56,865 nt of DNA from a virus (taxonomy: Duplodnaviria > Heunggongvirae > Uroviricota > Caudoviricetes): the IMG/VR virus record IMGVR_UViG_2938655777_000006, positions 144,983 through 201,847 of that record, one strand, 5' to 3'. Both the position numbers and the translations under genes were made by a program. Of this stretch, positions 1-56,865 are shown piece after piece. Each line of letters opens with the position of its first letter. Position 1 is the first letter of the stretch. The notes under the pieces were generated by a model, which searched no databases, had not been told where the DNA came from, and was given only the letters and a program-made list of their open reading frames with translations.

Positions 1-2
1 CC

Positions 3-902
3 TACTCTCATATCGGTTATGGTAATGGTTACTTGAGATATTATTATCCTTTAGCATTTTTAACGGTCATGTTGAACATCAACAAGGACAATATTGATAA
101 AACTGGACAAATCATTGCATATGCAAAGTCTAGAGGTATAGAAGTTTCATCAATTAAGTTTGGTAAGTCCAATGCAGACTATTCCTACAATGAAAAAGAC
201 AAAACGATATACAAAGGGTTAGAATCGATCAAGTTTTTGAATGCAAAAATTGCTTCTGAATTATTGGAATTAAGCCAAAATACATATAAAAGCTTTATGG
301 ATTTGTTGGTAGATATCACTGAAAAAACTTCGGTCAACACTAGACAGTTGGATATATTGCTTAAACTTAATTTCTTTTCTGAGTATGGCAACAACGGTTT
401 ATTGATGGCTATATATAATGAGTTCTCTAGTGGTAAAAATCAATACAAAAAAACATATGTTGAAAAAACAAAAAATAAAAGATTGGAAGAATTGAGGCTA
501 ATAGAGTCAGAACTAAGATTGAATAATGAAATCAAAGAATTATTACCAAATGAGATCGTCATGTTCCAAAAAGAAATGTTAGGTTATTCTGATGCAAAAT
601 ATCCCAAAGCAAATGCGAGTTGGTGTGTTGTTACCGACTTAGACACTAAATATTCTCCTAAGCTTACTTTATATAACCTGAGACGAGGAGAAGAAAGAAT
701 ATTCAAAATGGACAAAAAAACTTTTAATACTAGAGATACGTCGCTCAAGATAAACAAAGGCGATTTGATTGAAATAACTAGTTTTAAAAAGAAGACAAGA
801 CAAATTCCTGATGGAAACGGTGGCTTTAAGCCAACTGACCAAATAGATATTTGGATTACTGGTTATTCAAAATACACAGACAAGGAGAAATTACATGGAT
901 AG
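3..902 (+). CDS. Phage DNA polymerase III alpha subunit (DnaE-like), C-terminal part; 5' end outside window
   Basis: Frame open from base 3: YSHIGYGNGYLRYYYPLAFLTVMLN, IYKGLESIKFLN HhH-like region, C-terminal OB-like region. Confidence 0.85.
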   Translation, partial: YSHIGYGNGYLRYYYPLAFLTVMLNINKDNIDKTGQIIAYAKSRGIEVSSIKFGKSNADYSYNEKDKTIYKGLESIKFLNAKIASELLELSQNTYKSFMDLLVDITEKTSVNTRQLDILLKLNFFSEYGNNGLLMAIYNEFSSGKNQYKKTYVEKTKNKRLEELRLIESELRLNNEIKELLPNEIVMFQKEMLGYSDAKYPKANASWCVVTDLDTKYSPKLTLYNLRRGEERIFKMDKKTFNTRDTSLKINKGDLIEITSFKKKTRQIPDGNGGFKPTDQIDIWITGYSKYTDKEKLHG

Positions 903-1023
903 TAAAATGAATAAGCAAAAAATTGAAGAAATATTAAATCGGAAACTTAGCGAGAAAGAGTATAAAGAGATTGTATCTATCGTCCTAAACAAGCTTCTAG
1001 AGGAAAGCAATAATGAACAATAA
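895..1023 (+). CDS. Small hypothetical phage protein (42 aa)
   Basis: ATG overlaps the dnaE stop; MDSKMNKQKIEEILNRKLSEKEY...; overlaps next ORF. Confidence 0.4.
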   Translation: MDSKMNKQKIEEILNRKLSEKEYKEIVSIVLNKLLEESNNEQ

Positions 1024-1240
1024 CCTCGACAGATTTGAAAGCCATTATCATGAGTTTAGATTTCCTGATGCACAAGATGAGGAGGTGAATAAGTTTTTAA
1101 CTTGTGCAGGGTGTAATGAAGATATTTTAGTTGGAGAGGAAATATTGATCTTGTTCGACAGTCTGAGTGTCCACGATGACTATGACTGCTTAAAGAAAGC
1201 GAATGGAGCAAAAAGAATTATTGCAGGAGAGGAATGGTAA
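1013..1240 (+). CDS. Small phage protein with CxxC...HxxxxC (possible Zn binding)
   Basis: CAGC and HDDYDC motifs; tight operon packing. Confidence 0.6.
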   Translation: MNNNLDRFESHYHEFRFPDAQDEEVNKFLTCAGCNEDILVGEEILILFDSLSVHDDYDCLKKANGAKRIIAGEEW

Positions 1241-1418
1241 TTTGAATTTAGTTGGTCATAATATTCAACTTGTTAAAGAATTGAAGATACATACATTAAA
1301 AAGACTTGAGATGTACAATAAGTATGGATTTATAAAGGAAGAGAAGTATAAAGAACTAGTAAAACTAGAAACAGATTATTTGGATGATCGATTAAAGATG
1401 ATGGAGAGCTTGCTATGA
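1203..1418 (+). CDS. Hypothetical phage protein (true start probably later)
   Basis: ORF track; stop overlaps next ATG (ATGA). Confidence 0.55.
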   Translation: MEQKELLQERNGNLNLVGHNIQLVKELKIHTLKRLEMYNKYGFIKEEKYKELVKLETDYLDDRLKMMESLL

Positions 1419-1990
1419 GGTTAAATCTAACATTACCTCTACCTGTTTCAATTAATGACTTATACATAAACCAATATGTGTGGGATGCAAAAATTAGAAA
1501 AAGAGTTCCGACTGGAAAAAGAATTTTAAGTAAGGAGGGAGAAAAGGTAAAAAAACAAATTATCGACGCAGCCTCAAACCAAATCAAAACTCAAGAATGG
1601 GACTATGAGTATACAAAGACACATTATCTCTATATGGACACACTGATTTATTTTAACAGAAAGGGCAGAGACGATAATAATATTTATAAATTGAACAATG
1701 ATGCCCTAGAGAAGATTGTTTATGACAATGACAGTAGAATATTAACCCGAACACAGCGTATCCTTTATGACAAAAAGAACCCTAGAGTTGAGCTTACGTT
1801 TACACCCGTTGAATATATAGGAATATTTGATAACAAGGAAACATACATAGAATTTTTAGAAAATTGTAAAACATGTAGTAGGTATAAACGGAATTGTTCC
1901 ATTTTGAAGGCTGCAACCGAGGGATACGTTCAAGATGAAATCGATGAAGGAAGCTGCTTCAAATACAAGCAAACAAAGATTAATGAGTGA
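1415..1990 (+). CDS. RusA-like Holliday junction resolvase
   Basis: LPLPVSIN N-terminus, RDDNNIYKLNNDALEKIVYDNDS acidic motif, KNPRVELT. Confidence 0.75.
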   Translation: MRLNLTLPLPVSINDLYINQYVWDAKIRKRVPTGKRILSKEGEKVKKQIIDAASNQIKTQEWDYEYTKTHYLYMDTLIYFNRKGRDDNNIYKLNNDALEKIVYDNDSRILTRTQRILYDKKNPRVELTFTPVEYIGIFDNKETYIEFLENCKTCSRYKRNCSILKAATEGYVQDEIDEGSCFKYKQTKINE

Positions 1991-2048
1991 GTAAAAGTAG
2001 TATTTCATCAGCTATTAGTAAAAGCAATCAAATTATATTCCAATAGAG

Positions 2049-2219
2049 GTGAAAAAACTGAATATAAAACTAACTGAAAAAAGAATGGCAGAGTATGTAG
2101 TTATCAACAAATACATAGAAGACGATTCAAACGAGTACTCTAATGAGGAGGTGGAAAGAATGGTTGTGGATTGGATGGAAGACATTATGAATAGATATAC
2201 TAATGGGAGAGTAATTTGA
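2049..2219 (+). CDS. Small acidic protein (~56 aa) directly upstream of the integrase; candidate recombination directionality factor
   Basis: Open frame VKKLNIKLTEKRMAEYVVINKYIEDDSNEYSNEEVERMVVDWMEDIMNRYTNGRVI*; function inferred from size and position only. Confidence 0.5.
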   Translation: MKKLNIKLTEKRMAEYVVINKYIEDDSNEYSNEEVERMVVDWMEDIMNRYTNGRVI

Positions 2220-2245
2220 TATAATTAATAAGACAACACTATGAA

Positions 2246-4039
2246 ATGAGTGATAATTCGTTGATCATACTAAAAGATACTGAGAAATTAAGTAGGGAAC
2301 TAATGGTGGCCTTGATGGGTAAAATCAAGGCCATTGTCTACACTCGTGTATCAAGTGATATCCAAATTGATAATTATTCACTTGATACACAAACTGAAAT
2401 ATGTGTAAAGGAAGCGTACGAGAAATTTGGATTTAATGAAGATGAGATCATTGTTCTAAGAGAAGAGGCTGAGTCTGGGGATAATCCCAATCGTCCAATG
2501 TTGAACTATATCATTTTTTTGTTAAGTAAGGGGATTGGAACTAAGGTTATATTTCTCCACCCTGATCGTCTGAGTAGACATCTTCATCTTCAACAACAGA
2601 TTACGCATAAGATATGGGAGTTGGGTTGCGACCTTCATTTTGTTGAGTTTAACTTGGACAAGAACAATGCCGAATCAATGCTCAATTACAATATTCAGGG
2701 TTCTATCGCACAATACAATAAAGCTAAAATTCTTGCCAACACAAAACGTGGTAGAACAGCGATGGTAGCCAATAATAAGATACCCGGATTAAATAGAATT
2801 TATGGATATACCTACGATAAAGATCTACATACTTTAATAGAAAACCCAAGAGAAAAAGAAGGGTATTTGGAAATGGTCAATATGATTCTTAAGGGGGAAA
2901 CATTGAGTGGAATAGCCAAATATCTAGCTATAAATAAATATCACGCTCCAAAAGGAGATAAATGGTATGAAGCAACAATAAGCCGAATATTGAATAATGA
3001 AACTTACAAGGGGACTTTTTACTATGGAAAAACTGAAAGCATACAAATAAATGGAAAGAGTAGTCAGGTTCCTAAACCTAAAGAAGAGTGGAAAGTAATC
3101 ACCGTACCTCAGTATATTGACGAAGCAACATTTGAAAAAATCCAGATTTGCTTGAATGCAAACAAAAAACAAAGTGGAAGACCATCTGATAACTATCTAT
3201 TAAAAGGAATAGTTAGGTGTGGGAGGTGTGGCGCATCAGTATCAGGAGGAGTAACCAGTGTGACTCATAAGGGAACTCATGTATATTACACATGTACACG
3301 AAAAAGTAAAAAAGCTTTTACTTATGAGACTGGCGCAGCAAACTCTGTATGTAGAGGCTCAAACTGGAGAACTGATATGGTTGATTCAATTGTGTGGAAA
3401 GAAATTACTACGATTATCGAAAACCCAAAACATTTAATTGATAAAATGTTGGCTAGAGTTTCAGACAAAAATAAAATTAATGAAATGAATGTTAAGAGAG
3501 AATCGATAAAAAAAGATTTAGCAGCAAAAGTAAAATCGAAAGATCGATATGTTGATTTATATGCGGATGGATTCATTAAAACTAAAGAAGAATTGTACGG
3601 GAAGACGCAGCTAATTGAAGATGAAATTACTGAATTAAAAAGAGGATTGAATGTTATAGATGATAATTTGAAACTATTAAATGAACAAAATGATGATGTG
3701 AATTTAGCTCTGTCTGTACTCAAGAAATATCAGTCAATTATCAAAAATGATCTCGATTTGAAGGATAAAAAAAAGATCATGAGAATACTTATAGATAAAA
3801 TTATTCTTCATGATGATAAGCGAATTGAAATATTTTATAGATTCTCGTCTTCTGATAATATAAATAAGGAAAGAGAATCAAAAAATAAACTTAGAAACAT
3901 TAACTCTAGCCAAATCCATGGAAGACCAAAAAAATCAATTTATTTTGATTCTCGCTGGATACTCGGGGGAAATGGACTTTTTTTTACGAACGAATCCTGG
4001 TCTTCCTTCTCGCTTTCCAATCCAGTTGGATTTTCCTGA
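2246..4039 (+). CDS. Large serine recombinase (phage integrase)
   Basis: AIVYTRVSS catalytic motif, DRLSR, recombinase domain, CGRCG...YYTC zinc ribbon, coiled coil. Confidence 0.95.
   Translation: MSDNSLIILKDTEKLSRELMVALMGKIKAIVYTRVSSDIQIDNYSLDTQTEICVKEAYEKFGFNEDEIIVLREEAESGDNPNRPMLNYIIFLLSKGIGTKVIFLHPDRLSRHLHLQQQITHKIWELGCDLHFVEFNLDKNNAESMLNYNIQGSIAQYNKAKILANTKRGRTAMVANNKIPGLNRIYGYTYDKDLHTLIENPREKEGYLEMVNMILKGETLSGIAKYLAINKYHAPKGDKWYEATISRILNNETYKGTFYYGKTESIQINGKSSQVPKPKEEWKVITVPQYIDEATFEKIQICLNANKKQSGRPSDNYLLKGIVRCGRCGASVSGGVTSVTHKGTHVYYTCTRKSKKAFTYETGAANSVCRGSNWRTDMVDSIVWKEITTIIENPKHLIDKMLARVSDKNKINEMNVKRESIKKDLAAKVKSKDRYVDLYADGFIKTKEELYGKTQLIEDEITELKRGLNVIDDNLKLLNEQNDDVNLALSVLKKYQSIIKNDLDLKDKKKIMRILIDKIILHDDKRIEIFYRFSSSDNINKERESKNKLRNINSSQIHGRPKKSIYFDSRWILGGNGLFFTNESWSSFSLSNPVGFS
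3895..3920. other. Prophage/host att junction within spoVK
   Basis: In the spoVK frame the sequence reads ...ETLTLA-KSMEDQKNQF; SpoVK-like residues resume around KSMED (crossover inferred ~3909-3914). Confidence 0.7.
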
Positions 4040-4319
4040 TTATACTGTGGATCAGCTTATCCAAATTTCCGAGATGATGGCCAAGGAGCGGGATTATATT
4101 CTCATGCCTCAGTCCATAATTAAAATGAAGGAGCATTTGCTAAACGAGCGTAATGACAGTCTTCATGCATTTAGTAATGCACGATATGTTCGTAACGTGA
4201 TTGAAAAAGCGATTCGGCACCAAGCTGTCAGGTTGCTCAATCAGTACCGGAGCGGGCAACCTGGCAAACAGGAATTGATGACGCTGCGTCCAGAGGATTT
4301 GAAAATGGACAAAAGATAG
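3912..4319 (+). pseudogene. spoVK: 3' half of stage V sporulation AAA+ ATPase SpoVK, split by the prophage
   Basis: MEDQKNQFILILAGYSGEMDFFLRTNPGLPSRFPIQLDFPDY...FSNARYVRNVIEKAIR; spoVK-hflX-ynbB-glnRA synteny. Confidence 0.9.
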
Positions 4320-4432
4320 GCGATAATAGGAATCTGAATCACATCGAATTGTATGACATCGAGCGGGGGCCGGCCTGAACATCAGGTCGGTCTCTGTTCG
4401 AGAGTTGACATGAAAATAAAGGAGCAAACAAT

Positions 4433-5719
4433 ATGGCGAACTCCACTCATGATACACAAACCGAAATGCAGGACAAGGCGGTACTGGTTAGTCTAATTAC
4501 GGATGAAGTCAAACGATCTGGCATCAATACGGAATACTCGTTGGATGAGCTGGTGAAACTGGCTGAGACAGCGGGAGTTGAAGTATTGAGCGTCCTGACA
4601 CAGAATAAGGAAGCTAAGGATTCAAAATGGTTTATTGGCAAAGGAAAAGTAGAGGAATTGCGCGCAGTTGCTGAAGAATTGGGAGCGAATACAGCTATTT
4701 TTGATCAGGAGCTCTCGGGGGCCCAAGTACGGAATCTGGAAGAAAGTCTGGACCTCAAAATTATTGACCGGACACAGTTGATTCTGGACATTTTTGCTCA
4801 ACGTGCAAAAACACGGGAAGGTATTATTCAGGTTGAACTGGCGCAGTTGTCATATTTACTCCCACGTTTGTCTGGACATGGAAAAAATCTCTCGCGTCTC
4901 GGTGGTGGAATCGGAACACGTGGTCCTGGTGAAAGCAAGCTGGAGACAGACCGCCGTCATATTCGTGATCGAATCAGTGATCTGAAACGCCAACTGGAGG
5001 AAGTGACCCGCCACCGGTATTTGCACAGGGAGCGCAGACAAAAGAGCGGCATTGTTCAGGTTGCACTTGTTGGCTATACCAATGCGGGCAAATCGACGCT
5101 GTTGAAGCAACTGACAGCAGCCGATGTATATATTGAGAATCAACTGTTTGCGACGCTGGATCCTACCTCCAGAACAATGGAGCTACCGAGTGGAAAAGAA
5201 GTTATTCTTACGGATACGGTTGGTTTCATCCAAAATCTTCCTCATGATTTGGTTGCTTCCTTCCGTGCTACTTTGGAGGAGGCGAATGAGGCTCATCTCA
5301 TTTTGCATGTCGTGGACGCGTCTTCGGATATGCGAGACGAACAGATGAAAGTTGTAGAGACGATCTTGCAACAGCTAGGGGCTGCGGACAAGCCTCAGAT
5401 CGTATTATTTAACAAAAAAGATGCCTGTACCCCTGAGCAACTGGAAATGCTTCCTTCTGGGGAGGGTTATTTGAAAATCAGCGCTTTTGATGAAAGCGAT
5501 TTGCTGCGCATTCGTGAACTGATTCAAGAGCATCTGAGCGGTGATACGCTGAGATTCCGCATTCCTGCGGAACGTGGGGATTTAACCTCGGTACTTTATC
5601 GAATCGGAGATGTACTGCTGACAGAGTATGATGGCAATGATGTCATTTATGAGGTTGAAATTCAAAGAGGCGAGTACGAAAAGTATGGTCATGCACTCAG
5701 CGAGTTCACAGAAGGTTAA
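4433..5719 (+). CDS. hflX: GTPase HflX
   Basis: GGIGTRGPGE, GYTNAGKST, LFATLD, DTVGF, NKKD motifs. Confidence 0.98.
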   Translation: MANSTHDTQTEMQDKAVLVSLITDEVKRSGINTEYSLDELVKLAETAGVEVLSVLTQNKEAKDSKWFIGKGKVEELRAVAEELGANTAIFDQELSGAQVRNLEESLDLKIIDRTQLILDIFAQRAKTREGIIQVELAQLSYLLPRLSGHGKNLSRLGGGIGTRGPGESKLETDRRHIRDRISDLKRQLEEVTRHRYLHRERRQKSGIVQVALVGYTNAGKSTLLKQLTAADVYIENQLFATLDPTSRTMELPSGKEVILTDTVGFIQNLPHDLVASFRATLEEANEAHLILHVVDASSDMRDEQMKVVETILQQLGAADKPQIVLFNKKDACTPEQLEMLPSGEGYLKISAFDESDLLRIRELIQEHLSGDTLRFRIPAERGDLTSVLYRIGDVLLTEYDGNDVIYEVEIQRGEYEKYGHALSEFTEG

Positions 5720-5830
5720 CATGTAATGATGTTTTTGGGTCAATAAAATGATAATGCTCATCGTTCAAACTGAACAATAATATAACATGAATAGCCTAAG
5801 GCTGCGTAAGAGAGAGGGTCAAGAAGGTAA

Positions 5831-7084
5831 ATGGTAGTTTTTAGTCCAGAAATTCAGCAAATTCAGGAAACGGCAGAACATAAAATACAAGAACGTATAC
5901 AGCACATAGATCATATTGTAGATTCAAATCAGTGGAAGGTTATTCAGGCATTCCAGCGGAAGCAAGTGAGCGATTTCCATTTTGCGGGTTCTACGGGATA
6001 TGCTTACAATGACCGGGGGCGTGAGGTGCTGGAGGAAGTCTATGCGGATGTGTTCGGTGCGGAGGCAGCGTTGGTGCGTCCGCATTTTGCCTCGGGTACT
6101 CATACAATTGCCACTGCTTTATTTGGTGTGCTGCGTCCAGGGGATGAACTGTTGTACATTACCGGGAGGCCTTATGATACCCTGCACAAAGTGATTGGGA
6201 AGCCCGACGACGGAACAGGATCATTGCAGGATTTTGGCGTTACTTATGGAGAAACCGCCCTGACAGCGGAAGGCAAAGTGGACTGGGAAGCGGTGGAGGC
6301 TGCGATCCATGTCAATACCAAAGTGATCGGTATTCAGCGTTCACGCGGTTATGATTGGAGAGCTTCGTTTAGTGTAGCAGATATTGAAGAAATGACAGCA
6401 CGTGTGAAGGAAATAAATCCTGACGTCATTGTCTTTGTTGACAATTGCTACGGTGAATTTACCGAGAAGCTGGAACCTACTCAAGTCGGTGTCGATTTGA
6501 TGGCAGGTTCGTTGATTAAAAATCCCGGTGGTGGCATTGCAGAAACGGGTGGATATATCTGCGGCAAACAAAAGTATGTAGAGCTGGCATCCTACCGATT
6601 AACTGCTCCTGGAATCGGTGGAGAAGTAGGTGCCATGTTAGGTACTACACGAGGCATATTTCAGGGGCTATTCCTTGCCCCGACACTGGTTGGGCAAGCG
6701 GTTAAAGGGAGTGTATTCGCAGCTGCGGTCTTTGAGGAAATCGGATTTGAGACCAAACCTGCCTGGCATGAAGAGCGTACGGATTTGATTCAGGCTATTT
6801 CTTTTAGCGGACCAGAGCATCTCATTGCTTTTGTACAGGGCATTCAGCGTGCGGCTGCCGTGGATAGCCATGTGGTGCCAGAGCCGTGGGATATGCCGGG
6901 TTATGAGCATCCAGTTATCATGGCAGCAGGTACGTTCATACAAGGGGGAAGTTTGGAACTATCCGCAGATGCTCCGATTCGTGAGCCTTATATTGGTTAC
7001 ATGCAAGGGGGCTTAACCTACTCTCATGTTAAATTTGGAGTGCTTATGGCTCTGCAAACGATGAAAGAACGTAAATTATTGTGA
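5831..7084 (+). CDS. ynbB: PLP-dependent methionine gamma-lyase / aluminium-resistance family protein (YnbB)
   Basis: GSTGYAYND, VDNCYGEF, GSLIKNPGGG; position between hflX and glnR. Confidence 0.92.
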   Translation: MVVFSPEIQQIQETAEHKIQERIQHIDHIVDSNQWKVIQAFQRKQVSDFHFAGSTGYAYNDRGREVLEEVYADVFGAEAALVRPHFASGTHTIATALFGVLRPGDELLYITGRPYDTLHKVIGKPDDGTGSLQDFGVTYGETALTAEGKVDWEAVEAAIHVNTKVIGIQRSRGYDWRASFSVADIEEMTARVKEINPDVIVFVDNCYGEFTEKLEPTQVGVDLMAGSLIKNPGGGIAETGGYICGKQKYVELASYRLTAPGIGGEVGAMLGTTRGIFQGLFLAPTLVGQAVKGSVFAAAVFEEIGFETKPAWHEERTDLIQAISFSGPEHLIAFVQGIQRAAAVDSHVVPEPWDMPGYEHPVIMAAGTFIQGGSLELSADAPIREPYIGYMQGGLTYSHVKFGVLMALQTMKERKLL

Positions 7085-7096
7085 GTTTTTCTAACA
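7080..7096. promoter_or_regulatory. GlnR/TnrA box
   Basis: TGTGAGTTTTTCTAACA matches TGTNA-N7-TNACA, just upstream of the glnRA -35. Confidence 0.85.
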
Positions 7097-7101
7097 TGTC
7101 A

Positions 7102-7131
7102 TTGACACTTTGCATCAGCTAAATGTACAAT
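7102..7131 (+). promoter_or_regulatory. sigma-A promoter of glnRA
   Basis: TTGACA-18 bp-TACAAT. Confidence 0.75.
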
Positions 7132-7167
7132 AAGGTGAATAATAGATCACTGGAAGGTTGATGACAA

Positions 7168-7581
7168 ATGGGCGACGAAATTCGCAGAAATATGGCCTTA
7201 TTTCCAATAGGTATTGTCATGAAGCTAACGGACTTGTCAGCACGTCAGATTCGTTATTATGAACAGCATAACTTGATAGTTCCTGCCCGTACATCGGGAA
7301 ACCAACGTCTTTTTTCTTTTAATGACGTAGAGCGTCTGCTTGAAATTAAGGCGTTGATCGAGAAGGGTGTTAACATTGCGGGAATTAAACAAGTCATGAA
7401 TCCGGTTACCAAGGAATCGGAAGAAGCTACGGTTATTACTGCAGATACGGAAGTCAAACGCCGTGAAATGTCTGATACTCAGCTTCACCGCTTACTGAAA
7501 CAACAACTTGTTGCAGGCAAAAGACCAGGACAGGTATCCCTAATTCAAGGCGAATTATCACGGTTCTTCAATAAGAGATAA
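7168..7581 (+). CDS. glnR: Nitrogen regulator GlnR (MerR family)
   Basis: FPIGIVMKLTDLSARQIRYYEQHNLIVPARTSGNQRLFS; upstream of glnA. Confidence 0.97.
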   Translation: MGDEIRRNMALFPIGIVMKLTDLSARQIRYYEQHNLIVPARTSGNQRLFSFNDVERLLEIKALIEKGVNIAGIKQVMNPVTKESEEATVITADTEVKRREMSDTQLHRLLKQQLVAGKRPGQVSLIQGELSRFFNKR

Positions 7582-7697
7582 TGCTTTGACCTATCTCTTG
7601 GTACAAGGTCGCCTTACTTTAAAACCAGGTCTCATCATTTAAGTATTTATAGAACAACTGATTCGTATATAGTCGTTACAGAAAGGGAGAGGTTAGA

Positions 7698-9026
7698 GTG
7701 AGTTATAGCAGAGAAGATATCCTTCGGATTGCGAAAGAAGAAAATGTTCGTTTTATTCGTTTGCAATTTACAGATTTGCTGGGCACTATTAAGAATGTTG
7801 AAATTCCGGTTAGTCAACTGGAAAAAGCATTGGATAATAAAATGATGTTTGACGGTTCTTCCATAGAAGGTTATGTGCGTATTGAAGAATCTGATATGTA
7901 TTTATATCCGGATTTGGACACTTGGGTGGTATTCCCTTGGGTAACCTCGGATCGTGTAGCTCGTTTGATCTGCGATATTTACAAGCCGGATGGAGTTCCG
8001 TTTGCAGGTGACCCGCGGGGCATCTTGAAACGTGTACTTAAGGAAGCGGAAGAGCTGGGATACACTTCGATGAATGTCGGACCAGAGCCTGAATTCTTCT
8101 TGTTCAAAACAGATGAAAAAGGCGAGCCAACTACAGAACTGAATGACCAAGGCGGGTATTTTGACCTGGCTCCGATGGATCTGGGTGAAAACTGCCGCCG
8201 TGAAATTGTACTTAAGCTTGAAGAGATGGGCTTCGAAATTGAAGCATCTCATCATGAAGTTGCACCTGGTCAGCATGAAATTGACTTTAAATATGCAGAT
8301 GCGATTAAAGCTGCCGACCAGATTCAAACGTTCAAGCTCGTTGTTAAGACGATTGCTCGTCAGCATGGTTTGCATGCTACCTTTATGCCAAAACCTTTGT
8401 TTGGTGTAAATGGCTCCGGTATGCACTGCAATCAATCGTTGTTTAAGGACAATGAAAATGTATTTTATGATGAAACGGACGAACTCGGATTAAGCCAGAC
8501 GGCCCGCCACTATATGGCTGGTATTCTTAAACATGCACGTGCAATGGCAGCGATCACGAATCCAACGGTAAATTCCTACAAACGTCTCGTACCAGGTTAT
8601 GAAGCGCCTTGTTATGTGGCTTGGTCTGCAAGCAATCGCAGTCCAATGATTCGGATTCCCGCGTCTCGTGGTCTGAGTACTCGCGTCGAAGTTCGTAACC
8701 CTGACCCGGCAGCGAATCCTTATTTGGCCTTGGCAGTGATGCTGAGAGCAGGTTTGGATGGTATCAAACGTCAGTTGGCTCTGCCAGCTCCGATTGATCG
8801 TAACATTTACGTAATGTCTGAGGAAGAGCGGATTGAAGAAGGCATTCCAAGTCTGCCAGCAGACTTGAAAGAAGCTTTGTCTGAGCTTATTCGGAGCGAA
8901 GTTATCTCTGACGCACTCGGCGACCATGCTCTGGCCTACTTCTATGAGCTTAAGGAAATTGAATGGGATATGTACAGAACACAAGTACATCAATGGGAAC
9001 GTGATCAATATCTGACTCTTTACTAA
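7698..9026 (+). CDS. glnA: Glutamine synthetase type I
   Basis: [46 protein letters not shown]. Confidence 0.99.
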
Positions 9027-9071
9027 AATGGGAAATCCCTTGGCGCTCTAAGCGTTGAGGGATTTTTTTGT
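9003..9071 (+). repeat. attL-type repeat: 69-bp exact direct repeat of glnA 3' end plus terminator
   Basis: GATCAATATCTGACTCTTTACTAA...GGGATTTTTTTGT identical to 45806-45874. Confidence 0.95.
9033..9069 (+). terminator. glnA intrinsic terminator
   Basis: AAATCCCT...AGGGATTT stem followed by a T tract. Confidence 0.85.
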
Positions 9072-10149
9072 GTGTGGGTATGGCAGAACTTTTGACAGTC
9101 GAATTATCGAAGAGGGAGGGGAACTGGAACTCTACGGTGATCATTACATGGCAAAAGGGCTAGAGGCTGATGGAATCTCAACAGATCAACTGGCTACTGG
9201 TATTGATTCAGGAACTATATTTGACACCTCGGCGGGATTTGTAACAACAAAGCATGTGTGTGGTATCTGCGGTGGTGATTATTACGGACCTTCAGCATGC
9301 TCTCACATACGTGGGCAAATGTATGATGACAAAGAGTGTCTTGTTCTAGCTGATGATGGATACATCATGGAAAATTCCATTGTATTTGATGGAGGATATG
9401 AAGGCGCTGGAATAACACGTGAATCTCTGTCGATGAAACAACATGGTGAAGCTGAACAGCAGCGACAAACTGAATACGAACCATTACCTTTAGATGCGAA
9501 GTCGCTTGATGGCGATGGACGCGTCTTTTATTTTTTCAGTAACAAAGGCGGTATGTCTGCTTTTGTATCTAAACAGCATCAAACAAAAGAACAGGCCAAC
9601 ACACTGGCCCAAGGAGATGACACTATGAATGAAGAACAAAAAGCTGCTTTGGCAGCAGCACAAACCCAAGCAACTGCTCTGGCAGCGGCTAATGGTGTGC
9701 TTGGACAAGTACGGGTTGCATTGGGCATTGAGAGTGATGCAGAAATTCCAGCGAAGCTTACTGCACTGAGTGCTCAAGCTGCTGACGGAGCGATGTACAA
9801 GGTAAAGGTCACTGAACAAGCATGTGGAGCTGGCGTCCGTGCTCTTGGTGAAGCCTTTAATGTAGAAGCTATGAAAACTGCATTAGCTAATTTGCCGATA
9901 TCTGAGATTGAAAAGATCGGCGCAACGTATGAAGCGCAGGCACAAGCTGCTTTGGGTGGTGGTGGTCGCCATACACAAGGTGAAGATGTAAACCTTCCTG
10001 AGGGAGCGCTGAATGGAACACCACCAACTAACTCACAAAATGATGGTGGCGAGAAAACGCCAGAACAACTTAAAGCATTGGCTCGTGAAGAAGCTCGGGC
10101 GGCACTTAAGAATACAGGCAGAGGTAATCTGCTGAAGGAGGATAAATAA
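9072..10149 (+). pseudogene. 5'-truncated prohead maturation protein with C-terminal scaffold-like region
   Basis: Frame begins inside the att/terminator with no RBS; CGICG..CSH motif; Ala-rich helical C-terminus; directly precedes decoration and capsid genes. Confidence 0.7.
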
Positions 10150-10151
10150 TT

Positions 10152-10532
10152 ATGATGCAATCTCAGTATAATGGTGCTCCTGGTCCCGGTCAGCTTATTA
10201 CTCAAGAGTTTACGGAGGTTCTAGCATCTACCGACCTTCAAGCTAAACTACCAGGAGGGATTTTGCTGAAACAAGGGCAAGGAATACTGAAAAAAGGTAC
10301 GGTTATCGGCAAGATAACAGCAGCAGGAGCGGATAAGGATAAAGCGGTAGCTTATAGTTCCGCAGCAACCAACGGCTCCGAAGTGGCTTTGTGCATCCTT
10401 GATAATGATCATGACACTACTCTTTCTGATGTCGGAGCTTCCGCGTGGATTGCTGGCATTTTTGATTCATCTAAACTGACAGGGCTTGATGCTGCCGCTA
10501 AAACAGCGCTGAAGCTTTGCTACTTTGTATAA
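10152..10532 (+). CDS. Head decoration protein
   Basis: GGILLKQGQGILKKGTVIGKIT, lambda gpD-like position before the capsid gene. Confidence 0.8.
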   Translation: MMQSQYNGAPGPGQLITQEFTEVLASTDLQAKLPGGILLKQGQGILKKGTVIGKITAAGADKDKAVAYSSAATNGSEVALCILDNDHDTTLSDVGASAWIAGIFDSSKLTGLDAAAKTALKLCYFV

Positions 10533-10546
10533 GGGGGATAAACATA

Positions 10547-11560
10547 ATGGCAAACGTACTTGATCCATATTTCCTTACGGAAGTCGTTCAGAACATTCGG
10601 ACGGATATTAACAGTTTTCGCGGGGCTCAATTGCTGACCAATGGCGTTGACTTCAAACCTGAACTTGGACTCACCATCGAATATGACATTACCTATGACG
10701 ACACGGGGATGACGCCTGCTACCGGGCTGAATGATCCTTCGCCAATTCATACGGCACCCGTGGTGAAACATATGAACTTCACGAACCAAGAATGGAGAGA
10801 AAAGTCCATCATTGATCGTGAAAAGATTGCTACGTTGAGAAAGCCAGGTAACAACTTACAGCAACAATGGGCAGAGGAGTACATGGTAGATCAACTGGTC
10901 AACTTGAATATGCGGCTTGAGACACGTTTTGAGTGGATGCGTTGGCAGTCCCTGACCGGCAATCTTATCGTTCCAGCTACAGCAAACAAACCTGCCAGAA
11001 CGATTGATTACGGCGTCCCTGCCACTAACAAGCCAACGGCAGATGTGCTCTGGAGCAATACGACAACCGCTGATCCGCTGAAAAACTTGGATGAGTGGCT
11101 CCTTCTATTCCGGGGAAGTGGTGCAAGAGGGGTTAAGATTCTGGCCAATAAAAAGGTAGACAGCTACATGAAACAAAATGAGAAAATTCGCGAATTGATC
11201 AGATACACATATGGCAAGGATGTTGTAACTGATGGCTCACTTTCTGAAATTGTCAGCCAAAATTTGAGCGGGCTTCAGTATGAAGTTTACGATGGTGGCT
11301 ACATTGACGATACCGGAACGTTTTATCCTTTCATTCCTGATAATGCCGTAATTATTATCGGTCAAGGTATGACAGGTTCTATTATGGATCTTGTTACAAG
11401 TCCAAATAACTATGAAGACATTTTCACGGGCCATACAGGGAAGTTTGCTCTCACCAAGCTAATTCAAGGTGACCCCGATCAATGGCAAGTGATTAACGGT
11501 GCTACTGTTCTGCCGCGACTGAAATACGTCAACTGGCATATCTTCGCTACAGTGGCGTAA
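10547..11560 (+). CDS. Major capsid protein (lambda gpE-like)
   Basis: ~337 aa; RLETRFEWMRWQSLTG, IDYGVP, ADPLKNL; position. Confidence 0.88.
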   Translation: MANVLDPYFLTEVVQNIRTDINSFRGAQLLTNGVDFKPELGLTIEYDITYDDTGMTPATGLNDPSPIHTAPVVKHMNFTNQEWREKSIIDREKIATLRKPGNNLQQQWAEEYMVDQLVNLNMRLETRFEWMRWQSLTGNLIVPATANKPARTIDYGVPATNKPTADVLWSNTTTADPLKNLDEWLLLFRGSGARGVKILANKKVDSYMKQNEKIRELIRYTYGKDVVTDGSLSEIVSQNLSGLQYEVYDGGYIDDTGTFYPFIPDNAVIIIGQGMTGSIMDLVTSPNNYEDIFTGHTGKFALTKLIQGDPDQWQVINGATVLPRLKYVNWHIFATVA

Positions 11561-11576
11561 GGGGGAGAATCAATTT

Positions 11577-11966
11577 ATGACAACTGTAAAAGTATTGGTT
11601 GATGCTGTTGGGCAATACAATGCCGGGGACATCGTAACAGATGCCCCCGATGGTCTTGTAGATATCGCAAGGAAAGAAATTCGTAATGCGGCAACCGGGC
11701 AATTGCTTGCGGAAATTGTAGATGGTAACGGGGCTCTTGATGGTTCTCCTTCAGAGCGGGAGTTGCGACTTCAGGCCGAATTAGAACAGTCCAAAGCGCG
11801 AGAAGCAGAATTACTTGAGCAAATTGATATTCTTCAGTCCGACGGTGAGTTGAAAGAATTGAAAGCCTCAGCTAAGGAATTGAAAATACCCGGATACACC
11901 AAAATGAGTATTGAAGAATTGAAACAGGCTATCAGTGCTGCTGGCGGTGGAGCAGATGGCAACTAA
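11577..11966 (+). CDS. Head-associated protein with Rho-N/HeH-like C-terminal motif
   Basis: ELKASAKELKIPGYTKMSIEELKQAI. Confidence 0.65.
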   Translation: MTTVKVLVDAVGQYNAGDIVTDAPDGLVDIARKEIRNAATGQLLAEIVDGNGALDGSPSERELRLQAELEQSKAREAELLEQIDILQSDGELKELKASAKELKIPGYTKMSIEELKQAISAAGGGADGN

Positions 11967-12393
11967 TAAGATACTCACTACAGAAACATATCACGAGGAG
12001 ATTAGAGGGCGTCTAGGCGTTGGTGAGGATGTAATATCCGATGCTGACATAGACGCTCTTTCTGTTTTACCCATTGGAGAATCGAGGATTGTAAAAGCCG
12101 CTCCTGATTATGCTGAGTTAACTGGTGATGATCAAACTTATGTATATGCAGCAGCCGTTTGTATGGTTGCTGCCATACTGGCCCCTTCCATGACAGCGAG
12201 AATCAAGAAATCTAAAAAGGACTTTGACTTCTCTTTTGAAAATCAGGTTGTTGATTGGAAAAAGTACGCTGTTCAGCTTGTTGATGAAGCCTATGAGTTT
12301 ATCGAGTCCATATCAACTGTACAGAATGGGACAGATGTTCCGGTATTCGGTGTAGCTGGGCCGACCCGGGCGAGAGAAAGGCGGCGTCACTAA
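11956..12393 (+). CDS. Probable head-tail adaptor
   Basis: Size and position after the capsid module. Confidence 0.6.
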   Translation: MATNKILTTETYHEEIRGRLGVGEDVISDADIDALSVLPIGESRIVKAAPDYAELTGDDQTYVYAAAVCMVAAILAPSMTARIKKSKKDFDFSFENQVVDWKKYAVQLVDEAYEFIESISTVQNGTDVPVFGVAGPTRARERRRH

Positions 12394-12968
12394 TGTTTAA
12401 AGACTTCGCTCATAGGCATTCACCTTGTACTGTCAATGGTGAGCCCGATGTCGTTATATTGTCTAGGGAAACGAAAGCCACAACGGTTATCGGAAAAGAG
12501 TATATGTACAATGGTTTGTTTTCTTCGAAATCATCTGTAAAGCCGGGAGATATAGTTCAGAACGAATCGTCTTATTTGCTACAGACTCTACGTACAACAA
12601 CTGAGAAGGACAAGTACTGCTCTCTGATTAAAACGAACGCTTTAATCGAGGTGCAAAGATACCAGCAAGCTTATGATGCCAACGATAACCCTATAGGTGA
12701 TCCTGACTTTGTATCTGTTGCTGCTGATATTGTGTGCTTTGCACAGTATGTCACAGCACAATTGCGACAACAGGAGCCGGGCTTGCTGCCGAGTACTGTG
12801 TTTACCTTGCAGTTACAGACGACAGTCGATGTAAGAGACCCTCAAGACTCAAGTCTATCCGCGCCTGACCGGATTGTAATGGGCGGGAAGACATACCAGG
12901 TAGATGTGGTAGATAAGATCAAGTACCCTAATCTGCTATACGTTCAGCTTTCGGAGGACCGTCGATGA
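12393..12968 (+). CDS. Probable head closure / neck protein
   Basis: Position; C-terminal DRIVMGGKTYQVDVVD. Confidence 0.6.
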   Translation: MFKDFAHRHSPCTVNGEPDVVILSRETKATTVIGKEYMYNGLFSSKSSVKPGDIVQNESSYLLQTLRTTTEKDKYCSLIKTNALIEVQRYQQAYDANDNPIGDPDFVSVAADIVCFAQYVTAQLRQQEPGLLPSTVFTLQLQTTVDVRDPQDSSLSAPDRIVMGGKTYQVDVVDKIKYPNLLYVQLSEDRR

Positions 12969-13543
12969 TTACGGGCTATGATGCAGCGCGGGCCGCAAAG
13001 GATCTGGAGAATAAATTGGCTGTTGAAATTACAGGATTAACAAAGTTGGTCATGCTTACGGCTAAAAGCGGCATACGGTACTATCCGGCAGTTCGGGACC
13101 ACTTGGAAATGCACATGTTTGTCCTGGCGAATCAGATGATTTCAGGCGACATCACCGCTGATTACTGGCAGGCGTGGCTTGAACAATTCGGTAAAGGCTC
13201 CAAGATGGCAGACAGCAGCCAGAACCCCGGCCTGATTACTTACATGAACAGTGAAGCGTGGAACCGACTCAGAGCCAAGGGTGATCGAATTGTCGTAGGT
13301 CGCTCTCGTGGTAAGTACCGAGCGATAGACGGAACGATGAGGGAATCTGGCGGCGGGTATGCAGGCGTTGACCTGGAGAAACTGGCGGAGCGCGGTGATA
13401 TTGATGCGTCATTCAAAGCTACACCGCCGACCTACTTTCTGCGCATCGCAATCCAGTCCAACCGCAAGCGTATCTTGGACGGTATTAGCCGTGTCATAAC
13501 CGAGTTTACGTATCACAGATACTTCAAGGAGGTAAAGGAGTGA
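12965..13543 (+). CDS. Probable tail completion protein
   Basis: Position; AWLEQFGKGS. Confidence 0.55.
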   Translation: MITGYDAARAAKDLENKLAVEITGLTKLVMLTAKSGIRYYPAVRDHLEMHMFVLANQMISGDITADYWQAWLEQFGKGSKMADSSQNPGLITYMNSEAWNRLRAKGDRIVVGRSRGKYRAIDGTMRESGGGYAGVDLEKLAERGDIDASFKATPPTYFLRIAIQSNRKRILDGISRVITEFTYHRYFKEVKE

Positions 13544-13974
13544 GCCTGCAACTTATTGATGCTATTCATAACAATTTGAAGGCAGATACTGAGCTTATGG
13601 CAATGTTGAAGCTCACTCCTTCTTCACAAACTGAAGAGGTCACGAAGCGACTCACAAGAGGATTAGAACCGGAGATAACAATTAGTAGGGATACAATCCC
13701 TCACATTTGCATGTACGTTATGCCGGGACGGTTTGCAGCTAATCCCTTAGTATTCGAGGGCAAGTTTTGTCTTGATTTTTATGGGAAAACAGCGCATGAA
13801 TCAAGGCTTCTGTTTGAACGTTCATTCAAGCTTATTCACGATAGAAGGTTATCTGCTCAGGGGTTTATGTCTTATCTTTGCGTGCTGGCCTATGATTCAG
13901 ATTTTGCTACTGGTATACAAGGGGCCAAGGGGTACAAAGCAATTTTCGATGTTGATTACTTGAGAATGAATTGA
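13540..13974 (+). CDS. Probable tail terminator
   Basis: AIHNNLKADTELMAML N-terminus; position before the tail tube gene. Confidence 0.6.
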   Translation: MSLQLIDAIHNNLKADTELMAMLKLTPSSQTEEVTKRLTRGLEPEITISRDTIPHICMYVMPGRFAANPLVFEGKFCLDFYGKTAHESRLLFERSFKLIHDRRLSAQGFMSYLCVLAYDSDFATGIQGAKGYKAIFDVDYLRMN

Positions 13975-13985
13975 GGTGAACTAAA

Positions 13986-14432
13986 TTGGCAGAAGCAGCA
14001 GTATGGAAAGCAACGGGAAGATCTGGTGATCACAATGGCGTTAACCATGTTGAATATGAGTTGCTTGATTCAGCGCAAAAGAGAGTTTCCTTGGCTAAAA
14101 CAAATGTGTCCAGCATTGAAAAGGATGGGGTTAAAATTGAACCCGATGATCAAGAGACTCTATGGTTTAGCGAAGCAAATGCAACCAAGAAGTACAAATT
14201 TAATGTAGTTACTCTTGCTGGTACAACTTATGAAGCCGAATTGAATTGGACTCAACCTAATCCTCCTAAACCAGAACCTACCGAGTGGGATACGCTGATT
14301 GCTGAAAAAATCACGCTTGCTAAAGGATTGGGTATTATGGGTGTTTGGAATCCGAAAGAGGGCTACAAGCTCACTAAAGAGTACGGACGAATTGCGGAGA
14401 TTGATAAGCGTTTATGGGAACTGGTCAAATAA
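13986..14432 (+). CDS. Hypothetical virion protein
   Basis: ORF with RBS (GAGGTG) in the structural operon. Confidence 0.6.
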   Translation: MAEAAVWKATGRSGDHNGVNHVEYELLDSAQKRVSLAKTNVSSIEKDGVKIEPDDQETLWFSEANATKKYKFNVVTLAGTTYEAELNWTQPNPPKPEPTEWDTLIAEKITLAKGLGIMGVWNPKEGYKLTKEYGRIAEIDKRLWELVK

Positions 14433-14478
14433 TCTGATCGGTTCTTTTTGTATTCACACATAAGGAGGATGAAACTAT

Positions 14479-15264
14479 ATGCAACCTTTAGTATTTGATG
14501 GTGTGGGGTCAGCGCAGGTTTATGAAGAAGGCGGAAGGCTCAAGTTTCTTGATGATAAAATCACAAAAGTAACTTTGCAGTTGCAGTTTGATTGGGACAA
14601 AGTAATGGGCGGCGATAGTGGGTACGCATTCCACTACACTGCTAAGGATTTAGGGGATAAAGCCTCTATGGAGGTTCCTCGTTATTCAGACATTCTCGCT
14701 GAGTTGTCTCAAGGGGCCGAATCAGAAAAAGGTACGGTTCAATTTGACGAAGTGGAGCAAGGATTCTTGACTGCTACGGATGGTTATCAGCTAAAAGCGC
14801 CTTCAAAGTATAGCGGAACTTTTGTCGCTAAGAGTGACCGTGTGTATTTAAAAGATACTGCCTCAGGAGAACTCACTGAACTGACTCGTGTAGCATCTGC
14901 TCCAACAGCAGAACAGTATGTAATTACCGAGGGTAAAATTACATCTGATGTTGCAAACGAAGGGAAGTTAATCACTGTTACGTTCAAATGGTCAAAGGAG
15001 AATGCTACAAGAAGTAGCTTAAGCGGTAAACGCCGTCCGAAACCATTTAAACTGGTACATCGCTTTTCATTAACCGATGATCGGAACGGCAAAGAAGTCC
15101 CTTGCCAGCTCACTATTTGGAAGGCTCTCGGCGGCGGGACTTTGGACGTGTCCCAAGAGCGCAAAAAGCCAACCACCAATACATTGGCGCTGGAGATTAT
15201 GGAGCCGGATATCACGCCAGAGAATCCTAATGGATATGCAGTGGAAATCATTTTCGGTATCTAA
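14479..15264 (+). CDS. Major tail tube protein
   Basis: Size; position upstream of chaperone and tape measure genes; strong RBS. Confidence 0.75.
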   Translation: MQPLVFDGVGSAQVYEEGGRLKFLDDKITKVTLQLQFDWDKVMGGDSGYAFHYTAKDLGDKASMEVPRYSDILAELSQGAESEKGTVQFDEVEQGFLTATDGYQLKAPSKYSGTFVAKSDRVYLKDTASGELTELTRVASAPTAEQYVITEGKITSDVANEGKLITVTFKWSKENATRSSLSGKRRPKPFKLVHRFSLTDDRNGKEVPCQLTIWKALGGGTLDVSQERKKPTTNTLALEIMEPDITPENPNGYAVEIIFGI

Positions 15265-15328
15265 TCAATTACTAACTCAACCCCCTACCTGAGCGATAGG
15301 GGGTACATACATTGAGGAGGAAATACAA

Positions 15329-15667
15329 ATGACAGACAAACAATTGGATAAGACGCTTAATGTCGGAACTGAAATTCGATTAGCAGAGGGCATCAAAAAG
15401 CACGTGAAGATCGGTACCATTGCATTGATCCGTCAGGTTCGTGAAGAGATGGACGGTGTAGCACACAAGTTTTCGTTTTCTATCGGTCGCAAGAAATGGG
15501 AAGCTACCGAGGAACGGGAGGCTGTTGACTGGCCTAAAGTGGAGGAAACATACAAAAAGGCGTTTAATCTCGTGCTGGTTGAGGAAATAACGGAAAAAGA
15601 GTACGAACAGATTGACCAGGACGGTATTGCAGAACTGGATGATTTGTTAGACCGATTTCTATTCTGA
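15329..15667 (+). CDS. Tail assembly chaperone (G-like)
   Basis: Position between tail tube and tape measure genes. Confidence 0.75.
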   Translation: MTDKQLDKTLNVGTEIRLAEGIKKHVKIGTIALIRQVREEMDGVAHKFSFSIGRKKWEATEEREAVDWPKVEETYKKAFNLVLVEEITEKEYEQIDQDGIAELDDLLDRFLF

Positions 15668-15953
15668 GTCGTTCCCTCCAGATGAAGAGTCGGATGAGGA
15701 AGATGAACAGGAGGAGTCTAATCCTGCCGAGAATGATCATGAGACGGACTGGTTAGAACTTTGGGCTTTATGCGTGAGTAATGGTATTTCTGATTCGGAG
15801 TGGCCTAATATGACTATTCCGAAAATCAGAGCTTTAATGAAAGCCAAGAATAGAAACCGGGAATTTGAAATCATTCTTCACGGTGGCAATGTGGAAAACA
15901 AAAAACCGAAGAGGGTCAGGTCGTTATCTGATCTTGGTTTCTTCGCTAAGTAA
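15654..15953 (+). CDS. Tail chaperone extension (T-like), +1 frame, no own start; probably reached by frameshift
   Basis: 99 open codons DFYSESFPPDEE...WLELWALCVSNG...FFAK*; in-frame TAG just upstream. Confidence 0.7.
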   Translation, partial: DFYSESFPPDEESDEEDEQEESNPAENDHETDWLELWALCVSNGISDSEWPNMTIPKIRALMKAKNRNREFEIILHGGNVENKKPKRVRSLSDLGFFAK

Positions 15954-15958
15954 AACTA

Positions 15959-15993
15959 AGAGGCATCCGCAATCATGCAGGATGCCTCTTTTT
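15959..15993 (+). terminator. Intrinsic terminator before the tape measure gene
   Basis: AGAGGCATC...GATGCCTCT followed by TTTT. Confidence 0.75.
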
Positions 15994-16034
15994 CTGTATT
16001 CAGGGCAGGAAAAGTTTCCTGAACCCTATGAGAG

Positions 16035-19000
16035 GTGAGCGTAGTGGCAGATTTAAGTAAAGATGTAGTAGGTGCGCGTATAAGCTTGGATACCACCAAG
16101 ATACTACCTGCTTTCAAAGTAATAGACAACGGAGCAAGGGAGAATGCTGAATCCTTTAAGGTTTTAAATTCTGAACTGGGGCTAAGTGAGAAGAATTTTA
16201 AATCCTTAGCCAGTAGTGCGGATAAGTTTGCTTTGAGTGCAGAGGACAGACGGAAGAAGATTCTCGCTGAATCCGAAGCTCTTGTTAAGCAACGTACTGC
16301 ACAGGCCGAATTAAATACGGCACGGAAGAATCAATTAGATCAGGCCAATAAGGTAACCGACGAGAAGCTTAGAGCACAGCAGGCCATTGTAAAGAAGCGT
16401 GAGGATGCAATTGAACAGCAGGAACGAGAGCATCTAAAACGGATGGAAGCCCTTCAAAACAAGGCGACATCAACCGGACAGAGAGCTGCTAAAGTTTCAG
16501 GGGCGGGAACGGATGATAAGACGCGTGAACGTGTCCTCATGCAAGAACAGGCTATCCGTATGAAGTTACAGCAAATGGCTGATAAGGAAGCACAGCAAGC
16601 AAGGAAGAACGCTCAAGACTATGAGAAGTTCTGGATTAATGCTTTACGGACCAGGGAGCAGAAAGAGGCACAAGTACGAGAGAAAGTCCTTCAGGAAGAA
16701 CAGAAAATCAGGCGTTCATTAAGTCAAACCGAAACGCAGATGAAGCAAACCTTTAACATTACGCCAAGTTGGATAGGCAAGCTTGGGGATATGGCTACCC
16801 ATGCCGCTGTATTCCACACGGCATATGCAGCTATGCATAAAGTACAGGAAGCCTTAAGAGAGGGCATAGTCGGCATTGAATCTAATATGGCAGGCTACGT
16901 CCAGACGAATGAGCATTATTTCCTTGAGTACAACGAGGGTACTAAGGAAATGGTGATGAACACTGAGAAGCTGCACGACGAGACAACCAAATTTATCAGG
17001 ACGGCTCATGATCTTGGTTCTGAAATTATGGACGTTACCGAATCAGCGCGTCTTTGGGGCCGGATGTATAAGGATGCAGGCGTAGTACAGGAAATGGTGC
17101 GTAAGTCTACAATGCTTTCCACTGTTGACCTTGTATCCTTGGAAGATGCGACTAAATCTATGGAGTCTACCTTTGCTCAATACGGTGTACAAATCAAGGA
17201 CAGTAATGACGCTATGGTGCTTGGTGGACGCGTTCTGGATTCTTGGTCCAAGGTTGCCCATGATACGATGGCCCCGGCTAGAGACTTGGGAGCTGCCTTT
17301 GAACGAACAGGTAAGATAGCGGCGGAAACTGGCGTTTCATTTGACTTTATGAATGGCTTAATTTCAGCCGGCATACGTAACACGGCGCTGAGTGGGGAAA
17401 ACCTGGGTAACATGTGGAAGACAGTTCTGGGTACGATCCGTACAGATAAAGCCGTTGCAGAGATTGAGAGATTAGGAGTTCAAACAAAAGAAGTTGTAAA
17501 TGGTACAGAGCAGTGGAAAAGGGCAGAAGATATTCTGTTAGAGTTATCGACCAAAGTAATCGACAAAAACTATGACCTTACGAAATCCTACGCGGATATT
17601 TCCCGCGGTGTTTACCAGTACGCTAAATTGGCTGCTTCCTTAAACGCAGGGGATATCTTGCTGGGTACAGCAGCGTCTATCGGTTCCACCGGATCAACAA
17701 TGGAGTACTTGAAAGTTCAGATGGATACCATTCAGCGTAAAGCAGCTCAAACGAAGGCTTCCTTACTGGAAATATTCAACAACGCAGGAGACGACGGGCT
17801 TCGACGCATGATTAAAGATGTGTTGGATGTAATTGATCAGCTTTTAATTGGGCTTACCAAAGTTCCGGCAGGAGTATTTGAAGGGACAGCAGCTATTGGT
17901 GGATTACTGCTGGCATATAAGGCATTAAGTGGTCCGATCATTAATGTGATTGAAGCAGTCAAAGTGTTAACAGCGGCAAAAACAGCGGAAACAGTTGCTG
18001 TATCAGCAAATACTACTGCTAATCAAGTCAATATTGTTTCTGCGCAAGGATCGACCCTTTCGACTGTCTCGAGAACTGCTGCAACTGAAGGAGCTACGGT
18101 AGCACAGGGAGCATTAACATTAGCTACGGAAGGCGCTACAGTAGCGACCAATTCCCTGTCCGTTGCTCAAGCAGCTGCCACAGTAACCACAGCAGCAGCT
18201 ACAGCGGGAATATCCTTAATAGCAGGCGCTATTGCATTGTACGCCTTCCAAAGCGGAAAGTCAGAAAAGGCGAGTAGGGAGAGAATTCAGTCTTTAAAAG
18301 ATGAAATTGGTGCATCACAACAAATGATGGGTCAGTATCAGAGACAAATTGATTTACTACCTAAATTGGTGAGTGCTCACAAGTCGCTAGAACAGTCCCT
18401 CAATGTAGGAAACTTATCATTAGAAAAAGAAACAAAGATTAAGAAACAGTTAGATGAGGTATCAAAAGCTTTAGTAATCACACTCGGAGAAGAAGGGGCC
18501 AGACGTTTATCAGCAAACAATTATGATGATTCTGCTGTCAAAAAAGAAATCGAGAATCTAAATAAACTGATTGAAAAGAAAAGAGAGGCAAGCAGACTGA
18601 CTCTTCTTGATCAACAGTCTGAAATAATGAGACAGCAAAAAGCTAATTCTTCAGAATTAGCTAAAGCTCAAGAGAAGCTAGCTGCAACCGAAGCAGAGTT
18701 AAATGAGCGAATAGAAAAAAGAATGGGTACTATGAAAAAGGAGGAGCAAGTCAAGGATGCTAAGGAAGCAGTTCATGCCCTGATTACTGAGAATCATAAG
18801 CTTGCTGAATCTTTAGCAGAAACCCAAGTGCAGTTGACCCAAATTGCTGTTGATGGGTTCGATCAATTTTCTGGTAATGCAGGTACAGCAGCCGAAAGTG
18901 CCAAAACCCAAGAGGAAGCCCTTGCTGATTTAAGAGAACAGATTCAGGGGAATGGCAAAGCGATTTCTGAGATGAACACTGCTCTAAATGATCTTGCCAA

Positions 19001-21458
19001 TAAACAGTCCATGAACGCAGAAGCTGCGGCAGAATTAATTCTCAAATACCCTCAATTAGCTTCGGAGATTTACAAAACATCTGAGGGATGGGCTTTTGAA
19101 AAGAATGCTCTCGAAGTTGTTCGAAAAGCTAAAATACAAAAGGCTATAGATGATCTAAAGTCAGAAAAGGCGTCCAGTTTAAGTACAAAACTTGAATCTG
19201 ATGATCGTATCGCAGTTTACATTAAAGAGGCTGGAGCGATTAAAAGTCTTGCTGAATTGAAAGCTAGATTGAATGGAGTTATGGCTCAGAGTTCATTAGA
19301 TGTTTTTAACAAACAAAAAGAGCTAAACAACATGACCGGAGTGAAATCTTTCTTAAGTGCTCCTTTTCAGAACCAGTTAAACCAAGATAAGAAAAACATG
19401 GAGAAAAGCAAAAAAGATATAGGCGAAATATATAGTGGATACGAGAAAGATATGAAGCAGTATGACACTCAGATTAATGCTTTAACCAAGCTATATAATG
19501 ATCCAAAATTTGGTGTGAGTTCTTCTGGTTCAAAAAAGGACAAGGGGAGCGGGAGAAAAAAAGGGAAGAGTGATTCAGAGAAAGCTGCTGAAAAAGCAGC
19601 GAAGGATGCCTCAGAAGCCCGTAAGGATGCTTACTCTGACGACTTGGATAATTTCAAATATATAGCTGAACGCAATGAATGGTCCATAGACCAACAGGTA
19701 GCAGGATATAAACGATTGGCTCAACGGCATAAGCAGTACCTCTCAGAAGACAAGGATGCAATGAAGCAATGGAGCCGCGATGTTCAGAAACTGACTGATT
19801 CCAGATTTCAGGAAGATGTTGAGAATCTTGAGCGAAGAAGCGAGCGCATGCGGCAGGCCAATAAACAGGAAATTGAGATGGTTAAAACCAGCCTGGATTT
19901 CTACAAGAAGGAGCAAAATAAAAATTATCTGCTTCCTGCTAACCGTAGAGAGATTGCCAAACAGATCTATGATTTAACCGTCAAATACAATGAGCTTCGC
20001 TATCAAAACAGTGAGAAGTGGATTGATAAAGAGACTTCCAAAATGGAGATGGCAGGTCAAAGCCAGATTGCTATCCTCAAAATGGAATATGACGCTTATA
20101 TGCGTATGAGCAAGGCTAAAGATCGTACTGCTGAGCAAAGCTTTGAATTGCAGCAGAAGATTTACGAGAAACGTAAAGCTTTGGAAGATGAGTTTTTGTC
20201 GGACTTCCAGAAAAGAATCAATTACCAGAAGAGTATGGAAGCCATGTCTGTTTCTGATCAGCTTAATGCATGGACAAAAATGCAGGCTCTTTACAAAGAA
20301 GGATCAGAACAGCGGATGGAAATTGATGTACAGATCCATGACTTGAAGAAGCAGCTTATGGAGGATCAAAAGAAGGTTGCTGCCGAAGCGGCTAAAAAGG
20401 AGAAGGAGGCACTTGAAAAGACTCGGGATGAGGAAGTAAAGCGTATTGAGGCGGAACGTGATGCTTTTATTGAGGCTCAGGACGCTAAAATTAAGGCCAT
20501 AGACGACTTGCTAGCCAAGATGCAGACAGCTAATGAAGACGAGGACTATGATCGTGCTATGGCAGAGAAGCAAGCACGTCTTGCTTTGCTCCAATCCGCC
20601 GTTGGTCCCGAGGGTATCGCTGAGCGCAAACAAACCGAGAAAGACATTGAGGATATGCAACGGGAACATAACCGGACGCTGGCAAAGCGCGGCTTGGAGG
20701 ATCAAAAGAAAAAGCTTCAAGATGAGAAGACTGTGCGAGAAAAGGATTACAATGAACAGATTGAAGCAGCAAAACAGCACTACGATGAACTCACCAGTAA
20801 GTTCGATGAGTATTCAGATGGTGTTGAATCCAAAGCTGAAGATCTGAAAAATACGCAGATTTCAAAAGAATCTGAGAAGAACGCAGAAATCTTGCGCCAG
20901 TTGGATCAATTCATCTTAGACTATCAAATGAAAATGGCTGAAATAAATGCCACTTCATTGTCTGCATCCTTGGATACAGGTTCCCAAATCTCTGAAAAGG
21001 ACAGTGACTTGGAGCGATATAATTCCAATATTGATAAATGGTACTCGGCAGGCACTGCTGAGAAGGGCAAGCTGCACGAGGAAAATGCTGCTCTGCGGAA
21101 TAAGTATGGCATCAAGAAGGACACTGGCAAGCTTCAAAAATTCCATTCTGGCGGGATCGTTCAGGGGGATCGAGGTGCAGAGGTTCCGGTAATTGCAAAG
21201 GCTGGTGAAATGTATCTGAACGATCAACAGCAAAGTAACCTGTTTAACCTCATTAGTTTCAAAATGCCAAGGCTTGATTTCTCTATGCCGAATTTCTCCA
21301 TGGCTTCGGGGGAGGGGACAAATCCGCAGTATAACAACAATTACTACACAGTAACTTCAGGAGATACTTATATTGAAGATGAGTCCGCAGCAAAGGTGTT
21401 TTGGACCGAACGAGATAACCTGGTGCGGAGGTTGCAAGCGAGGGGAGGTAAGTCTTAA
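16035..21458 (+). CDS. Tail tape measure protein
   Basis: 1807 aa helical/coiled-coil; LKVQMDTIQRK; C-terminal KFHSGGIV..GAEVPVIAKAGE. Confidence 0.95.
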   Translation: MSVVADLSKDVVGARISLDTTKILPAFKVIDNGARENAESFKVLNSELGLSEKNFKSLASSADKFALSAEDRRKKILAESEALVKQRTAQAELNTARKNQLDQANKVTDEKLRAQQAIVKKREDAIEQQEREHLKRMEALQNKATSTGQRAAKVSGAGTDDKTRERVLMQEQAIRMKLQQMADKEAQQARKNAQDYEKFWINALRTREQKEAQVREKVLQEEQKIRRSLSQTETQMKQTFNITPSWIGKLGDMATHAAVFHTAYAAMHKVQEALREGIVGIESNMAGYVQTNEHYFLEYNEGTKEMVMNTEKLHDETTKFIRTAHDLGSEIMDVTESARLWGRMYKDAGVVQEMVRKSTMLSTVDLVSLEDATKSMESTFAQYGVQIKDSNDAMVLGGRVLDSWSKVAHDTMAPARDLGAAFERTGKIAAETGVSFDFMNGLISAGIRNTALSGENLGNMWKTVLGTIRTDKAVAEIERLGVQTKEVVNGTEQWKRAEDILLELSTKVIDKNYDLTKSYADISRGVYQYAKLAASLNAGDILLGTAASIGSTGSTMEYLKVQMDTIQRKAAQTKASLLEIFNNAGDDGLRRMIKDVLDVIDQLLIGLTKVPAGVFEGTAAIGGLLLAYKALSGPIINVIEAVKVLTAAKTAETVAVSANTTANQVNIVSAQGSTLSTVSRTAATEGATVAQGALTLATEGATVATNSLSVAQAAATVTTAAATAGISLIAGAIALYAFQSGKSEKASRERIQSLKDEIGASQQMMGQYQRQIDLLPKLVSAHKSLEQSLNVGNLSLEKETKIKKQLDEVSKALVITLGEEGARRLSANNYDDSAVKKEIENLNKLIEKKREASRLTLLDQQSEIMRQQKANSSELAKAQEKLAATEAELNERIEKRMGTMKKEEQVKDAKEAVHALITENHKLAESLAETQVQLTQIAVDGFDQFSGNAGTAAESAKTQEEALADLREQIQGNGKAISEMNTALNDLANKQSMNAEAAAELILKYPQLASEIYKTSEGWAFEKNALEVVRKAKIQKAIDDLKSEKASSLSTKLESDDRIAVYIKEAGAIKSLAELKARLNGVMAQSSLDVFNKQKELNNMTGVKSFLSAPFQNQLNQDKKNMEKSKKDIGEIYSGYEKDMKQYDTQINALTKLYNDPKFGVSSSGSKKDKGSGRKKGKSDSEKAAEKAAKDASEARKDAYSDDLDNFKYIAERNEWSIDQQVAGYKRLAQRHKQYLSEDKDAMKQWSRDVQKLTDSRFQEDVENLERRSERMRQANKQEIEMVKTSLDFYKKEQNKNYLLPANRREIAKQIYDLTVKYNELRYQNSEKWIDKETSKMEMAGQSQIAILKMEYDAYMRMSKAKDRTAEQSFELQQKIYEKRKALEDEFLSDFQKRINYQKSMEAMSVSDQLNAWTKMQALYKEGSEQRMEIDVQIHDLKKQLMEDQKKVAAEAAKKEKEALEKTRDEEVKRIEAERDAFIEAQDAKIKAIDDLLAKMQTANEDEDYDRAMAEKQARLALLQSAVGPEGIAERKQTEKDIEDMQREHNRTLAKRGLEDQKKKLQDEKTVREKDYNEQIEAAKQHYDELTSKFDEYSDGVESKAEDLKNTQISKESEKNAEILRQLDQFILDYQMKMAEINATSLSASLDTGSQISEKDSDLERYNSNIDKWYSAGTAEKGKLHEENAALRNKYGIKKDTGKLQKFHSGGIVQGDRGAEVPVIAKAGEMYLNDQQQSNLFNLISFKMPRLDFSMPNFSMASGEGTNPQYNNNYYTVTSGDTYIEDESAAKVFWTERDNLVRRLQARGGKS

Positions 21459-22012
21459 TGATCGACGCAACGGCAGATGGAAAGTCTTTTAAATCCATTG
21501 GTTTGGGGTTGAAAAAGCACAATATACCCGTGCTACCGCCTACGAAAGATCATTCTCTGGAAATAGCTGAGCGTGATGGGGAATTGGATTTTGGCAGCAC
21601 TTACGGAGCGCGAACAATCAATCTTGAATGCGTCCTAATGGCTGATGATACAACCCTTGATTACCATAGGAGAGTCGCCCAAGTGGCGGCTCTTTTTAAT
21701 GCCAAAAAAGGGGATATCGTATTCACGTTTTCGGACTTACCAGACAGGCGATATATCGGACGTTATGCCGGAACATTGGATATCGAAAAAATACTTTGGG
21801 ATGGAGAACTGACTATCCCGATTAAGATGGGTGAGCATCCGTTTCCAGAGTCGGAGGAGAACATAAAAGAGATAATTATCACACAGTCTCCACAAACAGT
21901 GCCAGTTATTTCTACAGGGGATGAACGGGCGAGTCCTGTAATAGTTCTTACCAACATCGGAAACAACGACATACGGAATTTTCGTATTGCGAATGAGTAC
22001 CAAGTAGAATAG
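21458..22012 (+). CDS. Distal tail protein (Dit)
   Basis: IAERDGELDFGSTYGARTINLEC, LTFSD-like PDRRY motif; follows TMP. Confidence 0.85.
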   Translation: MIDATADGKSFKSIGLGLKKHNIPVLPPTKDHSLEIAERDGELDFGSTYGARTINLECVLMADDTTLDYHRRVAQVAALFNAKKGDIVFTFSDLPDRRYIGRYAGTLDIEKILWDGELTIPIKMGEHPFPESEENIKEIIITQSPQTVPVISTGDERASPVIVLTNIGNNDIRNFRIANEYQVE

Positions 22013-22024
22013 GAGGTCTTTATA

Positions 22025-22435
22025 TTGGCAGACATAATTTTGAGCAAAAGCAACTGGTGGAAAACAGCCTGTATTAATGCAGCCTTGCGCGGGATTAACT
22101 TTGCATCCCCTCAGACGCTATACATCGCCTTGTACACCAGTAGCCCAACAGATGCAGACACAGGACAGGAGGTAAGCGGAGGGGGCTATGCGCGCCGTGC
22201 TGTGACGTTTTTTGAACCAGTTATAGCGGATCGGTGGGCAGTTGTAGCCAGCATATCCGACGTGGTTTTTCCCATTGCGTCGGCCAAATGGGGGTTAATC
22301 ACTCATGTCGGCATAAGGGACGCTGCAACAGGTGGCAACCTGATCTATTATGGGGCTATCACTACGCCGCGCACAGCGGAAACAAATGATACGCTGCGGT
22401 TTTTAGCCGGACAACTTAAAGTTAACGAGGGGTGA
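22025..22435 (+). CDS. Tail/baseplate structural protein
   Basis: LYIALYTSSPTDADTGQEVSGGGYAR, WGLITHVGIRDA. Confidence 0.8.
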   Translation: MADIILSKSNWWKTACINAALRGINFASPQTLYIALYTSSPTDADTGQEVSGGGYARRAVTFFEPVIADRWAVVASISDVVFPIASAKWGLITHVGIRDAATGGNLIYYGAITTPRTAETNDTLRFLAGQLKVNEG

Positions 22436-23361
22436 GGAGCTTGGGAAAAATGTATCCACCAGTGGTGAACTCTCCTAAAACAGAGTTGACCGAATTGATT
22501 ACGGACAAACAAACGGAAATTACTGTTGCTAATGTGTCTGTACTGCTTCAAGGCGAAGGTATTGCTGTTTTGGGCAATGGAGATGCAGCAGAGACGATTA
22601 CGTATACAAGTGTGGAAGATAACGTGTTGAAGGGCTGTGTACGTGGTTTTGAAGGTGTTGCCCGTGCTTGGCCTGTTGGTACACGGGTTGCACGGAACTT
22701 TACGGCGGCAGACTTCAAGGCGGCTCAGGACAACATTATTGAGATTGATGGAAAAGTAACTACCCTTAGCACTACGGTATCTGAAAAGACTCAGAATGCT
22801 TCCTTAACTAAAAAGGGTGTCACTCAACTATCCGAGGCTGTTGACGGAACGCGGAATGATATAGCAGCTACAGAGAGTGCAGTAAAAAAAGCTTATGATC
22901 TGGCTAATGGGAGGGAAACACCATCTGGAGCGCAAGCAAAAGCAGATGGTGCAAAACTATCAGCTCAGGCGTACGCAGATATAACTTTTGTCAAGCTAGC
23001 AGGGACGCAGAATATTGAACTTGGGCTTAAGAACAATTCTCAAAATTCACCTGCATTTATTGATTTCCATTGCAGCAGTGTAGACAACGATTATGATGCC
23101 CGAATTATGGTAGATGGTTCAAATGGAGATACGGGAGGAGGGACAATTCAATTATTTGCCAAGGGTGTTTCCTTTTTTATCCCATCAGGGCGAGTAGATG
23201 CTAATGAATTAAAGGATTTATACACTGGATTAGGAAGCCCCGAAGGAATTAGAGCAGCTCCTGTAGGCTCTTTGTATAGACGTTATGACGGCGGTTCTAG
23301 CTCAACGTTTTATGTGAAAGAAGCGGGAGGAAGTGGAAATACAGGCTGGAGGGCAATCTAA
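22432..23361 (+). CDS. Tail fibre / receptor-binding protein
   Basis: ASLTKKGVTQLS fibre repeat; C-terminal GSPEG..AAPVGSLY..YVKE...NTGW. Confidence 0.8.
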   Translation: MRSLGKMYPPVVNSPKTELTELITDKQTEITVANVSVLLQGEGIAVLGNGDAAETITYTSVEDNVLKGCVRGFEGVARAWPVGTRVARNFTAADFKAAQDNIIEIDGKVTTLSTTVSEKTQNASLTKKGVTQLSEAVDGTRNDIAATESAVKKAYDLANGRETPSGAQAKADGAKLSAQAYADITFVKLAGTQNIELGLKNNSQNSPAFIDFHCSSVDNDYDARIMVDGSNGDTGGGTIQLFAKGVSFFIPSGRVDANELKDLYTGLGSPEGIRAAPVGSLYRRYDGGSSSTFYVKEAGGSGNTGWRAI

Positions 23362-23717
23362 TGTTAAAAAATTGTATCGTATTACACGGTGATGTGATTA
23401 ACATCGGGCCTTGGGATTATCAAAAACAAATAGTGCAGATAGGTGTAGTTGATGGACAAGCAGTGTACGAAGAACAGACCACGAACCCATTACCTGAAGG
23501 GGCAGTGATTGAGGAACGAGAAATCGAAACTGCGCCCGACGGCGGTCTGATTGTAAAAGGTTCTGCACAACCGACCAGTGATGAACTTCTTGGGCAGGAG
23601 CTTGCACAAATTAAACTCCGATCGATGCAGCAGCAGGAATTACTCAACAATATGGGTGCGGAGTTGGCAGCAGCGCGGTTAGAAATTATTTCGTTGAAGG
23701 GAGAGAGTGGATCATGA
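23361..23717 (+). CDS. Tail fibre-associated (XkdW-like) protein
   Basis: Position after the fibre gene; coiled C-terminus. Confidence 0.6.
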   Translation: MLKNCIVLHGDVINIGPWDYQKQIVQIGVVDGQAVYEEQTTNPLPEGAVIEEREIETAPDGGLIVKGSAQPTSDELLGQELAQIKLRSMQQQELLNNMGAELAAARLEIISLKGESGS

Positions 23718-23854
23718 GATTTTGGACGATTGCATTTAATCAACGTTGGGTGACTGCGGAACAACTCAAAGGTGCTGTGAAGACGGAAACCAATCGGTTT
23801 GGTGAAATCACGCCAGAGGAATACAAGACCATTACAGGCTTGGACTTTGCGTAG
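23714..23854 (+). CDS. XkdX-family small protein (46 aa)
   Basis: MRFWTIAFNQRWVTAEQLK...GEITPEEYKTITG; below ORF-track cutoff. Confidence 0.8.
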   Translation: MRFWTIAFNQRWVTAEQLKGAVKTETNRFGEITPEEYKTITGLDFA

Positions 23855-23886
23855 GAAAAGTTTCCTTAGCAAGTTAGGAGGACGCT

Positions 23887-24516
23887 ATGTTTAATGGTGG
23901 ATTTAATAGCCTTGGTTTTAATACAGGAGATGTAGAAGGGAACATTATTGACCTTTCTGCATCTCTTTCTGGTTCTGGACAAATGTATTCCAGAAAGATA
24001 GAAACGGACGGAGTCGATAGCGACAATGCTTTTAACCTAATGGCCTTCAATGTCACAGAGCCGGGAACGGTCACTGAATATATATTGGACTTTAATTTAG
24101 ATATGACAGCAACGGCTAATCTGTCCGGTGAAGGTCAGGCGCAGGCCGATTTTGTCCGTGAATATGCCTTGGAAGCTGTACCGATGTCGGGCGAGGGACG
24201 TATGACAGATGCAGTATATATCCGCGAAATCTTGGTGCAGGCTGTACCTATGTCCGGGGAAGGAAGGATATTGGCAGAGTTGTCGAAATTCCATACCGAC
24301 TACATTGAATTCACGGATGTGTTCAGGCCGGGAGAGGTAATTGTCATTGACTCAGGAAAATTCAAAATAACGAGAAATGGTAAGAACGTTTCCCATCTAT
24401 ATAACGGAGACTTTTTCGACTTGAATCTTGGGAACAATAATCTGACCTGGACGGACCCTGAGACAGGCCGGACGGTTTTGTTCCGTATTACACACCGAGA
24501 TAGATTCTTATATTAA
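23887..24516 (+). CDS. Tail component protein
   Basis: MFNGGFNSLGFN start; C-terminal FFDLNLGNNNLTW. Confidence 0.7.
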   Translation: MFNGGFNSLGFNTGDVEGNIIDLSASLSGSGQMYSRKIETDGVDSDNAFNLMAFNVTEPGTVTEYILDFNLDMTATANLSGEGQAQADFVREYALEAVPMSGEGRMTDAVYIREILVQAVPMSGEGRILAELSKFHTDYIEFTDVFRPGEVIVIDSGKFKITRNGKNVSHLYNGDFFDLNLGNNNLTWTDPETGRTVLFRITHRDRFLY

Positions 24517-24528
24517 GTGAGGTGGAAT

Positions 24529-26682
24529 ATGCCTACTCCAACTATGCAAGTATTTGATAAAAACATGAGGCGCGTTGGGACGCTGGTGGACTCTTATGAC
24601 ATTCAGCGGCGGCGTAGGATCAACAGCGACTATGAATTAACCTTCATGGTTCCAATGACCAGTGAGGATTATCGTGAAAAGATAGCAATCAAGGGCCACG
24701 TTCGGGATGAGCGTGGTCAATTTTATGTTATCCAATCCCGAAGCCGGTCACGCGAAGGCCGAAAGCTGACTGCAAATATCTATTGCAATCACGTTATGTT
24801 CAAGCTCAATGATTACAAATTTCCGTACGCTTCATACATTGCTGAAGCCTATGGTATCCATATTAATCAACTCACAGACCTGATTACAGCTGCTACAGGC
24901 GGGAGATTCAAATTTGTAATCCATGACACATTCGATTTGCATGATGTCAAAGACTTCGGGCGTGGGACGTGCTTGGAAGCTCTCAATAAGATCGTACAAA
25001 TGTATGAATGTGAAGTCGAGCCGGATAATTTTGTAATCAATCTGAGAAAAAAGATTGGGGCTGATAATGGACTACAATACAGACTCAAGAAGAATATCGT
25101 TTCTAGCTCATTCAAGGATAAAGGGGAATCCCTTGTAACCCGCATGTTTTCGCAGATGAAGGATGGACGCACCTTTATTGGAATGGATGCATCTAAACTG
25201 ACGGACGAGGAGCGGAGTTTGCTTTCCGGTGTGCCGGGAACGATCGTAAACGGGAAGCTCGCTGTTAACTATTTAATTTCTCCTTATGCCCAATATTGGG
25301 CCAGTGATTCCGTACCGTTTTATGATGGCGAGATTATAGAGCAGGACATTGAGGAAGCGGAGGACTTGTTGAAGGCTACGCGGAAGGCTCTTGCCGAACA
25401 GGAGAATGTAACGCTGGAGGTAACTGTATCAACAGCAGACTTGTTTAAAATTGATAACTCGGAACCGGAGCCACATTTGGGTGATGCTGTAATGTGTATT
25501 GATCCAGCGATGGATATGAACAAACTCAAGGCCCGAATCATAGAACTTACAGAGTATCCGTATAGTCGCGACAAACATTCAGAGCCTACCATATCCAATG
25601 TAAACCTTCGCGACTATGCCGACATTATCAGTGACCTAGAGAGAAGCAAAAACATTGTTAACAACTCATTCAGCAATGGAAAGATTCGGACAGAGGTTTT
25701 TGAGTCTTATGCCAAACAAGCTGTCATTGATATTAACAATAGCAAAACCGAGTTGATATACCCACCAGAAGGCGGTATCTTGGCTCAAGAAAAAACGAAT
25801 CCATTGGAACAAGTTCGTCTGACCTCAAAGGGGATAGGCATATCAACAGATGGATGGAAAACGATCCGTGCTGCTATAACCGCTCGCGGAGTATTGGCAG
25901 AACAGATTATTGGACAACTTGGCAGCTTCGTTTCTTTGGTTATTGGTAGTGGTAATAACGTGACAAAGATCAACACGAACGGTATCAGCGCAGGTCATGA
26001 CGATTACAACAGCGCACCATTCCGGGTGGATATGCAAGGTCATATTATAGCTCGTTCCATTGAATTGACAGGGAAAATTGATAATTCAGAAATGAATGCT
26101 TCAGTTATTAGGGCTAGTACAGTTAATGCAAGTACGATACGTGGTAGTAAGTTAATCGGTAATGAGATCGAGGGCGGTATTATTACAGGAGCCTTGTTCC
26201 GTACAGCCAAGGAAGGCCGCAGGATTGAAATCAACTCTACCGGATTGACAGCCTATAACTCATCTGGCGGGGAAGCTATTTCCTTGGGGCAATCAGGAGA
26301 CGGAGGTGCTTTGCTGTTTATGGACAATGGTAGCCCAAGGGGATCGGTTTATGGGGATTCAGAGGGCTTTCACTTAGGAAACATGGCATCTATTATTATT
26401 CGGTCCGTAGACGATGCTACGTATTTTCAAGGGGAAGTTGATTTCAATTACGCAACTGTGACCGGACTTGATTTAAAAATGCAGAGTATATCTGGTTTGT
26501 CTGATAAATTATCAGATATTGATAAGCGAATCTCAGAAATTTATAGTGAATTATTCACTGATATGATTACAAACGCATCATTCGATCCGTCAAGCCGAAA
26601 CTTGAAACTGTACAGTGCCGCCCGTACTGTAGCTACGGTAAATATACCAGCTGGAGGAAGCTCAAGTAGTTCGTCAGCATAA
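24529..26682 (+). CDS. Tail spike / Tal-like protein (prophage tail endopeptidase family)
   Basis: IQRRRRINSDYELTF, GADNGLQYRLKKNI, VTRMFSQ. Confidence 0.85.
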   Translation: MPTPTMQVFDKNMRRVGTLVDSYDIQRRRRINSDYELTFMVPMTSEDYREKIAIKGHVRDERGQFYVIQSRSRSREGRKLTANIYCNHVMFKLNDYKFPYASYIAEAYGIHINQLTDLITAATGGRFKFVIHDTFDLHDVKDFGRGTCLEALNKIVQMYECEVEPDNFVINLRKKIGADNGLQYRLKKNIVSSSFKDKGESLVTRMFSQMKDGRTFIGMDASKLTDEERSLLSGVPGTIVNGKLAVNYLISPYAQYWASDSVPFYDGEIIEQDIEEAEDLLKATRKALAEQENVTLEVTVSTADLFKIDNSEPEPHLGDAVMCIDPAMDMNKLKARIIELTEYPYSRDKHSEPTISNVNLRDYADIISDLERSKNIVNNSFSNGKIRTEVFESYAKQAVIDINNSKTELIYPPEGGILAQEKTNPLEQVRLTSKGIGISTDGWKTIRAAITARGVLAEQIIGQLGSFVSLVIGSGNNVTKINTNGISAGHDDYNSAPFRVDMQGHIIARSIELTGKIDNSEMNASVIRASTVNASTIRGSKLIGNEIEGGIITGALFRTAKEGRRIEINSTGLTAYNSSGGEAISLGQSGDGGALLFMDNGSPRGSVYGDSEGFHLGNMASIIIRSVDDATYFQGEVDFNYATVTGLDLKMQSISGLSDKLSDIDKRISEIYSELFTDMITNASFDPSSRNLKLYSAARTVATVNIPAGGSSSSSSA

Positions 26683-26746
26683 TGTTTACTGCACCTTCTA
26701 CTGATGGTAATATTAGGGCATATATACTACATAGGAGGCACGGTTC

Positions 26747-27331
26747 ATGAAAAAATGGTCTTATTTACTTAGTGGTGTGTTGATCGGTGCAGTTGTTGCT
26801 ACGGCTGGTAGTGCATTTGCGGATCAAATTAAATCTTTGGTCGGGGAGAAGGTCGCTGGGGAATATGCTGTCAAGGTTAACGGCAATTCGCTCGTTGAAA
26901 ATGCGATTGTTGTTGACGGAAAAGCACATGTACCTTTACGAGCCGTTTCCGACTCTTTAGGAGCTGGTTTAAAGGTGGACGGAAAAACGATTCAAATTAC
27001 TACTAACTCAAATACATCTTCTGAAGAAAATGTTGCGCCAGTTGCGACTTCGACGGATGACAGCAACAACAAGTATGAACAAAAGCTATTGGATAGAAAA
27101 AAAGAATTGGAACAAACAATTACTACCACACAAAAAGGAATTGAGGATCAGTTAGCAAACCTCCAAACTGCACAAAAAAGCCGAGAAAAAGTATCTGATG
27201 AACGCTTTTTGTCCATCGGGGACCAAAAGATTCAAGGATATAAAGATCAAATCACTCAACTTGAAAATATTATAGAAAAATCAAAAAAAGAGATTGAAGA
27301 GATTGATAAAACTCTTTCAAGCAAGAAATAA
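26747..27331 (+). CDS. Secreted protein with copper-amine-oxidase N-terminal-like domain and coiled coil
   Basis: Signal peptide (SAFA), DGKAHVPLRAVSDSLG. Confidence 0.7.
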   Translation: MKKWSYLLSGVLIGAVVATAGSAFADQIKSLVGEKVAGEYAVKVNGNSLVENAIVVDGKAHVPLRAVSDSLGAGLKVDGKTIQITTNSNTSSEENVAPVATSTDDSNNKYEQKLLDRKKELEQTITTTQKGIEDQLANLQTAQKSREKVSDERFLSIGDQKIQGYKDQITQLENIIEKSKKEIEEIDKTLSSKK

Positions 27332-27377
27332 TCCGTAGTAACCTAGTAATAAACAAATTATATACTGTATACACAAA

Positions 27378-27401
27378 AGCCCTCTTAAACAGAGGGCTCT
27401 T
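27378..27401 (+). terminator. Hairpin terminator after tail module
   Basis: AGCCCTCT-TAAAC-AGAGGGCT. Confidence 0.6.
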
Positions 27402-27605
27402 ACTCTTATATAAGGGGAATTAGTGTTAGACTGCACTCAAACAAAATAAACGGCAGCTATGGACGAGAAAATAAAATCCTAGACTGCCGTTTTTTTAATG
27501 AACTATTGTGTCCCTTTAGTCAATCTCTTCCCTTTTCATAAAGGTTGTTGTGCAAAGCTTTCTGTCGTTGAAATCATGTCTTACTCCAAGTCACTTTGTA
27601 AAATT

Positions 27606-29093
27606 CTAATCCCCACCGAGTTCAACCGTTTTCGTAGCGACACGGTCATGAAATTCCCGATCATGCTCCACGAATACAATGGTCGGCGTGTACTCAAGCA
27701 GCAGCTCTTCAATTTGCATCCGGGAAATCACGTCGACAAAGTTGAGCGGTTCGTCCCAAATATGCAGATGAGCCTCCTCACATAGGCTTCTCGCGATTAG
27801 AACCTTCTTCTTCTGACCGCCGCTAAACGTCGATATATCCTTCTCAAACTGGATGCGGGCGAAATCTAGCTTACGCAACACGGCCTTAAATAAGCTTTCG
27901 TCAATTCTGTGCTCTGCTGCATAATCGGAAAGCGTTCCTCGCAGATGAGAAGTATTCTGGGATACATAGGAAACGCGAAGCTGCGGCTCCCGCTGAAACG
28001 TTCCTGTATAGTGTAGCGCCTCATCGTTGAGCAGGCGAAGCAAGCTAGACTTACCTGAACCATTTGGACCTGAAATTGCAATCCGATCTCCTGGTTCGAT
28101 CGTCAGACTAACGTTCTTGCAAACCGCTCTTTCCCCGTAGTAAATCGTGACGTGATCCAGTATCGCCAGTTCCGAATTGGGATACACGAGCTGAGAGATC
28201 GCAAGGCTTTCTGACTGTTCGATATTTCGGAGCAGTTTCGATTTTTCCTCTAAAGCGGCGTGTTGCCGCTGTTCGATGGATTTCGAGCGTTTCATCATTT
28301 TCGCTGCCTTATGCCCGACGTAACCCTTGTCAAGCTTGGAACCGGAATTTCGTGTGCCGTTTTTTGATTTTTCGGTCTCGAAAGACCAGCCGCTAGTACG
28401 TTTAGCAGAAGCTGATAAACGCTGTATGTCTTTGTACAGCTTTTCGTTTTGTGCCATTTCGAACGTGTCCTGGCGAGTTTTGTTCGTCCACCAGCTGGAG
28501 AAGTTGCCTTTTTGGATTTCGATATTCGTTTTGTTGATCGATAGAATATGATCCACGCAGCGGTCGAGAAAAGCCCGGTCGTGTGAAACAAGAATAAAAC
28601 CGCGCTTCGTATTCAGATAATCGGCGACAAGCTTGCGTGCGTGCAAGTCGAGATGATTGGTCGGCTCGTCGATGAGCAGAAATCGATTGTCTTGGATGAA
28701 TAGCACGACCAGCAATACCTTCGTCTGTTCTCCTTGGGACAGCGATTCGAATGGCCGGTACAACACGTCTTCTGAAACCTTAAGCAGGTTCAGTTCGCGC
28801 ATCAACTTCCAGTTCTCATAGTTTGGCACGATCTCTTCGACGACGTCTAAGGTCAAATACTCAGGATGTTCGACGGGAAACGGAAAATAATCAAAGGCGA
28901 CTGGTGTGGAGATCGTACCGCTGTATTCGTACTTCCCCTGAAGCAGGTTTAAGAACGTCGTTTTCCCCCGACCGTTTCTCCCCGTAAAGCCCAACTTCCA
29001 GTCTGTATCAATTTGAAAATGAACATTTTCGAATATGGGGTCATAGCTGCCTGGATAGGCAAAAGTAAGATTGGTCACCTGAATGGCGGGCAT
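27606..29093 (-). CDS. lsa: Lsa-family ABC-F ribosomal protection protein (495 aa)
   Basis: IQVTNLTFAYPGSYDPIFENV...DTDWKLGFTGRNGRGKTT, LSQGEQTK, SGGQKKKVLIARSLC; two ABC domains, no TM segments. Confidence 0.88.
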   Translation of the reverse strand: MPAIQVTNLTFAYPGSYDPIFENVHFQIDTDWKLGFTGRNGRGKTTFLNLLQGKYEYSGTISTPVAFDYFPFPVEHPEYLTLDVVEEIVPNYENWKLMRELNLLKVSEDVLYRPFESLSQGEQTKVLLVVLFIQDNRFLLIDEPTNHLDLHARKLVADYLNTKRGFILVSHDRAFLDRCVDHILSINKTNIEIQKGNFSSWWTNKTRQDTFEMAQNEKLYKDIQRLSASAKRTSGWSFETEKSKNGTRNSGSKLDKGYVGHKAAKMMKRSKSIEQRQHAALEEKSKLLRNIEQSESLAISQLVYPNSELAILDHVTIYYGERAVCKNVSLTIEPGDRIAISGPNGSGKSSLLRLLNDEALHYTGTFQREPQLRVSYVSQNTSHLRGTLSDYAAEHRIDESLFKAVLRKLDFARIQFEKDISTFSGGQKKKVLIARSLCEEAHLHIWDEPLNFVDVISRMQIEELLLEYTPTIVFVEHDREFHDRVATKTVELGGD

Positions 29094-29383
29094 GGCAATC
29101 ATCCTTTCGTTTGGAAATAAAAAAAGAGCCGCAAGAAAGGTGCTTTCTTGCGGCTCTAATCCATACGAGGAAATACGGCCCCATTCCAAGGGGCCGTATG
29201 ACTGTCCGGAGAGGGAGCGCAAACGAAACGCAGAGCTTTCTTGCAGAGATGAAATAAAACGACCACAGCCGATCGCTGAGTCCGTTCTTTTCGTGATCTC
29301 GAAGCAAGAAAGTCCTACATGTATCCGTTCAACTCCCATCATCAAATTACATTCAGTTTATCACAATGGTAATTTAACTACAA
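29094..29383 (-). promoter_or_regulatory. lsa promoter and attenuator leader
   Basis: TTGTAG-17-TAAACT at 29383-29355; terminator GAGCCGCAAGAAAG...CTTTCTTGCGGCTC plus T tract at 29156-29119 before the start codon. Confidence 0.75.
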
Positions 29384-29587
29384 CCTGCGTAGTCTCGTTC
29401 GTAGGTCGACATGCTCCTTAGGTTGATTACTGTTATTCAACTATCCTGCTCGTTCGTATTAGCTTAATAACATATGGGTTTTTAAAATCCGTAGCGTTAT
29501 AGCAGCAGAACCAATTTAAGATATAAGTATGAAAGCCTCTGATAACTCAGGGGCTTATTTTGCGTGCAAAGAAAGGTGAGATCAGTA

Positions 29588-30331
29588 ATGGATATACTTA
29601 CAATTCACGGAGTAAGAGGGTTTATTGATGGTAACGGCACGGCGCAATTGAATTTAGAAGATGTTTCTCGCGGGTTGGGTTTTACTCAAAGAGCTGCGAG
29701 TGGAAATGAGGTTGTGCGCTGGGAGAGAGTAAATAAGCACTTGTCGGAATTTGGGTTCATCCCCACAAGTGGGGACGCTGATTCTTCCCAACAAGCTGGG
29801 AAAGGGGATTATATTCCTGAAAACATCTTTTACCGCTTGGCGATGAAGGCAAGAAACGAAGTAGCTGAAGCATTTCAGGCCAAGGTAGCTGATGAAATAC
29901 TGCCGTCAATCAGGAAGCATGGAATATATGCTACGGACAATGTGATTGATAATATCCTTAATAATCCTGACTTTGGAATTGAACTACTTACTAAGCTCAA
30001 GGAAGAACGCGCTGCCAGAGTACAGGCGGAAAGGACAAATGCAATCCTAATGCATGTAAACAAAACGTATACGGCTACGGAGATTGCCAAGGAACTCGGA
30101 TTTAAGTCAGCAATTGCGCTTAACCATGATTTAGGCAATCGAAAGATTCAATTCAGACAGAATGATACATGGCTACTGTACAGCAGATACGCAGATTGTG
30201 GTTATGTTGAAATCAAACAAGAAGTTCTTGATAACGGAAAAGTGATCTATCACCGTAGATTTACTCAGTTAGGTCGTGAATGGCTTTTGAAAATTTATAA
30301 TAAGGAACAATCAAAGGCATCTGTAAGTTAA
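29588..30331 (+). CDS. Phage antirepressor (Bro-N-like plus KilAC-like)
   Basis: LEDVSRGLGF, IPENIFYRLAMKA, ILPSIRKHGIY, YTATEIAKELG. Confidence 0.85.
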   Translation: MDILTIHGVRGFIDGNGTAQLNLEDVSRGLGFTQRAASGNEVVRWERVNKHLSEFGFIPTSGDADSSQQAGKGDYIPENIFYRLAMKARNEVAEAFQAKVADEILPSIRKHGIYATDNVIDNILNNPDFGIELLTKLKEERAARVQAERTNAILMHVNKTYTATEIAKELGFKSAIALNHDLGNRKIQFRQNDTWLLYSRYADCGYVEIKQEVLDNGKVIYHRRFTQLGREWLLKIYNKEQSKASVS

Positions 30332-30369
30332 AGGTGTCTTTTTTGCTGTCCAAGGAGGTGATGAAACCC

Positions 30370-30591
30370 ATGGCAAAAATAAAATCTACATTGGATATAC
30401 AACTAGATCTAACCAGACCTGTTGAGGATTTGACTGAGGTCATTTCCGCTGTAATTGCTTCACAGCCACATAAACGTAAAGAAATACTTAAGGGGTTGGA
30501 TATAGCTGTAGGGAATGCATTAGCAGAGATACAGACCCAAGAAGAAAAGGAACAGAAAGTAGACGATGATAGCTCAGGAAAAGTTTCCTGA
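30370..30591 (+). CDS. Small conserved-looking phage protein upstream of holin
   Basis: AAGGAGGTG RBS; ORF track. Confidence 0.6.
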   Translation: MAKIKSTLDIQLDLTRPVEDLTEVISAVIASQPHKRKEILKGLDIAVGNALAEIQTQEEKEQKVDDDSSGKVS

Positions 30592-30613
30592 ACGGAGAGA
30601 CGGGGGAAGTAAG

Positions 30614-31066
30614 GTGGATAAGTGGGAGGTTTTTAAGTTCAGTACTGCTTTAGGAAGCAGCGCTGTGACGTATTTTTACGGTGGGTGGTCGGGAGTATTG
30701 GGGGTGTTACTTGCTCTGGTCATTATTGATTATGTGACTGGATTATTTGCCGCTGGCGCAGAAGGTAAGAAGGGGACCGGACCCGGTTTAAAAAGTAAGA
30801 TTGGTCTTATCGGTATAGCTCGAAAGGTATTTATTTTTGCAATGGTAGCAGTATCCCATCTAATTGATGGAGTCTTAGGCGATTCGCACCTATTCCGGGA
30901 TGCAGTCGCCTATTTTTATATGGCAAATGAGCTGCTGTCCATTTTGGAGAATGGCGGCAGACTCGGCGCTCCTATCCCGCCTGTGATCCGACAGGCCGTA
31001 GAAGTTTTAAAAAGTAAAAGTGGTAAGGAAGGAGAGAAAGAGGATGCAACGACGAAACAGCCGTAA
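30614..31066 (+). CDS. Holin (toxin secretion/phage lysis family)
   Basis: DYVTG, KIGLIGIARKV, NELLSILEN. Confidence 0.9.
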   Translation: MDKWEVFKFSTALGSSAVTYFYGGWSGVLGVLLALVIIDYVTGLFAAGAEGKKGTGPGLKSKIGLIGIARKVFIFAMVAVSHLIDGVLGDSHLFRDAVAYFYMANELLSILENGGRLGAPIPPVIRQAVEVLKSKSGKEGEKEDATTKQP

Positions 31067-32039
31067 TGCCCAAGGAATAGACGTATCCCGTTATCAAGGA
31101 AAGATTGATTGGAAGGCGGTCAAGGCAAGCGGCATTTCCTTTGCCTTTATTAAGGCCAGTCAGGGTAAGTCATACCGCGACAAAACATTCATCGGTAATG
31201 CACAGACTGCACGAGCTGTCGGAGTCCTGGTCGGGGCTTATCACTATGTAGACGATTCTGCGAAAACGCCAGAAGATGCCCGAAAGGAAGCTGCAAACTT
31301 TGTAAGTGCCATTGATTCAGCCGGAGGCATTGCAGCTTTTGATCTACCACCTGTTATGGATTATGAGTCCAACAAATCCGGTTTGAGCAAAGCAGCTCTT
31401 ACAGCCGTAGCTAAGGCCTTTTTACAGGAAGTTGAACGACTTACGGGTGTACGACCTATCGTGTACACTTATCCGTCATTCATCGGTAATTTTACTGGTT
31501 TGTCAGATTATCCGTTATGGATTGCCCGATACAGCGCTACACAAGTTCCGTCCGGCGCGTCCGGATGGTCACGCTGGGACTTCTGGCAGTATAGCGATGG
31601 CTCGGCTGGTGGTATACTGCCGTCGGGTATACGTAAGGTGGCTGGCATCGCCGGTCCTGTCGATCTTAATGAATTTGACGGTACAGCGGATGAACTGCGG
31701 ATGCGGTTCAGTAAGAAGCCTTCCGTACCCAAAGCAGAGACTGCGACTGCTAAGGAAGGATCATTCCAGATTAACGAAGAGGATGCGGGTAAGGCGTTCC
31801 TGTTTGACGGCAAGACCTACGTACCACTGCGTACGCTGGCTAACGCACTTGGTATCCCTTTACGTTGGGACAATGCTAAAAAGGTAGCATATCTGAATAA
31901 TCGCAAATTGCAATCAGTTAAATTGGTTGAGGGAATTGCTTATGTTCAGCTGCGTCCAATCGCAGAATCTTATGGAGCAGAGATTTCATGGAATACCAAA
32001 AATAGAATTGCTGGTCTGAAAACGAAAGGGGATAAATAA
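31044..32039 (+). CDS. GH25 endolysin with C-terminal copper-amine-oxidase-like wall-binding domain
   Basis: GIDVSRYQG, FIKASQG, GAYHY, MDYE, LWIARY, WQYS, VDLN. Confidence 0.93.
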   Translation: MQRRNSRNAQGIDVSRYQGKIDWKAVKASGISFAFIKASQGKSYRDKTFIGNAQTARAVGVLVGAYHYVDDSAKTPEDARKEAANFVSAIDSAGGIAAFDLPPVMDYESNKSGLSKAALTAVAKAFLQEVERLTGVRPIVYTYPSFIGNFTGLSDYPLWIARYSATQVPSGASGWSRWDFWQYSDGSAGGILPSGIRKVAGIAGPVDLNEFDGTADELRMRFSKKPSVPKAETATAKEGSFQINEEDAGKAFLFDGKTYVPLRTLANALGIPLRWDNAKKVAYLNNRKLQSVKLVEGIAYVQLRPIAESYGAEISWNTKNRIAGLKTKGDK

Positions 32040-32041
32040 TC

Positions 32042-32608
32042 ATGCAAACACAAACCATTATTGAAAATGTACAACCTTACGTAAATACTATCGTCACAGC
32101 CGCTGCGGGTGTGCTTACAGCGTTTGTTTTAGGAGGTCTGAACAAACTCAAAACTAAGGTTAACGTGTGGTTAGAAGCTCGTACAACGGCAGCGCAACGT
32201 GAAGTGATTCATAAAGTAGCAGGGGAGGCTTTTGCACTTGCTCAGACTACGTTTAAAGAAGCTGGCGGGATCCGCAAGATGCAAGAGGCTTTACAGTACG
32301 CATCCTTGCGATTGACGGAACAGGGTATTGTGGTATCGCCTACGGAGTTGCAAGCGGCGATTGAGAAAGCATACCTTGAATACAAATCCAAGACAAAGAC
32401 AGTGCTGGCTACCGAAGCTCAGCCAAATGAAGGGGCGACACAGGCCGCAGCTAAAGAAGCTGTATCTGGCCTGGCTGCAAAGCTTAATGATTTCTTGGCA
32501 CAGGCTACGGCGGAGGTATCCAATACCGTTCCTGTTAAGGTGCAATATGAAGCTGAGGCTATTCCAATATCGATAGGAGATGTTCAAGTGCACCCATCCA
32601 CTGAATAG
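32042..32608 (+). CDS. Second holin-like protein (LL-H type)
   Basis: N-terminal TM; AQTTF...KMQEALQY...IEKAYLE. Confidence 0.7.
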   Translation: MQTQTIIENVQPYVNTIVTAAAGVLTAFVLGGLNKLKTKVNVWLEARTTAAQREVIHKVAGEAFALAQTTFKEAGGIRKMQEALQYASLRLTEQGIVVSPTELQAAIEKAYLEYKSKTKTVLATEAQPNEGATQAAAKEAVSGLAAKLNDFLAQATAEVSNTVPVKVQYEAEAIPISIGDVQVHPSTE

Positions 32609-33079
32609 AGCAATAGAACTGTTGCTCAATCTAAAATGTGAAGAGCTACTGTGCACATTATTTTTTGAGTGGATAGCAATATGGTTATCTAAGTAACTGG
32701 TGTAATCGGTGTATTTGAGGCGGTGATTTCGTACATCTTGGTCGAGGCTTGTGTGGATGGGAAGTCGGCTGGAGTTACGGGGACTGACTAGCTTGAATAA
32801 TCGTAACCATTAGTAGGGTCAGTTAATTTGCTGAATCAGCTGGCAGCTTTCCTTAAGAATATAGCGCCTCCTGATCATTTACAATGAATTTAAAGAGGCG
32901 CTTTATATTTACATTTTTTATAATTAACAGTACAACTACCTATTATGTTATTGTTACTTTTCTCATTGTTGTTGACTAGCCAACTCTGGCCTGTAACAAA
33001 GCCTCTCAGCAACCGTTTTTCAGTAGTATACTTTGAAACACTAAAAGCTCCTTTTCGTCATCAGACAATTAAACGCGTA

Positions 33080-33544
33080 CTAGTAAGCAACAGATCTGTC
33101 CACTACTTCTAAGCGAATGTTTTTGATAGACACCTGCCATGAGTTAGCTTCTATCTTAACGTACCGGATATGGCTCACTTCTGGGTGTTTACTCTTGTAT
33201 ATTGTCCAAGGAATAGTGTAAACACCATCATATCTATCATAATACAACGGTGTCGAATCCTCTAAGTACCATTTTACTCCATCCTGAGAATAGTACAGGG
33301 AAACCCACTCAGGACGATCTCCAGTATTTTCTGTTTTCGCATTGTAAACACTCTTTATGCTATACATGTCTCGCGGAACTCCAGGATCTCCTAGGTCAAA
33401 GGTGTAAGACGTACCTCCATCTTTAACTTCCCACGTTTGGCCTACATGGTAGGTATCTGCCGAAACTGTTTCAGGATAACTAGGAAGAATGGTGACTAAA
33501 GTAATCATTGCCATTAATAAAATTGAAAACCATTTATTTCTCAT
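33080..33544 (-). CDS. Secreted hypothetical protein
   Basis: Signal peptide ending VSA; beta-rich mature domain. Confidence 0.7.
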   Translation of the reverse strand: MRNKWFSILLMAMITLVTILPSYPETVSADTYHVGQTWEVKDGGTSYTFDLGDPGVPRDMYSIKSVYNAKTENTGDRPEWVSLYYSQDGVKWYLEDSTPLYYDRYDGVYTIPWTIYKSKHPEVSHIRYVKIEANSWQVSIKNIRLEVVDRSVAY

Positions 33545-33965
33545 TTAATTTCATCCTCTCAAGTTGTTCCCGCCTTAGATATCTAGTTGTTTTTTTATCC
33601 TATTTTTAAAAGGCAGGTCTATTTATCAACCGGGTTATTATTTACTCTAAAATCATCGTAACTGAACAGATACGTAGTGTGGTAAGTCACGTCACTGTCT
33701 GAAGCGGCAAAGCAGTGTCTCAACGCTTACTGATTATGTTGCTAAATCTAATTAATTCCTCATTAGAGAGCCAACCCCCTGTCATATCTTAACTATATTT
33801 GTAATTATGAAGAATAAAATGTAAATTTCATATAGGAGTAAATGCCTATTTAGCATTTTGTTATGTGCATTTTTAGAAAGAACGATATTATATAGAAGCA
33901 TCAGTGACACCCTGCTGGCATACGCTGGTGGGGTATTTTTCTGTTTTATAGGGGGAGGAATACAT

Positions 33966-34412
33966 ATGTTTAGATGGATATTTACCGTGTTGATTACAAT
34001 CCTATTAGCTGGCTGCAGCGTACAACAAGACGTTGTAAAGACCACTGAGAGCGACCCTGTAGCCGTTCCGGTAACGCAGGTATCTGCCGATACAGTCAAG
34101 CTGGAATTTTCGTCAGCCAAGTACCCAGAAACAGCACAGCACATCAAGGAGGCCATTGCAGCCGGAAAGTCACCAGTATGCACCATAGACCGTGAAGGAG
34201 CCGACCATAATCGTGAGTTGTCATTGAAAGGTGTACCCACCAAGAAGGGCAAGGATAGGGACGAGTGGCCTATGGCCATGTGCGCGGAAGGTGGGAAGGG
34301 TGCAGACATTAAGTACATAAGTCCAAAGGATAATCGTGGAGCTGGATCATGGGTAGGTCACAAATTAGATAAGTATGAGGATGGCACAAAGGTGAGGTTT
34401 ATTGTGAAATAA
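33966..34412 (+). CDS. NucA/NucB-family DNase, predicted lipoprotein
   Basis: LAGC lipobox; [40 protein letters not shown]. Confidence 0.9.
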
Positions 34413-34586
34413 GGATGAGAGACTCTACTGGTTATCAGCCAATAGAGTCTTTTTTTATACCCATTAAAAAATAATTATGCAAATATTTAGATTATATTTA
34501 TAGATCAGCAAGTTTATGTTTAGACACATTTTTAGAATTAGATTACCTTAGTAATTGTTCAACAAACCCTAGTAGGAGGAATTCTT

Positions 34587-35642
34587 GTGAAGATAAATTT
34601 TATGAAAAAGATAAGTATTTTGTTAGGTGTTTTATTGTTTGCAACGAGCTTGATTTTAAATTCAAATACGTCTGCAGCGTCGATCGGTGAGAGATTACCT
34701 TCTGCCGAAGAAGGTTGGGAAAGATATGACGATATGGATCCTGCCATTAAGTATGAAGGTAATGGATGGGCAGATGTTACAGATGACCCTAATACTTATG
34801 CAAAAACAGGTCACTATATGAAACTATCTGGAGCAACAACAAATGCCATAAAATTCAAATTCTACGGAACTAAATTGCGAATTATTGATCTATATTGGAC
34901 CAATAGGGTAAACAATGTGACCATAGAAATTGATGGCAAAGTTTCGACATATAATCCAAATAATCCTGCAAATCTGTATCAAGTACTTGTGTTTGAAGCC
35001 TTAGATCTACAACCCGCTGTTCATGAAGTAAAGTTAACTACGAATAGCACAAATAATATATTTTCGCTTGATGCAATAGATACTGATGGAAAATTGGTTG
35101 ATATCTACACTCCCATGAATCTTGTAGCCTCCCCTGGAGACGGTCAAGTTACATTAAACTGGGGGCAGGTTCAAGAAGCTGATGGCTACACAGTCAAATA
35201 TGGAACAGAATCAGGGAAATATACTGAAACTGCCACAGCTACAAAAGACGTATATGGAAACTTCGTCATCCCAGGTCTGACCAACGGAACGAAGTACTAC
35301 TTTGTTGTAAGTGCTAAAGCAAATGGTGTGGATTCAGAATACTCCAATGAAGCTTCAGCAACTCCGCAAGGTGGGGGCGGCCAAACTGACCCTGAGCAGC
35401 CAACGGGCAACCGTGCTATTCTGGTAGTCACCATGACAACTGGCTTAGAAAAGGAATTCGACCTAAGCATAAAAGAGGTCAATGACTTTATCTCTTGGTA
35501 CGAAGGCAAACAGGCTGGTTCTGGATCAGCATCCTATGCGATCAATAAACATGATAACAATAAAGGCCCATTCAGCAGCCGAAAGGATTATATGCTGTAT
35601 GATCGTATCTTAACGTTTGAAGTAAGTGAATACTCTAAATAA
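34587..35642 (+). CDS. Secreted modular protein: N-terminal beta domain, Fn3, constant C-terminal module
   Basis: Signal peptide; LVASPGDGQVTLNW...YYFVVSA Fn3; C-terminal ~80 aa shared with 53082-53323. Confidence 0.85.
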   Translation: MKINFMKKISILLGVLLFATSLILNSNTSAASIGERLPSAEEGWERYDDMDPAIKYEGNGWADVTDDPNTYAKTGHYMKLSGATTNAIKFKFYGTKLRIIDLYWTNRVNNVTIEIDGKVSTYNPNNPANLYQVLVFEALDLQPAVHEVKLTTNSTNNIFSLDAIDTDGKLVDIYTPMNLVASPGDGQVTLNWGQVQEADGYTVKYGTESGKYTETATATKDVYGNFVIPGLTNGTKYYFVVSAKANGVDSEYSNEASATPQGGGGQTDPEQPTGNRAILVVTMTTGLEKEFDLSIKEVNDFISWYEGKQAGSGSASYAINKHDNNKGPFSSRKDYMLYDRILTFEVSEYSK

Positions 35643-35678
35643 AGCAATCCCCGCTGGCCAGTTAATCGTTAAATAGTG

Positions 35679-35717
35679 AAAAGCCCAGCTAATCCCATTA
35701 AGGTTAGCTGGGCTTTT
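35679..35717. terminator. Bidirectional-type terminator
   Basis: AAAAGCCCAGCTAA...TTAGCTGGGCTTTT. Confidence 0.75.
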
Positions 35718-35857
35718 GCTAGACAATAAGTATGGCACCATTGCTCCGTAAATAAAGAACATATTTAGTAACAATTTTCGGAGATGGCGGGTGTGCTGAA
35801 GCTATATGACTTGATGCTCTCTGAGGTGCGACAGTGGGTGGGTTTAGATCAAAACCC

Positions 35858-35974
35858 GTTAAACTAACGAGATAGATAAATCTTTGGGTTGCGAAATTGT
35901 TTCCAATTTCGTTCATCTCTGAATTGAACTACTTTTGACATTAAATCTTTTATCTGATCTTCGTAGGGTGACAT
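35858..35974 (-). pseudogene. Truncated MazG-like nucleotide pyrophosphohydrolase
   Basis: MSPYEDQIKDLMSKVVQFRDERNWKQFRNPK, then after a 1-nt shift LSISLV; truncated. Confidence 0.7.
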
Positions 35975-36094
35975 AGCTCTTTCTCCGCTCTCTGTTTTAT
36001 TTTGCTGAACTCTATTGACATCAACCGTAATAATCACAAATAATTAATTTAGATTTACTAACATTGTAATATAAATAGATACAGAAATGAGTAG

Positions 36095-37810
36095 ATGTCT
36101 TTGAAATACGGAATAATGAATCTGCCTCTATACGTAAATAGTAGCAGCACAAACCAAAATTGTATTCATGATCTTTGTCAAAGTGAACAAGATATATTAG
36201 ATAAAGGCTTTGTCACTTATATCTACTATAATCTAAAGAAAAAAACAGTATACATAGGCGAAACAAAGCATTTTTGGGTACGTCACGACCAGCACATTCA
36301 TGAAAGCCATTTCAATGATGGCGAATTTACCAATTGCTTAATTGTTTACAATGCAAGCTTCTTTACCGAGTCCCATATCAAAGATTTGGAGTTCATGATA
36401 ATTAACCATATGCTTGCGGAAACAGACGAAACGAAGTTCAAGATATATAACCGAAATAATGGACAACCTCAACCGCAATACAGCGAGCATCACAAAGTGG
36501 AGCAAGAAGTATTTGTGAAGCTGTGGGGAAACGAATTATATAATCAAGGATTAGTACATACAAACGATCTAGAAAGAATTAGGCAGAAGATTATTTTCAA
36601 ATACTCCCCTTTCACTCAACTGAGCAAACAACAATCTGATATTGAGGAAAGAGTAATTCAAGATCCTCGTAATAAGTATCTAATTGAGGGTGGAGCTGGA
36701 ACTGGAAAAACAGTTCTCATGATGTCGCTTATGTATAGGTTGATCAACAAAAATCCAGATATGAAGATAGGTTTGATCACTACAAGCAACCTACTCGACA
36801 AGTTTAATCGAATTTTAAAGCAATTGAATTTGAAAAATAAACTTACCTTTGTTCGAGCTGGCAAGGCTATTGAGGAAGCACGCAAGAGTAATAGTCACTA
36901 CGATATCATCTTAGTTGACGAAGCACATCGTTTGCAAAGATACTACCCCAAAGGACACCCAGAATCTAAAAAACATTTCGACAAGAGTCAGCCTGAGATT
37001 AACGAAATCCACATGCTTCAAGAAATCACAGATGGACTTGTTCTCTTCTATGACCAGTTCCAGAGCATACGTCCACAAGATGTTCTTAGGGCTAACTTCA
37101 TCAAGCTCACCCAAGGATATGTAAAAGAATCTCTAAGTCAACAATATCGAATCAAGGATGACGGTTCCTTTAGTGGCAACGATTTTCTCAATGGCATCCT
37201 GTATGCTTTAGACATTGTAGATGAAATTGAATTTAATCCTAATGTCTTCGCATATCGCAACAAGGACTCTTATTTTGGAATCGTTGATTCCATTCAAGAC
37301 CTATTTAAATACATTGGAGAAATTGAACTCCGTCATGCCAATACTACAAATCGTGTTATTGCTGGTTATACTAGAGAGTGGATTTCAAACCCAAAATCAT
37401 CGCAAAATAAAGGAATAGACAAGTTTAATCTGCCTTATGATTGGGTTGAGAATGAATGCAAGTGGCGATGGAATAGCCAGTATGAAAAATGGGTTGAGAT
37501 TGAAAGTAGTAAGAATGAAATAGGCTCTATCCATGCCATTCAAGGCGCGGATATTGACCATGTCGGAATTATTATCGGCAAAGATATCGCTGTTGGTGAA
37601 AACGGGAAACTTAGAGCTATAAAAGGGAACTATAAAGATACTGGTGGTACCCCACTACTGAACGAATACAATGAACAAGAACTTACTAGTTTCATACTGA
37701 ATATATATTACGTGCTCCTCACTAGAGGAATTAGTGGATGTAGGGTTTACTTTGAAGACTCTAAAGTAAGAGAATATTTTGAAGAAAAATTATCGTCTAA
37801 AGTCATTTAA
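36095..37810 (+). CDS. GIY-YIG nuclease fused to DUF2075 (Schlafen-group-3-like) helicase
   Basis: TYIYY...VYIGET...R..QH; GGAGTGKT; VDEAHRL; IHAIQGADIDHVGIIIG. Confidence 0.85.
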   Translation: MSLKYGIMNLPLYVNSSSTNQNCIHDLCQSEQDILDKGFVTYIYYNLKKKTVYIGETKHFWVRHDQHIHESHFNDGEFTNCLIVYNASFFTESHIKDLEFMIINHMLAETDETKFKIYNRNNGQPQPQYSEHHKVEQEVFVKLWGNELYNQGLVHTNDLERIRQKIIFKYSPFTQLSKQQSDIEERVIQDPRNKYLIEGGAGTGKTVLMMSLMYRLINKNPDMKIGLITTSNLLDKFNRILKQLNLKNKLTFVRAGKAIEEARKSNSHYDIILVDEAHRLQRYYPKGHPESKKHFDKSQPEINEIHMLQEITDGLVLFYDQFQSIRPQDVLRANFIKLTQGYVKESLSQQYRIKDDGSFSGNDFLNGILYALDIVDEIEFNPNVFAYRNKDSYFGIVDSIQDLFKYIGEIELRHANTTNRVIAGYTREWISNPKSSQNKGIDKFNLPYDWVENECKWRWNSQYEKWVEIESSKNEIGSIHAIQGADIDHVGIIIGKDIAVGENGKLRAIKGNYKDTGGTPLLNEYNEQELTSFILNIYYVLLTRGISGCRVYFEDSKVREYFEEKLSSKVI

Positions 37811-37974
37811 TTGTTGATATACAGCCGATCTTTAAGGTCGGCTGTTTGGACTACATCTGTAGTTGGGTTTAGCAATGGTGTGTAATCCTAATCACAGAGG
37901 GTTCTTGATACGGACTACCATACCGACGGATATGTGAATGGCTGGAATTTAAAAGCGGTGTAAAGGAGGCGAAG

Positions 37975-38598
37975 ATGATGAATAAGAAAACATTAACTAG
38001 TATCCTTGCATTTCCATTAATAATGGCGGCTGCCTCAGTTTTTTTCTATTTAAACGCAGACAGAGTTGTCAGTGCTCAGAGTGAAACAATCGCAGCTGCT
38101 GACAAAGCCACGAATAGTCAGGTGGAGTATATCAAAATATCTGTTTCTGCAAGCACTTATTCCGATAGTTCTTATCAAATAAGAATTCGTGATCGGAAAA
38201 ACCTAAGTGAAGTTACTGAAGATTATGTGGGAGGAGTCCTACAAAATAAAATTATAGTTTCTGAAGAGGGAAGACGAATTACTTCTATAGGGAGGGATCA
38301 TGTAACGGGCAAACTTGTAGGGAACACCTGGACATTGCCCGTTAACCTGGCTAATGAAAATAAGAAAATTTTAAATATCTCTCTCATGGAAGAACAGAAA
38401 AAAGAAATGAAAGAACAAAATTGGGTGAAATCTGTGCGTCCACAATCTAATGACGCATCACTTCAAGAGGTTGTAGCAGAAACGAATCTTAAAAAAGAGA
38501 CGGTAACCATTGATACTAAAACAGGGCTCCCGGTAAAGAGAGAGGTCTTTGTGAAAATTACTGCTCCGATTAAAGAAGATAAATTATTAAAAGGGTAA
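37975..38598 (+). CDS. Exported hypothetical protein
   Basis: N-terminal hydrophobic segment; RBS AAAGGAGG. Confidence 0.65.
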   Translation: MMNKKTLTSILAFPLIMAAASVFFYLNADRVVSAQSETIAAADKATNSQVEYIKISVSASTYSDSSYQIRIRDRKNLSEVTEDYVGGVLQNKIIVSEEGRRITSIGRDHVTGKLVGNTWTLPVNLANENKKILNISLMEEQKKEMKEQNWVKSVRPQSNDASLQEVVAETNLKKETVTIDTKTGLPVKREVFVKITAPIKEDKLLKG

Positions 38599-38672
38599 TC
38601 CGAACAGTATAAGAACAAAAAGTGAAGAACAAAAAGTGAACAACAATAGTAAGAGGAAAAAGTAGTACATCA

Positions 38673-38710
38673 AAAAGCTCTGCTAACCTTAATTGGTCGG
38701 TGGAGCTTTT
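38673..38710 (+). terminator. Repeated terminator (also at 51799-51836 and 53328-53365)
   Basis: AGCTCTGCTAACCTTAATTGGTCGGT(A/G)GAG present three times. Confidence 0.8.
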
Positions 38711-38922
38711 AACGTTTCTAACAGGCCCGTGTTAGGCAGGATTATATTTCGTTTTAGCTTCTTCATATAATTTGCCGAGCTTACGAAACTCAATTGTCGT
38801 CCTTTACCACGTTGAAAATATGTTTACTATTTAATATTTTTCGTATATATTAATATTTGGAAATTAGGTTTCATAAATTTTTCCTACAAAACCAGATTAA
38901 ATTAACAAAGGAGATTATTTTA

Positions 38923-40068
38923 ATGAGTATTTCATTAAGAATAGAACGCAAATCCGGTGGTGAGCCAATTGAGTTTGTAAAAGGTGAAATCACTGGCTTT
39001 ACTTATAAGAATAATAGTTCCATAAACCTTTCAGCTAAGTCTACAAACTTGGCTCATTCGCTACATATTCGAAGCAAAATTCCGCTTCATTCGCTTCCTT
39101 CAGTTATAGACAATGCGGATAATTCCAACATGCTGTATACATGGGCAAATACAGAATATAAACCTGATAGTGAGGATTACTATCGCAAATGTAATATCCA
39201 AATCGTTAGAAATGAAAACACAATCCGAGATATTACGTTTACACACGCTTATGTAGTTAAGTATCAAGAACAGATTGATACCAGTAAAGAGATTCTTGAG
39301 TTTGAACTTGTTTTAAAACAAAAAGAGGATCAATTGGGAAAAATTCAGTACAGTCCTCAGGTAGAACCTAAGGAAACAAGAGAACAGGATCAGTCTGATG
39401 TCTCGCAAAAAATACTGCAAGGCGCATATAGTAAGAATATGCTAGTGTATGCAGGAAATAATACTTTTCCGTTTGACAATCCGATGGTAGAACTAGAAAA
39501 GACTTGGGTGCGAGGCGTAGAGAAGGTAAAGAATTCGACAGATACTGTATTACATTATCCTGATCGTAAAGCATTTACATTAGTAGCTGTTCCTATAGCT
39601 CGAAAGAAGTACGGAGACATCACAGCCAATTTACTTAAACATTCACTTGATTACAAACCAGGACATTTACACTTTAACGAGTGGTCGTATGAGGCGCAGC
39701 AAATTAAAAAATCCAAAGAACATAATATGTATGTAATTGATAAAGCAGTACAAAAAGCTAACGACAAAAAAGTTAAAAGTTTTTCAAGTGATGGGTCTAT
39801 TGCAATTGAAAGTGGCAGAGATTTGTATAACGCTTTTCACAAAATGAAGTACAAAATAGATGGAACATATGTAAAAGGACAATGGGAAATTACTACAATA
39901 TATTATGATAAATATAATTTTGAATATAATTTTAAACAAATGTTTACTGGGGACAACAAACTCGGTTGGGCTGCGGCCAATCTAACAAATTTAATGGAAT
40001 CATGGGGAACACTCAATGAGTATACATCTTATGTTACAGTAACTGATACAAAAAAGGCTTGGAAGTGA
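38923..40068 (+). CDS. Putative polymorphic toxin: Hcp/TssD-like N-terminus plus unknown C-terminal domain
   Basis: N-terminal YYRKCNIQIV..IRDITFTHAYVVKYQE..FELVLKQKED pattern; C-terminal DLYNAFH...YYDKYNF. Confidence 0.55.
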   Translation: MSISLRIERKSGGEPIEFVKGEITGFTYKNNSSINLSAKSTNLAHSLHIRSKIPLHSLPSVIDNADNSNMLYTWANTEYKPDSEDYYRKCNIQIVRNENTIRDITFTHAYVVKYQEQIDTSKEILEFELVLKQKEDQLGKIQYSPQVEPKETREQDQSDVSQKILQGAYSKNMLVYAGNNTFPFDNPMVELEKTWVRGVEKVKNSTDTVLHYPDRKAFTLVAVPIARKKYGDITANLLKHSLDYKPGHLHFNEWSYEAQQIKKSKEHNMYVIDKAVQKANDKKVKSFSSDGSIAIESGRDLYNAFHKMKYKIDGTYVKGQWEITTIYYDKYNFEYNFKQMFTGDNKLGWAAANLTNLMESWGTLNEYTSYVTVTDTKKAWK

Positions 40069-40082
40069 GGTGTGAATTGCAG

Positions 40083-40472
40083 ATGAAACGCAGATACAAG
40101 ATTTACATCTTGATCTCTCTACTAGTTATAACTACTACTATAATTTTTCTAGCGAATTCTGGAGACGATACGATAAGGAAGTACCCATATGGCAAAGATA
40201 CGTTAGAGTTTTTTGGAGATGGGACTTTTCAGATTTACAGGGGAGGAGGATCGGGTGATCCTCCAATACTATACACTCATCAAATTGAAGCTCCTAATTC
40301 AGTGATTGATAACGTTCTGTCTTATAAAATAGAAAAAAATATCGTATATGTGGTTGGTGAAAATAGCTTCATTAAATTGGACTCAAGTACCAACACATAT
40401 GAGAAAAAGAAAAGGATTTCCGACTTTACTTCCAAAGATAGAGAGATATTTAATGAATTAATGGAAAAATAG
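40083..40472 (+). CDS. Putative membrane-anchored immunity protein
   Basis: Single N-terminal TM; directly downstream of the toxin-like gene. Confidence 0.55.
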   Translation: MKRRYKIYILISLLVITTTIIFLANSGDDTIRKYPYGKDTLEFFGDGTFQIYRGGGSGDPPILYTHQIEAPNSVIDNVLSYKIEKNIVYVVGENSFIKLDSSTNTYEKKKRISDFTSKDREIFNELMEK

Positions 40473-40585
40473 AATCTATCATAAACAAATGTGGTAGCAA
40501 GGGAGATTTAACTTGTTCACAAAGGTTAACTTAACATGCGCTTTAGTTGAGCTATTGTTATGTAAGTATTCTAAATTTATAAAGA

Positions 40586-40846
40586 ATGGTTACCACCAGT
40601 GGTGATATTATGATTATTAAAATTGAAGGTTACTTTTTTCAGAATTTGATTACTGGTCCCCTATGCACACAAGAAGAACTATATCAAAAGTATATACAAG
40701 CAAAAATGCTGAGTCTTAATATTAGAGATTTACCTGATATATTTTGTCGACTTCATAATTTTGATCGATTACGTTTTGAAGATGACACAGAGGTTGGTTT
40801 CGTGATTGATACAGATACGGACAGGATATACAGACCGATATATTGA
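40586..40846 (+). CDS. Small hypothetical protein (possible orphan immunity)
   Basis: ORF track; context. Confidence 0.5.
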   Translation: MVTTSGDIMIIKIEGYFFQNLITGPLCTQEELYQKYIQAKMLSLNIRDLPDIFCRLHNFDRLRFEDDTEVGFVIDTDTDRIYRPIY

Positions 40847-40969
40847 TGTTTAAAGCGGTTTATCCTAAAGATATCTTCCTATCTCCTTTAATTACAAGTA
40901 ATGAAGGACTCACATAACTAGCTAACGGAACAAAAAAATAGATACATAATAAGGAGAGGTCTTATAGCG

Positions 40970-41239
40970 GTGGGAAAATATACTTGTCCTTGCTGTGGTT
41001 ACAAAACCTTAGACGATGAACCGCCTGGAACCTATGATATTTGTGAAATTTGTTTTTGGGAAGATGATGGTATTCAGTTTGCAGATCCTGATTATGATGG
41101 AGGGGCAAATATAGTATCTTTAAGACAGGGCCAGCAAAATTATAAAGTGTTTGGTGCTTGCGAAGAAAAATGCATAGAGTTTGTGAGAAAAGCCTTAGAT
41201 AAAGATATACGCGACCCGAACTGGGAACCCTATAACTAA
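40970..41239 (+). CDS. CPCC-family cysteine-rich protein
   Basis: YTCPCCGYKTL...YDICEICFWEDD..NIVSLRQGQQNY. Confidence 0.9.
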   Translation: MGKYTCPCCGYKTLDDEPPGTYDICEICFWEDDGIQFADPDYDGGANIVSLRQGQQNYKVFGACEEKCIEFVRKALDKDIRDPNWEPYN

Positions 41240-41381
41240 CTGGAACGCTAGTTCAAAATTGAATTCTATTAATTAAACAAGCTCGGGACCTACCTGGGGC
41301 TTGGTTGTGGTATAATCTGGATTGTGCGACAAAACGGCTATAAAGGGCGGTCGGCTAATCTCCCGGAAGGGAAGTGACGCC

Positions 41382-41465
41382 ATGGAAGTTAAAGATACGC
41401 TGATGTTGATGATTCAATTCGCAACGTTGGTGATTCTGATACTTTCTTTCCATAAACGGAAATAG
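41382..41465 (+). CDS. Holin-like type I toxin (27 aa)
   Basis: MEVKDTLMLMIQFATLVILILSFHKRK; flanking AGGGCGGTC/GACCGCCCT inverted repeat. Confidence 0.8.
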   Translation: MEVKDTLMLMIQFATLVILILSFHKRK

Positions 41466-41680
41466 ACCGCCCTGGCGAGGATACGGTCTATTTCTGGATC
41501 AAACCTCAATTGCTGACCGCTCTTATAGCGGTAAGTCGTACAGGGGAGCGGTGGTAGCCGTTCCCTTTTTCTATTCTTATGTTATCATATTCATTTTATA
41601 CAGGCAATGGAATTACCTCTGTTGACAATAGTCATAATGGTTATAGAAATATTAAAACCCCGGATTGCTCCGGGGTTGTT

Positions 41681-42571
41681 TTATTCGAGACCAAATTGTG
41701 CTTTTGCTTGTAGTTTATTGCCTTGGAATGTGAAAACGGCATTTGCACCAGGTCCGACTTCACCTTTATACGAATACATTACAGTATAAAATTCGTCTCC
41801 TTTTTCACCAACCTCTGAAACAGCCTCACCGGAACCACCGATAATTTTCGCAACTTCCTCATAAGTCATTCCATTTTTAATCTTGTTATATTTAGTTTTG
41901 GTAATGGTTCCGAGGTTTGGCGATTCTGCTACTGTCCGACCCTCTATTTTTCCGTTATAAAGTTTCCAATTGGCTTCTCCCTTAACACCACGGGAACCAA
42001 GTTCACCCTTAAAGGTAACTATATCCCCCGGATTAAGACCATTCAATTCTGAGCGATCTGAAACTTTTATAACAATAACATCCCCGAGTTTTTTCTTTTC
42101 AGCGCTAATATCTGACCATGATTCACCGTTGTAATCTGCTGGTTTACCATAGACGTAAAGGCTACTTGATCCAGCTTCAATAACAACACCTGACCATGAA
42201 ACAACTTGATTTCTTACACTGTCGAATGTTTCTCCTTGCTTGGATACTGGCAATGCAAAGAGAGCAGATGAAAACTTATCAAAAGGAAGCGATGTGTCAA
42301 TCAATGGTTTTTTAGCGTCAGTCTGTTCCTTTTGTACTGATTCAGTAGTAACTTCTTTCTCTTTAACAGGCGTAGTAGCTACAGATTTTGAATTAGTTTC
42401 GGTTGGTTTCTGAGTGTCAGCGACTGATATTCCAATAATAAATACTAAGAGAGCAGCTAAACCAAAGAGAAACATTTTCTTAGCCTTGTCGTTCTTTCTT
42501 ATTAAAGCTATAGCCCACAAAACAAAAAACACAAAAAAAGCCAGCAAAGCAATCACAGCAATTGCAGTCAT
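41681..42571 (-). CDS. Membrane-anchored moron protein with OB-like and DUF3862-like domains
   Basis: Two N-terminal TMs; C-terminal ITKTKYNKIKNGMTYEEVAKIIG...KAQFGL. Confidence 0.75.
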   Translation of the reverse strand: MTAIAVIALLAFFVFFVLWAIALIRKNDKAKKMFLFGLAALLVFIIGISVADTQKPTETNSKSVATTPVKEKEVTTESVQKEQTDAKKPLIDTSLPFDKFSSALFALPVSKQGETFDSVRNQVVSWSGVVIEAGSSSLYVYGKPADYNGESWSDISAEKKKLGDVIVIKVSDRSELNGLNPGDIVTFKGELGSRGVKGEANWKLYNGKIEGRTVAESPNLGTITKTKYNKIKNGMTYEEVAKIIGGSGEAVSEVGEKGDEFYTVMYSYKGEVGPGANAVFTFQGNKLQAKAQFGLE

Positions 42572-42673
42572 TACATAACCCCTATCTATTGGTAATATTA
42601 TAGTGAAATTAGTATATATGACCTAGGAATAATTTTCTAGCACAAAAGTCTTAGAAGTAGAAAACAAAAGCCC

Positions 42674-42702
42674 TTGTAAGGAACAAACGTTCGGGATATA
42701 AT
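42674..42702 (+). promoter_or_regulatory. sigma-A promoter containing a LexA (SOS) box
   Basis: TTGTAA-17-TATAAT with GAACAAACGTTC at 42681-42692. Confidence 0.85.
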
Positions 42703-42732
42703 TTGAACATATTACATCAGGAGGCTACATAC

Positions 42733-43065
42733 ATGGGAAAGAAACTTGAGGGTAATGGTTTATGGGAGAGTTCGCGGATTATCTTGCCAGAGCATAAAGA
42801 AGGATACTTACGTTTAATGAAAGACCGTCAGCGGCGCGGTAAACCCGAGCTGGACGATCAAGAGGTACAGTTGATTGAGCAGGCTTTAATAGAGTCTTAC
42901 AATACACGTACGACCGTGACAGTGACAGTATTTAGCCCGTTCGATGATACGGAAATGACTGGTGTAGTTACATCAATTAACACTGCGCGTAGGGAAGTAA
43001 AGCTGTTCCGAGGGGAAGATGATTATAGCTGGATTAAGCTGGAGGATATTATATCGGCAGGCTGA
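42733..43065 (+). CDS. yolD: YolD-like protein
   Basis: GNGLWESSRIILPEHKE...KPELDDQE. Confidence 0.9.
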   Translation: MGKKLEGNGLWESSRIILPEHKEGYLRLMKDRQRRGKPELDDQEVQLIEQALIESYNTRTTVTVTVFSPFDDTEMTGVVTSINTARREVKLFRGEDDYSWIKLEDIISAG

Positions 43066-43118
43066 AAATAATTACCTCACATAATACATAAATACTTCCA
43101 TTTAACATGGTAATTGGA

Positions 43119-43147
43119 TTGCCTCTAACAAGTAACAAATATAGAAT
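43119..43147 (+). promoter_or_regulatory. Putative sigma-A promoter of the agr-like operon
   Basis: TTGCCT-17-TAGAAT. Confidence 0.55.
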
Positions 43148-43189
43148 TAAAGCATATTTGTTACCAATTATGTGAAGGGGTTATGTGTT

Positions 43190-43822
43190 ATGTGGGAGCC
43201 TATTAGGTTCTTGCTTTTCTCAATTGTAGAAACATTTGCAGCGTTCGTTTTAATGTTAACTATTTTCAGAGTTAGGGCTTTAGACTATGTATGGCCTGCA
43301 TTGTTTATTGGATTGATAATGAATTTGCAAAGTTTCATTTTAAGGGAAGAAACTTCTTTAGCTTTCTTTGCTCCAACCATAAACATTATATTGTTCACGT
43401 TATTGATAACCACTGTTGTTAGGATGCCGATTATTTGGGCAGCCATCATATCCATTACAGGCATATTTTTGTATACATTATTCCAAGCAGCGATTATATT
43501 AATGCTTTTTGGTACCTTAACAACAGAAATGCAGACCTCTGCAGAAGGATCGTTAGCGCAAGCGGTTACCAGTGCGTGGGTGTTAGCTATTTCGTGGTTT
43601 CTGTATAAATTTAAAATAGGCTTTACAGCAGATTATGAGAATCTACGTTTTAAGTGGGAGTATGTACTCGTTATTATTTTAATAATAGGAGTATTGGCAG
43701 CTTGTGCATTTATGTTTTACGTCAATAATTTCTTTTTAAGTATTCTATTTATAGCCTTAGCATCTGCCATGTTTTTGTATTATGCATTAAAAACGGAGCG
43801 TGATTACTATAAAAAGTCTTGA
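43190..43822 (+). CDS. Polytopic membrane protein resembling an AgrC sensor domain with no kinase domain
   Basis: 6-7 hydrophobic segments; ends a few residues after the last TM; overlaps agrB. Confidence 0.7.
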   Translation: MWEPIRFLLFSIVETFAAFVLMLTIFRVRALDYVWPALFIGLIMNLQSFILREETSLAFFAPTINIILFTLLITTVVRMPIIWAAIISITGIFLYTLFQAAIILMLFGTLTTEMQTSAEGSLAQAVTSAWVLAISWFLYKFKIGFTADYENLRFKWEYVLVIILIIGVLAACAFMFYVNNFFLSILFIALASAMFLYYALKTERDYYKKS

Positions 43823-44354
43823 CACTATCGCTCTTAATATTGCAACTCACATCAAAACAGTTGTCCCTGATCATCCTTCATCTATAGATGTTCTAAAACA
43901 CGGGATATCCGTTGCGATCAATACAGTTTCAATTATTTTACTGACTATCGGTATCTCGTTTTTTACGGACAGGATGCAGGAAACTTTGTTAGCGATGATA
44001 TCTTTTTCAGTGTTGCGTCAAATTGTAGGAGGGATACATTTAAAGAGCAATATAATGTGTATTGTTGTATCTACAGTTCTACTTACTGCTTTATCTTTCG
44101 CAAGTTTTAATTACAATTGGATCGTTATTACGTCGATAATAAGTATTGTACTTATCTTGGTTTACGCGCCATCGCGGATAAAGGGGAAGACACGTATATC
44201 AAAACAGTACTATCCGTTGCTAAAGTTTACGGGAGTTGCAATTGTTGCTCTAAATCTGTGGTTGGGTTTTTCGGTAGTAGCTGCTAGTTTTTTTGTTCAG
44301 AGTTTAACACTAATAGAAGGAGGTGTGAAAAATGAAGAAAACCAAACCAAGTAA
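43800..44354 (+). CDS. agrB: AgrB-type peptide-processing membrane endopeptidase (start uncertain)
   Basis: LRQIVGGIHLKSNIMC catalytic His/Cys motif; YAPS. Confidence 0.9.
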   Translation: MITIKSLDTIALNIATHIKTVVPDHPSSIDVLKHGISVAINTVSIILLTIGISFFTDRMQETLLAMISFSVLRQIVGGIHLKSNIMCIVVSTVLLTALSFASFNYNWIVITSIISIVLILVYAPSRIKGKTRISKQYYPLLKFTGVAIVALNLWLGFSVVAASFFVQSLTLIEGGVKNEENQTK

Positions 44355-44478
44355 AGTGAAGGCAAGTATGTATTACAATGTTGCTGCAATGTTGACAACA
44401 CTTGCGGTTGCATCAGTGAGTACGGCAAGTCTGTCATGGATTCACAGTCCCGAACCACCAAAAGAATTGTTAAAGTAA
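44332..44478 (+). CDS. agrD: AgrD-type cyclic lactone autoinducer precursor (48 aa)
   Basis: MKKTKPSKVKASMYYNVAAMLTTLAVASVSTASLSWIHSPEPPKELLK; RBS AGGAGG; below ORF-track cutoff. Confidence 0.88.
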   Translation: MKKTKPSKVKASMYYNVAAMLTTLAVASVSTASLSWIHSPEPPKELLK

Positions 44479-44492
44479 GCGGGGAATGTTAA

Positions 44493-44888
44493 ATGCTAAG
44501 TTTAACCGTATCAGCAGATCCCGGAGGAATAGAAAAAGGCGAAAATGTTCAAGTGGACAAAGTTCTTTTCATTTCTAAGGGGAGAAAGCGAGATCAGATA
44601 CTGGTTCACACATTTGATAAAACATACTATATGGTAGGTACCTTGAGACATTGGGAAAACTTTTTGAATTGTAACGGATTTCGCTTTTTGAATGTGGACA
44701 GAAGTAATACTCTTAATGTAGAAAAAGTGAAAATCGTTAATGGTATTTTCAAAGATGCTTACTTTGAAGATGAAATAACAAAAACATCAAAAAGGTGTCC
44801 AATCGCTTACCACCGATTTGACGAGGTTGTTGAAGAAATGGGCTTCATAAATTCAAAAATAATCTTCACAGGAGTTGCTACGAAATAG
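44493..44888 (+). CDS. Stand-alone LytTR DNA-binding protein (no receiver domain)
   Basis: GTLRHWENFL..GFRFLNVDRSNTLNVEKV. Confidence 0.75.
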   Translation: MLSLTVSADPGGIEKGENVQVDKVLFISKGRKRDQILVHTFDKTYYMVGTLRHWENFLNCNGFRFLNVDRSNTLNVEKVKIVNGIFKDAYFEDEITKTSKRCPIAYHRFDEVVEEMGFINSKIIFTGVATK

Positions 44889-44900
44889 CGACTCTTTTTT

Positions 44901-44990
44901 TGTCGAAAATAAGTGTCTTATAATGTCGAATGTTAAGAGACATTCAGCGCCCGAATTTTTATTGCCAAATCCCTAATATTGGGATTTAAT
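44901..44990 (+). promoter_or_regulatory. Two TGTCGAA boxes plus putative promoter with palindromic operator
   Basis: TGTCGAA at 44901 and 44924; TTGCCA-17-TTTAAT enclosing AAATCCC-N7-GGGATTT. Confidence 0.5.
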
Positions 44991-45129
44991 AGTAGTATAG
45001 GCATGTCAAAAATAGATATGTTCGATTATAGGCATAATTGCTAATGAAAAGAAAAAAGGAAAGGGGAGTAGAGTTATTTATAAAAAGTATGGTTTATCCA
45101 TACTTTTATCCAAGGGAGAGCCAACAGGC

Positions 45130-45342
45130 TCACTCAAAGATCAGTTCGTATAAGTCTTCTATTCTACAATCGAGAGCATAGGCTACGTTAATCATAACAT
45201 CAGCCGACATTTTATCCTGATTGTTGGCCCAATTGGATATCAAATGTCTGCTGTAGCCTGTGCGCCTAGCAAGATCGATTTGTTTTATACGACGGTCTTC
45301 GAGTAACTCCTTAAGTCGGCATCTCCCACGGGAGATTTTCAA
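45130..45342 (-). CDS. XRE/Cro-family HTH regulator
   Basis: RLKELLEDRRIKQIDLARRTGYSRHLISNWANN...ALDCRIEDLY; RBS GGAGG. Confidence 0.9.
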   Translation of the reverse strand: MKISRGRCRLKELLEDRRIKQIDLARRTGYSRHLISNWANNQDKMSADVMINVAYALDCRIEDLYELIFE

Positions 45343-45613
45343 TCAGAGATCCTCCAGTAGATGTCTATTCGTGCAAATTATATCACTGAGAGGCACTCCA
45401 GTAAATACGACAAAGGACGTGCATCAATGCAAATACACAGATTAAAGATTAAATGGGACATAAAAAAAGAGAATGCTGAAATTTATACCTTATCCATGCT
45501 TCAAGTATTTGGGATTACCCTGCCGGTCGTTGTAATAGTGGAAGCCCCTTCGTGGATTCATGAATTCACTTTCGTAAAGTAGTATGCAAAACGGGGCAGA
45601 ATGGTTCACACCC

Positions 45614-45672
45614 ATTTGCCCCTTACATTGCTCTTAAAGTCGTCCCCCTAAACATCCCCCAAATGTCCCCCA
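45614..45672. repeat. Tandem C-rich integrase arm-type sites
   Basis: About five degenerate TGCCCC/TCCCC units at 11-13 bp period; similar units at 45911-45932. Confidence 0.55.
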
Positions 45673-45805
45673 ACTCATGAAAAGTTATGATAGATTGTGA
45701 ACAACGTTTCTGATGAAATATTCTATAAATCGTTATCCTAATATAGGGGAAGATGAAACGATAAATTCGTACATAAACAGAACACAGGTTCACCAGTGGG
45801 AACGC

Positions 45806-45874
45806 GATCAATATCTGACTCTTTACTAAAATGGGAAATCCCTTGGCGCTCTAAGCGTTGAGGGATTTTTTTGT
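45806..45874 (+). repeat. Second copy of the 69-bp glnA att repeat
   Basis: Exact match to 9003-9071; degenerate homology extends left to ~45777. Confidence 0.95.
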
Positions 45875-45945
45875 TTGTGGTAGGTAAAAAAAATATTAAG
45901 TTGATTTATAATTGCCCCCTAATTGCCCTCCCAAAATTTTTATTA

Positions 45946-46110
45946 TCAGGATAAATTTTCAGTAACAGACTCATAGTTCTCCATGCTATTCATCTCTATT
46001 TTTTTGGAGATGTGTGCATAAACGTCGGCTGTTATTTGGATGCTACCATGTCCAAGCCACTCCTGTACATACTTCATTGTAGCCCTAGCTTCAAGTAGCA
46101 ATACCGCATG
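45946..46110 (-). pseudogene. Tyrosine integrase C-terminal fragment
   Basis: HAVLLLEARATMKYVQEWLGHGSIQITADVYAHISKK (LGH...Y catalytic region), pointing toward the att repeat. Confidence 0.9.
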
Positions 46111-46130
46111 ATTTTATATATGCGTTTGCC

Positions 46131-46290
46131 CGAACAGAAAGCATAACGCCAATCGCTTTCAAGGGAAAAAATTTCAAACTAACGTTGAATGCAAAATATG
46201 TGTTGGATGTCTTGAAAGTCTTAGAAAACGAAGTGACTACACTCGGGTATACTGGCTCTTCTAAACCATTCACTCTCGAGAGTGACAGGA
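46131..46290 (+). pseudogene. Beta sliding clamp (DnaN) C-terminal fragment
   Basis: FKGKNFKLTLNAKYVLDVLKVLENEVTTLGYTGSSKPFTL. Confidence 0.7.
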
Positions 46291-46414
46291 AGCTATGGAT
46301 AAGAGACAGATTTCTGTTTTTGAAATATGCTAAATGATATTTTAGGAGCTTCAGCTAAACAGAAAGTGCCTTTTGGATAAGGGTATTTTGAGGATTGAAA
46401 ACAGATAGTATAAC

Positions 46415-46636
46415 TTACAGGAATATAACTAAAAGTCCACATGTTAAAAAGAAGAACCCAAAGAGTATCGAAACAGAACCTCTAAATTTCATGTCATCAA
46501 TGTAAGCATCACTTGGTTCAGAGTCACCTTTGATCTTCCAGGCTTCGTTTGCACGCCATCCCCAAGTGGGATTTCGTTTACTTAAAATACCAAGCGAGAA
46601 AAAAATAATCGCAATAAAAATAAACATAAATCCCAT
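46415..46636 (-). CDS. Small membrane protein (DUF6199-like)
   Basis: NPTWGWRANEAWKIKGDSEPSDAY. Confidence 0.65.
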   Translation of the reverse strand: MGFMFIFIAIIFFSLGILSKRNPTWGWRANEAWKIKGDSEPSDAYIDDMKFRGSVSILFGFFFLTCGLLVIFL

Positions 46637-46755
46637 TTGATCAGCCCCTTTAAGTAAACTATACCAAAAAAGAACGACAGATGGAAAGTATCGTCCCCTC
46701 AAGGACCGATAGAAGAAAAATAAGAGGGCTTTGCCCTCCATGTGATGGTGCAATT

Positions 46756-47190
46756 TTAATCTGAGTAGGCAACAGCATTAAAACTTTCTATTCCTATTCG
46801 GGTAGCATCCGCTGTGCAAAATAGATATAAGGTATACACCAATTCATTTGATGGTGGTAGAGGGATATTGTAATCGGAAGCATTTATTGTGACGACCTGT
46901 ACAGCATTTGGGTTTGCTTCGGAGACACTTACAGAGTAAAGGGCGTAAGCAACAAGCGAATCGAAATTGCCTCTAACAATGGAAAAAGAAATAACGGAGT
47001 CAAATGGTGGAGGGGTAGGAAATGCAAGCTCAGCTATCCCTGATAATTGTACACGTATGTTTTCCCCTGCGCCCGTTACATCTAAGCCAAGCTCAGCAAT
47101 GGCAACGGGTGTATTGGCTGGCAAGGGAATAGAGATTGTATTACCGTAACTTGCGTTTTGAGATGTTCGAGCATCTAACAATCTAGTCAT
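46756..47190 (-). CDS. Exosporium/spore-surface-type protein
   Basis: MTRLLDARTSQNAS N-terminus; divergent from a collagen-like gene. Confidence 0.55.
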   Translation of the reverse strand: MTRLLDARTSQNASYGNTISIPLPANTPVAIAELGLDVTGAGENIRVQLSGIAELAFPTPPPFDSVISFSIVRGNFDSLVAYALYSVSVSEANPNAVQVVTINASDYNIPLPPSNELVYTLYLFCTADATRIGIESFNAVAYSD

Positions 47191-47429
47191 TATCTCATCT
47201 CCCTTTTTGGGTAAAGAATTTGCAAGCTGGAAATATAAAGAGGCAGACAGTGTAGGATCTGGATCGGTTGATTGAACTGAATATTAAGCATCAGAAAAAA
47301 GAGCTGTATAATCTAACACGATAGGGTCAGACCTATGCCTATTTTTCCTGGATGAAGTCAACAGCCCAATCTTTTTGGTTAATTGCACAATAAACTAATT
47401 TGACTAGACTTTGGAGGTGATCATTAATT

Positions 47430-48173
47430 ATGTTTCGACATTATTGTTGGCAAAAGAATATGCATCGGAGAAAATTTAGAAGATGTGTAGTTAAAAAAGT
47501 CAAAGTGTTACCGAAAGTTATTGTTAAAGGGATCCGAGGACCTCAAGGACCTCAAGGACCTCAAGGACCTCAGGGACTGCCGGGTCCACAGGGAGTTCCA
47601 GGTGCTCAAGGCCAGCAAGGGCTACAAGGTTTTCAAGGAATTCCCGGACCAACAGGACCAGCAGGAGCAGTAGGGCCAGCAGGACCAGTGGGACCGGCAG
47701 GAGCAGTAGGGCCAGCAGGAGCGGTAGGACCAGCAGGAGCAACGGGGGCAGCGGGACCTGCAGGCGCCGGTATAACAGACTTCTTAAGTGTTTTCCGAGC
47801 AGATCCTGGCACGGGAACTGACACAGTTCCGGGTAACTCACCAATTACCTTTACTGGAGTTTTAGCTAATGTTGGTGGTGCATTTACTTTCACTCCTCCA
47901 TCTACAACGATAACAATCAACGAAACGGGGAGCTATCTAATAAATTTTACAATTCATAACCAAGGTGATGCTGACTTTAACCTTACCGTAAATGGAATCC
48001 CTGTTACCCCTGTTCCCTTCACGGGTAACGGTGGCGGACCAATTTCGGCAGAAGTCATTATTACTGTAGGGGTCGTTCCTACAACTATTCAATTGGTAAA
48101 TGCAAATGCAACCCCAGCCCAACTTCATAACTTTACCAATACCACTCTTACTATATTAAAGTTGACTGTTTAA
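47430..48173 (+). CDS. BclA-like collagen-repeat protein
   Basis: (GPQ)n/(GPA-GAV)n repeats, basic N-terminus, beta-rich C-terminal domain. Confidence 0.85.
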
Positions 48174-48457
48174 GCCATTCTTAATGATATATAGAACATC
48201 ATATGTAGCCGCCTTAGAAAAGACTGTACGATTTCCATCGTCAGTTTGTCTAATTCCACTCATATTAAGCAGACGCAATTGTGTAGCATGGCAAGAGAAT
48301 GTAGTGGCAGTAATAAGATCCATTAAACACTACCACTACTCCAAAGCCTATTTTCAAAGTTAAACTGGATAACATTGTAAATTTATATTATTCAGACATA
48401 GAAATATGAATGCTAAGAAGGTAAGGAAACTTTTCCTACCTTCTTTTTTATTGTGAC

Positions 48458-49003
48458 AAATCGGAACTATTGCTTTGATCCGTCAGGTACGACAACTCAT
48501 GAGCGGCAATCAATATAAATTTTCTTTTTTGTTTAGTCGCGAAAAATGGGAAGCTACAGAAGAACGGGCCGAGGTCGATTGGCCTAAAGTTGAGCATTGC
48601 ATAAGGAAGCCTTTAACCTTGTGTGGGTAGAAGGACTGACGGAGGAAGTATACGAGAATGTAGACAAAGAGGGCATTAAGGAGTTGGATGGCCTCTTAGA
48701 ACGATTTCTATAAGGAGTTGTTTCCACCTGATGAAGATTATGAGCCTACGACGAAGAAGAGCAAGAGGTTCCTGAGAATGATCGGAAAATAGACTGGGTA
48801 GAACTTTGGGCTTTATGCGTGAGTAATGGTATTTCTGATTCAGAACGGCCTAATATGACCATTCCAACGATTAGAGCGCTCATGAAGGCCAAGAACAGAA
48901 ACCGGGAATTCGAAATCATTCTCCACGGTGGTAAGTTGGAAAATAAAAAACCGAAGAAGGTCAAGTCACTATCTGATCTAAGTAAATTAAGAAGCATCCA
49001 CAA
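48458..49003 (+). pseudogene. Degenerate paralog of the tail chaperone pair at 15329-15953
   Basis: IGTIALIRQVR, KWEATEERAEVDWPKVE, WVELWALCVSNGISD, RALMKAKNRNREFEIILHGG. Confidence 0.9.
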
Positions 49004-49011
49004 TCATGAAG

Positions 49012-50283
49012 TGACCCCTGTCAAGTAGACAGCTATCAAAAAGCAATAATTAAGCAGCCTGAAAAGGAGTCAGGTTGTTTAGTTTCTCTTGAAAGCGTTC
49101 ATGGTTGTAGAAATGGATATACTTTTGAACAGCATGCTCCACCTGTTGAGCTGAATGGAAGGAATGGAGATAGAAACACTCGGTTTTAAAATTGCTGAAG
49201 AAGTTCTCTATACATGCCTTGTCCCAGCAGTTCCCTTTTCGGGACACCTGTATTCCGTATCGCTTGAGCAGGTTGGTATATTGGCGAGAGGTTGAAATCC
49301 TTGGTCGCTATGTAGTATAACACCTCGAGCATCTTGTCGCTTCCTTGCCTTTTTCACCGTAACTAACACCAGGCTCAAATCGTTTCTGCGGCTGATCTGT
49401 TAGGCAACAATTACGTTGTTAAAAAGATGCTGAATCGCGGAAGGGTAGAGTCTCAGTCCATTGAACATTAGGTAAGTGATGTCTATTACCTACTTCTTAT
49501 TCGGCTGGTCAGCCTTAAACTCCTAGTTCAGATGATTGCCAGGAATGACGTAGGGTTCTTTCTTGCAATAATAGGGTCTTTTCCTACGAATGATCGCATT
49601 GATCCCCAGTTCACCATAAGTACGTGGCTTATGATTCATATGTATGCTGTAGATTTAATTCAATTAAACCTTTACCCTGCGGTAACCGTATATTCCCTTC
49701 AGTTCCTCGTCACATGCCATGATTTTTAGCTTCATAGCTTCATAGCTTCATCTTCCCGCTGTTTGGGTGAAACAAACATCTTTCATGTTATCCACTTATA
49801 AAAACCACTTTTGAACACTCGGGCCAGTTTATATAGTAGTACTATGCTATGTCCCTAACTAAGCAATTCTTGGATCACCGCAAACTTTGTACTCTTGGGT
49901 ACAGCCTCCATTCCTCCGTTGACATCTGCAAGAGCTTTTTTAGCACTTCATTTTCTGCTTCGAGGCGTTTCAGCTTGATCTCTGGATCTTCGGGGCGTGT
50001 TCGAGGTCTGCCGATGCCAGGCCCTTGTGCTTTGTCTCGTTTTTCCTCTAGACCTTTTATTCCCTCGGCTTTGAAGTGTCTCACCCATCGTCGAACCAGC
50101 GAAGCGTCAATCTCCATTTCTCGTGCCACGTTTTTATATCCGATTCCCTTTTTGAGGTACAGATCCACTGTCTTTTTCTTGAAGCTCACATCGTAAGTTT
50201 TTCTTATTTCTCCCATAGAAAAATCCCCTCTATAATAGACAGATTAGTCGGCTTGCTCTTTTCTGTCTACTATAAGGGGATCA
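49012..50283 (-). mobile_element. IS3-family (IS150-like) element, inactivated
   Basis: Imperfect terminal IRs TGAcCCCTgtcaAGTAGACAG / TGAtCCCCttatAGTAGACAG; orfA, A6G shift site, broken orfB (DITYL, LHSDQGFQ, SRKGNCWD). Confidence 0.9.
49875..50216 (-). CDS. IS3-family transposase OrfA
   Basis: YDVSFKKKTVDLYL...VRRWVRHF...GRPR. Confidence 0.85.
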   Translation of the reverse strand: MGEIRKTYDVSFKKKTVDLYLKKGIGYKNVAREMEIDASLVRRWVRHFKAEGIKGLEEKRDKAQGPGIGRPRTRPEDPEIKLKRLEAENEVLKKLLQMSTEEWRLYPRVQSLR

Positions 50284-50331
50284 TATCAAACTTGATAGAG
50301 TCCTTTGTATGAATCGTATAAGTACTTGTTT

Positions 50332-50819
50332 TTATGATGGAAAGAGTGTTTCGGAATCTGGGGAACCGCCGTCACCAAGCCAACGGTTAGGACCTGCAAA
50401 TGAGAAAGTCTTTCCGTTCCCGGTTACTTTGATATTAGCAATTCTCCAACCTGGTTTTCTTCCAGATCCATCAGTCCTAATGGTAACTTTTCTGATGTCA
50501 CCAAGGCTGCTGGTACTGATTCTTGTAGTATCAGAATCTCCTTTTCAAAGCTGCCAGTGAGTGCAGCCGTAACATAGTCGCCATTAGAACCATACAGAGT
50601 TATAGAAATATTTGAGTCTGTACCTGAATCCACAATACTGCCTGTGTTTACGGTAACAACATATTCAACATTAGCAAAAGGTGTAACAGACTCTATGCTT
50701 CTATTAGAGTCTTGTAATGAACTATAAGTGTCGCTTGTGACCTGATCCGCGAAAGAAGGTACTGCGAAAGCTACAGATGATATGAGCATTGCTGATGCTA
50801 ATAAAGATACTTTTTTCAT
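50332..50819 (-). pseudogene. Frameshifted secreted PLAT/LH2-domain protein (paralog of 56374-56865)
   Basis: 1-nt deletion near 50543 (GAAAAGGAGAT vs GAACAAGGAGAT). Confidence 0.85.
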
Positions 50820-51281
50820 TAATTAGTTACCATATTTCTAATATTTGTATTTAATGTTATACATGGGTAATATATTGTACATAGTTCTTTGGTCGTGAAG
50901 AAAATTTTTTCCTTGTCTTTGTTTGTTGTATTTCATCTTTATATGTCGAATATTTTTATTTTTAATGAATCACGGAATGGTACGAATATTTATAGAAGGA
51001 TTTTTTTGCGATTTAGCCAGGTAAGAGTATATGTAGTCCAGCCATTGGGCGAGGATTTAATATCGGTTATAGACTATGGTGGTACTCAGATAAGTTTTCT
51101 CCTGAGTCGATTAAGTTAAACGGAAGCTATTTTATGAGGAATCAGTTTAGATTTAGAGTAGACGCGAAAAAGAACACTTAATCAAATGTGTATTTTTCAT
51201 GTCAGACAAAGCTCCCCTTACTTTGACAGTCATTAAGCTGTATGTTTATTGACGAAGATTAAAAGAAGGAGAGGACAAAAA

Positions 51282-51752
51282 ATGAGAAGGAAAGCTACTT
51301 TATTTTTTTCCACAATTGCTATGTTGTTTTCAGTTATTGCTCCGTTGTCAGCTTCTGCAGATGCAGCAACTGTAACGCTTGACACTTACAAAAATTTTTC
51401 AAATCAAGAAATAGTTTTATCACAATCAGTATTATTTAAAGATGACACGGCATATACAGATGTATCTGTTACAGTGAAAAGAGTGAAATTTTCAATTAAT
51501 GGTTTGGAAAATCCTTTTAATGCTAATTATTATAATCGGTTGGTCTGGACAAGTGATGAAAATACACCGAGTATAGAAAATACGTTATCAGTAAAAATTG
51601 CCCCAAAAACAGGGAGTCTTTACGGTTCCAGCAGTTATGAGAACCTTTCTCTGATAAAACAAAAGATCAACTCCGATTCAAAAGTATATGGATGGATTCA
51701 ATTAGAATCAAAAGAGTGGGCTAGAGCAGGATCAGCTATAATTAAATATTAA
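51282..51752 (+). CDS. Secreted hypothetical protein
   Basis: Signal peptide ending ASA. Confidence 0.7.
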   Translation: MRRKATLFFSTIAMLFSVIAPLSASADAATVTLDTYKNFSNQEIVLSQSVLFKDDTAYTDVSVTVKRVKFSINGLENPFNANYYNRLVWTSDENTPSIENTLSVKIAPKTGSLYGSSSYENLSLIKQKINSDSKVYGWIQLESKEWARAGSAIIKY

Positions 51753-52032
51753 AAAATCCTTAACGTTTGAAGTAAGTGAATACCCAAAATAAATTAAATA
51801 GCTCTGCTAACCTTAATTGGTCGGTAGAGTTTTTTTCGTTAATCAGTTTTTAATTTAGAGTGATGTGAAAGGCTCAACCGGGTAACTGGTATGAGTCTTT
51901 TTTTATACCCAATAAAAAATAAATATGCAAATATTTAGATTATATTTATAGATCAGCAAGTTAATGTTTAGACAGGTTCTTAAGAATGATTTATCTTCGT
52001 AATAGTTCAATATATTGCTAGGAGGAGATCGA

Positions 52033-53323
52033 GTGATAAGTAAAATTAAAGCATTATGGAGTATTTTAATTGTAGTGATAGTGTTCTTGAATATGTCAGC
52101 TATAGAGGTAAAAGCAGAAGTTGTAAGCGATGAATGGTCGATTAAAACGACTATAGAAAATCCTAAGGCGGTAAGTGCTGTTTCTGAATTGAATGGTAAG
52201 ATATATATTTTCGGTGGTTCTTCAGGATCAAACCCATATAAGGATGTTCAAATTTATGATCCGAAAAATAATATATGGGCCTCAGGAAGTAGCATGCCTA
52301 CGGCTCGTGCTGCAGCAACTTCCGTTGTTTATGGAAATGATATTTATGTTATTGGTGGCTATACAGGTAATGCTTTTAGCTGGGCAGGAGGCTCCTCAGT
52401 AAATAATGTTGAAGTTTACAATACCCAGACAGATACATGGAGTGTTAGGAAAGCTATGCCGCAGGCTTTAGGTTCGTTGACAAGTATTTTGTAAGGGAAA
52501 GATTTATGTGTTTGGTGGGATGACAACCAATACACTTTCAGTTGCTACTGTCCAAGTATATGATCCGGCTTCCGACAGCTGGTCAACGAAGAAACCTATG
52601 CCGAATACACTTCATGGTTCCTCTGCAGTTGTACATAAGGACAAAATCTATCTTGTAGCAGGTAGACATATTGATAAAAATTCAAATGTTTCACTAAACA
52701 CATTTCTTGAATATGATCCCGATAACGATAACTGGTCAACTAAACCCAATCTTTTGACAGCACGTGGAGGGGCCCAAGCTGTCATTTATTCCAATAAAGT
52801 ATTTGCTATTGCTGGAAAAACTGAAGCAGGTGGACGTAGTTATGAACTTAATACAGTAGAATCCTTTGATTTTGAACAGAATAAATGGTCTCCTGAGGCT
52901 AGCTTAAAGCAAGCTAGAAGTGGGGCTGGAGCTATAACATTAGGTGGACAAATTTACGTTATTGGAGGAAGTCAGAGTACATTGGCTAATTCTCCGGTTA
53001 ATACTATAGAGATATTCGGGAAGATTGACAGTTCCACACCTGAGCCGACACCAACTCCCGAACCAACTGATCCATCTCTACCAACTGGGGACCGTGCAAT
53101 TCTGGTGGTTACTATGACAACTGGTTTGGAAAAGGAGTTTGACCTAAGCATGAAAGAGGTCAATGACTTTATCTCATGGTATGAGGGCAAGCAGGCTGGT
53201 TCTGGATCGGCTTCATACGCCATTAATAAACACGATAATAATAAAGGTCCATTCAGCAGCCGAAAGGATTACATGCTATATGATCGTATCCTAACATTTG
53301 AAGTAAGTGAATATTCTAAATAA
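52033..53323 (+). pseudogene. Secreted Kelch-repeat protein with constant C-terminal module, split by a frameshift near 52490
   Basis: Kelch GG...W repeats in both ORFs (52015-52494, 52508-53323); KGKIYVFGG resumes in the next frame. Confidence 0.85.
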
Positions 53324-53380
53324 ATTTAAAAGCTCTGCTAACCTTAATTGGTCGGTAGAGCTTTTAACTGTTCACGCCTC

Positions 53381-53713
53381 TTATAATGTATCAAGGTATT
53401 CTTTCTGGAATTTGATAAAATCTTCAACACCATCATGATAGGTAAATCTACCGCCATTTTTATCAATAATCCAGTTGATCTTCTCGTCATTTAACAAGAC
53501 TCCATACATGCAGTGATGAAGCAGTTCAATTTGCTTTTCATCCCTAATTCGGATCAAGTGTTTTTCTTGTTCGTCAATGAGGTACCATTTCGTTTCTGTT
53601 TCATCTACATCTACATCTACATCCGCATCCACATACAGTATTGATACCGACAAGGGGAATGGCCAGTCAAACCAATGTTCTCGCTTGTCTTCTCTATAAC
53701 CTTCAAATGCCAT
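53381..53713 (-). CDS. Hypothetical protein
   Basis: RBS AGGAGG; contains an in-frame 6-bp repeat (DV)n. Confidence 0.6.
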   Translation of the reverse strand: MAFEGYREDKREHWFDWPFPLSVSILYVDADVDVDVDETETKWYLIDEQEKHLIRIRDEKQIELLHHCMYGVLLNDEKINWIIDKNGGRFTYHDGVEDFIKFQKEYLDTL

Positions 53714-54596
53714 GGTTATTTCCTCCTACTTGGATATTTCCTGATTATTCAAATGCACTAACTTGCTGCGATTGTACGCTTTATTGAAAACTGTTTTTTG
53801 GGAACTCGCAGCTATCCTCAGCCTTTAGTATCTTGGCACCAATGCGGTGAATGACCTGCCGTTTGAGGTTGGCACGAACTGCAATGCGTCTGTTTAGGCT
53901 GGGTTGATGGGGGGGAGGTCCAAACTTTATTGTAAATCCCTCATTTGCTCAATTTGTAAAGGCAATGCTGATTCAAGGGAGAATTTTCGGCAGCAGCTCC
54001 TTTTGACAATGGACGACGTAGGCTTTTAGGAATACACACATTAAATTTACTGCTGTTCTTGTCTTATCCTATTGGCTCAGGCATATCGCCTCCATATTCT
54101 TTCCATGGCTTTACGTGCACCATCGTAAACTTCTGCAAAAGTTTAGTGTAACTTTGGCAACCGTCTATTCCGCTATTGTTGCATAATAGTTGTGTCCGCT
54201 TTCGTCGTTCATTGTTCTGATCTGTATAGTATACGGAAACGCCGGGTAACAAAGAAGTTGAACGCTTTGTTACCAGATATCGAACGCTACTCCAATACTC
54301 TACAATAATTCTGCTGAGCGAAGACGGGTGCCCAACATGATGGAACTGGAGATAAAGACAGATAGCAGTGTAGTGGACATAAAGGCGCGCGGTTGCTGGC
54401 TTTGGGAAGAAGGGGACAATAAGAGCGATATGCGCTCTATATTGTAATCATAGAGGGCTGGGATGGTGACCAAAAGATCATTACATTTTCCTCGTCTCGA
54501 AATAGGCATTATATGGTATTAAACCTCCAATGATCTGGAGTTTATTTTTTGTACTCAGAATATAATTTGTGCATAACACATCAGGAGACTACATAC

Positions 54597-54695
54597 ATGT
54601 CAAAAAGACTCGAAGGTAATGGATTATGGGAAAGCAGCCGCATCATCATACCGGAACATAAGGAAGCGTATCTAAAGCTTATGAAAGGCCGTCAA
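54597..54695 (+). pseudogene. Truncated yolD paralog
   Basis: MSKRLEGNGLWESSRIIIPEHKEAYLKLMKGRQ, then homology is lost. Confidence 0.85.
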
Positions 54696-55171
54696 AATAC
54701 GGCCTTTTTGTCGTTGGGGATAAGATCAAAGTAACAAGCCAAGGCACTTGGAACTGGACAGAACGTATAATAACGTAAGGCGAGCAGCCTGACCTTATAT
54801 AAATTCTTTTGAAATATCACCAAATCGTTATGTAATCCGAAAGAATGGGTGATACCCTACTGGCATACGCTGACGGGGTGTTTATTGTTTTGGAATATAG
54901 TAAAATTCATTAATTGAATCTGGAGGAGTGAAAAATATATACTCGAAGCCATAACTCAATGCAATTAAATTAAGGCAGATATAAAGAAGGACTCTATCAG
55001 CTAAATGCTGTAGGAGTCCTTCTTGTTGTTCTTTAGTTGTGGCAATAGTAAAAGTTCTTATCAGTGGCACCTTGCTGGATACGCTGGTAAGGTGTTTTTT
55101 TATTTTCCTAGAAGTCCATCCCATAAACAAGACTCACATAGCTTGTGGAGTAAACAAAGGAGGCGTTACGT

Positions 55172-55288
55172 GTGAGAGGAATAGAAAGAGGTTACGAAGA
55201 AACGACCGGGAAGATTTGGACATCGATAGCTGCTGTCTTGGCACTCTTCATTTTGTTGGTAATCATCTTGAAATTAATCCTTTTATAA
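55172..55288 (+). CDS. YjcZ/SscA-family small sporulation membrane peptide (38 aa)
   Basis: IWTSIAAVLALFILLVII; RBS AAAGGAGG. Confidence 0.65.
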   Translation: MRGIERGYEETTGKIWTSIAAVLALFILLVIILKLILL

Positions 55289-55410
55289 AGATAATTAGGC
55301 TCTACCGGTTTATCTGGGTGTGAGCCTTTGTTTTGTTTACCTGCATGCCCTATCACTGAACGTATTTATACATATATTAAGGTGAACGACAAATAAAGGA
55401 GGTTTAAGAC

Positions 55411-55518
55411 ATGGGTGCATATGAAGGTGCAGGTGGCGGCGGTGTATGGACTTCTACAGCGGCAATTTTAGTGCTCTTTATTCTCTTAGTTATCATCACT
55501 AAATCACTTTGGGTTTAA
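55411..55518 (+). CDS. YjcZ/SscA-family small sporulation membrane peptide (35 aa)
   Basis: MGAYEGAGGGGVWTSTAAILVLFILLVIITKSLWV; RBS AAAGGAGG; sigma-K-like CATATATT upstream. Confidence 0.8.
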   Translation: MGAYEGAGGGGVWTSTAAILVLFILLVIITKSLWV

Positions 55519-56373
55519 TTTGTGAAAAGAACTGTTGGATAATACCACTTCACTCATGGATGGCAAATAGTTGAACTCAATGAGCGCATAAGCTATTTGG
55601 CAATAGCCACAGTATTCGCTTCTCTTTTGGCGAATACTTGGTGGATTTCCTGCCATAATAGATTTGCGCTTATTGTATTTTGTAAGAAGGGGAATGTTTC
55701 ATAGAATGGGTACAATCCTTCCTAATACCTAAATTTAATCTCAGATAGGGCCTTATTAGTTTGCAACAATAACTGGTATGAGCCTTTTATTTGCGATAAT
55801 ACGCACGATACTTTGCACATCTTTCAGTATAGTATTAAGAAGATTTAATATACTTTGGAGGTGTCCTATGATAGAGGATTGGCTTGAGGGTTAATTGTTT
55901 TTACTGGCAGCTATTGAGGATGAGATTATTGTGAAAATACAAGAGAGTAATGTAACTGTTGATCATAAGTACAAAGTGGTAAAGTAGGATACCGAACTGT
56001 TCGCAGCTGCGTTAAGTCAGGTAGATGGAAATGATAATCCAATATTCAAAAATGCACATGATCTACTTAAAAGTATTGGGGCTAGAAGAGACATGCTAAA
56101 TCGAAAAAATTAGGTGTTGTGATTTGATGCTTGAATTCTTTTTAAAGCTATGATTTTCTTAGTAGATTCAATATACTTTTCCAGCGGTTATTTCTTAGCT
56201 TTTGTTTATATGGCAAATTTACATAACATTTTTCCCATTAGTGAGTTTATTATTAAAATTGATTCTTGAGATGGGGTTATAATTACGGCGATACAATTTT
56301 AGTAGGATTATTCATCCAAAACAAAAAGACTCTATCCAAATATCGACAGAGTCTTTTGTATGAATATTTGTTT

Positions 56374-56865
56374 TTAGGATGGAAAAAGTGTTTCGGAATC
56401 TGCGGAACCGCCGTCACCAAGCCAACGGTTAGGACCTGCAAATGAGAAAGTTTTCCCGTTTCCAGATATTTTGACATTAGCGATTTTCCAACCTGGTTTA
56501 TACCCAGATCCATCAGTTCTAATAGTAATTTTTCTGATGTCACCTAGGTTACTAGTGCTGATTCTTGTTGTATCGGAATCTCCTTGTTCAAAGCTACCAT
56601 TGAGTGTAGCGGTAGCATAATCTCCATTAGAACCATACAGAGTTATAGAGATGTTCGAGTCTGTTCCGGCATCTTTGAGATTGGCCGTATTTACAGTAAC
56701 GACATATTCAACATTAGCAAAAGGCGTAACAGACTCTATACTTCTATTTGAGTCTTGTAATGAACTATAAGTGTCACTTGTGACCTGATCTGCAAAAGAA
56801 GGGGCAGCAAAAGCTACAGATGAGATAAGCATTGCTACTGATGCTAGTAAAGATACTTTTTTCAT
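56374..56865 (-). CDS. Secreted stand-alone PLAT/LH2-domain protein
   Basis: Signal peptide; YVVTVNT...AGTDSNISITLYG...FEQGDSD...LGDIRKITIRTDG..PGW...NRWL. Confidence 0.85.
   Translation of the reverse strand: MKKVSLLASVAMLISSVAFAAPSFADQVTSDTYSSLQDSNRSIESVTPFANVEYVVTVNTANLKDAGTDSNISITLYGSNGDYATATLNGSFEQGDSDTTRISTSNLGDIRKITIRTDGSGYKPGWKIANVKISGNGKTFSFAGPNRWLGDGGSADSETLFPS

Follow-up and report, generated by a model that had tools for sequence, protein, structure and literature searches.

The agr system is the textbook example of peptide sensing through a two-component phosphorelay. The phage phiCDHM1 reportedly carries agrB, agrD, and agrC, with the histidine kinase AgrC kept and the regulator absent. 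SPbeta-like phages use the arbitrium system (AimR/AimP), in which a linear peptide is re-imported and recognized by a cytoplasmic receptor. Canonical agr loci include agrBDCA of Staphylococcus aureus and the agr locus in the paenibacillin cluster of P. polymyxa (PMC12180512, PMC13700820). In the LytTR regulatory systems HdrRM and BrsRM of Streptococcus mutans, the regulator gene comes first and the gene for its membrane inhibitor follows directly; these systems have no linked peptide genes, and DUF2154 is named in HdrM (PMC6193735).

We found a cassette in a prophage region of a Paenibacillus genome that encodes AgrB, AgrD, a membrane protein, and a LytTR protein, and that probably signals without phosphate transfer. 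With moderate confidence, we read it as a functional agr-type peptide quorum-sensing cassette that lacks a phosphorelay and in which the peptide-bound membrane protein directly controls LytTR. The literature that we searched, which did not cover subscription journals, contained no published description of this unit.

Layout of the four-gene cassette

The stretch analyzed here, the window, is 56,865 nucleotides of a 201,847-bp record. Four coupled genes on its (+) strand, from 43190 to 44888, encode the membrane protein, AgrB, AgrD, and a LytTR-only protein, in that order (Table 1). All four are present at the positions given in the original prediction. The ATG chosen as the start of the membrane gene, at 43190, agrees with the MWEP start of most homologues; the longest open reading frame begins at a GTG at 43172. 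The 3' end of the membrane gene overlaps the start of agrB by 23 nt, leaving no space for a kinase domain, and the LytTR gene begins 14 nt past the agrD stop codon, so that a receiver domain is absent. A domain search of the entire 201,847-bp record found no HATPase_c_5 kinase and no receiver (Response_reg) domain. The same record contains a second, divergent copy of the cassette, whose allele is SWTLI.

Table 1. Features of the cassette and its flanking signals in the window.
Feature	Coordinates	Strand	Basis and remarks
Seven-helix membrane protein, 210 aa, stand-alone	43190..43822	+	No Pfam or NCBIfam match; AF2 model; proposed peptide receptor
AgrB peptide-processing membrane protease, 184 aa	43800..44354	+	PF04647, E 3e-18
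AgrD precursor, 48 aa	44332..44478	+	TIGR04223, E 1e-7
LytTR-only DNA-binding protein of 131 aa, lacking a receiver	44493..44888	+	PF04397
Promoter-like site, TTGCCT-17 nt-TAGAAT	43119..43147	+	Consensus scan; putative function
Perfect 11-nt inverted repeat, GTAACAAATAT / ATATTTGTTAC, arms 11 nt apart	43132..43164	.	Inverted-repeat search; candidate operator
Intrinsic-terminator-like hairpin and T run	44870..44896	+	Consensus scan; overlaps LytTR stop codon

The inverted repeat spans the -10 hexamer of the promoter-like site, and an imperfect form of it, read by eye, is retained in diverged promoters such as that of locus L010. The promoter region is conserved among related loci, even those with diverged cassette proteins. 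There was no clear signal of LytTR-type direct repeats, and no shared motif, upstream of 55 cassettes; the best pairs of 9-mers at a spacing of 19-23 nt had 6.98 of 9 matches, barely above the 6.57 of 9 found in shuffled sequences. The operon was predicted to end cleanly, and the terminator-like hairpin does overlap the stop codon of its last gene.

The catalytic His and Cys previously noted in AgrB are His80 and Cys87, and both are invariant in 48 of 48 cassette AgrBs. An alignment of approximately 50 cassette AgrDs contains the conserved pattern A/P-[S/C]-x3-[IVL], followed by x-x-P-[EK]-[PT]-P. Ser and Cys replace each other exactly at the ring position, whose spacing to the P-x-x-P tail is constant. 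This alignment favors the five-residue Ser lactone S-L-S-W-I that the original prediction had proposed, with the lactone chemistry putative.

Membrane protein and LytTR protein

The AlphaFold2 model of the membrane protein (mean pLDDT 81.6) has seven long helices. The best matches of this predicted fold are the membrane parts of AgrC/ComD-type kinases. Compared to the membrane part of HATPase_c_5 kinases (clusters with HATPase_c_5 in 98% of members), the model had TM-scores of 0.68, 0.62, and 0.56; GHKL and ComD entries gave TM-scores of 0.53-0.58. The Foldseek E values were weak (0.03-0.17). Other fold matches were a GGDEF protein, MreD, and an ECF-S component, and seven-helix bundles may match non-specifically. 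At the level of fold, the model is consistent with the sensor-like protein of the original prediction. By sequence, no homology to AgrC sensors could be detected: when hhalign compared the family profile with the N-terminal domains of eight Paenibacillaceae AgrCs, the probability was 0.2%. Foldseek searches of the PDB and of Swiss-Prot models with this model found nothing meaningful, the profile had only chance-level ORMDL matches among PDB sequences, and a language-model atlas placed the protein in unnamed clusters only. The protein is not a CPBP/Abi-type protease like MroQ, as it has no conserved His and no Pfam match.

Two features of the membrane protein stand out in the alignment of its family. 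The predicted cytoplasmic loops (entropy 1.6-2.0) are more conserved than the outside loops (2.6-3.4), and there are conserved polar residues, E14, Q99, and Q124, within the membrane. Conserved residues on the cytoplasmic side include F26/R27, R78, G144/F145, and K202/E203, numbered from the MWEP start. The family has 498 representatives. The best 150 of these 498 are all 88-240 aa, and no protein of AgrC length is among those 150.

The LytTR protein scored 26.3 bits against PF04397 (cut-off 22.6). The best solved match of its family profile was the LytTR domain of AgrA (E 1e-7), and the top Foldseek matches of its AF2 model (mean pLDDT 95) were 4xqj and 3bs1, with a TM-score of 0.83 by target. 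The protein is closest to the DNA-binding domain of AgrA (AgrA_C).

We infer what the peptide looks like, that the membrane protein is its receptor and binds LytTR directly, in which direction regulation works, and which genes are its targets, as follows. AgrB would cut the 48-aa AgrD and close the predicted five-residue ring, and the peptide would leave the cell. The seven-helix protein would replace AgrC as the peptide receptor. Because there is no kinase in the membrane protein and no receiver in the LytTR protein, direct action on LytTR is most likely: the membrane protein would use its conserved loops and tail in the cytoplasm to hold or release LytTR, as do the membrane inhibitors of LytTR regulatory systems. 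LytTR, once freed, would act on promoters, probably including that of the cassette itself.

Distribution and co-divergence of the cassette

We found that the cassette is the commonest agr layout among the sampled AgrB loci of Paenibacillaceae, in chromosomes and in prophages. We sampled 60 AgrB loci from 121 Paenibacillaceae genomes. The membrane gene adjoined agrB in 53 of the 60 loci and was immediately upstream of it in 52. The complete order of membrane gene, agrB, agrD, and LytTR gene was present in 45 of these 53, and the LytTR gene was absent from the other 8. The remaining 7 of the 60 loci had the canonical order agrB-agrD-agrC-agrA, with an AgrC of 427-455 aa and an AgrA composed of REC and LytTR domains, and all 7 lacked the membrane protein. 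That is, the membrane protein and AgrC/AgrA were mutually exclusive in the sampled loci (53 vs 7). Starting from the membrane protein, 45 of 55 loci also had the four-gene order, and conservation of the order is what had been proposed as a check. Altogether the same order was present in approximately 90 independent loci, down to 20% identity, which is far beyond chance.

In some loci the cassette is damaged or partial: AgrB is split in L033 and LytTR in L038, and L054-L056 have a solitary membrane gene. Such loci would fit a decaying, functionless remnant of a canonical agr locus, a reading that we regard as extremely improbable: the genes have open frames and invariant catalytic residues and keep their order across the approximately 90 loci, and members of the membrane-protein family are uniformly short (best 150 of 498). 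The short family and the recurrent gene order rule out a deletion relic. The matched absence of kinase and receiver that the original prediction had seen in this locus is real and conserved.

Divergence of the membrane protein and LytTR is correlated. In partial Mantel tests on 55 loci, which used identity distances and are soft evidence, the membrane protein and LytTR were correlated given AgrB (r 0.49, p 5e-4), as were the membrane protein and AgrB given LytTR (r 0.60); for AgrB and LytTR given the membrane protein, r was 0.10. Thus, divergence of LytTR follows that of the membrane protein and not that of AgrB, although the LytTR gene adjoins agrBD rather than the membrane gene. Together with the exclusivity of the membrane protein and AgrC/AgrA and the conserved cytoplasmic loops, this correlation gives indirect support to the best reading, in which the membrane protein would control LytTR directly.

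It is also possible, but unlikely, that the membrane protein works together with AgrB, in leader removal, transport, or immunity, instead of serving as the receptor. The peptide would then be sensed elsewhere or act on other cells, and LytTR would regulate the operon independently, perhaps constitutively. Of the three partial correlations, that between the membrane protein and AgrB is the highest; the two genes overlap, and this overlap could reflect a complex of the two proteins. The membrane protein accompanies AgrBD in the 8 of 53 loci without LytTR, and also in L063 and L073; its link to AgrBD is thus tighter than that of LytTR, as would also suit a protein involved in making the peptide. 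The three intramembrane polar residues could line a transport or catalytic path. However, canonical agrBDCA loci of the same bacterial family do without the membrane protein, which matches no protease or transporter family, has no conserved His, and has a predicted fold like that of kinase sensor modules. In addition, its correlation with LytTR persists after the contribution of AgrB is removed, and a LytTR protein of 125 aa is too small to have a peptide-sensing domain of its own.

Kinases are present near a few distant cassettes. Six of the 53 loci with the membrane protein have kinases of ~450 aa placed divergently (L081-type). In an SPbeta-like prophage (L136), genes for a REC-LytTR regulator and for a HATPase_c_5 kinase of 282 aa with only two membrane helices come after the cassette. 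These loci, and the 10-13 HATPase_c_5 matches per related host genome, would fit a split receptor, in which the membrane protein senses the peptide and signals to a separate, sensor-less kinase or another host factor, with the LytTR-only protein as an accessory or competitor. We think that this is decidedly unlikely. There was no HATPase_c_5-type kinase in 47 of the 53 loci within the 8.5-10 kb fetched around agrB (L100 and L105 have PAS/HisKA kinases only), the 201-kb record has neither kinase nor receiver, and a strong AgrC-like orphan kinase was found in just one of three related genomes. The original prediction was to fail if homologous loci carried a full AgrC and AgrA. The distant loci with kinases do not refute it in this sense because they retain the membrane protein and the LytTR-only gene, although they count against our reading of the cassette as free of a phosphorelay.

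The cassette also varies between related loci. L017 and L018 match the window at 77-83% identity in their flanks and across the first ~180 nt of the membrane gene, but over the remainder of the cassette, including the LytTR gene, they have diverged from it. These are candidate specificity alleles. Similarity returns at ~44895, just past the terminator-like hairpin.

Foreign AIPs are well established as cross-inhibitors in staphylococci. The cassette might likewise be an interference device, its peptide blocking the canonical AgrC of a competitor or the host and its receiver-less LytTR occupying AgrA boxes as a dominant negative. The closeness of LytTR to the DNA-binding domain of AgrA and the presence of canonical agr in some P. 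polymyxa strains are consistent with such a device, which we nevertheless consider very improbable. In three related genomes, no AgrB had a gene of AgrC length within the ~3.4 kb fetched around it, and the P. polymyxa AIP that has been published, ICFGLF, does not resemble the predicted ring SLSWI. Moreover, most copies of the cassette are chromosomal and the cassette is highly diverse, fitting private signaling channels better than jamming. We found no evidence for the jamming of host agr that had been suggested originally.

Phage context and comparison with known systems

The cassette in the window lies in the AT-rich accessory end of the prophage-like region. Upstream is a yolD-like gene with a LexA box, and downstream are a Cro/CI-type HTH gene on the opposite strand and an integrase remnant. 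The LexA-box pattern occurs 20 times in the whole window, at the chance expectation of 19.7, and only the placement of the one box is meaningful. In two RNA-seq assemblies of a related strain (X5 and X7), the cassette is spanned by contigs of 3.7-3.8 kb with a word depth of 155-397. DNA carry-over is possible, since these contigs also span the opposite-strand HTH gene and the runs include contigs of 20-45 kb. The locus was absent from the raw-read runs X21 and X24.

Isolated phages also have the cassette. These include the Brevibacillus phages Abouo (gp44-gp47), Davies, and Emery, and the P. larvae phages Harrison (genes 38-41) and Paisley. The membrane proteins of Abouo and Harrison matched the family HMM (E 2e-18 to 5e-21), and genes for AgrB, a small peptide, and LytTR (E 1e-10 to 6e-7) follow, with an integrase adjacent. 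The families and their order are the same as in the window, but AgrB identity is just 26-35%. A tblastn search of isolated phages with the membrane protein from the window had no match at E 1e-3; the phage cassettes were detected through AgrB and the family HMMs alone. Their LytTR genes are annotated "peptidase," and the one paper found on these cassettes has AgrB as a gene label.

Phages appear to have taken over a system of host type, as the cassette is the main sampled agr layout in chromosomes as well as prophages; this weakens the phage-centered view of the original prediction. Prophages may still use the cassette as a phosphorylation-free, pherotype-specific channel to count related lysogens or phages and set induction or lysogeny. 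LytTR freed by the peptide-bound receptor would then act on the neighboring repressor and SOS-controlled region, and each prophage in a polylysogen would have a private allele. We regard this idea as rather unlikely. If true, it would be a second kind of phage communication, unrelated to arbitrium.

The cassette appears to be a family-wide variant of agr in which both phospho-modules were dropped together and the sensor-like membrane module and DNA-binding module were kept. If the membrane protein and LytTR interact directly, then agr would be joined with the poorly understood LytTR regulatory systems, and the peptide would be the first defined ligand for such systems. The cassette is frequent in plant-associated Paenibacillus and in prophages, including phages of bee-associated Paenibacillus larvae and Brevibacillus laterosporus, and could affect antibiotic production, prophage behavior, or strain competition. 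Short and self-contained, it could readily be tested in Bacillus subtilis.

The cassette resembles canonical agr in several respects: the His/Cys dyad of AgrB, the five-residue ring position and charged tail (with P-x-E-L) of AgrD, a LytTR output nearest to AgrA_C, a seven-helix module whose predicted fold may be that of an AgrC-type sensor, and organization in a single operon. It differs in that it has no DHp/ATPase kinase domains and no receiver, its membrane gene is upstream of agrB and not downstream of agrD, and no homology between the sequences of the membrane protein and the AgrC sensor is detectable. Its LytTR gene, in addition, is inside the block that diverges between alleles. With the LytTR regulatory systems it shares a receiver-less LytTR and a membrane protein in one operon, and no phosphotransfer. 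However, the order of these two genes is reversed, agrB and agrD lie between them, and the membrane protein is from another family, with a kinase-sensor-like fold.

Like phiCDHM1, the prophage has Agr-type signaling genes on a temperate phage of a Bacillota host; unlike phiCDHM1, it has no kinase and has a LytTR-only regulator. As in arbitrium, a phage-borne peptide signal with many specificity variants lies beside lysogeny genes. In contrast to arbitrium, the peptide is a predicted cyclic product of AgrD, and the candidate receptor is in the membrane.

The cassette and its predicted peptide

We found that the cassette is a real, conserved and widespread variant of agr signaling that lacks both phospho-modules. 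Every item that the original prediction had read from the sequence was correct: four tightly packed genes on the + strand (43190-44888) that encode a membrane protein without a kinase domain, an AgrB with the catalytic His and Cys, an AgrD, and a LytTR protein without a receiver (Table). The membrane protein has no match in Pfam or NCBIfam, and its MWEP start is common to most homologs. The 3' 23 nt of its gene overlap agrB, and the agrD stop codon is 14 nt from the start of the LytTR gene. His80 and Cys87 of AgrB were invariant in all 48 cassette homologs. The best solved relative of the LytTR family profile (55 homologs) was the LytTR domain of AgrA (E 1e-7), and the LytTR model (pLDDT 95) superimposed on 4xqj and 3bs1 with a TM-score of 0.83 by target.

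Table. Features in and around the cassette (window coordinates unless a locus is named)
Feature	Position	Strand	Remarks
Promoter-like site of yolD-like gene	42674-42702		TTGTAA-17-TATAAT
Promoter-like site of cassette	43119-43147		
Membrane protein, 210 aa	from 43190	+	first of four genes; ATG after GAAGGGG ribosome-binding site
AgrB	second cassette gene	+	PF04647, E 3e-18
AgrD, 48 aa	third cassette gene	+	TIGR04223, E 1e-7
LytTR-only protein, 131 aa	fourth cassette gene, ends 44888	+	PF04397 alone, 26.3 bits
Terminator-like hairpin	44870-44896		over LytTR stop codon
Cro/CI-type HTH gene, 70 aa	45130-45342	-	just downstream, converges on cassette
Tyrosine integrase C-terminal remnant, 51 aa	45946-46101	-	just downstream, converges on cassette
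Variant loci with 236-244-aa protein	L061:2131-2841; L062:597-1331; L070:610-1332		

Approximately 50 cassette AgrDs align on A/P-[S/C]-x3-[I/V/L], followed by two residues and then P-[E/K]-[P/T]-P-x-E-L. The ring of S. aureus AgrD ends five residues before the Pro of P-K-E-L, and this register would place the ring of the window AgrD at S-L-S-W-I. Distant homologs have Cys exactly at the position of the ring Ser (CWLFV, CWAFL, CAGLL), as would be expected for the nucleophile of a lactone or thiolactone. Both the alignment and the Ser/Cys position support the ring SLSWI that had been predicted.

The -10 of the cassette promoter is covered by a perfect inverted repeat (43132-43164) whose 11-nt arms are 11 nt apart; diverged cassette promoters retain it imperfectly. 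In form it resembles the operator of a dimeric repressor rather than a direct repeat of the LytTR type. We found no convincing LytTR boxes for the cassettes.

Distribution of the cassette and of canonical agr

A profile search with the membrane protein, covering 1.84 billion representatives, found 498 relatives. The best 150 of these span 88-240 aa, and none of the 150 is of kinase length. Among 55 loci fetched via the membrane protein from viral contigs, genomes and assemblies, 45 had the order membrane gene-agrB-agrD-LytTR, down to ~30% identity; the conserved order was seen in Paenibacillus and Cohnella. The short family members and the recurrent gene order rule out the cassette as a deletion relic of canonical agr.

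AgrB is present in 91 of 121 Paenibacillaceae species genomes. We fetched 60 of ~150 AgrB matches from the top of a score-ordered list, with some skipped; the sample is not random. Seven of the 60 loci were canonical, with AgrB, AgrD, a kinase of 427-455 aa and a regulator of 240-249 aa (HATPase_c_5 and Response_reg plus LytTR were confirmed by Pfam for one, L074), and the membrane protein was absent from all seven. The original prediction had allowed that homologs might carry AgrC and AgrA, making this locus a relic. Instead, the membrane gene was beside agrB in 53 of the 60, immediately upstream in 52 of these and on the far side in one (L103). A LytTR-only gene adjoined the cassette in 45 of the 53, downstream of agrD in 44. 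Based on this split, the membrane protein and AgrC are mutually exclusive, as are the LytTR-only protein and AgrA. Kinase and receiver are absent from the cassette in a matched way, as had been proposed, and neither HATPase_c_5 nor a receiver domain was found in the full 201,847-bp record. In three related genomes, all AgrB loci were of the membrane-protein type.

There are published accounts of canonical agr in P. polymyxa (PMC12180512, PMC13700820), LytTR regulatory systems (PMC6193735) and phage phiCDHM1 (PMC3901668). Literature searches found no paper describing the four-gene unit; a Brevibacillus phage paper uses AgrB merely as a gene label, and RefSeq annotation covers parts of the cassette singly.

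Variant loci and genomic setting

LytTR was missing from 8 of the 53 membrane-protein-linked loci, and some chromosomal loci have the membrane gene, agrB and agrD only. Because of these loci without LytTR, a role for the membrane protein in peptide production must still be considered. A variant cassette in genomes of the P. polymyxa group has a downstream protein of 236-244 aa in place of the single LytTR. This protein shows LytTR matches in either half and no receiver, and could be two LytTR domains in tandem.

Six distant loci (L081, L083, L087, L092, L106, L115), which form one subfamily of the cassette, have one or two divergent kinases of ~450 aa just upstream of the membrane gene (Pfam confirmed SPOB_a and HATPase_c in L081 and L087; in the other four the kinases were assigned by phmmer only). 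No receiver-containing regulator was found within the 8.5 kb fetched at these loci. In an SPbeta-like prophage with MrpR and tubulin genes nearby (L136:3001-6593), the cassette is followed by a 261-aa REC-LytTR regulator and a 282-aa HATPase_c_5 kinase that has just two membrane helices. This arrangement hints at a split receptor and may be a split AgrC.

Paenibacillus sp. BJ-4 (L033:8611-11401) has two tandem cassettes beside a 208-aa ORF, taken for lexA from the neighboring context in the chromosomal locus H1. AgrB is split and LytTR is missing in the first of them, which shows that cassette modules do decay.

From 4.4 to 32.6 kb, the window encodes virion and lysis functions (major head, tape measure, tail proteins, holins, endolysin). 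The cassette is ~10.6 kb past this block, in an AT-rich accessory stretch (33-39% compared to ~45% GC). With an integrase remnant and an HTH gene just downstream of the cassette, the element may be defective or mosaic. Cassettes adjoin integrase or repressor genes in Abouo, Harrison and two other loci (L004, L134). Others occupy plainly chromosomal sites; in H1, for instance, the cassette is flanked by glnA and lexA, and in L057 its neighbor is a cellulase gene. A role in phage communication is possible.

A yolD-like gene is directly upstream of the cassette. The spacer of its promoter-like site contains a perfect GAACAAACGTTC (LexA box, 42681-42692), and CGAACGTTTGTTCC on the opposite strand matches the Bacillus LexA consensus at 13 of 14 positions (read by eye). 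The yolD-like gene is probably SOS-controlled, and DNA damage could thus read through into the cassette. Elsewhere in the window, a 571-aa protein (36095-37810) combines a Schlafen-group-3 helicase domain (E 6e-49) with a weak GIY-YIG match at its N terminus; it may be a defense gene of the prophage accessory region. A 579-aa ABC-transporter-like gene (27606-29345, - strand) separates the tail genes from an anti-repressor gene.

The membrane protein as a candidate receptor

AlphaFold2 (19-sequence alignment) modeled the membrane protein as seven long helices with a mean pLDDT of 81.6. Its sequence was uninformative: alignment by hhalign to eight Paenibacillaceae AgrC sensor domains gave a probability of 0.2%. 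In the ESM Atlas, the closest models were those of Bacillota proteins of 424-444 aa, matched in their membrane parts (TM-scores by query 0.68, 0.62 and 0.56; up to 200 aligned residues); HATPase_c_5 is present in 98% of these proteins. Matching AlphaFold DB clusters were 'GHKL domain-containing protein' and ComD (0.53-0.58). Because other seven-helix proteins were also among the matches, we take the models to suggest a similarity in fold to the AgrC/ComD sensor module and not membership of it. With loop sides assigned by the positive-inside rule on the model, column entropy was 1.6-2.0 in predicted cytoplasmic loops (more conserved) compared to 2.6-3.4 in outside loops. The best-conserved residues are E14, Q99 and Q124 in helices, together with FR, R, GF and KE, which face the cytoplasm.

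The best explanation is that this sensor-like protein directly controls LytTR, a reading that we consider about equally probable to be right or wrong. In partial Mantel tests on pairwise distances among 55 non-redundant loci, the membrane protein correlated with LytTR given AgrB (r 0.49, p 5e-4) and with AgrB given LytTR (r 0.60, p 5e-4); AgrB and LytTR given the membrane protein gave r 0.10 (p 0.03). Linkage alone would be expected to produce the opposite pattern, because LytTR adjoins agrD/agrB and not the membrane gene. The pattern is soft evidence that fits a membrane protein with the peptide on one side and the regulator on the other.

The same record contains a second cassette (G000:C1 ~74,630-76,375; L001:804-2547) that encodes a membrane protein, AgrB, a 40-aa AgrD (predicted ring SWTLI) and a ~130-aa LytTR-like protein scoring below the Pfam cut-off. 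Identity to the corresponding proteins of the window is 19% for the membrane protein and 14% for LytTR, so that two neighboring prophage regions carry alleles that differ greatly.

Related prophage loci act like specificity alleles. L017 and L018 are 77-83% identical to the window across the yolD-like gene, the promoter and the 5' ~180 nt of the membrane gene; the rest of the cassette has diverged, LytTR included. In L018, similarity returns directly after the LytTR stop codon. In staphylococci, AgrA is outside the variable block of agr. In contrast, the regulator of the cassette diversifies together with the receptor candidate.
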